DNA from: Chiloscyllium plagiosum
Taxonomy: Eukaryota
Assembly (NCBI RefSeq): GCF_004010195.1
Contig: NC_057751.1
Span: 19,559,994 to 19,621,993 of the forward strand
Length of the DNA: 62,000 nt
Reading direction: 5' to 3'
Shown: in pieces, positions 1 to 62,000 of the stretch
Position numbering within the stretch: the stretch's first letter is position 1
Layout of the letters: every line of letters begins with the position of its first letter
Notes under the pieces: model-generated
What the model was told of the DNA's origin: nothing
Seen by the model: the letters and a program-made list of their open reading frames with translations, nothing else
Database searches by the model: none
Position numbers and translations under genes: made by a program

Positions 1-350
1 CTGCACATCCCTGGGCATTAGGGGACAATTTAGCACGGCCAATCCCACCCTAACCTGCACATCCCTGGGCACTACGGGACAATTTAGCACGGCCAATCCC
101 ACCCTAACCTGCACATCTCTGGGCACGACAGGGACAATTTAGCACGGCCAATCCCACCCTAACCTGCACATCCCTGTGCACTACGGGACAATTTATCACG
201 GCGAATTCACCCTGACCTGCACACCTTTGGACTGTGGGAGGAAACCAGAGCATCTGGAGGAAACCCATGCACACACGGGGAGAACGTGCAAACTCCACAT
301 GGACAGTCGCCCCGAGGCTGGAATCGAACCCTGGGCCCTGGCGCTGTGAG
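1..350 (-). mobile_element. HE1-like V-SINE with an internal 54-bp tandem expansion
   Basis: Reverse complement of the V-domain (tgtggagtttgcacgttctccccgtgtgtgcatgggtttcctcc) and tRNA B-box ggttcgattcc. 54-bp units start at 1, 55, 109 and 163. Confidence 0.85.
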
Positions 351-1178
351 ATTCCGCCCATTTCAAAACTCAAACGATTGCCGGAGTTGCTCCTTGCCAC
401 AAGCACAAGGGACCTACTTTGTCCCAGATCCTCAAAACTGTGCAGCTCCTCATCCTGTCTACTTGCTGCCTGACCTGCTGCGCTGTTCCAGCAATAAAGT
501 TTCAACAAGCACAAGGGACCTACTTTGTCCCAGATCCTCAAAACTGTGCAGCTCCTCATCCTGTCTACTTTTCCCTTTCTTGTACAATGTACAAATTTTA
601 AACAAAACTCAAGAAGAGATCTTTCCTTAGTCCCTTTCGCTGTACTTTCTTTATTTAAAAATGGTTTAAAATACTTGTCCATATCCATTTTAAAAGTTAT
701 CATTGATTCTGCTATTTCCAGTTAGCATCACCTTACCATTCCTCTTCATGGTTCTTTTCGCTAACTCTATTGAACCATGGTGATGCCCCACACTCCGAGG
801 CCCTATCCTTCTCAATTAAGAAAAGGCAAGCTGCTTATCAACTGCTCTAATTTCTTAACATTTCACTGCAGCTTTAAAATCTGGCCATCCATGTTCGGTT
901 GTGCCCTCCCCAGCAGTTGTCCACGACACACGTTAAAGCCTGAATTAAAGATATCAGAGTTGAAAGATTCCATTTAAGTTCATTGTCAGCATTGCCAAAA
1001 TAAATTGTTCTAAAGACCTGTCCTTTATTTCACTGTAGCAGCCCAGACACACAACCGTACAAGTGTGAAGGGAGTGGGTTCACTCCTTTAATCTCCCTCC
1101 CCACAACTGTATTTTAATAAACCGCCCTCTCACTTTTTTTCTCTCAAGAGAACCGTTGTTATTTACAGAGTTCCCAAC

Positions 1179-1952
1179 CTCGTATTTTGACAGCTGCCTG
1201 CTGTTCCCGCGCTTCCACTCGGATCGTCCACCGGACTTCCTGTTATCCTCCTCCTTCGCGGGATTATTATTGTCATCCGTTCGGAAGATGAGACCGACGG
1301 ATTTTGCAAACTTTTTATTCAGTTTCAAAAATTCATCGTGGTAACTTTTGGGGAAAGTCTTCATCGTGTGCCGGACGCTGTCTGTAATCGTCTGCGCTGT
1401 GTCAAGGTCCAGTTGGGTGGGGCTCTCTCGGGGAGATGTGGGGTCGTTGCCTGGGACGCTGCTGTCAGGTTCTGGCGGTTGGCACTCTTCACCAGAAAAC
1501 TGCACTGAGAAATTCTCCCTCCCATCGGATGGGGAGTTGGGGCTGATGCTCCTTGCTGATGCAGTGCTGAAGCTTTGCAGATGTTTGCCTTGCTTTGCCG
1601 GAGTAGCGCCTCTGCTGCTGCTGACCGGTCTCTTCTTTGACTCCCGTGAAGATGCATTAATCAGTTTCGACGCAGAGAAGCTACTGAGGGGAACAGAGGC
1701 CAGAGGCTGGTTGAAAACGGCTGGGTTCACGACCCACTCCTGCAAGGCCTTCTGGAGCCTTCGCACATGGAGAGGCTTCGTCGCCATGCCAACCAGGGAC
1801 ATAATTTCCAGGAACTCCTCCTCACCCGCCTCACTGAGCTGCTGCACATCATCCCCTCCCTGCTGGATGAAGGTATTATAATAGGGCAGCAGATGGGCCC
1901 TCTGCAGGACACGGTACAGCTGCAGTTCACCAAGGGTCCGTGGCAAAGACAT
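1179..1952 (-). CDS. NAB2: NGFI-A/EGR-binding protein 2, large coding exon (NCD1 plus N-terminal part of NCD2); exon spans 1179-1974, gene continues beyond the left edge
   Basis: Translation MSLPRTLGELQLYRVLQRAHLLPYYNTFIQQGGDDVQQLSEAGEEEFLEIMSLVGMATKPLHVRRLQKAL is NAB NCD1. YRVLQRA, MATKP, SARSxSP and LKLNKKxAxSVG match NAB2 rather than NAB1. Minus-strand acceptor ttactcacag| precedes 1974; donor GAG|gttggg follows 1179, at the same position as the LHE|LT junction of mammalian NAB genes. The neighbouring gene is NEMP1, as for mammalian NAB2. Confidence 0.93.
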
Positions 1953-2575
1953 TGCGGGGGACTCGCTGCTGAACCTGTGAGTAAACAACGCGGTTTTTAG
2001 TCTCATAAATCAGAATAAACCTCGTCCTTTTTCAGGGGAAGAACACAGGGGCGATATTTACCCCACACATTCTATCGAAAGAAACATAAAGTCAAGACAC
2101 TGGTGAGTGTCACCATTTTGCAAGCATTGCCCAACTGCTCTCAAGGTTTGTTTTCACTGGGCAGGCAAGGTGTTTATAATAAATGATCGGATCAACAAAG
2201 CAGTTAGTTCGGCGCTTTGTTTCATTTTTTGGCTTTCAAATGACGCTGGCCGGCTATGGCAGTAACTAGAGAGCCTCAGGACAGCCTGGCCAGAACGTCT
2301 GTCCATGGGGATGGCTCTGACCTGCTCAGCTGAATGGCTCCTGTGGCACTGGGAAGAGTGGTAGACTGGCAGAGGCCAGGGCCCAACTTGTAGGATTGGC
2401 AAAATAATTCCTGCTCTTTCTCTCAGCCCTGTACACATGATAAAGAATTCATGTTATGACTCTCACAGGCAGATACCAAAAATAGTAATCAAGGACTTTT
2501 TGATCAGTGCAGTTTTCATTGGGATCTCACCTAATGCTTGACTCCAGGGCATACCTTGGCAGCTAAACAATAAGC

Positions 2576-2785
2576 TGAAAATGTGTTGCTGGAAAAGCGC
2601 AGCAGGTCAGGCAGCATCCAAGGAACAGGAGAATTGACGTTTCGGGCATGAGCCCTTCTCCAGGAAAGGGTTCATGCCCGAAACGTCGATTCTCCTGCTC
2701 CTTGGATGCTGCCTGACCTGCTGCGCTTTTCTAGCAACACATTTTCAGCTCTGATTTCCAGCATCTGCAGTCCTCACTTTCTCCT
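2576..2785. mobile_element. Hairpin-shaped Penelope-derived (pseudo-LTR) element with 15-bp TSD
   Basis: Inverted arms gaaaatgtgttgctggaaaagcgcagcagg... / ...cttttctagcaacacattttc. TSD agctaaacaataagc at 2561-2575 and 2786-2800. The same sequence terminates the Penelope fragment at 25700. Confidence 0.8.
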
Positions 2786-4581
2786 AGCTAAACAATAAGC
2801 CCTGGTAAAAAATTGTTGCAGCTGTGCTGACTGGGGCAACCATGGAACAAGGTCATTGCTCACCCTTTGTTAATTTAAAAAAAGCCTTAACGGCAGATAG
2901 GACAACAGATGGTTGGGGTGGGGGTGGAAAGTAGCAGCTAGATCCCTGATCCACCTATTAGGAACAGCTGGAATCAATGCGTTATACACCCACTGGTGAC
3001 CCACAAGGAGTACAATTCTAGCATTGAAATCATATCTCCTATCAGTGAGGTATTTTCTATCCAACCTGTTCAGCGATGTTATTACACTTCTGGTGTAAGT
3101 GGGACTTGAACTTAGGTTTCTTGGTCCAGAGCTGGGGACATTACCAATGCACCACAAGATCCCCAAAGAGTGCAGGACCCCTGACTATTCCATTAACACC
3201 AGCTGGATCTTTAAACCATCCATTAACTATTGCTGAATCTCTAAACTGCAGGAGTTGGAAAAAATGATGCATGTGATCACAACATTAATTGGATAAAGTG
3301 AGCACTGGTGAATCTGATTCTTATTGCATCTTTGTAAGGGGAAAGGAGAATAGTAAAGGCGATGAAATAAAAATAGAAGTGACTAGATGACATCAAGACT
3401 AGCTTCTAAAAGTCTGTAGCACATAAAAATTGTAGTTTAATGATCGTGGAAAGGATTAGTCTTAATATCGATCTGGTGAGAAGGCAGTGAGCAGGAAGAA
3501 TTTGTAGGAGGGCATTTGGAATTTAGAAGGAACAACAATTAGAAAGGGTGGTTCGGAGGCAGAGATGGGAGACATGTCACTGATTGGCTGACCAGCTTTC
3601 TTTGCCTCCTCCCCAGGGGTGAGAGACAGGTATGAGAAGATCCTCCTCAAATGTAGGAGCAGCATCATGCCAAAATAAATTTAGTCTAAATATCACAATA
3701 AAATGGGCTCTGAGGGGAGGAAAATTGAATAATTACAAAGCAAACAGGAAATCTGCTTAATACTGTTACAAAACAAAAGCTTATATTTTACAACTTCTGT
3801 CCAGTACTTTCTCTAGTACTAGTCACCCATTGAAATATAAACATGTATTATTGGGTGATGATGCCGTACAACACTGTCACCACCATATTACAGCACCACT
3901 ATGTATTATATACAATCAATGTAAATTACACACTGTATTACATGCAGTGTATATATTACATCAGTCTGTATATGCATTACATTTAGCGATTATAGATTAG
4001 TGGACTGTATGATTGTTGCTAATTCAACATGTTTTTATGCTCCTGCACACAATCAACAGAATCCTCATCTTAGTTCAAAGTTGCTAAATTCAATCTGCCT
4101 ATTAATTAATTTTCTTTAGTGCAAAACTTCCACTTTATGATATTTACATTTAATTCAAATTATTGAACAATTTCAATATATCAGTGTAAAGCCAACTTGC
4201 AATTAGCAGAACAGATTATAGAATATACCATGCAGTTGTTTTGGCAGATGTGATTTAGTGTCAGTTAATTCTGTGGCTATCTTAAAAGAACTTTCACGCC
4301 TTTTCCACCGTTCCCAGCCCCACTAGAATACGAAACCTTGCAACTATTGTCAAGCCTGAGTGACAAGACGATGTGTCGTTGGGGGTACTCTATGAAGCAG
4401 GAGAAAATAGAGAGTACATTTTCTCCAAAACAAAAACAGAAATTGCTGGAGAAACTCAGCAGGTCTGTCAGCATCTGTGGAGAGACAGCTGAGTTAACGT
4501 ATAGAGTCCAGTGACCCTTTATCAAGGCTGAAACCTCTGAATTAGCACAGTGTGAAATATACCAGTCTAAATCTCCTTTAC

Positions 4582-5020
4582 CTTAATGTTGATTCTTGAT
4601 TAAAGTTGTCCTGCGGACTCTGGCGGTCAGACCGGCTGATGTGATGTTGGATAGTTCCTGTGAGATCTCAGTCCTTGGGAGCACCCACTGACTAAAATGA
4701 ACGAAGACCTGATCTCTGTGCCGCTTCCACCCCGTTGCTACTTTCTGATCTGCCGTGTAACTGATGGATGTTTTTTGTCTGTTGATCTTTTGCTGGAGAG
4801 AGTTCTGGATATTCCCGGCTCGGTTCATGCCTCCTACACGAGAGAGAGGTTGGCGAATGACGCGTGTCCGTCCGGGGGAGGAGGCGGGGGTGGCGTGGCG
4901 CCCAGATCTAACCGAAAAATAATATCCTTCCCCCGGGGAGACATTCGAGAAGAGGGCGGCAGGAGGCAGCAGGCAGAAGACAGAATGGAAGCTTTTGTCC
5001 AATACTGAAGACACTAACCA
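4582..5020 (-). promoter_or_regulatory. NAB2: Probable NAB2 first (leader) exon and CpG-rich promoter region
   Basis: Locally CpG/GC-rich island in CpG-poor DNA. Minus-strand donor TTAAG|gtaaag at 4582/4581. G-rich EGR/Sp-like tract at 4875-4900. The 5' boundary is uncertain. Confidence 0.55.
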
Positions 5021-5156
5021 CACACAAATAACTTCTTTTGTTCATTTTTTATTAAAAGCATCTGAACTTCTATCAGCAAAATGTTATATTGAAAGAAGCA
5101 GCTTTTTATGATAAAAATGTTTGGCTTTCTTGCATCAAGGACCGCATACAGTATAT

Positions 5157-5600
5157 ACGTAGCTCAGTGACAACACTGCTGTCTCAGAATCAGAAAATTG
5201 TTAGCTTAAATCCCACTCGAGATTTAAGCATAAAGATCCCAGCTGGCACTACTGTAGAGCAATGCTGAAGGTGTTCCACACTGAGGGTCAGTGCTGGGGG
5301 AGCGGGCACTGTCAGAGGGTCAGTGCTGAGAGAGCGGGAACTGTCAGAGGGTCAGTGCTGAGGGAACGGGCACTGTCAGAGGGTCAATACTGAGGGAGCG
5401 GGTGCTGTCAGGGGGTCAGTGCTGAGAGAGTGGGCACTATCAGAGGGTCAGTGCTGAGGGAGTGGGCACCGTCAGAGGGTAAGTATTGAGGGGATGCTGA
5501 ACTACTACAAGGTAATACTGAGAGAGTGTTGCATTATCAGATGAACCATTAAAATGAGACACTGTCTGCTGACTTAGGTTAACGTCAAGGGAAAGAGGAG
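5157..5600 (+). repeat. Deu-domain (SacSINE1-like) SINE with a 32-bp minisatellite (about 7 units, 5284-5530)
   Basis: tRNA-like head (tagctcagtg...aaatcccact) followed by units of gagggtcagtgctgagggagcgggcactgtca, resembling the Deu-domain segment gtactgagggagtgctgcactgtc. Confidence 0.7.
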
Positions 5601-5845
5601 GAGGTCGAACCAAATATGAAGGAAGTTGTCTACAATCAACAGGAGCTGGACATTTTGGTTATTGTTTAATTGAGTTTATTGGTAACATATTTGACCAATC
5701 TAGTGCTTGATCTTAATGAAGCTTCCATTTTTGGGGAATAAAGTAACAAAGTAGTTCTTTGGTTTTGTTTTCACTATTTTCCATTCTTTTCTTTCTCAAC
5801 CTATTAAATTTATAATCAGTTTCTGTAACCATTTTAACTTTTTTA

Positions 5846-6019
5846 AGTCGAGAGTGTGGCACTGGAAAAGCACAGGTCAGGCAGCATCCGAGGAGCAGGA
5901 ATGGCTTGTGCCCGAAACATCGATTTTCCTGCTCCTCGGGTGCTGCCTGATACACTGTGCTTTTCCAGCACCACTCTCTCGATTCTGATCTCCAGCATCT
6001 GCAATCCTCACTTTCTCTT
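5846..6019. mobile_element. Older hairpin Penelope-derived element
   Basis: Same ctggaaaagcacag..ggtcaggcagcatcc / gctgcctga..gtgcttttccagc inverted arms and tail tccagcatctgcaatcctcactttctc. Confidence 0.7.
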
Positions 6020-8112
6020 GTAACTATCTTAAATCAGTATTTGTGAGTAGAAATAAATGAAATCCATTAAGCATAGCAATTTTTTGAAAGTCATTGAATT
6101 GTTATCTGGTAATTCAAAGGTCAAAACAAACTGTAATTTTGCCTACGTGTTTAAAGCAAGAAAGTCTTAATTGCATTAATGCTGGGGAGTTTTCCCTGGT
6201 GATTCATAATATTTGTCCCTCAGTCAACATCATAAAAGCTGAGCATCTGGTTATTATCGCATTGTTGTGCTTGTTCTGAACAAACTGGCTGTTCATTTCC
6301 TTCAAAAGTACTGTAAATCTGTAAAATGCTTTTGGACATATTGAAGTCATGAAAAGTACTAAATTGCAGAGTCTTTCTTCTTAATATCTAAGCTGTCTAA
6401 CATATTGGATGTCATGATGGGATTTGTGCCAAAATGCATCAAGATGACCAAAACAGGCACAAAATGTGATTCTCCCTTTGTCATAACCTCAGTGAGTGAC
6501 AGGTGGCAACCTCAGCAAAATGGGGCAAATGGGTCTTATGTAGTTTTTGACCTGGTTTTGTTTAAGGTGACATAGTATTTCTAACACACTCTCCATTGCT
6601 CTTCTTAGGTCAGTTTTTCAAAGTTGTTAATTAACTTTACAGTTCAAATACTACATAGAGCAGAGAAAGTAAAAAAGTTTGTCTGGTCCATCAAGTCCTC
6701 CCTTTCTATAGCCCATGTATATTCTAACTCTAACATAAAGTGTACCTTGCTAGTCCTGTTGTTGGGATGCATCAGAATATCAACAAAACAGCCCTTACAA
6801 GCCTCCAAGGCAATTTGGAAAAACGAAATGAATTCCTAACCTCATCACTGCACATCAGTGGGCACATTCTGGCTGCTTGACAATGAACACCACTTGCTTT
6901 TAACTAGAGGCCAGATTTAGTTGGAGGGATTTTAATCACAAAAAAAGTAAGTGGGTTTGGGCTGGGGAGAGTGGGTTAAAGTCCATTCTTGCTTTAACTG
7001 ACATACTGAAAGGGGCTGAGTGACCCAAACTGCTCCAAGGAGGCAGATAGGTATTTTAAATATGATAATGATCCAGGAGGTGAGCAACATTATGCTTATG
7101 TCCTGGAGCCTGCCTCTCGACCTGGACAGTTCCTGCAATCAGACAATCCCCGAGGTTTCCCCATGTGGCTGCCAATCACTTTGCCAGGCCTCTAACCTTT
7201 CCCCCACTAATCCCACAACCTTCCTCTGACCGTCCCCCTCACAGGCCTTTGCAATTCCCCACCACCACCATGGGACAATGGGCATCCTAAGCGGTGGGAT
7301 TGCTTGCAAACCCCTCAATGGTGTGGACTTACCTTGACCTATGTTCTCTACCAACCTCTTCCCCATCTGTCTGGAATGCAGATATTTTTTATTCAATTTG
7401 TTGAAAGATAGGCTGCGTCTGGGCTCCTGAGCCCAGGGTCAGTCCATTCCGTCTGCTTTTCTTTTTTCTTCTTTTCTCTTTCTTTTACCTTTTTAGTTTT
7501 TGCTTCTACTTACCTTCTGGGGAGAGCTCAGTCAGAGCAGCATCGACAAGGAAGGCAGCTTTGTCAGGACCTGGAATATGGCGGCAGCTGGTAAGCCAGG
7601 AGCAGGACTCTGGCAGCAGTCTCGAGGAGGCAACTACTTGGAGAGGCGAACACAGGATCTGGCATTGGCTGCTACATCAGTAAGGCAGGCCCAGCGGGAA
7701 AATATGGTGCCTGAGGAATGGCAACTTCAATGTTGTTTGGGTCCATGCTGGTGATGTCGAAGCAGTGGTGGAAGAGTTGTGGACTCTCTCATGTTTTTTT
7801 TCATTATTCTTAAACTATTCAAAACGGCACTGGATCATGGCAACAGTGGAAGCTTTTCACTGCATTTATTGTATTTTTTCACTGTAAAATACACGTGACA
7901 ATAAAATCATTCATTCAGATGTTATTACGCACCTTCGGAGCAAGTGGAACTTGAACCTGGGCCTCCTGGCTCAGAGGTAGGAATGCTACCACTACACCAC
8001 AAGAACCCTCTGACTGGAACCCAAGCCTGATCAATGAGCACTTGCTTTGCAGTTCAAATTCTAAATTGAGTGGACAAATCTTGACTTCTGGGACCCCATA
8101 CCTTTCTAACCT

Positions 8113-8728
8113 GTATATTGGTCAGAGCATTGCGTATAGGAGTTGGGAGATCATGGAGAGGACATTGGTTAGGCCATTTTTGGAATATTGTGTGCAATTC
8201 TGGTCTTCCTCCTATCGGAAGGATGTTGTGAAACTTGAAAGGCTTCAGAAAAGATTTAGAAGGATGTTGCCAGGGTAGGAAGATTTGAGCTATAGAGTGA
8301 GGCTGAATAGACTGGAACTGTTTTCCCTAGAGCATCAGAGGCTGAGAGGTGACCTTATAGAGGTTTATAAAATCATGAGGGGCATGGATAGGGTAAATAG
8401 ACAAAGTCTTTTCCCTGGGTGGGGGAGTCCAGAACTAGAGGGCATAGGTTTCGGGTGAGAGGGGAAAAACTTAAAAGGGACCTAAGGGGCAACTTTTTCA
8501 CGCAGATGGTGGTGCGTGTATGGAATGAGCTGCCAGAGGAAGTGGTGGAGGCTGGTACAATGACAACATTTAAAAAGTATCCAGATGGGTATATCAATAG
8601 GAAGGGTTTGGAGGAATATGGGCCGGGTGCTGGCAAATGAGATTAGATTAGGTTAGGATATCTAGTTAGCATGGACGAGTTGGACCGAAGGGTCTGTTTT
8701 CAGTGCTGTACGTCTCTATGACTCTATG
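8113..8728 (+). mobile_element. CR1/HER1-type LINE, 5'-truncated 3' end
   Basis: LVRPFLEYCVQFWS, RLRGDLIEVYK and RTRGH motifs of the CR1 ORF2 C-terminus; 3' tail ctctatgactctatga. Confidence 0.9.
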
Positions 8729-10204
8729 ACTGGATTCTCAGTGGCTCAGGTAAGTACAAATCCAGGCTATTGTCACAGCCACAGGAGGGACAGAAAAAGG
8801 AAAAACAGACAGGGGAAATAAAGCTTCAAAGCAAGTTAATACAATCTGGGAGAAAAATGACAAACTGGATCATTTATCAGAATTTTTAAGATGTCCATAG
8901 AAGGAGACCATAAGCAGCAATTATATTAATATCAGTCCTGTGTTTGTGTACTTGATGCTGCCAGTTATCCTCCAGAATTTGTGATTTGATTGGAACCACT
9001 GAGACGTCAACAAAACTGACTAAACATATGCCTGTGGGAAACATTTAGCACACTGATAAAATAATACATAATTCAGATTCTCTTCAGTGACCTTACAACC
9101 AGCTGCAAAGAAGAGGGCGAATAATTCAGAAACATTTCAGTAACTGGTTTGAAGTAAAATTGTTGCACAGTAAGGACATTTGCACAGAATTAAAATGTGA
9201 GGGAGAAAATGTGTCATTTTAATAATTTTACACAAAATATAATGGCAAGTTTGCTATCACTGTGTGCAGGACATTTGCTGGCAGCGAATTGTATGAGTTG
9301 CACTAATTAAGCAATTTGATCACTTTCCTGTAACTTCAGACTTGCAATAAGGAGCAAAAATGTAAAGTTCATATCCTCAGTCCAGTGACCCTTCTTCAAA
9401 ATGGTGCAATTCGAAAGAAGGCATGCTGGACCTGAAACATTAATTCGGTTTTCTCTCCACAGATGCTGCCAGACCTGCAGAGTTTTCCCAGTAATTTCTG
9501 CAGTTCTTTGATTTCTTTTCTGTTTAGTCTTTAAATCTTGGGTTTGTCTTCAATGACCTAGTTCTGCATGCACTGTTCATGTTTAGCTTCCAACAACTCA
9601 TTGATGAGCTAAAAGTATGTTTTGCTAATATTAACAAATTGAGGGGTTATAACATTTTCCCAATTACAGATGTTAAGCTAACTAGCCTACAGTTACTGGT
9701 TTTTGGCTCCTTCCTTTAGGAATAAGGATATTACATTGGCAGTTTTCTAATGCTTTCCAGAATTTTAGTATTCTTGGAAGATTATCACCAGGCATTCACT
9801 ATCTGTAGCTACGTCCCTTAATATCCTAGGATACAACCCACAAGGTCCAGGGGAGTTATTGGCTTTTAGCCATTAGTTTCCATAGTACTTTTTATCAAGA
9901 GATAGATATTGTTTTATTTCCTACCCCCTTTTACTCCTTGATTATTTAGCATATTTGGAATGCTGTTAGTGCCTTCTACAATGAAGATTGATACAAAGCA
10001 TTCATTCAACTCCTCTGCCATTTCCTGGTCCCCCATTATTATTTCCCTAGCCTCATTCTTTAAAGGTCTATGTTCACTTTGGCCTCTCTTTTCCTTTTAA
10101 TCTATTTAAAGAAGCTCTTACTGTCTATTTTTATATTACTTGCTAATTCACCCTCAAAGTAATTTTTATTCATCTTTTATTGATTTGTAAAACTTTCCTA
10201 ACAT

Positions 10205-10830
10205 TTAGCATGCTTGCCTTCATCAGCTGGAGCATGGAATCCAAGAGTTGGCAAACCATGTTGCAGTTATATAGAACCCTTGCGAAGCCGCATTTGGAAT
10301 ATTGTGTGCAGGTTTGGTCGCCACACTACCATAAGGATGTGGAAGCTTTGGAGAGAGTGCAAAGAAGGTTCACCAGGATATTGCATGGTCTCAAAGGCAC
10401 TGGCTATGAGGAAAGGTTAAAAAGACTAGGACTGTTTTCACTGGAAAGACGGCAACTGAGAGGGGACCTGATAGAGGGCTACAAAATAATGAGAGGCATA
10501 GCTAGGGTAGATAGTATAGGCTTTTTCCAAGGATTGAAGTTTCAATTACAAGGGGACACAGGGTCAAGGTGAGAGGGGGGCAAGTTTAAGCAAGATGCAT
10601 GAGGGAAGTTTTTCATGCAGAGAGTGGTAGGAGCCTGGAAGGCATTGCCAGAAGCAGGCATATTGGCAACATTTAAGAGGCATCTGATTGGTTACATGAA
10701 TAGGGAGGGAATAGAGGGATACAGACTGAATAAGGGCAGAAGGTTTGTTTTATAGTTTAGTTAGGGCATGATGATCGGCACTGGCTTGGAGGGTTAAAGG
10801 GCCTGTTCCTGTGCTATACTTCCCTTTTGC
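10205..10830 (+). mobile_element. CR1 LINE 3' fragment nested in the older CR1
   Basis: LYRTLAKPHLEYCVQVWSP...LERRQLRGDLIE in ORF 10180-10572. Confidence 0.85.
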
Positions 10831-11359
10831 TCTTGTTTCCCATATTCTAACTTACCACTAATCATTGCCACATTACATGTTTTCTTTTCTTTTAATTTTA
10901 TACTATCCTTAACTTTCGTGGTTAATCATGGTCTGTTTATCTCCCTCCCTAGAATCTTTCTCCTTCAGAGATATATCTTTGTTGGTGTGTCATGAATTAT
11001 TTTCTTAAACGTCTATCATTGATCTTCTTTTCTGCTAAACTACTTTCCCAGTCCAGCCAGATGACTCTGCCCTCATTCATTTGTAATTATGTTTTCCACA
11101 GTTGTTGCTGACCCACGCTTTTCACTCTCAAACTGATGCTAAATTCTACCATGTTATGGTCACTGTTTACGAGGGGATATTTTACTTTGAGATTGTTTGT
11201 TAAACCATTACGCATTGACTGATCTATAATAGCCTGAACCCTGGTTGGATCCACAACATAGTATTCCAGGAAATTTCCCAAATACACTCTATGAATTCTT
11301 CCTCATGGTTACCTCTAGCAATTTGATTTTCTCAGTGTACATGAAGATTTTAAAAAGGC

Positions 11360-11570
11360 AAAGTCATCATAATCTTACCAGATGATAGAGCTGCTCTCTC
11401 ACTGGATAGCAACAACTGGTGGCAGTTTAACCTGAAGTTCACGATGCCTCAGGCGAAGGGAGAGGTTGACAAGGAGAATCCTTTATTGGTAACAGCTGGT
11501 GTGGTAATTGAACCCATGCTGTTGGCATCACTCTCATTGCATAACAGCCATCCAGCCAACTGAGCTAACT
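11360..11570 (-). mobile_element. tRNA-derived SINE (second copy at about 36820-36992)
   Basis: Minus-strand head ttagctcagttggctgg...gggttcaatt (A/B boxes). A homologous copy is present at 36820-36992. Confidence 0.65.
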
Positions 11571-12332
11571 GACTTTATGAAGATTAAATTCACCCATGAT
11601 TAATATACTGCCTTTTTTTTAACATGCCTTCATTATCTTCTGGTGCATTCTCTGTCCTACAGTGTAGTTACTATTGGGGAACCTATTATCTACACCTACC
11701 AGTGTCTTCTTCCCCTTGTTCTATTTTACCTCCACCCATATGGATTCTCTATCTTCCAATCATTTCTTGCTATTGTATGTATTCCATCCAGTACTAATAA
11801 AGCTACCCACTAACTTTTCCTTCCTGTCTGTCCTTTTAAAAAGCCACTTACCCTTGAATATATATAGTTCCTAGCTTTGATCTCCTTGTAGCCATGTCTC
11901 TGTAATGACTAGAATATCTATTTGTACTGTTAATGCCTTTATTTTGTTCCAAATGCGACATGCATTTAAGTAGAGCCATTATCACTTTTTATCACTTTTC
12001 CCACCTTTGATCCAATTTGCTGATGTTTTTCTATGTTTGAACGCTCTGCCCCTTCCTATCCGACTCTGGGTATCATTATGTAAATAGCTGCCCTGAAATG
12101 CTGTCATAATCTCTTGCTTTGTAAGCCTATGTATCCCCTCCATTTAGTTTAGAGCCCTCTCTACAGCACTAGTTATTCGATTCACCAGAAGCCTGATCCC
12201 AGCATGGTTCAACTGAAGCCCATCCCACTGGAACAGCTCCCTTCTACCCAAGTACCCAAGTCTCCCGTTTCCCTTCTATTCCCTTCACTGGTACCAGTGC
12301 CCTGTGAACTGAAACCCATTCCTCCCGCACCA

Positions 12333-13110
12333 ATCATAGAGTCCTACAGCATGGAGACAGGCCTTTCAACCCAAACTGGTCCATGCCGACCAAAATGTCC
12401 ATCCACAGTAACCCCATTTCCCTGCACTTGGCCCATATCCTTCCAAACCTTTCCTATCCATGTATTTGTCCAAATGCTTTTGAAATGTTGTCAATGTACC
12501 TGCCTCAACCAATTCCACTTCCAAATGTGTACCACCCTCTATAAAAAGACAATGCCCCTCAGGTTCTCTTTTATTCTTTCCCCTCTTACCTTAAACTGAT
12601 GCTCTCGAGTCCTCGATTCCCCAACCCTGGGAAAAAGACTGAGTGCATTCACCCTCTCCATGCCTCTCATCACCTTATAGACTTTTATAAAATCTCCCCT
12701 CAGTCTCCTATGCTCGAAAGAAAAAAAGTCCCAGCTTATCCAATCTCTCCCTATAACTCAGACCATCGAATCCTGACAACATCCCTGTAAATTTCTTCTG
12801 CACTCTTTCCACTTTAATAACATTCTTCCTACAGCAAGGTGTCTAAAACTGAACACAATACTCCAAGTGCAGCCTCACTAACGTTCTGTACAACTGCAAC
12901 ATAACTTCCCAACTTCTATATTCAATGCCCTGACTGAAGAAGGCCACTGTGCCAAAAGCCTTCTTCACTGCCCTGCCTACCTGTGACTCCACTTTTAGAG
13001 AACTGTGCATCTGAATTCCAAGGTCCCTCTGTTCCACTACACTCCTTATGACCTTACCACTCACCATGAAACTCCTACCTTGATTTGACTTTCTAAATTG
13101 CAACACCTCA
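12333..13110 (-). mobile_element. CR1 LINE 3' fragment
   Basis: QRDLGI...LYRTLVRLHLEYCVQF in ORF 12843-13106; reverse-complement tail atcatagagtc. Confidence 0.85.
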
Positions 13111-13996
13111 CATATTTTCAGCTCTGATCCTCAGCATCTGCAGTCCTCACTTTCTCCTTTATTTACTCTGTGCCAGTTTGCCCATGGCTCAGGTAGTAAT
13201 CCTGAGATTACTATCTTGTAGGTTCTGCTTTTTAACTTAGTCCCTAATTGTTCAAATTCTTTCATCAGAAACTCCTTTCCAGTCCTATCAGTGTTATTGA
13301 TACCAATTTGGATGACGACAACTATATCCCTCCCCTCCCACTCCAAGTTCCTGCCGAGCGTTGAGGAGATTAACGCTGGCAGCAGGCAGGCAACACAGCC
13401 TTGGAACTCACACCCATGGCTGCAGAGATCAGTATCTATCCCCTTAATTTTACAGTATCCTTCCACTACTACATTTATATTTCCTCCTCCCACTGTCCTT
13501 GCATTCCCCACTCTGGTCTACACACTTTCAAGAGTGTTGCAACTGTTGGACAACTGCAGGGCCTGAGGTTCCTTGAGAACTACCCCTTAGGTTGCCATAC
13601 CTGACTCACCTACAGTAACAACCTCTGTCCCTGTTCACAGACTAAATTTTAATTATCCAGTCTGAGAGGTGCCACCTCCCTCCCACCCCAAAGCAAAATG
13701 TCCAGGTAAGTTTCTTAGATGTGGTACAATGTCTGCAGCTGTGGACTACAGCTCCTCAACTCAGATCCACAGTACCGCGAGCTTCGAACACTAACTACAG
13801 ATATGTTTGGCTGGATTACCTTGGTGTTCAGCATCCTGCATGTGCTGCAGCAGCAATACATTACCAGTCCTGCCATTTCTATTGTAATGTAATGTCATAT
13901 AGTTAATGAATTACTCCTTTAGAATCTCTGCTCTTTGCACTTAAATCCCCTGCTCTTTCTTTACAATGTAATGTTTTTATACAGTATCAATCTTAC

Positions 13997-14380
13997 ATAG
14001 AGTCATAGAGATGTACAGCACAGAAACAGACCCTTTGGTCCAACCCGTCCATGCCGACCAGATATTCCAACCCAATCTAGTCCCACCTGCCAGCACCCGG
14101 CCCATATCCCTCCAAACCCTTCCTATTCATATACCCATCCAAATGCCTCTTAAATATTGCAATTGTATCAGCCTCCACCAGTTCCTCTGGCAGCTCATTC
14201 CATACACGTACAACCCTGTGTGTGAAAAAGTTGCCCTGTAGGTCTCTTTCCCCTCTAGTTCTGGACTGCCCGATCCCAGGGAAAAGACTTTGCCTATTTA
14301 CCCTATCCATGCCCGTCATAATTTTGTAAACCTCTATAAGGTCACCCCTCAGCCTCTGATGCTCCAGGGAAAACAGCCCC
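13997..14380 (-). mobile_element. CR1/HER1 LINE 3' fragment
   Basis: RLRGDLIEVYKIM...VWNELPEE; tail catagagtcatagag. Confidence 0.9.
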
Positions 14381-16179
14381 AAAATGGATGCGAGACCCAA
14401 ACATAAACTGAAGACCTTATTTTCATTTTAAAGATGAGAAATATTCACCAGCCAACTGCTTTCTCTCTTCTTGTGTCACATTATGGATCGTTATGATTAA
14501 TAACCTTGGCCACTCATCTCTCACTGTGGAGACATTCCTTCTTGCAGTAAACCTTACTGAAAGTACCTGTTCCACTTCGCAAGGAATTCCCACTTTGAAC
14601 CAAATTCCCAGAAAATACTCACTGGTCCTCTGTCTCACTCAGGCAAAGTCTCCCTCACACTGACAATGTTCCTTACTCTAGGGATTGATGGATACGCTGC
14701 AAATAAATGAACAATTTTGACAATGGCTCCGGAGCTGAAACATTAATCTTTCTCTCTTCCCTCAATAAATACTGGCTGACCTATCTGGTGTCCCCAACAT
14801 TTTCTATTTAATTTCAGGTTTCCAGAAGCTGTAGCTTTTGTGTTTTTGATTATCCTGCATAAAACCGTTTTGCTTAGAGGAGACATTTTCTTTACAACAT
14901 CATATTAAGAACATAAGAATATGTCGGAACAGAAAATGCCCATGACATCCAACAACATTATCCCTCTTAGGGGTACGGCTGAACAAGCTTAGCAACAGAG
15001 CTTGAGATGATGTTATAAGTTATGTAGAGAATAACGGCAGTTTTGAATTCCTTAAGAATTGGAAGATGCTGTGGAAGATGCTTAGGTCTTGCATTACACT
15101 TTTGAGATATTCTGTGTTTTAAAGAAGAAAATAAATCCCTATTTTTAATTACATAATAATCTTCTAAGTGGACCAATCTGGCCAACAATAAGTTGCCCCA
15201 GTGTCAATAAACCAATGAAGAAAGAATCTAAAGTGTCCTCCTTTAAAGGGGCTCAAATGATACAAAACTAACTCGTGCAGATGAAAGGAAACTTCTCAAT
15301 TGAAATTAGAATGTTTCCACCCATGTTAGCAGTACATGTGAGCACTTCAAGAGTCACCAGTTGCAGAAGGCCTTGAGTGTACTGGCAGACACTGCATGCT
15401 CCCTCTCCAGGACATTGACAAGTCCATGGGTGTGATGGGTTTCTGCTTCTCAGTTGAAATCTGATATTGAAACTGTTTATTAAATTTACTGAGATATCTG
15501 GTGGTCAGTCTTGCAAATGGACTCTGGAGAGCCATGGACAAAGGAGGCAAAATATATAAATGGTGAACAAAAGCAGGAATTCAGGAAATGCACAGTGAGT
15601 GAGCAACTGGAAAAGAAAAAGGCACTTTTGGATATGTGCCCTTCATTTGAATTAAAGGCTCCATGATAAGCAGGCAAACGATTGCTCTTGCTTTATATTT
15701 TTGTAACTCATTCAGGCGATGTGATTTCTCTGGCTGGGCCAGCATTTATCGCCTTTCCCTGATTGCCCTGAGTGGAGTTAAGAGTCAACAACGTTGCTAA
15801 GGGTATGGATTCAAGAAGAATGTGGGACCTGAAGGGGAAACCAATTAGAGTGGAGAACGATGTGTGAAGGGTTAAGAGTGCAGGGAAAGTAAAATTGGGT
15901 AGCCGATGTTCAATGAAGTATATTGCATACTTTAATGTTGTACTGTAAAATACTATGAACAATATTTTTTGTTTGGTGCTGTTGGTCTGGACTCTAAGAG
16001 AGTTCACTGCTCTTTCTCTAATCATACAATAATATCTTTGATAGTCACCCAAACAGGCAGATAGACCTGTAATGGCTGTTCTGATGGTGCAGCAATCCTT
16101 GACTGGGGGTGTCAACCTCACAAGCCTCTGGGATGAAACTTGAACCCACAGCTACCTAAACCAAAGACTTTTACACAAG

Positions 16180-17232
16180 AATCAGTGCTGGGTCCGCAGC
16201 TTTGACATTTATATCAATGATTTGGATGTGAATATAGGAGGTATGGTTAGTAAGATTACAGATGACACCAAAGTTGGAGGTGTAGTGGACAGTAAAGAAA
16301 TTATCTCAGAGTACAACAGGACCTTGATCAAATGGGCCAAGATGTGGCAGATTGAGTTTAATTTAGGTAAATATGAGGTATTGCATTTTGGTAATACAAA
16401 GAAGGACTGAACTTATACACTTAATGGTGGAATCCTGGGAGTGTTGCTGAACTAAGAGACTTTGGATGCAGGTTTATAGTTCCTTGAACGTTGAGTCACA
16501 GATAGACAGAGTGGTGAAGAAGGCGTTTGGTATGCTTACCTTTATTGGTCAGTGCATTGGGTACAGGAGTTGGGAGGTCATGTTGCAGCTGTACAGGACA
16601 TTGGTTAGACCACTTATGGAATATTGTGTTCAATTCTAGTCTTGGATGTAGGTTTGCTCGCTACAAACCTCAACCTGTGCTACAAATCTTCTCAAAACCC
16701 TCAATTCTAGTCTCCCTGCAATGGGAAGGATATTGTTAAACTTGTAAAGGTGCAAAAAAGATTTACAAGGATGTTGCTGGGGTTAGAGGGTTTGAGCTAT
16801 AGGGAAAGGCTGAATAGGCTGGGGCTATTCTCCCTGGAGCATTGGAGACTGAGGGATGACCTTATAGAAGTTTATAAAATCATGAGGGTCATGAATAAGA
16901 TGAATAGCCAAAGTCTTTTTTCCAGGGTAGGGGAGTTCAAAACTAGAGGGCATATATTTAAGGTGAGAGGGGAAAGATTTAAAGGGACCTGACAGGCAAC
17001 ATTTTTACACAGAAGGTGGTGCATGTATGGAATGAACTGCCAGAGGAAATGGTGGAGACTGGTACAGTTACAAAATTTAAAAGACATCTGGATTGGTACA
17101 TGAATAGGAAAGGTTTAGAGGGATATGGGCCAAATGGTGGCAGATGGGACTAGATTAATTTAGGATATCTGGTCAGCATGGACGAGTTGGACTGAAGAGT
17201 CTGTTTCCGTGAAGTACAACTCTATGAGTCTA
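16180..17232 (+). mobile_element. CR1/HER1 LINE 3' fragment
   Basis: RT motif SKITDDTKVGG and C-terminal RLRDDLIEVYK/TRGH; tail ctctatgagtctatg. Confidence 0.9.
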
Positions 17233-18771
17233 TGCTACCTCGGCCTAGATGATACCTGTTTGCATTTTGTCTGCTGCAGTCATTTCCCAGTCAAAGCAAG
17301 AAGCCTGGTGTTAGGCTCCTAGCAATGCCACCTTGTAGTTCAGAGGTGCAGGAGAATGGCATTTATCTCTGGTATTACTTTCTTTCCATTGGTGATGTGC
17401 TGGTTTTCAGTCAGCAACTGCATCCCTTCCTCTGTGATGTGGATAAACTCAAGGGCGGTTATTGATTTTGTGCGATGGTATGAAATAGCTAATATCAAGC
17501 TAACAATCTGCTTTACATCTTTTCCAATTGTTATTTCTATGACTTCAACGGGAGGGAAGGAAACCAGGCTGCCTGCTCGATATCACCCATTTTACGCAAT
17601 TGTGCAAGGTCAAAATCTATCCCACAGGGTTGCTCTAGATACCTAGTTTGAACTTTGTGAAAGTCTGTGAGGTACCATATGTGTATTAACTCACCTCCTA
17701 TCAATCTAAGATAATAGCACCCGAGTGCATAGCTGAATAGTCCTCACTTCACCGCTTAAATACACACTGAACTTTGAAAAAGCAAATTTCATATAGATCA
17801 GAACATGGTAGAAAGGTACAATTTTCATCACAAATTAACCAATTCAATATAGAGTTAATCAAACACATGTTAAAAAGACCCTGGGATATTCAAACGAGGA
17901 CAGTGTAAGTGTGAGATGTGGGGGTGGGGGCTTTATTTTATGGCAAATAATAGGTTTTAAAAAGGGTTTCAGATTTGATTCCATTAAGTGGAAAAAAACT
18001 GCAAGTAATAAAAATCCCCCATCATGGAACAAGAAAAAAGGAAGGAGCTGTGAGCATGACATGCAGCTGTCACTTTCAATTTCCTAACCAGACCCCAAAT
18101 ATGGTGACAAGAAACAGGAAGTTACAGTGAGGAAGAGCGTTTGAGACAGATTACGAATACCTAATGTAATATGCAACACATAAAAGAGCCCAAACTGCAG
18201 CAGTTCAAATCTCAGCATTCAGTGGGGCAATTGTATCAGTCTTGCAGGAGGGATAATTGTGTTTGAAAATCATTTTTGTAACTTCTTTCTTGTTTGATGC
18301 CTCAGTTTAGGGGACAGATGCCCGACTTCCTCTAAGGCCTCCTGTCCAGGAGCCACTAGGGGGCGCATAGACAGAAGACTTGCCATATTACAGTGTACAG
18401 TAGATGGAATTTGCTTCCAATACTTAGTGTCTGGAGGTTAGAGCGTGTAATACTGTTCCATTCCACCACTTATCACGTTGGAAACAACATGAAATGACAT
18501 CACTGAATTGGAAAATGCTACATGCTATTTGGCTAACAGCTATTTTTCCACCTGAATCCCATTCTTAGTCTCATTCTCCATATTCCTCTTTTCTAAGCAG
18601 CTATTTAGTTGTTTTTGAAAAAGGATTTAGGGTCTCTGTTTCAACATGTGATACCCATAACTATACACAATATTCCAACTGCAGCCTAACGCTTTGTACA
18701 AGTTCGGCATGGCCTTGTTATGTTTGCATTCTCTACCTCTAAATAAAAACAGGATTCTGTTGCTATTTTTG

Positions 18772-19070
18772 GGGGCCACACGGTGGCTCAGTGGTTAGCA
18801 CTGCTGACTGTGTGGAGTTTGCATATTCTTCCTATGTCTGTGTTGTGTTCCTTCAGGTGCTCTGGTTTCCTCCCACAGTCCAAAGATGTGCTGGTTAGGT
18901 GGATTAGCCATTTTAAATTACCCATAGTGTCCAGGGATGTGTAGGCTAGGTGGATTAGCCATGGTAATTGTAGGGTTACAGGATTGGGTCGATCTGGGTG
19001 GAATGCTCTTCAGAGGGTCAGTATAGATTTGATGGATCCAAAGGCCTGCTTCCATACAGTGGGATTCTAT
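18772..19070 (+). mobile_element. HE1-like V-SINE
   Basis: Head ggccacacggtggctcagtggttagcactgctg, V-domain tgtggagtttgca...tcccacagtccaaagatgtg, CR1-derived tail. Confidence 0.85.
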
Positions 19071-19210
19071 GAACAATATTTTGTGACAGAGGATACCATA
19101 TTTTTGCTACTCTATATGCAGAATTTAGTGTCTACTTTGAAACATACTGTCCTATTATTGCTTTTATGACCAACCTTTCACTCTTTACCTCATTATCACC
19201 ATTCATAATT

Positions 19211-19596
19211 AAGTTAAAAATCACACAACACCAAGTTATAGTCCAACAGGTTTATTTGGAAGTACTAGCTTTCAGAGCACTGCTCTTTCATCAGGTAACT
19301 AGTGGGGCAGGATCTAAGACACAGAATTTATAGCAAACCATCCCAGTGTCATGCAATTAAAACAATATATTGAACAAACCTAGATTGCTGTTGTCTTTCA
19401 TCTTTCAGAACGGGTTGCAGGTTTCGGTTCATTAATATGTAAATCGCAGAACTTCTTTTAAGTCACATTCTCGAAATAACTTAAGGTTTTATAAAAAAAA
19501 GTTACATCTCAACTCAGACAATGTATTAAAGGTGTCAGGTTAGAGTCTATCTGTATCCCAATCTTGGGTTAGACTGGTGTCGTATGATCCTGCCAC
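19211..19596 (-). mobile_element. Penelope-like element terminal fragment (family 2)
   Basis: Minus strand ctgatgaaagagcagtgctctgaaagctagtacttccaaataaacctgttggactataac, homologous to 38099-38227. Confidence 0.7.
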
Positions 19597-21085
19597 ATAG
19601 AGTCACAGGGATGTACAGCACAGAAACAGACCCTTCGGTCTAACTTGTCCACGCCGACCTGATATCCCAACTTAATCTAGTCCCATTTGCCAGCACTTGG
19701 ACCATATCCCTCTAAACACTTCCTATTCATATACCCATCCAGATGACTTTTAAATGCTGTAACTGTACCAGCCTCCACCACTTCCTCTGGCAGCTCATTC
19801 CTTTGCATGAAAAAGTTGCCCCTTAGGTCCCTTTACAGTTTTTCCCCTCTCACCCTAAACCTATGCCCTCTAGTTCTGGACTCCCCCACCGCAGGGAAAA
19901 GACCTTGTCTGTTTATCCTATCCAAGCCCCTCATGATTTTATAAACATTTATAAGGTCACCCGTCAGCCTCCAACGTTGGCAACATCCTTGTAAATCTTT
20001 TCTGAACTCTTTCAAGTTTCATAACATCCTTCCAATACAAAGTGATCAGAACTGCATGCAATATTCCAAAAGTAGCCTAACCAATGTCCTGTACAGCCGC
20101 AACATGACCTCCCAACTCCTATAACCAATACTCTGACCAATAAAGGAAAGCATAGCCTTCTTCACTATCCCATCTATCAACAACAATATTTCCAACCTGC
20201 ACTCTAAGGTCTCTTTGCTCAGTAGCATTCCCCAGGACCTTATCATTAAGTATATAAGTCCTGCTCTTTTTTGTTTTTCCAAAATGCAGCACCTCACATT
20301 TATCTAAATTAAACTCCATCTGCCACTTCTCAGCCCATTGGCCCATCTGATCAAGATCCCATTGTAATCTGACGTAAACTTCTTCACTGTCCACTACACC
20401 TCCAATTTTGGTGTCATTTGCAAACTTACTAACTATACTTCCTATGTTCTTATCTAAATCATTTATATAAATGACGAAAAGTAGTGGACCCAGCACCAAT
20501 CCTTGTGGCACTCCACAGGTCACAGGCCTCCAATCTGAAAAACAACTCTTTACCAGCACCCCTTGTCTTCTAACTTTGAGCCAGTTCTGTATCCAAATGG
20601 CTAGTTCTCCCTGTACTCCATGAGATCTAACCTTGCTAACCAGTCTCCCATGAGGAACCATGTTGAACGCCTTACTGAAGTCCATATAGATCACATCTAC
20701 CGCTCTGCCCTCATCAATCCTCTTTGTTACTTCTTCAAAAAACTCAATCAAGTTTGTGAGACATGATTTCCCACACACAAAGCCACGTTGACTATTCCAA
20801 ATCAGTCCTTGCCTTTCCAAATACATGTACATCCTGTCCCTCAGGATTCCCTCAAACAACTTGCCCACCACCGACGTCAGGCTCACCGGTCTATAGTTCC
20901 CTGGCTTGTCTTTACCGCCCTTCTTAAACAGTGGCACCACGTTAGCCAACCTCCAGTCTTCCGACACCTCACCTGTGACTATCGATGATACAAATATCTC
21001 AGCAAGAGGCCCAGCAATCACTTCTCTAGCTTCCCACAGAGTTCTCAGGTACACCTGATCAGGTCCTGGGGATTTATCCACCGTC
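19597..21085 (-). mobile_element. CR1/HER1 LINE with a long reverse transcriptase ORF2 remnant
   Basis: ORF 20119-21090: KSPGPD, NYRPVSLTSVVGK, DFSKAF, GVPQGLVLGPLLF, KFANDTK (catalytic YADD/FADD degenerate). Frameshifted toward the 3' end. Confidence 0.95.
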
Positions 21086-21239
21086 CACAAGTTAGCTAAT
21101 TTTAGTTTCTTCAGAAGAGAAATGATAAAGTAATAAAAGTGATACTTTTCATTATATCTTTAAAACTTCTGACGGTTGTTGCTGTCAAATCACTCCCCTC
21201 TCAGCAGGACAGTCAAGCTGACTTCAGAACGCTACATTC

Positions 21240-21387
21240 ACCACAGGAAGTCCCGCCTTGACTTCGCCTCTATTGGCTGATACGGCAGCGGGCCGCTGGG
21301 ATGTTCAGAGATCAGGTTTGCTGATTGGTGAATGTGCTTTTCATTCAGAAACGATCCTTTTGCTGGTTGTTGAGGCCTGAGTTGCGG
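21240..21387 (+). promoter_or_regulatory. NEMP1: NEMP1 proximal promoter / 5'UTR at a CpG island
   Basis: ETS-like CAGGAAGT (21244-21251), TCCCGCC GC/E2F-like box (21251-21257) and two reverse CCAAT boxes ATTGG (21272-21276, 21324-21328), all directly upstream of the ATG at 21388. CpG-rich from about 21240 to 21750. Confidence 0.6.
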
Positions 21388-21499
21388 ATGGCGGGATGGA
21401 TGAATTTTTTCGGAATTTCTCTGTTGAACGGTCGGCGCGCATCGCTTACTTTAGCGGCTTGTTTCTTTTTAACCATGAGGGTTTGGGTGGCGGCGACAG
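21388..21499 (+). CDS. NEMP1: Nuclear envelope integral membrane protein 1 (TMEM194A), coding exon 1 (signal-peptide-like)
   Basis: MAGWMNFFGISLLNGRRASLTLAACFFLTMRVWVAAT resembles the NEMP1 start MAGGMK plus a hydrophobic segment. Donor ACAG|gtacgg; phase 1 matches exon 2. Confidence 0.82.
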
Positions 21500-21978
21500 G
21501 TACGGAAAATGAATTTTCTGGAACGAGGGTGAAGGTTTGGTTCCGAGGAGAGACTAGTGTCCCAGAGACAAGCTGGCACCGGGACTGCGGAGAGTGGCAC
21601 TTTCTGTGTCGGGGCCTCGTGTGTACTGCCAGTTCTTTCCCTTTGCTCCAGATGTTGTCAGGGTCTGGGTGCAGTTTAAGGATGTTGCACGCCGCGTGTT
21701 TGACAAGTTCTTTCGTTATTCTTGGGAGAGATCTTGGCATCGACCACTCACCCTTTTAAGAAACGCCCCCCCCCAATGAATGGTGATCAGATTTATTGTC
21801 ATCCTGGCTGATGTGGCTGGACTGCACAGGTCAGGAACTAAACCTGAAATCTTGCATGTGACTCAGAATCTGATATATACCCATTTAATTTAAATTATAT
21901 ATTTACCCGTATTAATTTAAGCCCTATTTGTGGATTTGAGGATGTTCTTCAAGCTGGTATTTTGGCATAGTGCTAATT

Positions 21979-23230
21979 AGAGTCATAGAGATGTACAGCA
22001 TGGAAACAGACCCTTCGGTCCAACCTGTCCATGCCGACCAGATATCCCAACCCAATCTAGTCCCACCTGCCAGCACCAGGCCCATATCCCTCCAAACCCT
22101 TCCTTTTCATATACTCATCCAAATGCCTCTTAAATGTTGCAATTGTACCAGCCTCCACCACTTCCTCTGGCAGCTCATTCCATACACATACCACCCTCTG
22201 CATGAAAAAGTTGTCCCTTAGGTCTCTTTTATATCTTTCCCCTCTCACCCTAAACCAATGTCCTCTAGTTCTGGACTCCCTCACCCCAGGGCTGAGACTT
22301 TGTCTATTTATCCTATTCATGCCCCTCGTAATTTTATAAACCTCTATAAGGTCACCCCCTCAGCCTCCGACGCTCCAGGGAAAACAGGCCCAGCCTGTTC
22401 AGCTTCTTTCTATAGCTCAAATCTTCCAACCCTGGCAACATCCTTCTAAATCTTTTCTGAAGCCTTTCAAGTTTCACAACATCTTTCCGATAGGAAGGAG
22501 ACCAGAAATGCACACAATATTCCAACAGTGGCCTAACCAACATCCTGTACAGCCACAACATGACCTCCCAACTCCTGTACTCAATATTCTGACCAATAAA
22601 GGAAAGCATACCAAACACCGCCTTCACTATCCTATCTACCTGCGACTCTACTTTCAAGGAGCTATGAATGTACACTCCAAGGTCTCTTTGTTCAGCAACA
22701 CTCCCTGGGACCTTACCATTAAGTGTATAAGTCCTGCTAAGATTTGCTTTCCCAAAATGCAGCATCTCATTTATCTGAATTAAACACCATCTGCCACTTC
22801 TCAGCCCATTGGCCCATCTGGTCAAGATCCTGGTGTAATCTGAGGTAACCTTCTTCGTTGTCCACTCCACCTCCAATTTTGGTGTCATCAGCAAACCTGC
22901 TAACTATATCTCTTATGCTCGCATCCAAATCATTTATATAAATGATGAAAAGTAGAGGACCCAGCACTGCCTTATTGAAGTCCATATAGATCACATCTAC
23001 TGCTCTGCCCTCATCAATCCTCTTTGTTACTCCTTCAAAAAACTCAATCAAGTTTGTGAGACATGATTTCCCATGCACAAAGCCATGTTGAATATCCCTA
23101 AACAGTCCTTGCCTTTCCAAATACATGTACATCCTGTCCCTCAGGATTCCCTCCAACAACTTGCCTACTACTGATGTCAGGCTCACTGGTCTATAGTTCC
23201 CTGCCTTGTTCTTACCACCCTTCTTAAACA
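21979..23230 (-). mobile_element. CR1/HER1 LINE fragment with an internal deletion
   Basis: RT motifs; DFNKA is joined directly to VLGPLLF at about 22965. FADDTK present; 3' tail at 21979. Confidence 0.93.
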
Positions 23231-25699
23231 GTTGATAGCTGCATTGTCGGATGTATTATTCTTCTGATACAGTGTTAAGTTGAGGCTACACCTGCCTGCC
23301 TGGTGCTTCAGGAATTATCTATGGTGTTCTTCCAGTTGCATGACCAGCATTCCTCCCTTGACCGACACTGCCAGATGCATTGGTCACTTATCCTGTTGTT
23401 GTTTATAGAAGGTTGCTATGGCAAAATGTCTGGCTACTTTTTCAATGTAGATAACTCCATTTGACAGAAATTCCTTCAAGCATTGCTGAGACAAGTTTTC
23501 AGAGTAAGATTCTGTAAGTTGTAAGATGCTTACCAATCATTTGGATATTCAGAATTCATCTTTGGTAACTTCAGTGGAATTCAAACTTGCCATTTGTTTC
23601 TAGTTGTCATAGATTTCATGAAAATAACAGAATATTTTGTGTACTTCAAGATAAACTTTTATCATATTAATCATTTTAATGAACTTCCAAGCTGTTTTAT
23701 TTTATTTTGTTTTTCATTTTTTGAGGGAGGTGGGTGCCACTGGCTAACCAGCATTTACTGCCCATCCTCAGTTGCCCTTGAAAAGGTGGTGATGAGCTGC
23801 AGTCCACCTGCTATGAGTTGACCCACAATGCCATTGGGGAGGGAATTCCAGGGTTTTGACCCAGTGACAGTGAAGAAATGGCGATATATTTCCAAGTCAG
23901 GATGGTGAGTGGCTTGGAGGAGAACTTGAAGGTGGTAGTGTTCTCATATATCTGCTGCCCTTATCCTTCCAGATGGAAGTGGTCCTGGGTTTGGAAGATG
24001 CTGTCTGAGGATCTTTGGTTAATTTCTGCAGTGCATCTTACAGATAGTACAGTTTGCAACTGAGTGTCGATGGTGGAGGGAGTGGATGTGGTGCCTATCA
24101 AGCGGGCTGCTTTGACCTGGATGGTGTCAAGCATCTTGATCGTTGTTGGAGCTGCACCTATCCAGGCAAGTGGGGAGTGTTCCATCACACTCCTGACTGA
24201 TGTCTTGCGATGATGGACAGGCGTTGGGGGGTCAGGAAGTGAGTTACTTGCCGCAGTATTCCTAGCCTCTGATCTGCTGTTGTAGTCACTGTGTTTGTGG
24301 TGAGTTCAGTTGAGTTTCTGATCAATGGTAATTCCCACGATGTTGACAGTGGGGGATTCAGTGGTAACACCGTTGAATGTCAATGGGTGGTGGTTAGATT
24401 GTCTCTTGTTGGTGTTGGCCACAGCCTGGTATTTGTTGTGGCATGAATGTTAGTTGCCACTTGTCAGCCCAAGCCTGGATATTGTCCAGATCTTGTTGCA
24501 TTTGGACACAAACTGCTTCAGTGTCTGAAGAGTCGTGAATAGTGCTGAAAATTATGCAATCATCGGTGAACATCCCCACTTCTGACCTGGAGACTTCTGA
24601 CATCTGAGGGGAAGGCCATTGATGAAGAACTGAAGATGGTTGGGTCCAGGACGCTACCCTGAAGAACATCTGCAGAGATGATTTACCTCCAACAACCCTG
24701 AACCTCTTCCCATGTATCAGGTATGACTTCAACCAGTGGAGAGTTGGAGATAGCCATTGATTCCAGTTTTGCTAGGGCTTCTTGATGCCACACTATTGAA
24801 TACAGCCTTGATGTTAAGGGTTGTCACTCTCGCCTCCCCTCTGGAATTCAGCTCTTTTGCAATATTTGAACCAAGGCTGTAATAAGGTCAGGAGCTGAGT
24901 GGCCCTGGCAGAACCCAAACTGGGCGTAACTGAACAGGTTATTGTTGAGCAGGTGCTGCTTGATAACACTTGTTGACACCTTCCATCACTTTACTGATGA
25001 TCAACAGTAGGCTGATGGGGCAGTAATTAGCTGGGTTGGATTTGTCCTGCTATTTATGTACAGGACATACCTGGGCAATTTTCCACATTGTTGGGTAGAT
25101 GCCAGTGTTGTAACTGTACTGGAAGAGCTTGGCTAGGGGAGCAGCAAGTTCTGGAGCACAAGTCTTCAGTACTATTGTTGGAATGTTATCAGGGCTCATA
25201 GACTTTGCAGTGTCCAGTGCCTCCAACCGTTTCTTGATATCACATGGAGTAAATCAAATTGGCGGAAGACTGGTATGTGTAATGCTGGGGACCACTGGAA
25301 GAGGCCGAGATAGATCAATTCTGGCTGAAGATTGGTGTGAAAGCTTCAGCCTTATCTTTTACACTGATGTGCTGGGCTCTTCCATCATTGAGAATGGGGG
25401 TATTTGTGGCGCCTCCTCCTCCTGTGAGTTGTTTAATTGTCCCCCACCATCCAGGACAGGATGTGGCAGGACTGCAGAGCTTGGCTCGGATCTGATTGTT
25501 GTGGGAGTTGCTTAGCACTGTCTATCATTTGCTGCTGATGCTGTTTGGCATGCAAGCAGTCCTGTTTGGTGGCTTTACCAGGTTGACACCTCATTTTCAG
25601 GTGTGTCTGGTGCTTTTCCAGGCATGCTCTCCTGCACTCTCCATTTTACCAGGGTTGATCCCCTGACTTGATGGTAATAGTTGAGTGGGTGATATGCCG

Positions 25700-26425
25700 A
25701 AAATGTGTTGCTGGAAAAGCGCAGCAGGTCAGGCAGCATCCAAGGAACAGGAGAATCGACGTTTCGGGCATAAGCCCTTCTTTAGGAATGAGGAAAGTGT
25801 GTCCAGCAGGCTAAGATAAAAGGTAGGAGGAGGGACTTGGAGGAGGGGCTTTGGAAATGCGATAGGTGGAGGGAGGNNNNNNNNNNNNNNNNNNNNNNNN
25901 NNNNNNNNNNNNNNNNNNNNNNNNNNNNNNNNNNNNNNNNNNNNNNNNNNNNNNNNNNNNNNNNNNNNNNNNNNNNNNNNNNNNNNNNNNNNNNNNNNNN
26001 NNNNNNNNNNNNNNNNNNNNNNNNNNNNNNNNNNNNNNNNNNNNNNNNNNNNNNNNNNNNNNNNNNNNNNNNNNNNNNNNNNNNNNNNNNNNNNNNNNNN
26101 NNNNNNNNNNAAGTTTTGCATTTCTTGTGGTTGCAGGGGAAGGTGCCGGGAGTGGAGGTTGGGTTGGTGGGGAGTGTGGACCTGACGAGGGAGTCACAGA
26201 GGGAGTGGTCTTTTCGGAATGTTGATAGGGGAGGGGAGGGAAATATATCCCTGGTGGTGGGGTCCGTTTGGAGGTGGCGGAAAAGACGCGGATGATACGC
26301 TGTACATGGAGGTTGGTGGGGTGGTAGGTGAGGACCAGTGGGGTTCTGACCTGGTGGCGGTTGGAGGGGTGGGGCTCAAGGGCGGAGGAGCGGGAAGTGG
26401 AAGAGATGCGGTGGAGGGCATCGTC
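25700..26425 (-). mobile_element. 5'-truncated Penelope-like retroelement (RT C-terminus/linker plus pLTR), containing the assembly gap
   Basis: RTPLVLTYHP and (other frame) GTFPCNHKKCK motifs typical of the PLE region preceding the GIY-YIG domain. TSD gatatgccg at 25691-25699 and 26426-26434. Confidence 0.85.
25877..26110. other. Assembly gap (run of N)
   Basis: 234 N bases. Confidence 1.
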
Positions 26426-29400
26426 GATATGCCGGCCCATGAAGTTACAGATTGTGCTGGAATACAATTATGCTGCTGTCAATGGTCCACAGCACCTCAT
26501 GGATGCCCAGTCTTGAGCTGTTCGAAGTCTGTCCCATTTAGCATGGTGATAGTGCCACACAACATGATGGTGGTTATTCTCAACATGAAGATGGGACTTC
26601 GTCTCCATAAGGACTGTGCGATGATTGCTCTTATTGACACTATCACGGACAGATGCATCTGCACCTGGCAGATGGGTGAGGTTAAGTATGTTTTTCCCTC
26701 TTGTTGTTTCCTTCATCTGCTGCAGACCCAGTCGAGCAGCTATATCCTTTAGGACCCAACCAGCTCAATCAGTCGTAGTACTACTGCTATCCACTCTTGG
26801 TGGTGGACATTGAAATCCCCCACCCAGAGTACATTTTATGCCCTGATCTATATCTCTGACTAAGGTTTAAGCTTTCTCATGTTATCAGGGTTTACCTTTG
26901 AGAAAGGTCGATTAGATTTGATAATTTCCCAAATTAAGGAGCCTGCAACTAATAGCTTCATGGAATCCTGGCCCTTGCTCTGGTGCTCTTTGTGGGCCTG
27001 TCATACTGTAGTGGGGAGGTGTAGGACAGAAATGCTGATAAATGTTGGAGAAACTCAGTAGGTCTGCAAGCATTTGTGGAGAGAAACTGAGTTAATGTTT
27101 TGAGTCCTATATGTCTCTTGTCCAGATCTGAAAAGAGGTGGAAATATGATAGGTTTTATGCTATTTCTTAAAAGCAAGGTGGGGTCAGGTAAAACAAGAG
27201 AGGCGCGAGGTTAGAGAGTAAGGGAGATTTAAGTACCAAAGATGTCCTGGAACAAAAGGCAAAAGAGTGGTCATGTTCACAGTGAAGAAACAAAGTATTA
27301 GTCCAAAGTTGGTGTTAATAGTAGAGTCAAGGTTACTGCTTAACTTTATTTTATGGAAGATGATTCATGATCTTAAGTGTTGAACTCCATGAAGACTGTA
27401 AAGTGCCTATTTGGAGAATGAGGTGCTATTTTTGTCTCTACTGATGCCAAACCTGTTGCAGTTTCTTAGCACTTCTTACTTTTATTTGCAGCATCTGCAG
27501 TATTTTGCATTTATATACTCAGTTTGGGTTCTGTCAGAGCAACTTGGCTCCTGACCTTATTGTAGCCTTAGTCCAAATGTGGGCAAAAGAGCTGAACTTC
27601 AGTGGAAGTGACGTCAAGCTTTCAGGTTTTTGTCTTTATCTAAACTTGTCAATCTTGTACACCTCTTGACATCAAGGCAGCATTTGACTTTGTATGGTAT
27701 CAAGGTGCCCTAGCAAACTGGAGTCATAAGGGGTTAAATTCCACAGTTTGGAGTCATACCCAGTGGTATTGGAGGTCAATCATCTCATTTCCATGATGTT
27801 GCTGTAGAAGTTCCTTTAGGTAGTATCCTAAGCCCCACCATCTTCAGCTACATCCCCCCCCCCCCCCCCCCCCAATCATGCGGTCAGAAGTAGTGATATT
27901 TGCTTTTGTTTACAATTTTAGCACAATGAGTAACTCTTCAGATACTGAAGTAGTTGTGTTCATAGGCAGCAAGATCCGAAAATTGTCCAGGCAAAAAAAA
28001 ATTAAGTGCCAAACAATGAGCAGCTCCAGCAACAGAGAATCTAACCATCTTGTTTTGACATTTCATGGCATTACTGTTGATAAATGCTGCACTGTCAACA
28101 TTCTGTGGATGACTATTAACTAGAAACTGAACTGGACCAGACCTATAAATACTGTTGCGATGAGATCAGATCAGGGGCTGGAATTCTGCAGCTGGTAGTT
28201 TGTCTCCTAACTCAAGCCTGTGAGACACATGCCACATGTAATGGAATATTCTCAACTTGCCTGGATGAATGCTGCTGCAACAGCACTCCAAGTTCAACAT
28301 GGAACAAATTAATTGGCACCCCATCTACCACCTTCTATATTCACTCCCCTTCGCTGCTGCACAAAGTGGCAGCAGCATGTATCATTTAAAGGTGTCCTGC
28401 AGCAACTCACTGAGGCTCCTTTTGGAAGCACCTTTCAAACCTGCATTCTCCATCCCTAGAAGCACGAGAGTGGCAGGCATGCAGGAACACCACCCCTGCA
28501 CATGCCCCACCAACCCAAGTTGGAACGATAGCACTGTTCCTCCATTGTCACTGAATCACATTATGAGCAATATTTGATCCACGTTTCCTATGTCCTGTGT
28601 GAGCACACTTATGACTTCTTGTCCTCAAACGTTCTGCTGCATTGTTGTTATTGATTAAAACAGTCGTCCATTTTTGCAGCAGCAGTCTTTCTTGATTCTA
28701 GTCCTTTCTGTTAGAACAAAGTGAATATAGCGTTATATAGCACGGAAACAGATCCTTCGGTCCAATTTGTCTGGGCCAACCAGATATCCCAATCTGACAT
28801 AGTCCCATTTGCCAGCATTTGGCCCATATCTCCCTCAACCCTTCCTATTCCCATACCCATCCCGATGCCTTTTAAATGTTGTAATTGTCGCCATCAACAC
28901 CACCACTTCTGGCAGCTCATTCTATACACGCACCATCCTCTGCCTGAAAAAGTTACCCCTCAGGTTCTTTTTAAATCTTTCCCCTCCCACCTTAAACCTA
29001 TGCCCTCTAGTTTTGAACTCGTACACCCTCAGAAAAATATATTAGCTATTCACCCTATCCGTCACCCTTGTGATTTTATAAACCTCTACATCTCCTCTGC
29101 AGGGAATAAAGCCCCAGCCTGTTCAGCCTCTCCCTATAACTTAAACCCTCCAGTCCTGGCAACGTGCTGGTAAATCTTTTCTGCACCTTCTCAAGTTTAA
29201 CAATATCCTTTTGACAGAAGGGCAACTAGAATTGTACACAGTATTCTAAAAGTGGCTTTACCAAAGTCCTGTACAGCCGTAATATGATGTCTTAACTTCT
29301 ATACTCAAATGTTCTGACCAATGAAGATATGGATGCCAAACACCATCCTCATCACCCTATCTACCTGCAACTCCACTTTCAAGGAATTATGCACCTGCAC

Positions 29401-29783
29401 CCCTAGATCTTTGTTCGGCAACACTCCCCACGGCCCTACAATTAACTGCATAAGTCCTGTCCAGGTTTGCCTTCTCAAAATCCAACACCACTTTTCTCTA
29501 AATTAAACTCCATCTCCCACTCGGCCCATCTGATCAAGGTCTCGTGTTCTGAGAGAATCTTCTTCACTACACCACCTATTATGGTGTCATCTGCAAATTT
29601 ACGAACCGTACCTCCTATATCCTCATCCAAATCATTTATATAAATGGCAAAAAGCAATGGAGCCAGAACCAATCCTTGCAGCACACCACTGGTCACAGGC
29701 CTCTACTCCGAAAAGCAACTCTCTACCACCACTCTCTATCTCCTACATTCAAACCAATCTTGTATCCAATTGGCTAGCTCCCC

Positions 29784-30005
29784 CATTAGGTTCTTTTTTT
29801 TGAGATTCTTACACACTTGATGCAACTGCAGTATTCTTATTGATTCTGAATAGGAGATGAGAATGTAAATTTACTCTGAATAGTCGGAGATGGCAATGTA
29901 AATTTGATCACATTGTACCTGTAAGACAGAGAAACATACCACCCTACGTCTAGAGCATTCAATTTCTTACAGCTCAGCAGAGCAAATTAACCCCTTAACA
30001 TTTCA
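29784..30005 (-). repeat. 3' LTR (222 bp)
   Basis: Second copy of the LTR, preceded on the minus strand by the polypurine tract AAAAGGAGGAAA. Contains an internal ~33-bp duplication (gaatag..gagatg..aatgtaaattt). Confidence 0.88.
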
Positions 30006-30373
30006 TTTCCTCCTTTTATCATTCCATGATAACCACCTAAAAGGTGCTACCAACTTATTCATACGAATCTTACAGCCAGTATTTTAAGCAAGTTATTGAC
30101 ACACAACATACAATAATTATAACAACAAAAATTACTAGTCCGTGCAGTAGATAGGATCCCCAGGATCCTCCTCCATGGGAAAAAAGTGTTTACCAGTAAA
30201 GTTCTTAAATCCACAGTCCTTAGTGGCCACTCCACCCCCTCCAAGTAGAGTGGAAACGAGCCAGTTATCCAAAAACACCTTCAATAAACTCCAACCTGAA
30301 AACAAAATCCAGTCTGTCCTTGTGCATCCCTCCACGGAGAAATCTGAATTCTTGGATAAGGGCAGTTAAATAC

Positions 30374-30670
30374 TTAACAAAACTGTTGAGACTTCCATCT
30401 TTGCGGAGATGCTTCAGGTGGAGGATACCAGTGCATCTGAGTGTGCAGCAGCAGGCTAGGTGAGTGCAGCATTCTTTGCTGCTTCTACTCCTGCTCTGCT
30501 GTTAAATGTAACAAAGTCAACTGGCTGTTTTGATGTTAGCTTGATCAGTGGGCCTTCATCTCACTTAAATGATCGAAGGAGAAGGTAAAGCTCACGTGGT
30601 TTAATCTCCATAGGAAGGCCACTGACCAAAAGCGTTTGGACCTCCTCTTCACTGTTGTTAGCTTCTTCAC
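30374..30670 (-). pseudogene. RBPMS2: Processed (intronless) RBPMS2 retro-pseudogene, internally deleted, with two stops and a frameshift
   Basis: Minus-strand translation [60 protein letters not shown], then ALT*PAA, then in a shifted frame LHTQMHWYPPPEASPQRWKSQQFC*. Matches the RBPMS-family RRM and C-terminus; FDSRAG, FTYPAA and RWYP favour RBPMS2 over RBPMS. Stops at 30561-30563 and 30456-30458. Confidence 0.88.
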
Positions 30671-31928
30671 TTCTTGTGCTCGTGACTGGGGAGATGATTG
30701 AATCCATTGGATCAGGTTGTGGAGGGGTGGGCGGTCGTCCGAAGGCATGCTTTACCTGTGAATGGAGAAACTCTAGAGACGATGTTTCACTATTGATGTC
30801 ATTATCAAGTTTTATACAATCCATAAACTTCTAAATTGTACTGCCTAAACAATTCGGTCATTTATAAACAGCAATCAGTGGTCCTAAAATCAAACCCTCA
30901 GAGAACCCCATTCAGGTTATTCAAAAATTATTTTCCTTTGACAAATTAATAATTGGCTAATGTGAAAGCTGTCAGGAAAGGTATTTCAAAAGTCTGGAAT
31001 AGCAAGAAAACAACAAAATGTTTCCTGTGCTTTAGCCATTGAAGAGGCAGTTTCAGCTCCGATTTAAATCTCAAATATTCATGGGAAACATGCAGAATAT
31101 ATCAAAATATGTCCTCCAAATGAAAACTCCATAATTTCTCTGTTAAAGCAAATATATATACATATTTATATATGTCTGCTACATATATACATATTATATC
31201 TAGCTTCAGATACATTGCAAAGGCCTGACATTAATGACAAAAATGATCCTAATTTTCATGATCAGTGTTTTTAATTAGAATGTGGTTGCTGATAAACTGA
31301 CATTGTAAATTTAACTTCCCAAATAAAAGTTGAAATTACAGTGGTGACAGACCAGGAATTCTACAACTTTGATAGAGATCAGCATTCTTTGAATTTGCAA
31401 TGTGAAGAGGGCCAATGAAGTCTTAGCAATAATTGACAGAAATTAAACAGCTAGTCTCAAGTTCTAATATTCTCTAAAATCTGAACAAAACATCAAAATT
31501 AAAATGGACTCTTCTTTTTGTGAATATTCTGCATTAAAAAAGCATCAAAGATATTTTAATACAATACTCTCATCTGGCTAAAGCATGACCACTGACACAA
31601 TGGTCTTTTTGAAACAGGCATTGTAGAATTTCAAACAAACCAGCGGCTCAAGGCCCTCAATCAATTTGTTTTAAGGTTGCATGTTTGATAATTTTAAAAA
31701 GGACCTAATGTTGTATAATATTAATGTAAAAACAAAATCTGCCCTATTACACAGCCCACAAAGTACATTGAATTGAGATCCCAGTAATAGCAATAACATC
31801 ATACTGCCAGGTACTAATCCAAGCTCTAAGTTCATCTGCCTTACCTACCACACTTCTTGCATTAAAACAAATGCACCTCAGACCACCAGTCCCTTTGCAT
31901 TCTTCATCTGCTCCCTGTCTACTGCTCT

Positions 31929-32196
31929 GGGGACCCGGGTTTGATTCCCGCCTCGGTTGACTGTGGAGTTTGCACATTCTCGCTGTGTCTGTGTGCATTT
32001 CCTCCAGGTGCTCTGGTTTCCTCCCACAATCCAAAGGTATGCAGGTTGGGTGAATTAGCCATGCTAAATTGCCCATTGTGTTAGGTGCGCTAGTCAGAGG
32101 GAAATGGGGCTAGCTGGGTTACTCTTCAGAAGGTCGGTGTGGACTTGTTGGGCCGAATGGTCTGTTTCCACACTGTTGCTAATCTAATCTAATCTA
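31929..32196 (+). mobile_element. HE1-like V-SINE inserted inside the LTR element, next to a short CR1 endonuclease fragment (about 31775-31925, minus)
   Basis: ggacccgggtttgattccc B-box, V-domain and (aatct)n tail. Adjacent minus-strand CICFNARSVVGKADELRAWI..DVIAIT is the CR1 endonuclease N-terminus. Confidence 0.8.
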
Positions 32197-33229
32197 ACAC
32201 AAATAAGGCAAAACAGTTACTTAAAAAGATTTTGGGTTTCACCCCCACATTCCCTGTGAAATAAAACCAGTTCCCTGTAATTACAAATATTCTGCCAATT
32301 CACTCCTTATTCCCTGAATAAAGACAATGCTGTTGTATTAGGTCACCATTCTTCTTAGGTTTTAAAAAATGCTGGAAGTCTTTAGCATGGCTTTCCCTTA
32401 GTATTTTCAACAGTTTCAACCCTTGCAAATTTGACTGGTGTTATAAGCATCCTCAAATTTTGACCATACACAGTGAACACAGACAACTAAAACTTAAACC
32501 AGCAAAGAGGTGTCACTTAATATTTCAGTAACAAATCTGGGTCTTGATTGACCCATTATGTCACCTTTTCCATGTGAATTTCCTATGTACTGTCAGATAT
32601 CAATAGTTTATTGTTTAAGCTACAATAACAAAGCTCATCAAGAGTTCTAACTAGACTTATGCAAATAAAAGACTGTTGCATTTAAAACCTGTAAGAGGAA
32701 TGCTTTTTAAAGTCTCAACTTCCTAACTATGCTAGTCCAGTGTCTTCAAGTCTCCACACCCACTTCAGGGTCCTGACTTTTGCGTGGGGGATTTCCCCTC
32801 TTAACAACTGGTCTAAGGCAGAGTGGTTGAGACAGACACAGTAGTTAATTTTTTTTAATCTTATGCACTACGCTCCGGAGCCTCAAACCTCACTATTAGA
32901 GGACTCTGACCTCCGAATTCCAGGGGGACTCGAATCTCCCGTTCCAGTGAACTTATGATTCTGAGGACTTAAACCTCCAAATTCCAGGGAGACTCTAACA
33001 TTCCTTTCCAGAAATTTATGGTTCTGAAAGCAAACTCATTAGTGTGCAAGTGTGTACATTACCTCAGATATTCCGCCACTACAGAGTCCCAGGGGACAAG
33101 GGGTTAATTGAGTGATAGGTTAAGGAGAGAGATCAAGGTAAATCTTACCTCGTGGGCCCATCCGTCTCACATAACCGGCACTCAGACAATTGCTTATTCA
33201 GTCCGCCTAGAAACTCTGTATATGTTGGA

Positions 33230-33247
33230 GTCCCACCGCTACCACCA
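33230..33247 (-). promoter_or_regulatory. Primer-binding site complementary to the tRNA-Leu 3' end
   Basis: Minus strand TGGTGGTAGCGGTGGGAC versus the expected tRNA-Leu(AAG/TAG) PBS TGGTGGCAGCGGTGGGAT (16/18), 2 nt downstream of the 5' LTR. Confidence 0.85.
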
Positions 33248-33249
33248 AA

Positions 33250-33470
33250 TGTTAAGTTCTTTTTCTTGAGATTCTTACACACTTGATGCAACTGCAATGT
33301 TCTTATTGATTCTGAATGGGGGACAATAATGCAAGTTTACTCTAAATAATAGGAGATGGCAATGTAAATTTTTCACATTGTTCCTGCAAGACAGAGAGAC
33401 ATACCACCCTACCCGCGGGGCATCCAATTTCTTACAGGTCAGCAGAGCAAATTAACCCCTTAACATCTCA
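33250..33470 (-). repeat. 5' LTR (221 bp; minus strand TGAGATG...TTAACA)
   Basis: Roughly 85% identical to 29784-30005 by manual count. TG...CA termini on the minus strand, followed after 2 nt by the PBS. Confidence 0.88.
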
Positions 33471-34374
33471 CCCCTAGATCCCATGTGATCTAGCCTTACT
33501 AACCAGTCTGCCATGTGAAACCTTGTCAAATGCTTTGCTGAAATCCATATAGACAATGTGTCTACCACTCTGCCTTTGTCAATCTTCTTTGTCACTTCAA
33601 AAACTCAGTCAAATTAAAGAGACACGATTTCCCACGCACACAACCATGTTGACTATCCCTAATCAGTACTTGCCTTTTCAAATGCAACTAAATCTTGTCC
33701 GTCAGAATCCTCTCCAACAACTTCCCTCTCACTGATGTCATGCTCACCGGTCTATAGTCCCTGGATTTTCCTCACAGAATTTCTTAAATAATGGCACCAT
33801 GTTAGCTACACCTTCAGTTTCTAGAACCTCACCTGTGCCTGTAGATGATACAAATACCTCAGCAAGGGGCACAGTAATCTCTTCCCCAGCTTCTCTCAAA
33901 CATCTGGGAAACACCTGATCAAGTCCCAGGAATTTATCTACCTTTATATGTTTTAAGACCTCCAGTACATCCTCTTCTGTAATATGAAATGTTTTCAAGA
34001 CATCACTATTTATTTCCCCAAGTACCCTCGCTTCCATGTCCTTCTCCACAGTAAATACTGACGTGAAATACTTATTTAGTATCTAGCCCACCTCTTATGG
34101 TTACACACATAGATGGCCTTATTGATCTTTAAGGGGCCCTATTCTCTGCCTTTTTACTCATCTGCCCTTAATGTACTTATAGAATCTCATTGGATTCTCC
34201 TTAACTCTATTTGCCAAAGCTATCTCACGTCCCCTTTTTGCCCTCCAGCTTTCCCTTTCTACTGCCCTTGTCCCCTCTAGGGATTCACTCAATCCCAGCT
34301 GTCTGAAACTAATATATGCTGCCTCCTTTTTCTTGACCAGAGCCTAAATTTCTCTAAGTCATCCAGCATTCCTG

Positions 34375-34965
34375 TGTTATGGACCAGACCAAGCCCCCTC
34401 AAAACATGTCACGGAGATAGCCTAGACCCAAACTTATCTTAAAGGCAAGTGCCAGGCGTTCTGTTCCAGATGGAATTTGATTGGTCAAGTTGTCAGGCTT
34501 GAAGCAAAACACACTTAATTCATATACTACAGTTAAAATACAGATAAATTTTTTTAAAAATTGGCTTAACTGTAACTCTATCAAAATACTTAATAAAATG
34601 ATAAACCACTCATTAATTGTTCCATTTTAGTAACATCCCAAAAGCACCCCCTTGGCAAAGTCAGTAAAATAGATCGTCTCGCATGCAATTTTAGCAGCTG
34701 GAAGAGAACCCCAGTTTTTAAGTTGTAACAGAGAGAAATAAGAGTTTCCACATCCAGCCTCAAGACCCCAGCAACTGCAGAAACCTAAAACTAGACATCC
34801 CGGTTCTTTGGGAGCTTGACCAACCTCATTTAGGCTGCTTGTTGCAAGGCCTCACAAGCTGTTTACTTTATTGGCTTTGAGCAGACTGCTCATTACCTCT
34901 GCCACAACTCTGTTCATATTTTAAAAAAGACAAAATATACCACTTAAAGCCATAGTATCGTCCCA
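34375..34965. mobile_element. Probable solo LTR (about 590 bp)
   Basis: Begins TGTTATGG and ends ATCGTCCCA, imperfect 4-bp flanks cctg/ccta. Interrupts CR1 sequence that resumes at 34966. Confidence 0.55.
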
Positions 34966-35286
34966 CCTACACCTACCAGTCTTGTCCTTCATACTAACAG
35001 AAGCGTACTGCCTCTGAACTCTCGTTATCTCATTTTTAAAAAGGTCACTTCCCAACTGTCCCTTTGTGGGGGCGAATAGCCTCCCCCACAAACCTTTGCA
35101 AGTTCCAGCCTAATACTGTCAAAATCAGCCTTACTCCAATTTAAACTTTATTTTTTTGATCAGTTCTATTCTTTTCCAAACTATTTTGAAACTTATGATC
35201 ACTTGCCCCAAATGTGCTCCCCCACTGAAACCTCAAGTCACTTGCCCTATTTCCCAACAGAAGGTCAAATCTCGCTCCTTCTCTAG

Positions 35287-35873
35287 TGAGGTCATGTTGC
35301 GGCTGTACGGGACATTGGTTAGACCACTGTTGGAATATTGCATGCAATTCTGGTCTCCTTCCTATCGGAAAGATGTTATAAAACTTGAAAGGCTTCAGAA
35401 AAGATTTAGAAGGATGTTGCCAGGGTTGGAAGATTTGAGCTATAGGGAGAGGCTGAACAGGCAGGGGCTGTTTTCCCTGGATTGTTGGAGGCTGAGGGGT
35501 GACCTTATAGAAGTTTACAAAATTATGAGGGGCATGGATAGGGTAAATAGGCAAAGTCTTTTCCCTGGGGTCGGGGAGTCCAGAACTAGAGGGCATAGTT
35601 TTAGGGTGAGAGGGGAAAGATCTAAAAGAGACCTAAGGGGCAACTTTTTCACACAGAGAGTGGTACATGTATGGAATGAGTTGCCAGAGGGAGTTGTGGA
35701 GGCTGGTACAATTGCAACATTTAAGAGGCATTTGCATGGGTATATGAATAGGAAGGGTTTGGAGGGATATGGGCCAGGTGCTGGCAGGTGGGACTAGATT
35801 GGGTTGGGATATCTGGTCGGCATGGACGGGTGGTCCGAAGGGTGTGCTTTCATGCTGTACATCTCTATGACTC
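35287..35873 (+). mobile_element. Young CR1/HER1 LINE 3' fragment
   Basis: Uninterrupted ORF2 C-terminus EVMLRLYGTLVRPLLEYCMQFWSP...GYGPGAGRWD*. Confidence 0.93.
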
Positions 35874-37118
35874 TGAGATCCACACATCCTTCCTAAAGTG
35901 TTGTGACTAGAACTAGAACTGGTTGGAAAACACCTGTTGTAGCCTGGGCAATGCTTTCTAAGGTTTCTGTGTAACTTCCCTGCTTTTATATTTAATACCT
36001 CTATTTATGAAGCCCAATATCTTATGTTTTATGAAATACATTCCTATGCTCTACCACCTTCAAAGGTGTGTGAATGAGTCTCTGTGTACCTGCCACAGTT
36101 CCAAGTTTGGTATCATCTGCAAACTGTGAAACTTTATCCTGTATTTCAATATCCTAATAAATTTTGTATATAAAACAAAAGCTATCCGAGAATGGACCCT
36201 TGGGGAGCACCACTGTTTATGATCTTTCAATCATGAAAGCAGCTATTTAGAATTTCCTGTTTTTCGTTATACTTTTATCAAGTTGACTCTGACCATTCTT
36301 CCCTTTCTCCCCCAAGCCTCTCCACACACACACATTGCATTGCAAGCACCATGTACATTGTTGGGAATTTTTAGGAGACTTGTTTGTTAATATGCCACTG
36401 CTTATATGGGAAACTTGTAATGTATTTCCACACAGTGGGGGGAAGATTGTGAATAGTGGTCATTCCAGGACTTTAGTTCAGAAAAGCATTGGTGTAGCCA
36501 GGAGGTGGGCTTCAGCCAGAAAGTAAATATGTCTTTGAATTCAAACTGCTGCGATAACTTTGGAAGAGAAGCCCTGGGACATTTTGTTACCTTTCATTCT
36601 CTTTCTGATCACTTTTTCCAGATAACATGGTAGACTTCAAAGGCGATGTTAGACTCTAGGATAAGGAGCTTTCACTGATCATATGTAAACAAGATACTGC
36701 AGTTCAGTGTGAAATGTCTGTATCCTTGGAACCCTTCTTTGTTTGTTCATCACCCTATCTGTGCTAGCATTGATTCTTGAGTTGGGCAACCGGCTGCTAT
36801 CTATAGTGGTTTTAGCACTGCCCTCTCCTTAGGGGGAGGTGACTGGTAGTTTCAACCTGAGGGTCACCAGCCTCAGATGAGGAGTGAGTTTAAGAAGGTA
36901 GGCCCTTCATGATGACCTCAGTCAGAGTGGGAATCAAACCCACACTGTTGGTGTCATTCTGCATCGCAAACTAGCTGTCCAGCCAACTGAGGTGATAACA
37001 TGCTTTGTTATTAAGGTATTAGGAGGAACACTTTGAATTGTACTGGCCTTTCCCTCCGATTACTTCTACCCCTTTCTATGGCATCTGTGCTGTTGCTCTT
37101 GCCAATATCTCGTTAAGA

Positions 37119-37652
37119 GCGGCATGGTGACCTCAGTGGTTAGCATTACTGCTTCTGTGCGAGGGACCTGGGTTTGATTCCACCTTCGGCAACTCTCTGT
37201 ATGGAGTTTGTATGCTCTTCCCCATGTCTGTGTGGGTTTCCTCCAGGTGCTTCAGTTTGCTCCCACAGTCCAAAGATTCCTGTTTCTGTAAAACATCCCT
37301 GCTGTTCTGGATGTTCAGATGCCTAAACTAATGCACTGGAACACCCATAGCAGCCTCCAAACTATTCTTAGAATCATAGGGATCCTACAGTGTGGAAGCA
37401 GGGCATTCAACCCATCGAGTCCACACTGACCCTTGAAGAACGTCCCACCCAGACCCACTCAGCTTAGGTGGATTAGCCATGCTAAATTGTCTGTAGGGTC
37501 CAGGGATGTGCAGGCAAGGTGGATTAACAATGGGAAACGCAGGGTTCCAGGGATGGGGTAGTGAGTGGGTCTGGGTGGGACGTTCTTCAAGGGTCAGTGT
37601 GGACTCGATGGGTTGAATGCCCTGCTTCCACACTGTAGGATCTCTATGATTC
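37119..37652 (+). mobile_element. HE1-like V-SINE disrupted by an inverted duplication
   Basis: Head gcggcatggtgacctcagtggttagc and V-domain up to ccaaagat (37277); SINE body resumes at 37462. Confidence 0.8.
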
Positions 37653-37748
37653 TAAGAATAGTTTGGAGGCTGCTATGGGTGTTCCAGTGCATTAGTTTAG
37701 GCATCTGAACATCCAGAACAGCAGGGATGTTTTACAGAAACAGGAATC
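37275..37748. repeat. Near-perfect inverted repeat: 187-bp arms, 100-bp spacer
   Basis: 37275-37461 is the reverse complement of 37562-37748, with one mismatch seen. Confidence 0.95.
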
Positions 37749-37811
37749 AGGATGTTTAGCTAATTAGTGTTTGGTAATTTCTGTTTTTGTTGTTGGAACA
37801 TTTGTTAACAG

Positions 37812-37933
37812 GAGAAAGCGGGCAAGTTGTCTACATTGTAGAAGACAAAGTCCATCATTTCAGTACACAGAAGAACCTTTGCTTTAAGAATGCTGTGTTA
37901 CCTGGATGGAGAGAGATTTGGACCCGGATTCAG
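37812..37933 (+). CDS. NEMP1: NEMP1 coding exon 2
   Basis: Acceptor ttaacag|, donor CAG|gtaaga. Encodes (G)ESGQVVYIVEDKVHHFSTQKNLCFKNAVLPGWREIWTRIQ, matching NEMP1 FCYTNVLIPKWHDIWTRIQ. Phase 1 to 0. Confidence 0.93.
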
Positions 37934-38098
37934 GTAAGAGCCAGACAAGCTGCAGAGCAACCTTTGAAACTGGTAGGAGGTGAGAAAATGTGCTATATCT
38001 ATTACCTTTGCTTTAAAGAAGATCTTGAAAGATGTGGAGCGGGGTGGGGGGAACTGTTGTGTACTATGTTGTAACACTAGATTGTAAGTTTCTCCTGA

Positions 38099-38227
38099 TG
38101 AACCATCTGATGAAGGAGCGTCACTCCGAAAGCTAATGCTTCCAATTAAACCTGTTGGACTATAACCTGGTGTTGTGTGATTTTTAACTTTGTACACCCC
38201 AGTCCAACACCGACATCTCCAAATCAG
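38099..38227 (+). mobile_element. Penelope-like terminal fragment with hammerhead-like core and 11-bp TSD
   Basis: CTGATGA-A-GGAG-cgtca-CTCC-GAAA at 38107-38131. TSD gtttctcctga at 38088-38098 and 38228-38238. Confidence 0.78.
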
Positions 38228-40949
38228 GTTTCTCCTGAAAATTTCATGTGTTCCAGGTCTCTTGTGTTACCTTGGGAAGAGACCAGGTCTGGTATAAGAG
38301 GAAGTGAACTAGAGAAATAAAACAAAGATTATAGAGTTTCACTTCCCGTGATTGTTTTATTTCCTCCAGTGCTTTGGATTTTCTCAGTGTTCTTGCTCTT
38401 CAGATTATTTTTTGTTGCCTTTTCTCTCTGTTGATTATGAGTCTGTATTTCAATCTAACTGTGATTACTAGACCATTCCAAGTAGTTTACAGCATGATGC
38501 TGCCTGTCAGTTTTGAATTGTGTAACATAATGAAAGTAATCTACTCAGCACCAAAAGCTGCAGAAAGGATATAATGGTTGTTTCTAGTGTCTGATAAGAC
38601 CTTGGCATAATTCTGTAATTCTTTGGCTGGCATTTTAATGCATTGCTGCCAACCATCCCCATTGTTTAAAGGCATTAAAAGCCACTGAGTTAGATCCTAG
38701 GTTGATTTAAACCCACTGCTATGCACTATGCAGTTAGCAATGAGTTCATAACATTAGATTTTTCATTTGTCCCTAAAATTAGTTTTGTGATTTCCTGAAT
38801 TTCTCAATAGCAAAACGTGTATTTATATGGCATCTTTAATGTAATAAACATAAATTTATCAAAATTTTATAGATTCTGTAATGGTCCCAATGACTTGGAA
38901 AAGCTTAAATGTAACACCTCTTTTTAAGAAAGGAGGGAAACATATGAATTAAGAGCAGAACTAGGCCATTCAGCCTCTCAAGTTGAATCATTCAGTAAGA
39001 TTAACAGTAAGATTAACCGTAAGATTGTAACCTCAAATCCACATCCTTGCTTACCTCTGATAACCTCTGCCCCCTTTGCTTAACAAGAATTTATCTACCT
39101 CTGCCTTTTTTAAAAAAAATCAAGGTCTCTGTTCCCACCACCACCTCAGTTAGAGCATTCCAAAGACTCTCAGCTCCCTGATTTTTAAAGAGTGACCAGC
39201 TCTACATTCTCCTGTAAGCAGGAATGTCAACCCTGTGAAGACTCCTCAGGATCTTGTATGTTTCAATCAGTTGCCTCTTGCTCTTCTAAACTTCAGTATA
39301 TGTAAGTTTAGCCTTTCCAAATCATCCTTCAAAGGCATCCCTCTCATTCCAGATATTAGTCTGGTGAACTTTATCTGAACTGCCTCCGATATATTTACAT
39401 CCTTAAGTAAAGTGAGCAGTACTGCAGATGTGGTCTCAGCAGTGCTTTGTCTAACTGAAGCATAACCTCCCTACTTTTATGTGAAATTCCCATCGCAATA
39501 AACAATAACATTCTATTAGTTTTCTTGAGTAATTACTGTACCTGCATACTTAACCTTTTGCGATTCATGCACAAGGATACCCAGATCACTCTGCAATGTC
39601 TCACCATTTAGATGATCAGCCTTGCTGTCTTTCACCACTTAGATAGCAGACAGAAAGCAGGAAACTCTAGGCCAGTTAGGCTGCATCACTGGAAAATTGC
39701 TGTAAGTCATAACTAAGGAAATCATAGGATATTTAGAAAATCATAACCAAGCAAATTCAGCATTTTGTGAAAGGGGAGTCATGTTTGACAAGCAGGGTGG
39801 ATAAGAGAGCCAGTAGGTATGCCTGTTGGAAGTTCAAATACACTATTTGACACAGTGCTACATATAAGGTTCCTTCACAAAATGGGAGCTTGTGATGTTG
39901 GGGCATGTTCACATGGATAGAGGATCAGCCAACTGGAAACAGTTGGAATAAGTATTTCATTTTTCAGGATCAATAAGTATTTGGGTTTCAAAGGGATCAA
40001 TAGTGGGACCTCAGTTATTGACAACCTGTCATTATGACTGAGATGAAAGGACAGACTGTATTGTAGCCATATTTTTCCAACAATATAAAGGTAGGAAAGT
40101 AAGTTGAGAAAGAAAGTGAGCAAGATGCAAAATGTTTGCCAAGGGGTATAGGTGGGTTCAGTGAATGGGAAAAAGTTGGCAGATGAATTATAATGTGGCA
40201 AAATCTGATTGTCCACTTTGGAGAAAAATAGAAAAGCAGAATATGATTTAAATGGAGAGTCTGCAAAATGCTGCAGTCCAGGGAGATCTGTGTGTCCTTA
40301 TACATGAATCAAAAGGTTACCACAAGTAATTAACAAATCAAATTGAATGTTGATCTTAATTGCCAGGGGGATGAATCATAAAATTAGGGAAGTTTTGTTA
40401 CAACTGTACAAAGTATTGGTGAGACCATACCTGGAGTACATTTATATTTTAGCCTCCTTATTTAAGGAGGGATATATTTGCATTGGATGCAGTTTAGAGA
40501 CATTCATTAAGTTAGTTTTTGGAAAATGGAGTCATTTCATGGAGTCATCGAGATTGACAGCACAGAAAAAGGCCCTTTGGCATATTGAGCCCATTGAACA
40601 TGCTCCATCATGGCTGAACATTCAACTCAATTCCCCATTCTCACTGGTGAAAAACAACCACCTAGCTATTCTAATCCCATTTTTAAGGCACTTGATCCTT
40701 AGCCTTGTATGCCTTGGCATTGTAAGTGCATATCTAAATACTTCATTAATGTTATGAGGGTTTCTGCCTCTGCCACTCTTGCAGGCAATAAATTCCAGAT
40801 TCCCAAATTCCTGCCTGAATTTTTTTCCCATTAAACCTCCTGTCCCATAGCTTAATTCTATGTCCCTGCTTAATGATCCTTCACCAAGAGAATAAGTTTC
40901 TTCCTATCTACCCTTTCTATGCCCCTCATAATTTTAGACATCTCAATCA

Positions 40950-41402
40950 CGGAAAGATGTTGTGAAACTTGAAAGGGTTTAGAAAAGATCTACAAGGATG
41001 TTGCCAGAGTTGGAGGATTTGAGGTATAGGAAGAGGTTGAACAAAATTATGAGGGACATGGATAGGGTAAATAGACAAAGTCCTTTCCCTGGGGTGGGGG
41101 GAGTCCAGAACTAGAGGGCATAGGTTTAGGGTGAGAAGGGAAAGATATAAAAGAGACCTAAGGGGCAACATTTTCACGCAGAGGGTGGTACGTGTATGGA
41201 ATGAGCTGCCAGAGGATGTGGTGGAGGCTGGTACAATTGCAACATTTAAAAGGCATTTGGATGGGTATATGAATAGGAAGGGTTTGGAGGGATATGGGCC
41301 GGGTGCTGGCAGGTGGGACTAGATTGGGTTGGGATATCTGGTCGGCATGGACGGGTTGGACCGAAGGGTCTGTTTCCGTGCTGTACATCTCTATAACTCT
41401 AT
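40950..41402 (+). mobile_element. Young CR1/HER1 LINE 3' fragment
   Basis: RDLRGNIFTQRVVRVWNELPEDVVEAGTIATFKRHLDGYM; near-identical to the other young copies. Confidence 0.92.
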
Positions 41403-41547
41403 ATTGGTGAATCTCCTCTGCACCCTCTCCAGTGCAATCATGTGCCTCCTGTAATGTAGATTCCAGAACTGCACACAGTACACAAGCTGTGGCCGAACCA
41501 ACTTTTCATATCATTCCAGTATAACCTCCCTGCTCTTAAACTCTGTG

Positions 41548-41753
41548 GAGAAAGTGAGGTCTGCAGATGCTGGAGATCAGAGCTGGAAATGTGTTGCTGG
41601 AAAAGCGCAGCAGGTCAGGCAGCATCCAGGGAACAGGAGAATCGACGTTTCGGGCATAAGCCCTCCTGAAGAAGGGCTTATGCCCGAAACGTCGATTCTC
41701 CTGTTCCCTGGATGCTGCCTGACCTGCTGCGCTTTTCCAGCAACACATTTCCA
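41548..41753. mobile_element. Hairpin Penelope-derived element with 16-bp TSD
   Basis: Perfect ~86-bp arms (41579-41664 and 41673-41758, the right arm overlapping the TSD). TSD gctcttaaactctgtg at 41532-41547 and 41754-41769. Confidence 0.85.
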
Positions 41754-43427
41754 GCTCTTAAACTCTGTGACTTAGCTAATAAAGGCAAGTATCCCATATG
41801 CCTTCTTTACCACTTTATCCACCTGTCCTGCTCCCTTAAGGACATGCACACCAAGGTCACTCGGGTCCCTGGTACTATCCAGGTTCCTAATGTTCATCAT
41901 GTATTACTTTTACCAAAATGATTCCTGGGTCAGCAGGACTGAAGTATGAAGCCAGGTTAAGTTGAGTAGGGGTATATTCACTGGAGTTTAGAAGAAACAA
42001 GGGTTATCTGATAGAAACATATAAAATTTTAACAGGACTTCTGATGGTGGGGAAGCCAAAATATTACATGTTTTTAGGAAGGAAATAGATATAGTTCTTG
42101 GGGTTAAAGTGATCAAAGAGCATGCTGAGAAAGTAAGAACAGGGGATTGAGTTGGATGTTCAGTCATGATCACGCTGAATGATGGAGCACATTCGAAAGG
42201 CTGAATGGCTTTCTCCTGCTCCTATCTTCTATGTTTCTATGTAAACAGGAGGCAAGAGATGAAGTGAAGACAGAGAACTCAGGGTTGTAGGGGGTTACCA
42301 GAGATCAGGAGGGGATAGATCAAAGGTATAAGGAAAATATTTTCTTTACTTCAGAAACATCGTATTATAGCATCATCTTGTAACAAGGCTGTACAGCAAG
42401 TCACTATCACTTCCTGTGATGTATACTGTTTCTCATTAGCGTATCAAGCCAAACCCTTTTGTATCTCCCTGTGCCCCACTAAATCTCTGATTCTACCAAT
42501 GAACATTAACACTCTGAGTGTAATCTTCTATATCTTTCTCCCTCAGATAACTGGGGGAAAGTGAGGACTGCAGATGCTGGAAGTCAGAGTCGAAAAGTGT
42601 GCTGCTGGAAAAGCACCCTTGGATAATTATCTAGCTTTCCTTAAATGCATCAATGCTATTTGCCTAAACCTTATAGCAGTGAGGAATTCTAAATAACTAA
42701 CTAATATTCACTGCTTAGTTCTAGTCTCCCTCACAGATAAAAACATCTTAGAACATAGAACATAGAAGAATACAGCGCAGTACAGGCCCTTTGGCCCTCG
42801 ATGTTGCGCCGATCCAAGCCCACCTAACCACTAACTAATATTCACTGCTTAGTTCTAGTCTCCCTCACAGATGAAAACATCTTCTCTAAGGTAACCCTAT
42901 CAAACCCTTTCATAATCTTTCAAGGCTTTTCAAACAGCACAAGGTTAATTCTCTTTCAGAATGGAGCATTTCTTGTACGAAAGTCATTAGGTTCCACTAC
43001 TACTTCCAGGTTTTATTTGTCTTGCTAGAGAAGAGAGCTTTTAGCATCAAAATCAATTCAGCATGCCCACTTTCATTGAGGATGCCTCAGCCAAGTAGTA
43101 AGAGTGCCACAAGTGGCCTGTTCCAGTCTAGCAATGTGGTTAAGCTGGTGACAGAATATAAGGCCGCATGCACGGTTTCACTCTGAGTCTGATGACAGGA
43201 AGTCACTGATGGAAATCCCGTTATTAATTGATAAGCCATTGTCTTCACATGACAACTAGGCTGAAAAGATTTTAAAATTTAAAAAAATGTTTCATACAGT
43301 CGGTAAAATAAAACCAACTGCATTAAATGCTGAGCCCACTTTAGTGATTTTATACAACTGCACCAGTTGATAGATTTGATGGTAATACAAGGTAAACAAA
43401 TGGAAATTTAATGTTTCTACCCACTTA

Positions 43428-43785
43428 GTCATAGAGTTATACAGCATGGAAACAGACCCTTCGGTCCAACTTGTCCATGCTGACTAGACATCCCATTTCA
43501 TCCTATTTCCATTTGCCAGTATTTGGTCTATATCCCTTCTTATTCATGTGCCCATCCAGTTGCCTTTTAAATGTTGTAATTGTACCCAACTCCACCACCA
43601 CCTCTGGCAGCTCGTTCTATACATGCATGCCCTCTGTCTGGAAAAAGTTGCCCCTCTGGTTCCTTTTACATCTTTCTCCTCTCACCTTTAAACTTATGTT
43701 CTCTAGTTTTGGATTCCCCCATCCTGGGAAAAACACCTTGACTATTTATCCTATCTGTGCCCCTCATGACTTTATAAACCTCTTG
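43428..43785 (-). mobile_element. CR1 LINE 3' fragment
   Basis: Reverse complement of the CR1/HER1 3' end (gtcatagagttatacagcatggaaacagacccttcgg...). Confidence 0.85.
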
Positions 43786-44424
43786 AAGTCTAATCATTTT
43801 TAATAATTTAAAATGGCCTAGAAGCATTTAGATTTCACTACAGATGAATAAAGTCCCATAATTACATGATTCTTTGTCACAAAATCATTCCAGGCCTCCT
43901 TGTCTTCAGCCACTCTCACTCCTGCTTGTACTTTTTTACAAGCACCTTTTTGAAAGTACAAATAAACAACAACCATTTGATTCTGATCCTTTCTCTTGCC
44001 TCAACAAAAAAAATCCATCGTTAGTTAAATGTGTCCTTAACACATCAATGCTGACTCTCCTTCATTAGTCTGCATTTGTTAAAGTGGTTGCTAATTTTCC
44101 ACTTTTACTGATGTTAAATTGACTGGCATGTTATTGCCAGGTTTGTTTATCTCCTCTTTTGTGTAAGCCTGCAATGATCTGACACTATTCCTGTATTCAA
44201 GGAGGATTGGAAGATCACCTCTGCAACTTGAGCCCCTACCTCCCTGAAACTTAGTAAATTAATCATGGCTTTTTACAAGTCCACATCATATGCAAGACTT
44301 TTAACAGGTTTGTGTATAGTTGCTTAAATATATTAATAACTGCCCATTTGTCACTCTCAATTTTAGTGCACTAATGTTTGCGTTGTTCTAGCTGCTAGTT
44401 AAACATTGGCCAGGTTTATGTATA

Positions 44425-44583
44425 CAGAGGAACCTCAATTATCCGAAGGACACGGACGGGCAGTATTTCGTTCGGTTAATCGAATGCCGGATAACATAGT
44501 TTAGCTGAGCATCAGGACCCTGCGATCTTGTCAGATAATCCGATATTCAGATAATCAAATGCCAGATAATCAAGGTTCCTCTG
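44425..44583. mobile_element. Tc1/mariner-pogo (Tigger-like) MITE
   Basis: TIRs cagaggaacctcaattatc / gataatcaaggttcctctg flanked by TA on both sides. Confidence 0.85.
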
Positions 44584-46264
44584 TACACTTGTGGCTACGT
44601 GATCATACTGTATAACCTAGCGTCGTACGTGGATCTGCTGAACAGAACTCTTCCAAGTTCTTTGGTTATGTTGGTGCTGTAGTGACCTCCAGTGGTAGGC
44701 GGTGTGTATGGGAACATATGAATCTATTGCTTTTTGCTGATTGTGAATTTCCTGTCATGTTGTGCACAGATTCATATGGATTGGATTCTTAGCTTGCAGA
44801 TGATGCTCCACACATCACAATGTGGATTCTTTGTGCTTACTCCTCCATTACAATCCATTTATCTAATCTTTGTCATCTTTAATTTATGCAGCATTTCAAA
44901 TGTTTTGTGTTCTGATTCCAGACCAGTCCACCAAATTATGATCTGGTTAGGAACCGGTAATCTTTTACCTTTTTAAAGTAGACAAAAGTTGAGATCCAGA
45001 GAACTTAAGAGAATAAAGCCACATGATACTTTGGACAAAGAACAATAATTTACTAGTCAAGTTAAAACAGTAATACAGTGTATTTCTTATGCTCAGAATA
45101 AATATATGGTAAATGTGTACAATAGACTGTGATCCAAAATCGCACAACACACAGCAAATACCAAATGTGATCAAGTCAGGTCCCACAGATTTCTTATTCA
45201 TTTCCCACAGAAGTTAATGATATCATTGGGTATCAACTGTCGTTAAACTTCAGAAGGGATGATAATTCTTCACTTTTGCTAACCTGGTATTGAAACTCTC
45301 TGTTGAGACTCACTCTGTCATGGATTGCCTTGAAGTATCCCATTCTAATTGATCACTTTCTTTGGGTTATGTGTTCCCCTAAACTCCAAAACTGCACTTC
45401 AGTACTCATTCACAAGCATAATTCCAGCTCTCTATTGACACCTAGCTTCACCAAGTCACTTATGCCCCTGGGTTTTCTCCCAGCTCCAATCACTGTTTGT
45501 GAGCTTTTCAACCCCTCATAGCTGCACTGAAGTAGCTCCCCAGCAATATGTATCCTGACTCCGATACGTAATCTCCCTACTAATTCCAAGAACCTCTTCC
45601 TGAGTTCTAACACCCCGCAACCACCTAGCTGCTCTTGACTACTACCAACCCCCCGAAATGGAATCTGTGTGGTTCAGCTGCCTTCTCGGCGATACAGCTT
45701 ACTGGAGCATTCTGAACATGGAGCCTGCTACTGCCTCTGCTTGTTTTCCAACTAACTATGACTTTTTGATTCCTTCAGTGATGTCCAAACTGTCCTTAGT
45801 GCAAGGTTATCAATAAGTTACTAAACCCCTTTGCAATTGCTGGGCAAAATTGAATGTTGTCACCTAACAACTCTCTAACAGAGTGTGCTCTGAATACTAT
45901 AATTCATAGATTGGTGGCTTGTAAACCCAAAACAATCCTGACAATAAAAAGAATCGTTACACCCCATTAGTTTGCTGATACTGACGGTTCTAAGCAAGGA
46001 TCTGAACCTGGTTTTTTAATTAAATGAAACAAAGCACTGCAAATGCTGGAGATCTGAAACAAAAACAGAAATTGCTGGTGAAACTAAGTTCTGATGAAGT
46101 CACCACACTTGAAACTTTAAGTTTATTTTCTTCTCATGGATGCTCCAGACCTGCTGAGTTTCACCAACAATTTCTGGTTTTGTTTCTTATTTTAAAAAAA
46201 AGTTCTTGAGTAGGCTGTCTGTCTAACTTCCTGTAGAGAAAATGATTTTGATCTGCTTCAAGAA

Positions 46265-47620
46265 GACCACCATCATCCCAGTATCAAAAAAAACCACATG
46301 CAACGTGCCTTAATGACTACCATTCAGTGGCTCTGACATCCCATCATCATGAGGTGCTTCGAGAGGCTGGTCATGGCACACGGCAACTAGAGCCTCCCAG
46401 CCTGCCTCGAAACCCTGCAATTTACCTACTGACGTAACAGGTCCACAGCAGACACCATTTTCTTAGCCCTACACTCATCCCTGGAACATCTGGACAACAA
46501 GGACACCTACATCAGACCCTTACTCATCGATTACAACTCTGCCTTCAACACCATAATCCCCTCCAGACTGATCTCAAAAGTCTGGGACCTAAGTCATGAC
46601 TCCGCCCTCTGCAACTGGATCCTCCACTTTCTGACCCACAGAGCGCAATCGGTGAAGATAGACAACGGCACCTCCTCCATGATAACCCTCAAAACTGCCC
46701 CCCCCCCAAAGGATGCGTTCTCAGCCTCCTACTGTACACGCTGTATGCCCACGACTGTGTAATCAAATTCTGAATGAATGCTATCTACGAGTTTGCAAAC
46801 TACACCACTGTGGTAGGATGGATATCAAACAATGATGAGTCAGAATACGGAAAGAAGATAGAGGGTTTGGTGTTGTGGTGCAATGACGACAACCTCTCTC
46901 TCAATGTCGGCAAAACAAAAGAACTGATCATTGACTTCAGAAAGAAAGGTGGGGAACACACCCCTATCTACATCAACAGAGTGGAGGTTGAGAGGGTCAA
47001 GTTCCTAGGAGTGACGATAACCGACAGCCTGCCCTGGACTTGCCATGTTGATGCAACACTCAAGAAGGCACAACAATGCCACTTCTTCCTCAGAAAGCTT
47101 AAGGACCCTCACCAATTTTGACAGATGCACCATCAAAAGCATACTATCTGGGTGCATAATGGCCTGGTATGGCAACTTCTCTGCCTGGGACTGTAAAAAC
47201 TACAGAAGGTTGTGTGCACAGCCCAGTCCATCACAGAAGCCAAAGTTCCATTCATGGACTCCATTTGCACTTCTCACTGCCAACATCATCAAAGACCCTT
47301 CCCACCCTGGTAATGCTCTCCTACAACCTTTTCTGTCAGGCAGAAGATACAGAAGCTTGTATCTATGGACGACAGTTTCCAGGAACAGCTCCTTCCCTGC
47401 TGTTATTAGACTGATGAGTGGACTCTCTAACTTCAAATAATGTTGATCTTGTTAATGTTGACCTTGTTTCATGCACCTGTGCAGTGTAACCTGTACGCCT
47501 CACTCTGTCTAAGCACCCTATGGTCTGTTTGTCCTTGCTTACTATGATCTGCCTGCACTGCTTGCAAACAAAGCTTTTCACTGTACTTAGGTACATGTGA
47601 CTACAATAAATCAAATCAAT
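46265..47620 (+). mobile_element. Rex1/Babar-clade LINE, truncated and frameshifted
   Basis: IIPV.KK...CLNDY..VALT...[34 protein letters not shown] and KKAQQ..FFLRKL motifs. 3' end aagcttttcactgtac...caataaatcaaatcaa. Confidence 0.85.
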
Positions 47621-48770
47621 TGAGCTTATGAAAATAATTTTGCTTGCTTTACGATTCTAATACCTACTTCAAGCATAGGGGAGCCCAAGTCAGCTTTGAT
47701 ATTGGCAGCAATTACAAAAGGATTACTGCACCACTGAGACTCCACTTTGAGCTGCTTTTGGAATTGGCTGAGAGTCACTCAGATTGTAAAGTACATATTG
47801 ACACCACTGTATCAGTAATGAGTTGCTGCAGAGGCCAGTCTTGAAAGTTTCTGATTTCATGACCAAAGCTAAACAGTTTTTTAAGTCCAGGGATTATTTC
47901 CTGTGCATTATGCAAAGTGGAGGATAGTTAACATGGTACAATATGATGTGTAAGATAAATCTCAGTTGTTTACGGCAATGTTTGATAGAGGCGAAGGATA
48001 ATCAAATCATATCCGATCTGGCCAGGTCTATTATATACAGCCATGAAAACCCAAATCTAATCCTCCTGAGGTCCATGCTGATGCTGGCTTGGTGTAGAAG
48101 AATTATGTCTGTCTGAAGGTGAGTAGAGCAGATTGTTGAAACTGAGCGAGATCAGAGTCTGAGGAATTTGAGTGGCCGAAACAGGGAAGTAGACTGTGCA
48201 GTGTGAGATTGGTGATTGTTTGTGGAAGCATGTGTCTGATAATAACACAAACCAGTTGAATTGTCAAAAATGAATATTCCTTTTTAATATTGTTTTATTT
48301 TGTTTCTGGAGCTTAGGCAGGCTGAATATTTACCCTTGTCATTGAAAAGAACTCCAACTAATTAATTTGATCTGTTAAAATGATGAACATTATTTAGCTT
48401 TTACATTCTGACACTGTCAGCTAATGTGGACTTGTGCTTTGGGGTTGAGTGAGTAGATTGGATCAGATTAATTTGATTATCCCACTGCACCAGCATGGAA
48501 GAAGTGGCGAGCAGCTTTGGTGAGATGAAGATGGGTTAGAAGAAGTGACATGAGATTTTGCAGGCCCTGAGAACTTGAGATTGTGCGAGAGCGGGATGGG
48601 AGAAGTTGTGATTGTGCTGGAAGAAGAACTTGCTCATGCATATTTATTGCTTGTGCACATTTATGATCTGTGTATGGTTCCTGGCTCCGTATAATCCACA
48701 TTCTTTTCCAAGCACCTATTTAATGTTCAACCTATTTTATTTTTCTGCCTTTTTCAATGAGGTTTTCCCA

Positions 48771-48985
48771 CAGTCACTTCTTCTGTGCACAATGGTTGCA
48801 TTTTCGTGCAACCCCATGTGATTAAAAAATTATGCTTTAGAAACAGCACTTAAAGTGTTGGCGATGTAATCACGTTACAGTGAACACACGTTTTAGAAGT
48901 TCACGCTTTAGAAAGTATGCCTAATTCATCAATCATGTTACAGCGAATTCGCGGTCACAAAATGTGTGTTATAGCAGAGCAATTG
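48771..48985. mobile_element. Degenerate Tigger-like MITE
   Basis: Decayed TIR-like ends cagtcacttcttct / agcagagcaattg+ta with CpG-decayed interior. Confidence 0.45.
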
Positions 48986-49104
48986 TATTTTTAAAGGGCA
49001 TTGTGACTTTCGTTAAGCAGTTACATGGTTAACAGTAAATTCCCACACAGTTGTCTGAGTGAAATGATTAAAACGTTTAGAAATGCTGAACAATGGAGTG
49101 CATA

Positions 49105-50282
49105 TAGAGGTATAGAGATAAACAGATCCTTTGGTCTAACTCGTCCATGCCGACCAGATATCCTAATCCAATCTAGTCCTGTTTGCCAGCAGTTGGTCCA
49201 TATCCCTCTAAAGCCCTTCCTATTCATTTACCCATTCAGATGCCTTTAAATGACGTAATTGTATCAGCCTCTACCACTTCCTCTGGCAACTCATTCCATA
49301 CTTGCACCTCCCTTTGCGTGAAAAGGTCCCATTTATATCATTCCCCTTTCTCACCCTAGACCTATGCCCTCTAGTTCTGCACTCCCCTACCCTAGGGAAA
49401 AGACCTTGCCTATTTACCCTATCCATACCCTCATGACTGTATAAACCTCTATGAGGTCACCCCTCAACCTCCGACGCTCCAGGGAAAACAGCTTATTCAG
49501 CCTCTCCCTATAGCTCAAATCCACCAACCCTGGCAACATCCTTGTAAATCTTTTCTGAACCCTCTCAAGTTTCACAACATCCTTCTGATAGGAGGGAGAC
49601 CAGAATTATATGCAATATTCCAACCTAACCAATGCCCTGTACAGTCGCAACATAATCTCCCAACTCCATTACTCAATGCTCTGACCAATAAAGGAAAGCA
49701 TACCAAATGCCTCCTTCACTATCCTATCTACCTGCGACTCTACTTTAAAGGAACTCTAAACCTGCACTCCAAGGTCTCTTTGTTCAGCAACATTCCCCAG
49801 GACCTTACCATTAAGTGTATCAGTCCTGCTCTGGTTTGCTTTTCCAAAACTCAGCATCTCTCATTTATCTAATTTTAACTCCATCTGTCATTCCTCAGCT
49901 CATTGGCCCATCTGATCAAGATTCCATTGTACTCTGAGGTAACGTTCTTCACTGTCCACTATACCTCTAATTTTGGTGTCATCTGCAAACTTACTAACTA
50001 TATCTCCTATGTTCACATCCCAATCATTTATTATAAAAGATGAAAAGCAGTGGACCTAGCCCCAATCCTTGTGGCACACCACTGATCACAGGCCTCCAGT
50101 CTGAAAAGCAACCCTCCACCACCACCCTCTGTCTTCTACCTTTGAGCCAGTTCTGTATCCAACTGAATAATTCTCCCTGTATTCCATGAGATCTAACCTT
50201 GCTAACCGGTCTCCCATGAGGAACCCTGTCGAACACCCTACTGAAGTCCATATAGATCACATCCACCACTCTGCCCTCATCA
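49105..50282 (-). mobile_element. CR1/HER1 LINE fragment
   Basis: DVIYMDFSRVFDRVPHGR...GVPQGLGLGPLLF in ORF 50024-50287, plus the 3' end. Confidence 0.92.
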
Positions 50283-50453
50283 CTCATATAAACTTAAAAT
50301 ACACATATCTTCAAGTGTTTTGTGTAAAATCTGACTCAGTACAAACTGTAACAGTGTTGTTGTCTTTTATTGGTATTGGAACACCTATAAATAATGGACC
50401 TCTTAGAAATGTTCATCATGCTATCATGGTTCTTCCTTTATTTATTTCCTTAG

Positions 50454-50676
50454 ATCCGAGTGAACAGCTCTGAGAAATTTAAAGTGAAGCAAGTAGATGA
50501 TGAAAAGGAGCTAGAAATTGCAGGGGTGTGGAGTTGGATTATCGAGTCGACAGCATCCATGTTAAAGGAGAAAGTGAATGAAACTTACATTAACGTTGAT
50601 CTTTTCAGCAACAAATCCTGCTTTAAAGTGGAACCGAGCAACACTGAGGCTTGGTATGACGTTCTGTTGACAAGAC
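50454..50676 (+). CDS. NEMP1: NEMP1 coding exon 3
   Basis: Acceptor ttccttag|, donor AGAC|gtgagt. IRVNSSEKFKVKQVDDEKELE...LKEKVNETYINVDLFSNKSCFKVE matches NEMP1 IRVNSS...LKEKLNDTYVNVGLYSTKTCLKVE. Phase 0 to 1. Confidence 0.94.
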
Positions 50677-51562
50677 GTGAGTTTTTTTTAATCAATTTGA
50701 TCTGTCATAATTCCTTGCATTTTGCAATTGTGATTGCAGCAGAAATTCACTTCCTTACTTTATATCTATGCTGCCATCTTCTCTCTAATAGAACGTCTTT
50801 CATAATGTTGATTGTTGCTGTTGAGGACTTTTTTTGTATAAATGTCTTGCCAATTGTTTCTATCCACAGGCAGTTTCCTACAAATTGAATCTAAAGCTTT
50901 GTAAACCAAGCCAACGGTTTAAAAACAGGCCAAATCAAAATACCCTCTTGATTTTGGTGAAATGCTTCCTGGAGAGTGTGAGATATGTCCACCATATCAC
51001 TGATTTTCTGAAAAACAGGGAAATATCACCCTACTGGAGTCCTTCTAACACAGCCTAAATGGTTCCAGAATTATATTTTTACAAGTAAAATAATACAAAG
51101 AAGCAGATTGACAAGCAAATTACAAACAAAGTATATGTATATTCTTGAATATAAAATATTCCTTTTTTATTCTTCTCTGGACAACTGTCTCTCTGAGATT
51201 CAGTCAGTCTGTGGTGTATGTTAGATGCAGAATATTTCATTCTTATATGTTGAATTGTACTGAGGTCGATGCCTACACACTTCAGCCCTCTCCACAACCT
51301 GATCCAAATGATTGTGCTTCACATATGTTTATCTACAGGCTATTTGACTGTGGATTATGGAAACTGCTTCATCTGAACTTGGTGGTCCTGCGTAAATGTT
51401 TTTGGGGGGATAAAACAACAGTCAGTTCTAAATTATTTGAACAATTCAGAAAGAAGTGGGGCTCTTTTTAAAAAAAAATTCTTTCTGGGTGAATTTTAAG
51501 TCTGCATATTTGTTGAACAACTTCACTGTGCATCCTTCTCAACTCCGTCCTATCCTTTCCAG

Positions 51563-51635
51563 GTTTTGATCCACAGCTGATCCTTATCTTCACTTTTGGG
51601 CTGCTGCTGTTCTTCTATTCTGAAACCTTAAGCAG
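51563..51635 (+). CDS. NEMP1: NEMP1 coding exon 4 (not in ORF track)
   Basis: Acceptor cctttccag|, donor AGCAG|gtaaga. (R)FDPQLILIFTFGLLLFFYSETLS(R) matches NEMP1 RFDPKLFLVFLLGLMLFFCGDLLSR. Phase 1 to 2. Confidence 0.93.
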
Positions 51636-54282
51636 GTAAGATAGAGGGAAGGAGTAAAATAATTTTGCACGAGCAAATAAATGTTAGAGACACGGCAAGC
51701 AAACTAGCTATGGTGATGGTTAATGTATTGTTTTTTGTTAAAAATAAGTAGTTGTCTGCTATTCTCATGGGTGTTGATTTTTTAAAAGTTTTGAATATCT
51801 TACTTCAGATATGATAGAAACCTGCTGACACTTTTTTTTATGATAAGAGAAGGGAATGTGTTGGCCTTCTGAAAATATTGTGTAGTATTCTACATGAACA
51901 GTTCATCCTTGTCCCCTTGCGCAAACTCTCACTTAGCCATCTGCTCAAACGTAGTCATCTAGAGGTTTCTATCTACCAAAGCCATTTCGACCACTTCTCA
52001 TTTCCTTTTTAACAGCTACGTTGTCCTGCTTGCTGCAAGTCCTTCTGCAGTTCACTCCACCTCTGCAAAATGTGTCTGTTTCCTCCCCCCCAACCATCCT
52101 TTTGTAATATTCTACAAATTCCAAATTTCTCTAGCCTTCCACCCAGCTCAACCAAGGTACTGCACTTAACCCATTCAATAAATTTCTTGCCTGTCTTGGC
52201 CCTTGAGGTTCTTTTATCCCTACTGTTTCTATGGTATACTTCCTAATTCTATTCTTGAATCGAAAGGCCACAGTGTGGAGAACAATTTGTGCGTCAATGG
52301 CCTTATGTGCAACATTTAAAAGCAGCACAAGAATCTGATGCCTGAAACACTTTAGAAGTACATATCAAAAGTAGGTAGTGCATCTAAAAGCAATGCAAGA
52401 CCCAGGCAGAAGCAGCAACGCAATAAAAAGGCAGTGCCATTAAATGCCGCAAAAGAACCAGGTGACAGCAGCAGTGCAGCAAAGCAAACCAAAACACGGG
52501 CAAAAGGCAATTGAACAGGCCGTGCAGCAAAGTGCATCAGGATGCACAGCGCATTTTAAACGTAATGCAACACACATTCCAGGCAACCACAGATGTGGTT
52601 GGGATGAATGGTGCATTTAAAAACTTTGCAAGAATCAAGCAGCAATGGGATTGCAGTAAGGTGCATCAGAATGGGCAGCACGTTTTCAACATAAAGCTAT
52701 GCACATGCTAAGCAACCACAGTTGTGTTGCAAAGTACATCGGGATAAACAGTGCATTTAAGAACCTTGCAAGAGCTAAGCAGCAATGGCATTGCAGTAAA
52801 GCACATCAGAAAAGACAACACTGTTATACGCAATGCATGAGCCAAACAACAGCACCAAGACAGAGGTGAGGAAAATGTCAAAAAGTGACATCGACAACAA
52901 GCCCAGGAAGGAACAGCAGAACATCTAACTCAGTTAAGTAATTCATTTGTTATACACCTTTTAAGCTTAAAAGGTAAATGAGTACATATAAATGGATCAG
53001 AATAATTAGCCAAATGTGTTAAATTAATATCTCTACATAGATTAAAAAATAAAGTCATTAATTAGATATTAAGATAAACGTTTGCCAAATTAATACTAGG
53101 CCTAAAGTGAGTCTATTGGCTGTAGTTGAGTTCAAGGAACTTTAACATTTTAAGGATATAAAGGATAGTTTTCTGTAGAGTTAGTTGCAGAATACAGTCA
53201 GATCTTAGAATAAAATTCAGGTGTGGTAAGGGGAGAGTGTGTCTCTGAGCCTGCGGGGTAAAGGGAACCAAGGGAAGATAGTGTAAGAAGCCTCACAGAT
53301 GCATTCCTGTCCAACTTTGCATGACATAGAATCAAGGCAGGGAAATGAGGTTAAGCTGGAGATTGGCGATGGTCCGACTTGAACAGATGAGTGAACTTGC
53401 AGGCTCAATAGCCTCTTGCTTTCATACGTTGATTGTTCACCAGTAGATTAATGATGCGGCTTAATTATCTAAAATCTTACTGTCTTTTTCTTCTCATAAC
53501 TGGAGGGTATAGTGAATGACAGCTATCTTCACCCCTATACTCAGTTTTTGCCCTTTTTTGTGTCCAGCACCAAATGTGAGGTATGTGTAGATTTCTTCAT
53601 CTCAAAGATAAAGACTATCTGTTTCCTTACTTGGCTTGATCCCACACCTCTTTCAGATTTTCCCTCATCCCTGACATTTCCCGATTTACTGATTGGTGGT
53701 AGTTCCAAATGTTGCGCTCTCATTGAGAGACCTATTTGGCTGTAACCATTTCTGCATGCCTCACTCGCTAAGGAGCCATTGCATAATCAGATTTGAATTC
53801 TTAATAGAATCTGACCAATTCTCTTTGTCCTATTGCTACGACATGACCGAGGTTCATGTCCAATCCAGTGAGTTTTGATCTGAGTGGGGCTTGCTTTCTT
53901 GCATGAATTTTAGAGCGGACAGAATCTAATGAATTTACCCCTGATGCCTTTCCATGCCATCAAATGAATGGCTCTGGATTTGAGGCCTGGTGTCAGTCAG
54001 CTGATCAAACTCTGAATTGGAATGTTGTGCTGAAGGTTGGGAAGAAAACATAGGAAAAGTTGACACAATAGTAAGGAGCAATTTTTTTTTCTTTCAAAAA
54101 AAAAGAGGCCAGATAGTTTTGAATTTTGGTTGCAGCAATAAGAGTTTTGTTGGAAGTCTGTTTATAATTTTTGGCTTTTTGTGTTTATAGAAGATACCAG
54201 CTGGTGCTAGGGGAGATATGCTGTCATGTTGGTGTTGCTATTTTACATATAGATCAAACATATTTGACATTCTTCCTTTCAG

Positions 54283-54376
54283 GAGTCAGCTTTTCTTCTA
54301 CACAACAGGAATGGGCTTTGGAGTTTTGGCTTCACTCCTCATTCTCGTCTTTGTCCTCGCTCGTTTACTCCCCAAG
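54283..54376 (+). CDS. NEMP1: NEMP1 coding exon 5 (not in ORF track in this frame)
   Basis: Acceptor cctttcag|, donor AAG|gtaggt. [31 protein letters not shown] matches NEMP1 [31 protein letters not shown]. Phase 2 to 0. Confidence 0.94.
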
Positions 54377-54957
54377 GTAGGTTGATGAGCACCTTTCCCT
54401 AGTGTGAAAAGTTTACTCATTTCTGTTTCTGTAACCTGTTTTGTGAGCATGACTTGGTACAGTAATTGAGTTTTTTTGTAATAATGATGAATATCTGAAC
54501 ATCTTCACATTTTTTGTAGCCGTTGTCACATTGGTGTTTCCAAACATAATGCATGCTTGGTACAAGGTGAAACCCGTGTGAAATGTTCCAATCTCCAAAG
54601 AGGAGTCATTTCTGTACCACTGTGAATTTTGTCTTCAAAATACTTTTAGTGAACTTATAATATGCTGAATTAAGAGGAGTTATCTGCTATGTGTATTGCC
54701 GGAAGCTGGGTAGAGACATTCCGAGTTACTGTTTTATCAGAGATACTGGTGTATTTGAATGGGATGGTTTGTTGGTTAAGTGATTATTGTGAAGATTACT
54801 TTGGGGAAGAACAAAATTGACTGTTCAGAAAGTTGGAGTTTTCCTTTAGTATCTGAATGTTGCTTTGACTGTTCCACGATCCAGGATGAATGTTCCCCAT
54901 GTAGTTAAACACCAAAGAAAATTGTTAACTTTTCAAATTTTTTTCTCCCTTTTGTAG

Positions 54958-55072
54958 AAAAGTTCTCTCTACTTGCTGATGGCAGGCGGTTGGTCCGTGT
55001 CTCTGTATCTGATCCAAGTGACACTGAGGAATTTACGTTTTCTGCTAAGAGAGTGTTGGCAGTATGTTTTAG
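54958..55072 (+). CDS. NEMP1: NEMP1 coding exon 6 (not in ORF track)
   Basis: Acceptor cccttttgtag|, donor TTAG|gtaaga. KSSLYLLMAGGWSVSLYLIQVTLRNLRFLLRECWQYVL matches NEMP1 [38 protein letters not shown]. Phase 0 to 1. Confidence 0.94.
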
Positions 55073-56269
55073 GTAAGACGGTTTACTGTTTTTAATGTAG
55101 TAGATATAGAATTTATTATAAAATGAATTCCAGTAGTTTGATTCCTGCAACATCTCCATTTTCTTGGTGCAGAAGGAGGCCATTTAGCCCATCATGTCTG
55201 CACCAGTTCTCTGAGCGTTGTGACTTGGTAATATTCCCCTGTTTTTTTTCTCATAACTCTTCACATTGTTTGTGAGAAACCAATGCTCTTTTGAATGCCT
55301 CTATTGAATCTGCCTCCACCATGCTTCCAGACAGTGCATTCCAGATCCTAACTACTTGTGTGAAAAAGGTTTTTCCTGTGTTACATTGGCTTCTGCTCTG
55401 TTTAGTCCCCTCATGATTTTGAAAACTTCTTTCAAATCTCCAGTTAGCCTTCTTTTCTTCAAAGAAAATAGACCCAACTTCTCCAATCTATCTTCATAAT
55501 TGAAGTTTCTCATCCCTGGAACCTTGCTTGTAAACCTTCTCCACTCTCCAATTCATTCATGTTTTTCCTGAAGTATGGTATCCAGAACTGTACATGATAC
55601 TCCCACTGAAGTTGAACTAATGTCTTATACAAGTTTAACATGACCTCCATTCTCTATGCTCCTATTAGTAAAGTGATAGCTTTTACTCTCATTTCAATAG
55701 GATTTTGCAGCTAGTGACTTTACCTTCAGACCATTACTTCAATTGTATAATTATATTGGTGTTGAGGTTAATAGCCAAGGATGAATACACTGTCTTGAGA
55801 TACTGAAACTACATTCTCTTACCATTGGATATAAAACCGTACCTCCCGTGATACTGGATAAACAAAACTGAGGCTAAGTCCTATCTTCGGAACTTTTATC
55901 TCCCAAGTGTTTTCTCCTTTCCATTAAAAAAAACGTGAATGAGGCAAACATCTTCCATGAGGTTCTGAGCTATATTTCCAGAGGAGAACTCAGTTTAATT
56001 GATTTGTGTTCTGTGTGAGGGACCAGATCAGAAACTCTCAAGCTCTAGTATTTTTTAACAACTGCCTTTGTGGGAAAAGAGCCAAAACTCACTCAGCTCT
56101 TGGGAGTATGTGCAAGTTGTTTCTGCTTCCATTGTGTGGGATAGTTGATGGGAGACGACAAATGTCACATGGTGCCATTTGTCAATAGAATAACCATGGT
56201 ATTGTACACAGCAGAAGAGGAATAACTGGCCAAATTGTGTGCTTGTTTAACTTTATCCAACACCCTTTC

Positions 56270-56820
56270 CTGAAGAAGGGCTTATGTCCGAAACGTCGAT
56301 TCTCCTGCTCCTTGGATGCTGCCTGACCTGCTGCGCTTTTCCAGCAACACATTTTCAGCTAGCAAGGATGTTGCCAGGGTTGGAGGATTGGAGCTACAGG
56401 GAAAGGCTGAATAGGCTGGGGCTGTTTTCCCTGGAGTTTTGGAGGCTGAGGGGTGACCTTATAAAATCATGAGGGGCATGGCTAGGATAAATAGACAAGG
56501 TCTTTTCCTGGGATGGGGGACTCCAGAACTAGAGGGCACAGGTTTAGGGCGAGGGGGGAAAGATATAAAACCGACCTAAGGGGCAACTTTTTCACGCAGA
56601 AGGTGGTGTGTGTATGGAATGAGCTGCCAGAGGAAGTGGTGGAGGCTGGTACAATTACAGCATTTAAAAGGCGTTTGGATGGGTATATGAATAGGAAGGG
56701 TTTAGAGGGATATGGGCCTAGTGCTGGCAAATGAGACTAGATTGGGTTGGGATATCTGGTTGGCATGGATGGGTTGGACCAAAGGGTCTGTTTCAGTGCT
56801 GTACATCTCTGTTACTCTGT
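56270..56820 (+). mobile_element. Penelope pLTR fragment (56270-56360) fused directly to a CR1 3' fragment
   Basis: ctgaagaagggcttatgtccgaaacg...cacattttcagc followed by caaggatgttgccaggg...GYGPSAGK*. Confidence 0.85.
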
Positions 56821-58628
56821 TCCTCTAAGTGCTCTCTTTCTCAAAGCACAGTCTTCCTGTTTGATAATATTTACAAATTGGAAGTGTTGTTGTCTTTTAT
56901 GGATTTATATTACTGAGTCATTAGTGTGTTTTTTTTTGCCTAGGGAACTGGTGTGTATCACATGGGAGGACAGTAGTGTAAAAAGCAAGAAAGTGCAGAT
57001 TTTGATACTTGGAAAAATATTTCTGTTGTCTCCTCAGTGACACATGACATTCAAGCTAGCTAGGTGACCAACTTCAATATCTACCAATGCTTTTGTCAGC
57101 AGCAAACAGGATGTGAATTGAGAAGGAACCTGGTATTCACTCTTATTGTTTTCCCTCCTTTGTAATTGTTACAGTCCTTGAAGAGACCAATTAACTTTTT
57201 AAGGAATGAATTCTCCAATGTCCAACAGAAATAACTGAAGGACAATTTTGTGCTTTAAGACTTTAATTGTAACAAACAAGCTAAAGTCAAGATAGACAAA
57301 ATATTGCATAACCGGCAACTAATACACTAAGCTCAAGAAAAGATACCACTCGTTAACTAATGAACAGTTAAATATATGCTTGCCTAATGGTGACTTTGTA
57401 ACTATCATCAATTGTTGTAAGAACCTATCTGCTTCACTAATGTACTTCAGGGAAGGAAATCACTCATCCTTACCTGGTCTAGCCTACATGTGACTCCAGA
57501 CCCACAGCATAGTGTTTGACACTTAATGGGCCTCTGAAATGGCCCTAGCAAGCCAGTCAGTTCATGTGCCGATTAGAGATAGGCAACAAATGCTGTCCAG
57601 CCAGTGGCGTCAACATTCCATGAACAAAGGAAATACTTTTGATACATTTTTACTTTAACGTCACCCTTCCAGTAAATATGTAGCCTTAAGGATTAAGTTC
57701 CAAGCTTTTCAGCAGGCCCCCTTCTCTCTGGCAATGCTAAATTGAGTCTTCCAGTGTTCCTGGAAAATTATTCCATGTTGTCTTTGGAGTATCCTTGAGC
57801 CAACTTTTTAAAAAAAATCTTTTGTGGGTGTCACTAGCTAGGCCAGTATTTATTGCCTGTCCCTAATTGCGGCTTGTACTGACTGGGCTGTTGGGCCATT
57901 TCAGAGGGCAGCAGCACATTGCTATGGGTCTGGAGTCACATTTAGGCCAGACCAGTTAAGGATGGCAGACGTTCTTCCCTAAAGGGCATTAGTGAACCCG
58001 GTGGGTCTTTATGACAATCAACAGTAGGGTTACGTGTTTGCCATTAGGCTCGCATTTTATTCCAGATTTTTATTGAATTCGTATTGCGTCATCATGGTGG
58101 GATTTGAGCCAGTGCCCCGAACGTTAGCCTGGGATTATGGATTATTAGTCCAATGCTATTACCATTATGCAACCACTTTCCTCCAGTAGCAAGGCCCACT
58201 TCAGTGACTCCTTATTTCTTAATTCTCTTCCAGCAGAAAACCAATTCTGACGAGCATCCTGCTTGGTTGCTAATTAAAAAAAAACACAGGTTTTACCACT
58301 GTCCTCCTCCCCCACACCCACACAAAAAAAAACTTGCTCTATCTAGGGCGAGGGGGAGGAGGAGAGAAAACAACAGTTGGCCCTGGTAAAGTACCATGTT
58401 TGTACCAGTAAAAAGATACTTTAACACTCTCTTCTGCCTTCATTATTCTGCCAGCCCCGCTCACTTTACCAAATAGTAGTGTTGAGTGTACCTGCCTCCT
58501 GTTAGCCCTTGGTTAATAGCACACTGCAAATGAGAAATTACCTAGACTGTGACATACAGATTATGAAGCTAAAACATATATTATGTAATTTTATGAAGGT
58601 TTTTCTTCCTGTACTATTGCTGTTTCAG

Positions 58629-58854
58629 GTTATGTGACAATATCTGCCTTTGTCAGTTTTGCTGTCTGTTACAAGTATGGTCCACTGGAGGAGGACAGAA
58701 GTATCAATCTTCTAAACTGGGCCCTACAACTCATTGGACTGTTACTAATATACTTTGGTATCCAAGTACAACAAGTTGCTCTGGCACTCATCATTGTAGC
58801 TTTCTGCATCAAGAACCTAGAGCGTCCACTTAGGTGGATGTACACGGCATACAA
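58629..58854 (+). CDS. NEMP1: NEMP1 coding exon 7
   Basis: Acceptor tgtttcag|, donor TACAA|gtaagt. Contains SFAVCYKYGPLEEDRSINLLNWALQLIGL, the conserved NEMP/TMEM194 motif. Phase 1 to 2. Confidence 0.96.
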
Positions 58855-60060
58855 GTAAGTGTTTTGTGTAGAAACTCTTCCCTGAAATTTAAATAACTTA
58901 ATGTTCAATTGTGGGCAAATGGACAAAACCAGATTTGTTGTCCTTTTGTTTGGAACAAGTGAATCACATTGTCTGCTTTGTAGCAGAGTAATGCCAGAGA
59001 AAACTAAAACTAATTATTAAAGAGAATATCTTGACACTGGTTTTGGAAAAGGATTCATGACGCCAATGCTAGATGTACAGCAATAACATGGAGAACAGAA
59101 TTTGAATCCAAGTCTTGATTTGTTTGAGATAATAATATGTTTATGCAGTGCCTTTTAATATATAAAAACATCCTAAGGCACTTCAGAGATGTAATCACAA
59201 AATGATTTGTCAAGCCCATGAAGAAAACCAGGTGACTAAAAGCTTGGTTGATGTGGTAGGTTTTAAGATAATTCTTAGAGGAGATTGGGAAGGGGTATTT
59301 TGAGGACACCAGTTTGTGTCTTTATACCAGTATCAAGTAACTTCCAGAAATTGTTCTGTGCTGCTTTCACTACATATCTGAGTGACTGTAATTGGAACTG
59401 TTGTTTTTTTTCAGAAAAGTAAAAATGATAAAACGAAGGCATTAAGTTCCACCCCCAAGGAATTCAGAGGTTCAAGAAGGCAGCTCACCACCATCTTTTC
59501 CAGAGCAGAAAGGAATGGATGTTGAATTTTGAGCTAACCAGCAATCCCAAGAATGAACTCATAAATTGAGTTGTTTAACGAGAGTGCACGTTTCCAATAG
59601 GCATTAATGCATTGCTATGCAATGATGCCTTGCTTACATTGCTGACCCTGTTAGTATTGTACCAATAGGCACATCACTGCAATGTCATGAAAGAAGGATA
59701 ATTTAGAGACAGCACCTGGGGCAGGTCGTAAATAGGTAAAGGCCTGGAAATCATTTAATCATTTGTCCTTAAGATTGTTTAATGGCTCCTAAAATGCATA
59801 GAGAACTTGGCAAAATAATTTAGTTTCCCGTAAGGATTCTGGTCATTTGATGGACTGGTCCTTCTGATTTGTCTAAATTCAAATAATTTTTAAGTGTATA
59901 ATAAACATATACTCTTAAAATCAGGTGATTTCGGGTACATACTGAAGAGGAGAAAGTGTTGACTGTTGCAAGGTAAACCCTGGAATTGGAGAAAAAGGGA
60001 AATAAAAAAGCACTCCTTAATAATTGGTGACGTTTCAAAATTTTTAAACTCTAATTTTAG

Positions 60061-60234
60061 ACAAGTGTTCAAGATAAGAGGCAAGCCAAAACCCCGAAAG
60101 CTTCTAACTGAGGAGGAATATCAGAGGCAAGGAGAAGTAGAAACACACAAAGCCCTGATGGAGCTGCAACACTACTGCAGTAGCCCTGAGTTCAATGCAT
60201 GGAAAATGGTGTCCAGACTTACAACACCAAAGAG
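60061..60234 (+). CDS. NEMP1: NEMP1 coding exon 8 (final exon lies beyond the window)
   Basis: Acceptor aattttag|, donor AAGAG|gtaatg. [46 protein letters not shown] matches NEMP1 [46 protein letters not shown]. Confidence 0.96.
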
Positions 60235-61089
60235 GTAATGCTTATCTTTTAAAATGTATTTAAATACTCTTTCTCTATTCCCTAAAAAACATGGGCAAAA
60301 AGCCTGTTTCAGGCCCTCGAGCTGGTAGTTGGTTGATGTGCAAGACCTTGGATAACTCTTTTTTTCTCATTTCACCTTTTGGTTAAAGAAGCATCCAAGC
60401 CTTAGGTAATTATCTGCCCTTGATCATACAACTGAGATCAGGTGTCATGACTCACTTGGGGTAGGGTCCTTGAAACTGAGCCCTGCTATTCCTGGGGTCA
60501 TCACAAATGTTCAAAATTTTAAAGTACTCAAAACTCCCCAATTTACCTGATTTTCAGACCCAGCTTGATAGAAAGCATGGAGCAGGTTTCTGTACTTAAT
60601 GAACATTATTATTTATTACAACTAATTAGATTATAGCAACAGGTAAACCATTCTGAACCATTGACACATAACAAATAATTGACATACAATTAAAATTCTA
60701 ATCTCCATATAAACTCCCTTTTACACAGACATACAGATGTACAAACATGGAAAGAACACCTGGAAGGAAGGAAACAAAAACTGGATAAACAGTTCAGTAG
60801 ACTTCTGACTTTCCTTTTCCAAATACTTCCACTGATTTACAAGAGGCATAGGGCAGTTGGTTCACTTTTAAAATGTTTGATTTATCAATTAGAAGTTTCA
60901 CCTTACAGCAATTGCTGAAGGAAAGATTAACTGGATTTTTTCAGGTTTGAAGTGAGTTTGACTGCAGTCAAGTGTGTCAGCTCCTGAGCTATAACTTGTT
61001 CAATTACCTGAGACGCAATCACACGGTAGAGAGTAGTCTTTGATGATGTTAAGTATCGTAAAGGTCCCCATCGGCAGCTCCCTTTGTCT

Positions 61090-61261
61090 AGATCAACGTG
61101 GTGCTGGAAAAGCACAGCAGGTCAGGCAGCATCTGAGGAGCAGGAAAATCGACGTTTCAGGCAAAAGTCCTTCATCAGGGACTGCCTGACCTGCTGTGCT
61201 TTTCCAGCACCACTTTGATCTAAACTCTGGTTTCCAGCATCTGCAGTCCTCACTTTTGCCT
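61090..61261. mobile_element. Hairpin Penelope-derived element with 14-bp TSD
   Basis: Inverted arms gtggtgctggaaaagcacagcaggtcaggcag / ctgcctgacctgctgtgcttttccagcaccac. TSD agctccctttgtct at 61076-61089 and 61262-61275. Confidence 0.8.
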
Positions 61262-62000
61262 AGCTCCCTTTGTCTGCCTGTCCTTCTCTCCCTTTGGGCT
61301 CTCTCTCCATCTATCACTTACTCCTTTCACCCACCCTGGCTGTCTTCGGTATACACCAGCTTTTTGCTAGCTACTTTCTGAAGAAGGGGCACCAACCTGA
61401 AATGTTAACTGTGCTATCTGTCCAAAGATGCAGCCGGACCTGCCGAGTTTCTCCAGCAATTTCTGTTTTTGTTGTATTTCCAGCATCCACCTTCTTTATT
61501 TTATTTCAGCTATTTATGATGCTTGACAAGAGTGCTGGCTTACTTGCTTTCAAATCATGCAGGCATCCTTTCAAAACGCCAGCTTTAAAATGGTTCTTCC
61601 TCATTTCGCAATTTACAAAACACAATAAAAAGACATAATCCTTGCATTAGTATTTTGGTATGTGCAGAAATTGCAGATTGTAAATGTGCCGTTTTCTTTG
61701 TGGGTTGATGCACGCAAGTTGAGTGTCAGCACTGTATCCAACTCCAAATTAAAACCCAGAAAAGCTTAAAAGATTAAATAATGAAGGGTGATCTGACCCA
61801 TCAAGCCTGCTGCTTTCACAGACTGAATTTGCAAAATAATTTTTCCTAGCTTTAACCACATCCATCAAGATGGTAAGATGTCAGAGAACTTGATTCTTTT
61901 TTGTAAGAAAAATTCTAATTATTGGTCAAGACTCTGGCTTGACTTCTGCAACGTTCACTTGGTGCCATGTTGGAGAGATGCATTGTCTTTACACCTACTT

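What the first reader, a model, noticed from the sequence alone, without database searches (positions are those of the whole stretch)
29784..33470. LTR/ERV-like element that appears to have captured the host RBPMS2 mRNA
Seen in sequence: a complete provirus architecture on the minus strand (5' LTR, tRNA-Leu PBS, internal region, polypurine tract, 3' LTR, CCCC target duplication, clean interruption of a CR1 LINE). Inside it lies an intronless RBPMS2 copy (30374-30670) in the same orientation as the element, with no poly(A) tail or separate TSD visible around it. Established: retroviruses and LTR elements can transduce cellular mRNAs by template switching, and RBPMS2 (Hermes) is an oocyte/Balbiani-body RNA-binding protein, so its mRNA is present in the germline. 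Inference: this is a fossil of a gene-transducing non-autonomous ERV family in a cartilaginous fish, possibly amplified as a unit. I cannot tell whether it has been described. LTRs are roughly 85% identical, so the insertion is old.
Basis: partly seen in the sequence, partly recalled or inferred. Interest (0 to 1): 0.88.

Follow-up and report, generated by a model that had tools for sequence, protein, structure and literature searches.

The report
Shark retrovirus relic carrying RBPMS2
This is a worn, non-autonomous endogenous retrovirus that picked up a spliced copy of the shark's RBPMS2 gene and then multiplied, gene fragment included, to hundreds of places in the genome: a clear and unusually prolific example of a known process.

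Summary
Window 29784-33470 (minus strand) is a complete LTR element. It has two LTRs (87% alike), a primer-binding site matching a host tRNA-Leu(AAG) gene at 17 of 18 bases, a polypurine tract, and a 4-bp CCCC target duplication. It sits in a LINE whose paralogues are uninterrupted at that point.

Inside lies an intronless RBPMS2 copy (30366-30709), with exact exon-exon joins relative to the intron-bearing host gene on contig C40.
- The RBPMS2 segment has 707 candidate loci, and all 40 scored match.
- About 145 intronless loci appear in a protein search.

A rarer, more diverged subfamily (about 38 loci, 3 examined) keeps the whole coding sequence, about 75 nt of 5'UTR, and RNase H and integrase remnants. 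The cDNA therefore lies downstream of pol, where env would be. The window's type is a derivative lacking about 87 codons, deleted across a 3-nt microhomology.

The captured frame decays neutrally, so it looks like a passenger. No helper virus, RNA evidence or 3' junction was obtained. Host-gene capture by ERVs is known; the copy number and the host lineage are new.

The parts
29780..29783 (.). Target-site duplication, left copy (cccc on the + strand)
   Evidence: Read directly. Matches 33471-33474. Paralogous LINE copies are uninterrupted here.
29784..30005 (-). 3' LTR. Short variant lacking about 300 bp present in other family LTRs. Terminal dinucleotide reads TG instead of CA.
   Evidence: 87.3% to the 5' LTR. 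Its first 181 nt are 98.9% identical to the LTR of the copy at C42:19.22 Mb. Deletion point lies between TGCAGT repeats.
30006..30017 (-). Polypurine tract AAAAGGAGGAAA
   Evidence: The same tract precedes the 3' LTR in L007 and, with changes, in L018.
30018..30365 (-). 3' internal segment of unresolved origin: either a downstream RBPMS2 3'UTR exon or the end of the retroviral env region
   Evidence: Shared by both subfamilies. Host similarity stops at 30366, where the host reads GTAAGT. No Pfam hit for its ORFs in 20 copies.
30366..30709 (-). Captured RBPMS2 cDNA, intronless and decayed. Contents: 25 nt of 5'UTR (30684-30709); start codon changed to ACG (30681-30683); codons 1-72; deletion junction (30469-30472); C-terminal codons; stop (30374-30376); 8 nt of trailer.
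   Evidence: Alignments to host exons L084, L079, L081 and L083 at 86-91%. PDB RBPMS/RBPMS2 hits. In-frame stops at 30561-30563 and 30456-30458.
30710..30796 (-). Remnant of the retroviral pol gene (integrase region after the catalytic core)
   Evidence: Homologous to L075:1966-2054, which follows an integrase core there (Pfam rve 6.7e-9). Assignment is by colinearity, with no direct family hit.
30797..31781 (-). Internal region X2: non-coding, origin unknown, family-wide
   Evidence: 589 candidate loci, 40 scored. No Pfam hit. In four copies its 3' part sits inside the integrase zinc-finger coding region.
31782..32193 (+). Secondary insertion private to this copy: a SINE with a (ctaat)n tail plus a LINE 5' fragment
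   Evidence: Other copies run from element position 1277 straight to 1690.
32194..32703 (-). Internal region X1: non-coding, origin unknown
   Evidence: Part of the 456-candidate 5' internal segment. Absent from full-CDS copies L075-L077.
32704..33229 (-). Leader downstream of the PBS, shared by all subfamilies. Inferred to hold the packaging signal.
   Evidence: Aligns to L075-L077 at 67-79%. The packaging role is inference.
33230..33247 (-). Primer-binding site for tRNA-Leu
   Evidence: 17 of 18 bases complementary to host tRNA-Leu(AAG) gene L082 + CCA. Four other 5' LTRs are followed by the same kind of site.
33250..33470 (-). 5' LTR (TG...CA), short variant
   Evidence: LTR family has 1391 candidate loci.
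33471..33474 (.). Target-site duplication, right copy (cccc)
28800..29779 (-). Downstream half of the interrupted LINE (reverse-transcriptase frame)
   Evidence: RVT_1 profile positions 114-189. Contiguous with the other half in L073.
33475..34400 (-). Upstream half of the interrupted LINE
   Evidence: RVT_1 profile positions 65-95 (E 0.0038, below the curated cut-off). Contiguity shown.

Best explanation
The element is one copy of a large family of defective, non-autonomous endogenous retroviruses, class-I-like. An ancestor of the family transduced the spliced mRNA of the host gene RBPMS2 (rbpms2a).

Most likely course of events:
1. RBPMS2 mRNA was co-packaged with retroviral RNA.
2. Reverse transcriptase switched templates twice. 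The result was a cDNA in which about 75 nt of 5'UTR, the whole coding sequence and at least 8 nt of trailer took the place of env, between the end of the integrase gene and the polypurine tract.
3. The chimera kept the LTRs, the tRNA-Leu primer site, the leader and the polypurine tract. A helper virus could therefore transcribe, package, reverse-transcribe and integrate it in trans.
4. Further deletions followed: most of gag-pol, the integrase C-terminal part with 50 nt of 5'UTR, and about 87 codons of RBPMS2 across a TGC microhomology. About 1.5 kb of unknown sequence was also acquired. This produced the form in the window, which amplified to hundreds of copies.
5. This copy integrated into a LINE with a 4-bp duplication. 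It later took a SINE/LINE insertion, lost its reading frame, and exchanged about 960 bp with a sister copy 370 kb away.

Shown: the architecture, the spliced host origin, the shared junctions, the multiplicity, the neutral decay.
Inferred: template switching as the capture route, trans-mobilisation, and the order of the deletions.
For: Provirus architecture and empty-site paralogues.

Family-wide 4-bp duplications at solo LTRs (exact in 6 of 28 LTR loci read, near-exact in several more) and tRNA-Leu sites after four 5' LTRs. A second full copy has GGAC/GGAT.

Retroviral nature: the L076 ORF has MLV/XMRV RNase H as its best PDB hits (4.3e-05). L075 has an integrase core (Pfam rve 6.7e-9). The zinc-finger region matches P0156, which carries Integrase_H2C2 + rve.

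Host origin:
- Host exons on C40 are 100% identical to P0018, have AG/GT borders, and are spread over about 100 kb.
- L075 carries three of them joined exactly: 2409-2474 | 2476-2625 | 2626-2771.
- L075 aligns to P0018 at 81% over 162 residues.
- The window's copy crosses the exon 1|2, 52|53 and 174|175 joins without introns.

Amplification as a unit:
- 707 candidates, 40 of 40 scored match.
- About 145 of 150 scored protein matches are intronless copies outside C40.
- 27 exact 24-nt C-terminal matches outside C40, none in the control.

Full-CDS subfamily: about 38 intronless loci. 3 of 3 examined lie inside the same LTR/leader. 33 of 40 scored places hold the whole pol/5'UTR junction at 75-83% identity.

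Deletion junction: AATGC|TGCG with shared TGC, inside exons and not at splice sites.

Neutral decay: codon-position diversity 0.156/0.150/0.151, permutation p 0.53; 2 of 31 copies are open over the 105 codons.
Against: - No autonomous relative with gag-pol-env and this LTR was found. 28 LTR loci and 41 internal loci gave no gag, protease or env hit.
- Microhomology at the two capture junctions could not be examined, because no uncaptured progenitor is in hand.
- The 348 bp between the RBPMS2 trailer and the polypurine tract is unassigned.
- Copy numbers above the 40-150 scored places are first-look candidates, not verified loci.
- About 1.5 kb of the interior (regions X1 and X2) has no known source.
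- Class-I assignment rests on best PDB hits and on TSD length (the latter criterion recalled), not on a phylogeny.
- No RNA evidence could be obtained.
Confidence: 0.9

Rival explanations
1. A LINE-made processed pseudogene of RBPMS2 landed by chance inside an already integrated provirus. That provirus later became the master copy of the family. The capture would then have been at the DNA level rather than by template switching.
For: LINEs are extremely abundant here (9346 candidates for the flanking LINE alone). The amplified family would look the same afterwards.
Against: No poly(A) tract and no duplication flank the RBPMS2 part in the window or in L075-L077. The cDNA replaces the env region instead of interrupting a continuous sequence. 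The 3' end of host similarity lies at an exon border 8 nt after the stop, not at a polyadenylation site.
Confidence: 0.05
2. The RBPMS2 part is not a passenger. The element, or the host, used the encoded protein or the RNA, for example for germ-plasm localisation, and that is why this derivative out-multiplied its relatives.
For: The RBPMS2-bearing forms account for all internal regions recovered next to this LTR family. Some copies keep open frames of 160-200 codons. Public gene models are built on such copies: P0003, P0157, P0158, and the first 101 residues of P0004.
Against: The most successful form lacks strand beta-4 of the RRM and about 87 codons. Diversity is equal at the three codon positions, and 29 of 31 copies are broken. 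That test cannot see selection on a master lineage, however.
Confidence: 0.07
3. The two repeats are not LTRs of one insertion. They would be two solo LTRs, or a product of recombination between two different proviruses, given 87% identity and a 3' part that is 99.5% identical to another copy.
For: Heterogeneous identity to the copy at C42:19.22 Mb: 93.6% / 99.5% / 93.8%.
Against: Both LTRs share the same rare 300-bp deletion, seen in none of the other 38 scored LTR places. Identical cccc duplications bracket the pair. The LINE flanks join exactly when the whole 3.7 kb is removed. Post-integration gene conversion explains the mosaic.
Confidence: 0.04

Closest known systems
CrocERV31 (SFV1-5B/5C_AMi) with captured nectin3, and CrocERV29 with captured KIT-ligand, in crocodilians (Chong et al. 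2014, PMC4299795; abstract and passages read)
   Same: An endogenous retrovirus holds a spliced host mRNA copy. For nectin3 the copy stands in place of env, and the chimera exists in several copies.
   Different: The crocodilian cases keep gag-pol and an open captured frame under purifying selection, and number a handful of copies (six for nectin3). Here the viral genes are almost gone, the captured frame decays neutrally, and loci number in the hundreds. The host is a cartilaginous fish.
ERV-Hako subtypes containing SUSD6 and SPHKAP sequence in primates (Frith 2025, PMC11905727; abstract and passages read)
   Same: Defective ERV subtypes carry parts of host genes and are propagated non-autonomously.
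   Different: Hako is a group II ERV with a tRNA-Trp primer. It holds different genes. I did not compare copy numbers or junction structure.
LTR-mediated retroposition by double template switch (Tan et al. 2016, PMC5131818; abstract and passages read)
   Same: A retrocopy replaces part of the internal region of an LTR element. It has no poly(A) and no own duplication, the mRNA is only partly copied, and there are secondary rounds of retroposition as a pseudo-LTR element.
   Different: Those retrocopies are young and mostly single, or have two insertion sites. Microsimilarity at the joints was shown there and could not be tested here. Here secondary retroposition dominates.
Acutely transforming retroviruses carrying cellular oncogenes (textbook; recalled, and cited within)
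   Same: A defective virus with a spliced cellular gene in place of viral genes, dependent on a helper.
   Different: Those are exogenous, somatic and selected for the captured protein's activity. This one is a germline fossil with a truncated, neutrally decaying insert.

Membership tests
LTR retroelement / provirus | Two direct LTRs with TG...CA ends | tested here: met
   221- and 222-nt LTRs, 87.3% identical. The 5' LTR reads TG...CA; the 3' LTR reads TG...TG, with two transitions. Family LTRs read TGAGATG...AACCTAACA.
LTR retroelement / provirus | Primer-binding site complementary to a host tRNA 3' end next to the 5' LTR | tested here: met
   17 of 18 bases to tRNA-Leu(AAG) gene L082 + CCA.
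LTR retroelement / provirus | Polypurine tract abutting the 3' LTR | tested here: met
   AAAAGGAGGAAA at 30006-30017.
LTR retroelement / provirus | Short target-site duplication and an empty site | tested here: met
   cccc on both sides. Flanks are contiguous in paralogous LINE copies. An orthologous empty site was not available.
Retroviridae-type ERV, class I (gamma/epsilon-like) | Retroviral pol domains (RNase H, integrase) of that lineage | tested here: inconclusive
   The window's copy has only an 87-nt pol remnant. Relatives have an RNase H end whose best PDB hits are MLV/XMRV (4.3e-05), and integrase H2C2 + core. The integrase's best PDB hit is foamy virus at E 0.06. No RT phylogeny was done.
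Retroviridae-type ERV, class I (gamma/epsilon-like) | 4-bp target duplication (criterion recalled) | tested here: met
   cccc here. ATAT, CTGG, ATCT, TAAG, TGAG and ATTG at solo LTRs.
Retroviridae-type ERV, class I (gamma/epsilon-like) | gag and env genes | tested here: not met
   No gag, protease or env family hit in 93 + 115 + 54 + 20 ORFs from the window and related loci. These are defective copies; an intact relative was not found.
Host-gene-transducing defective retrovirus / LTR-mediated retrocopy | Captured sequence is a spliced (intronless) copy of an intron-bearing host gene | tested here: met
   Exact exon-exon joins against host exons with AG/GT borders.
Host-gene-transducing defective retrovirus / LTR-mediated retrocopy | Replaces internal viral sequence; no poly(A); no own duplication | tested here: met
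   Lies between the integrase remnant and the PPT. No A-run or flanking repeat.
Host-gene-transducing defective retrovirus / LTR-mediated retrocopy | Microsimilarity at the virus/mRNA joints | not testable with these tools
   Needs the uncaptured progenitor sequence, which was not recovered.
Host-gene-transducing defective retrovirus / LTR-mediated retrocopy | Chimera retrotransposed again as a unit | tested here: met
   40 of 40 scored loci share the junctions. 30 of 30 aligned copies share the internal deletion. Insertion sites are distinct.
Functional RBPMS2 paralogue | Complete RRM and open reading frame | tested here: not met
   The RRM match stops at profile position 58 of 70, or PDB residue 68 of 98. 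The window's copy has ACG for the start, two in-frame stops and a frameshift.

The most novel reading that the evidence does not exclude
Carrying RBPMS2 sequence may itself have helped the element spread in the germline. RBPMS2/Hermes is a germ-plasm (Balbiani body) factor (recalled). Its mRNA or truncated protein might have routed the chimeric RNA to germ plasm, or interfered with host control. That would explain why RBPMS2-bearing derivatives are the only internal forms recovered for this LTR family, and why they reached hundreds of copies. A lesser variant: the dispersed half-RRM cassettes are being recruited as exons, as in the Hemiscyllium gene model P0004.
Probability: 0.08. Interest if true: 0.85.

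Novelty: new member of a known kind. Interest (0 to 1): 0.5.

Why it matters
- It is a clean, datable series: capture of a full mRNA, then deletion derivatives, then a burst. It shows that a gene-transducing retrovirus can become a high-copy genomic repeat in a vertebrate. The crocodilian case I read (nectin3) has six copies, and most of the fly retrocopies have one or two sites.
- It extends ERV gene capture to cartilaginous fishes.
- It has a practical side. Public annotation already carries 'RBPMS2-like' gene models built on these relics (P0003, P0157, P0158), plus a hybrid model in a second shark genus (P0004). Gene-family counts for RBPMS2 in sharks are therefore inflated by a transposon.
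- My searches found no paper describing it. Repbase/Dfam-type repeat libraries could not be consulted, so the family may already exist there under a neutral name.

Tried and rejected
- RNA evidence: the look-up of sequencing runs listed no RNA holder. Nothing can be said on expression.
- Helper virus: Pfam scans of ORFs of at least 90-100 aa around 28 LTR loci and 41 internal loci gave no gag, protease or env. RVT_1 hits there lie in flanking LINEs.
- Regions X1 and X2: no Pfam hit in 54 shorter ORFs. tblastx against the full-CDS copies found nothing.
- Env remnant idea for 30018-30365: many copies read a hydrophobic stretch followed by a short tail, but there was no Pfam hit in 20 ORFs and no usable ESM Atlas hit. 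Left open.
- Host 3'UTR: a search with L075:2772-3194 listed only element copies.
- First protein search with the window's 89-aa ORF found nothing.
- A THOC3-like ORF beside an LTR (L012) looked like a second capture, but the LTR is solo with its own duplication, so the ORF is flank.
- I first read the sister copy as 100% identical (rounded) and suspected an assembly artefact. Direct alignment shows 5 differences in 962 nt, so these are two real sequences.
- Earlier notes of this scan held nothing on this family.
Full report
SETTING. The window is contig C42:19559994-19621993 of a 3.56-Gb assembly. Element coordinates 'q' below count from window 33470 downwards on the minus strand (q = 33471 - window position).

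1. THE OBSERVATION

LTRs. The repeat finder gives direct repeats 29786-29905/33252-33371 (88%) and 29901-30005/33366-33470 (86%). BLAST gives 87.3% over 220 nt. Reading the ends:
- The 5' LTR is 33470-33250, TGAGATG...AACTTAACA.
- It is followed by TT and then TGGTGGTAGCGGTGGGAC.

Primer-binding site. A pattern search for the matching tRNA end found 6 genomic sites and none in the control. One of them, L082, is called tRNA-Leu(AAG) by ARAGORN and ends ...TCGAATCCCACCGCTACCA. With CCA added, the element's site is complementary at 17 of 18 positions.

Polypurine tract and target duplication. AAAAGGAGGAAA (30006-30017) abuts the 3' LTR (30005-29784), whose last two bases read TG rather than CA. 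cccc flanks both sides (29780-29783, 33471-33474).

Flanking LINE. The flanks carry two pieces of one reverse-transcriptase frame (RVT_1 profile 65-95 at E 0.0038, below the curated cut-off, and 114-189 at E 1.4e-08, above it). The LINE family has 9346 candidate loci. In paralogue L073 the left flank ends at 1817 and the right flank starts at 1813; L072 and L074 behave alike. So 3.69 kb was inserted cleanly with a 4-bp duplication.

2. THE RBPMS2 PART

Minus-strand frames read ...[69 protein letters not shown], and ...LHTQMHWYPPPEASPQRWKSQQFC*. The first piece hits human RBPMS (1.9e-10) and RBPMS2 (1.7e-08) in the PDB.

A better preserved sister copy (L043, 166-codon open frame) hits RBPMS at 8.3e-28 and RBPMS2 at 9.4e-26. 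The match stops at chain residue 68 of 98. Pfam RRM_1 is covered to position 58 of 70.

A library search with L043 returned P0018. Public records name it 'RNA-binding protein, mRNA-processing factor 2a isoform X9' of Chiloscyllium plagiosum, on a contig of exactly C40's length.

3. THE HOST GENE

Host exons on C40 are 100% identical to P0018 and have AG/GT borders:

| Exon content | C40 position |
|---|---|
| Exon 1 (5'UTR + MSTKSDEANNGEEE) | around 25026170 |
| Residues 53-74 | 25088013-25088078 |
| Residues 75-125 | 25094300-25094449 |
| Residues 126-174 | about 25100771-25100919 |
| Last coding exon ([20 protein letters not shown]) | ending 25128988 |

The exon for residues about 16-52 was not located. 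The gene spans over 100 kb. The window's copy crosses the exon 1|2, 52|53 and 174|175 joins without introns and is 86-91% identical to the exons. The direction of transfer is therefore host mRNA to element.

4. A FAMILY, NOT A SINGLE FOSSIL

First-look candidate counts (40 places scored in each search):

| Query | Candidates |
|---|---|
| LTR | 1391 |
| 30006-30900 (RBPMS2 segment) | 707 |
| 5' internal part | 456 |
| Middle part | 589 |

- For the RBPMS2 segment all 40 scored places match at 81-100%. 37 of the 40 carry 145 extra bp at q2685; 3 (this one, C23:33608267 and C24:52298619) do not.
- With P0018 as query, 150 places were scored. About 145 are intronless copies outside C40.
- Copies sit on dozens of contigs.
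- Of the 28 LTR loci fetched, 27 could be placed (L027 could not). Four are 5' LTRs followed by TT + a tRNA-Leu-type site. Three are 3' LTRs preceded by this family's internal region (L007, L016, L018); two of these (L007, L018) show the polypurine tract. Most of the rest look like solo LTRs.
- Six solo LTRs have exact 4-bp duplications (ATAT, CTGG, ATCT, TAAG, TGAG, ATTG), and several more are one base off.
- A second full copy on C24 has GGAC/GGAT.
- Normal family LTRs are 530-550 bp. The window's two LTRs both lack about 300 bp between TGCAGT repeats. None of the other 38 scored LTR places shares this. I infer a deletion in U5, which reverse transcription copies to both ends.

5. THE OLDER, FULLER FORM

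The middle of RBPMS2 (residues 75-157), which the window's type lacks, still finds about 38 intronless loci besides the host exons. Three were fetched (L075, L076, L077). All three have the same LTR ends and leader, then viral remnants, then RBPMS2.
- L075 joins host exons exactly (2409-2474 | 2476-2625 | 2626-2771). It aligns to P0018 at 81% over 162 residues.
- Upstream, L076 reads the end of an RNase H whose best PDB hits are XMRV and MLV (4.3e-05).
- L075 reads an integrase zinc-finger region and catalytic core (Pfam rve 6.7e-9; 53% to P0156, which carries Integrase_H2C2 + rve). This is followed by a post-core stretch.
- These copies carry 72-79 nt of host 5'UTR; the window's type keeps only 25.
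- The pol/5'UTR joint is present whole in 33 of 40 scored places at 75-83% identity to L075.
- Copies of the window's type are 83-86% identical to the window's copy. The fuller form looks older, but those two figures come from different queries.

6. THE WINDOW'S TYPE IS A DERIVATIVE

It has lost three things:
- the integrase C-terminal part together with about 50 nt of 5'UTR (172 bp);
- codons 73 to about 158 (about 87 codons);
- in this copy and a few others, the 145-bp zinc-finger remnant.

The coding deletion joins ...AAGAATGC to TGCGTTCACC... with TGC shared. It lies 7 nt before one exon's end and inside another exon. It is therefore a microhomology deletion, not exon skipping. 30 of 30 other copies aligned share it. 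So does the N-terminus of P0004, a Hemiscyllium ocellatum gene model (70% over 87 residues across the junction). The derivative thus exists in a second genus.

The type also contains about 1.5 kb (q768-1277, q1690-2674) absent from L075-L077 and without any coding signal. In four copies the 3' part of this sequence lies inside the zinc-finger coding region, so it may be a nested insertion that became part of the master.

7. NO SIGN THAT THE CAPTURED FRAME MATTERED

Among 30 copies (the converted sister excluded), mean pairwise diversity is 0.156, 0.150 and 0.151 at codon positions 1, 2 and 3 (permutation p 0.53). Only L043 and L037, 2 of 31 copies, are free of stops and frameshifts over the 105 codons.

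The window's copy has ACG for the start codon, TGA at 30561-30563, TAG at 30456-30458, and a frameshifting loss in the alanine run.

This is what neutral decay after insertion looks like. It does not test selection on the master lineage.

8. LATER HISTORY OF THIS COPY

- 412 bp (31782-32193) is private to this copy: a SINE in the opposite orientation with an (ATTAG)n tail, plus a LINE 5' fragment.
- q2685-3646 (window 29825-30786) differs at only 5 of 962 positions from the copy at C42:19222584-19223545, which is inverted and 370 kb away. The neighbouring 203 and 48 nt are 93.6% and 93.8% identical, and both tract ends coincide with large indels between the two copies.
- I read this as ectopic gene conversion after integration; the direction is unknown.
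- The 87% LTR identity therefore cannot date the insertion.
- Family-wide diversity of about 0.15 suggests an old burst, tens of millions of years at commonly assumed vertebrate rates. That figure is inference with no calibration.

9. WHAT STAYS OPEN

- The 3' joint. Host and element agree to 8 nt past the stop and part exactly where the host reads GTAAGT. So the element probably continues with a downstream 3'UTR exon, but I could not find it (caps reached). A hydrophobic reading in many copies suggested an env membrane anchor, but Pfam and the Atlas gave nothing.
- No helper virus was found.
- No RNA data.
- Counts beyond the scored places are candidates.

10. COMPARISON AND NOVELTY

Capture of spliced host mRNAs by ERVs is known:
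- nectin3 and KIT-ligand in crocodilians (PMC4299795, passages);
- SUSD6 and SPHKAP in primate ERV-Hako (PMC11905727, passages);
- the double-template-switch model with secondary retroposition (PMC5131818, passages).

This case fits that kind. It differs in scale, in the near-total loss of viral genes, and in host lineage. Searches combining RBPMS/RBPMS2, shark, Chiloscyllium, endogenous retrovirus and LTR retrotransposon found no description. Repeat libraries were not available to me.

Context. The nearest recognisable gene is a NAB-type exon at 1080-2006 on the minus strand, 28 kb away. No other copy of the family lies in the window.

Noticed in passing
window 29825-30786 and G000:C42:19222584-19223545 (L032:1501-2462): Two family copies 370 kb apart, in inverted orientation, share a 962-nt tract at 99.5% identity. 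The neighbouring sequence is about 93.7% identical, and the tract ends at large indels. This looks like ectopic gene conversion between dispersed ERV copies.
   Followed up: partly
P0003, P0157, P0158 (Chiloscyllium plagiosum) and P0004 (Hemiscyllium ocellatum): Public RefSeq gene models named 'RBPMS2-like' or 'rbpms2a-like' are built on copies of this element. A 'low choriolytic enzyme-like' (astacin-type) model has the element's deleted RBPMS2 reading as its first 101 residues. These are either annotation artefacts or exonisation.
   Followed up: partly
window 30797-31781 and 32194-32703; L032, L034, L035, L040: About 1.5 kb of family-wide internal sequence has no coding signal and no counterpart in the fuller subfamily. 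In four copies its 3' part splits the integrase zinc-finger coding region. Its source (nested repeat or second captured sequence) is unknown.
   Followed up: partly
window 31782-32193: Composite secondary insertion: a tRNA-type shark SINE with an (ATTAG)n tail, joined to a LINE 5' fragment whose reading resembles an endonuclease N-terminus (resemblance recalled).
   Followed up: partly
L012:1737-2030 (+), G000:C14: A 98-codon open frame matching the THOC3 beta-propeller (1.5e-20) lies 51 bp from a solo LTR of this family. It is flanking host or pseudogene sequence, not part of the element.
   Followed up: partly
window 1080-2006 (-): A 308-codon open frame with NAB conserved regions NCD1 (2.7e-42) and NCD2: an exon of a NAB1/NAB2-type gene.
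   Followed up: no
window 20119-21156 (-) and 22767-23252 (-): Longer reverse-transcriptase frames (RVT_1 3.4e-28 and 4.9e-15) of other LINE copies.
   Followed up: no
L047:63-707 (-) and L067:394-981 (-): Flanks of two family copies hold a GDSL-lipase-like frame (2.3e-09) and a GIY-YIG frame (2.8e-05). The latter is probably from a Penelope-like element.
   Followed up: no
G000:C16:36126085 and G000:C22:16933074: Two fuller-type copies still encode the exact host N-terminal peptide TKSDEANNGEE. The deleted type reads S-E-E-A-N-N-S at those positions in the copies seen. This is a shared difference that could serve as a subfamily marker.
   Followed up: no
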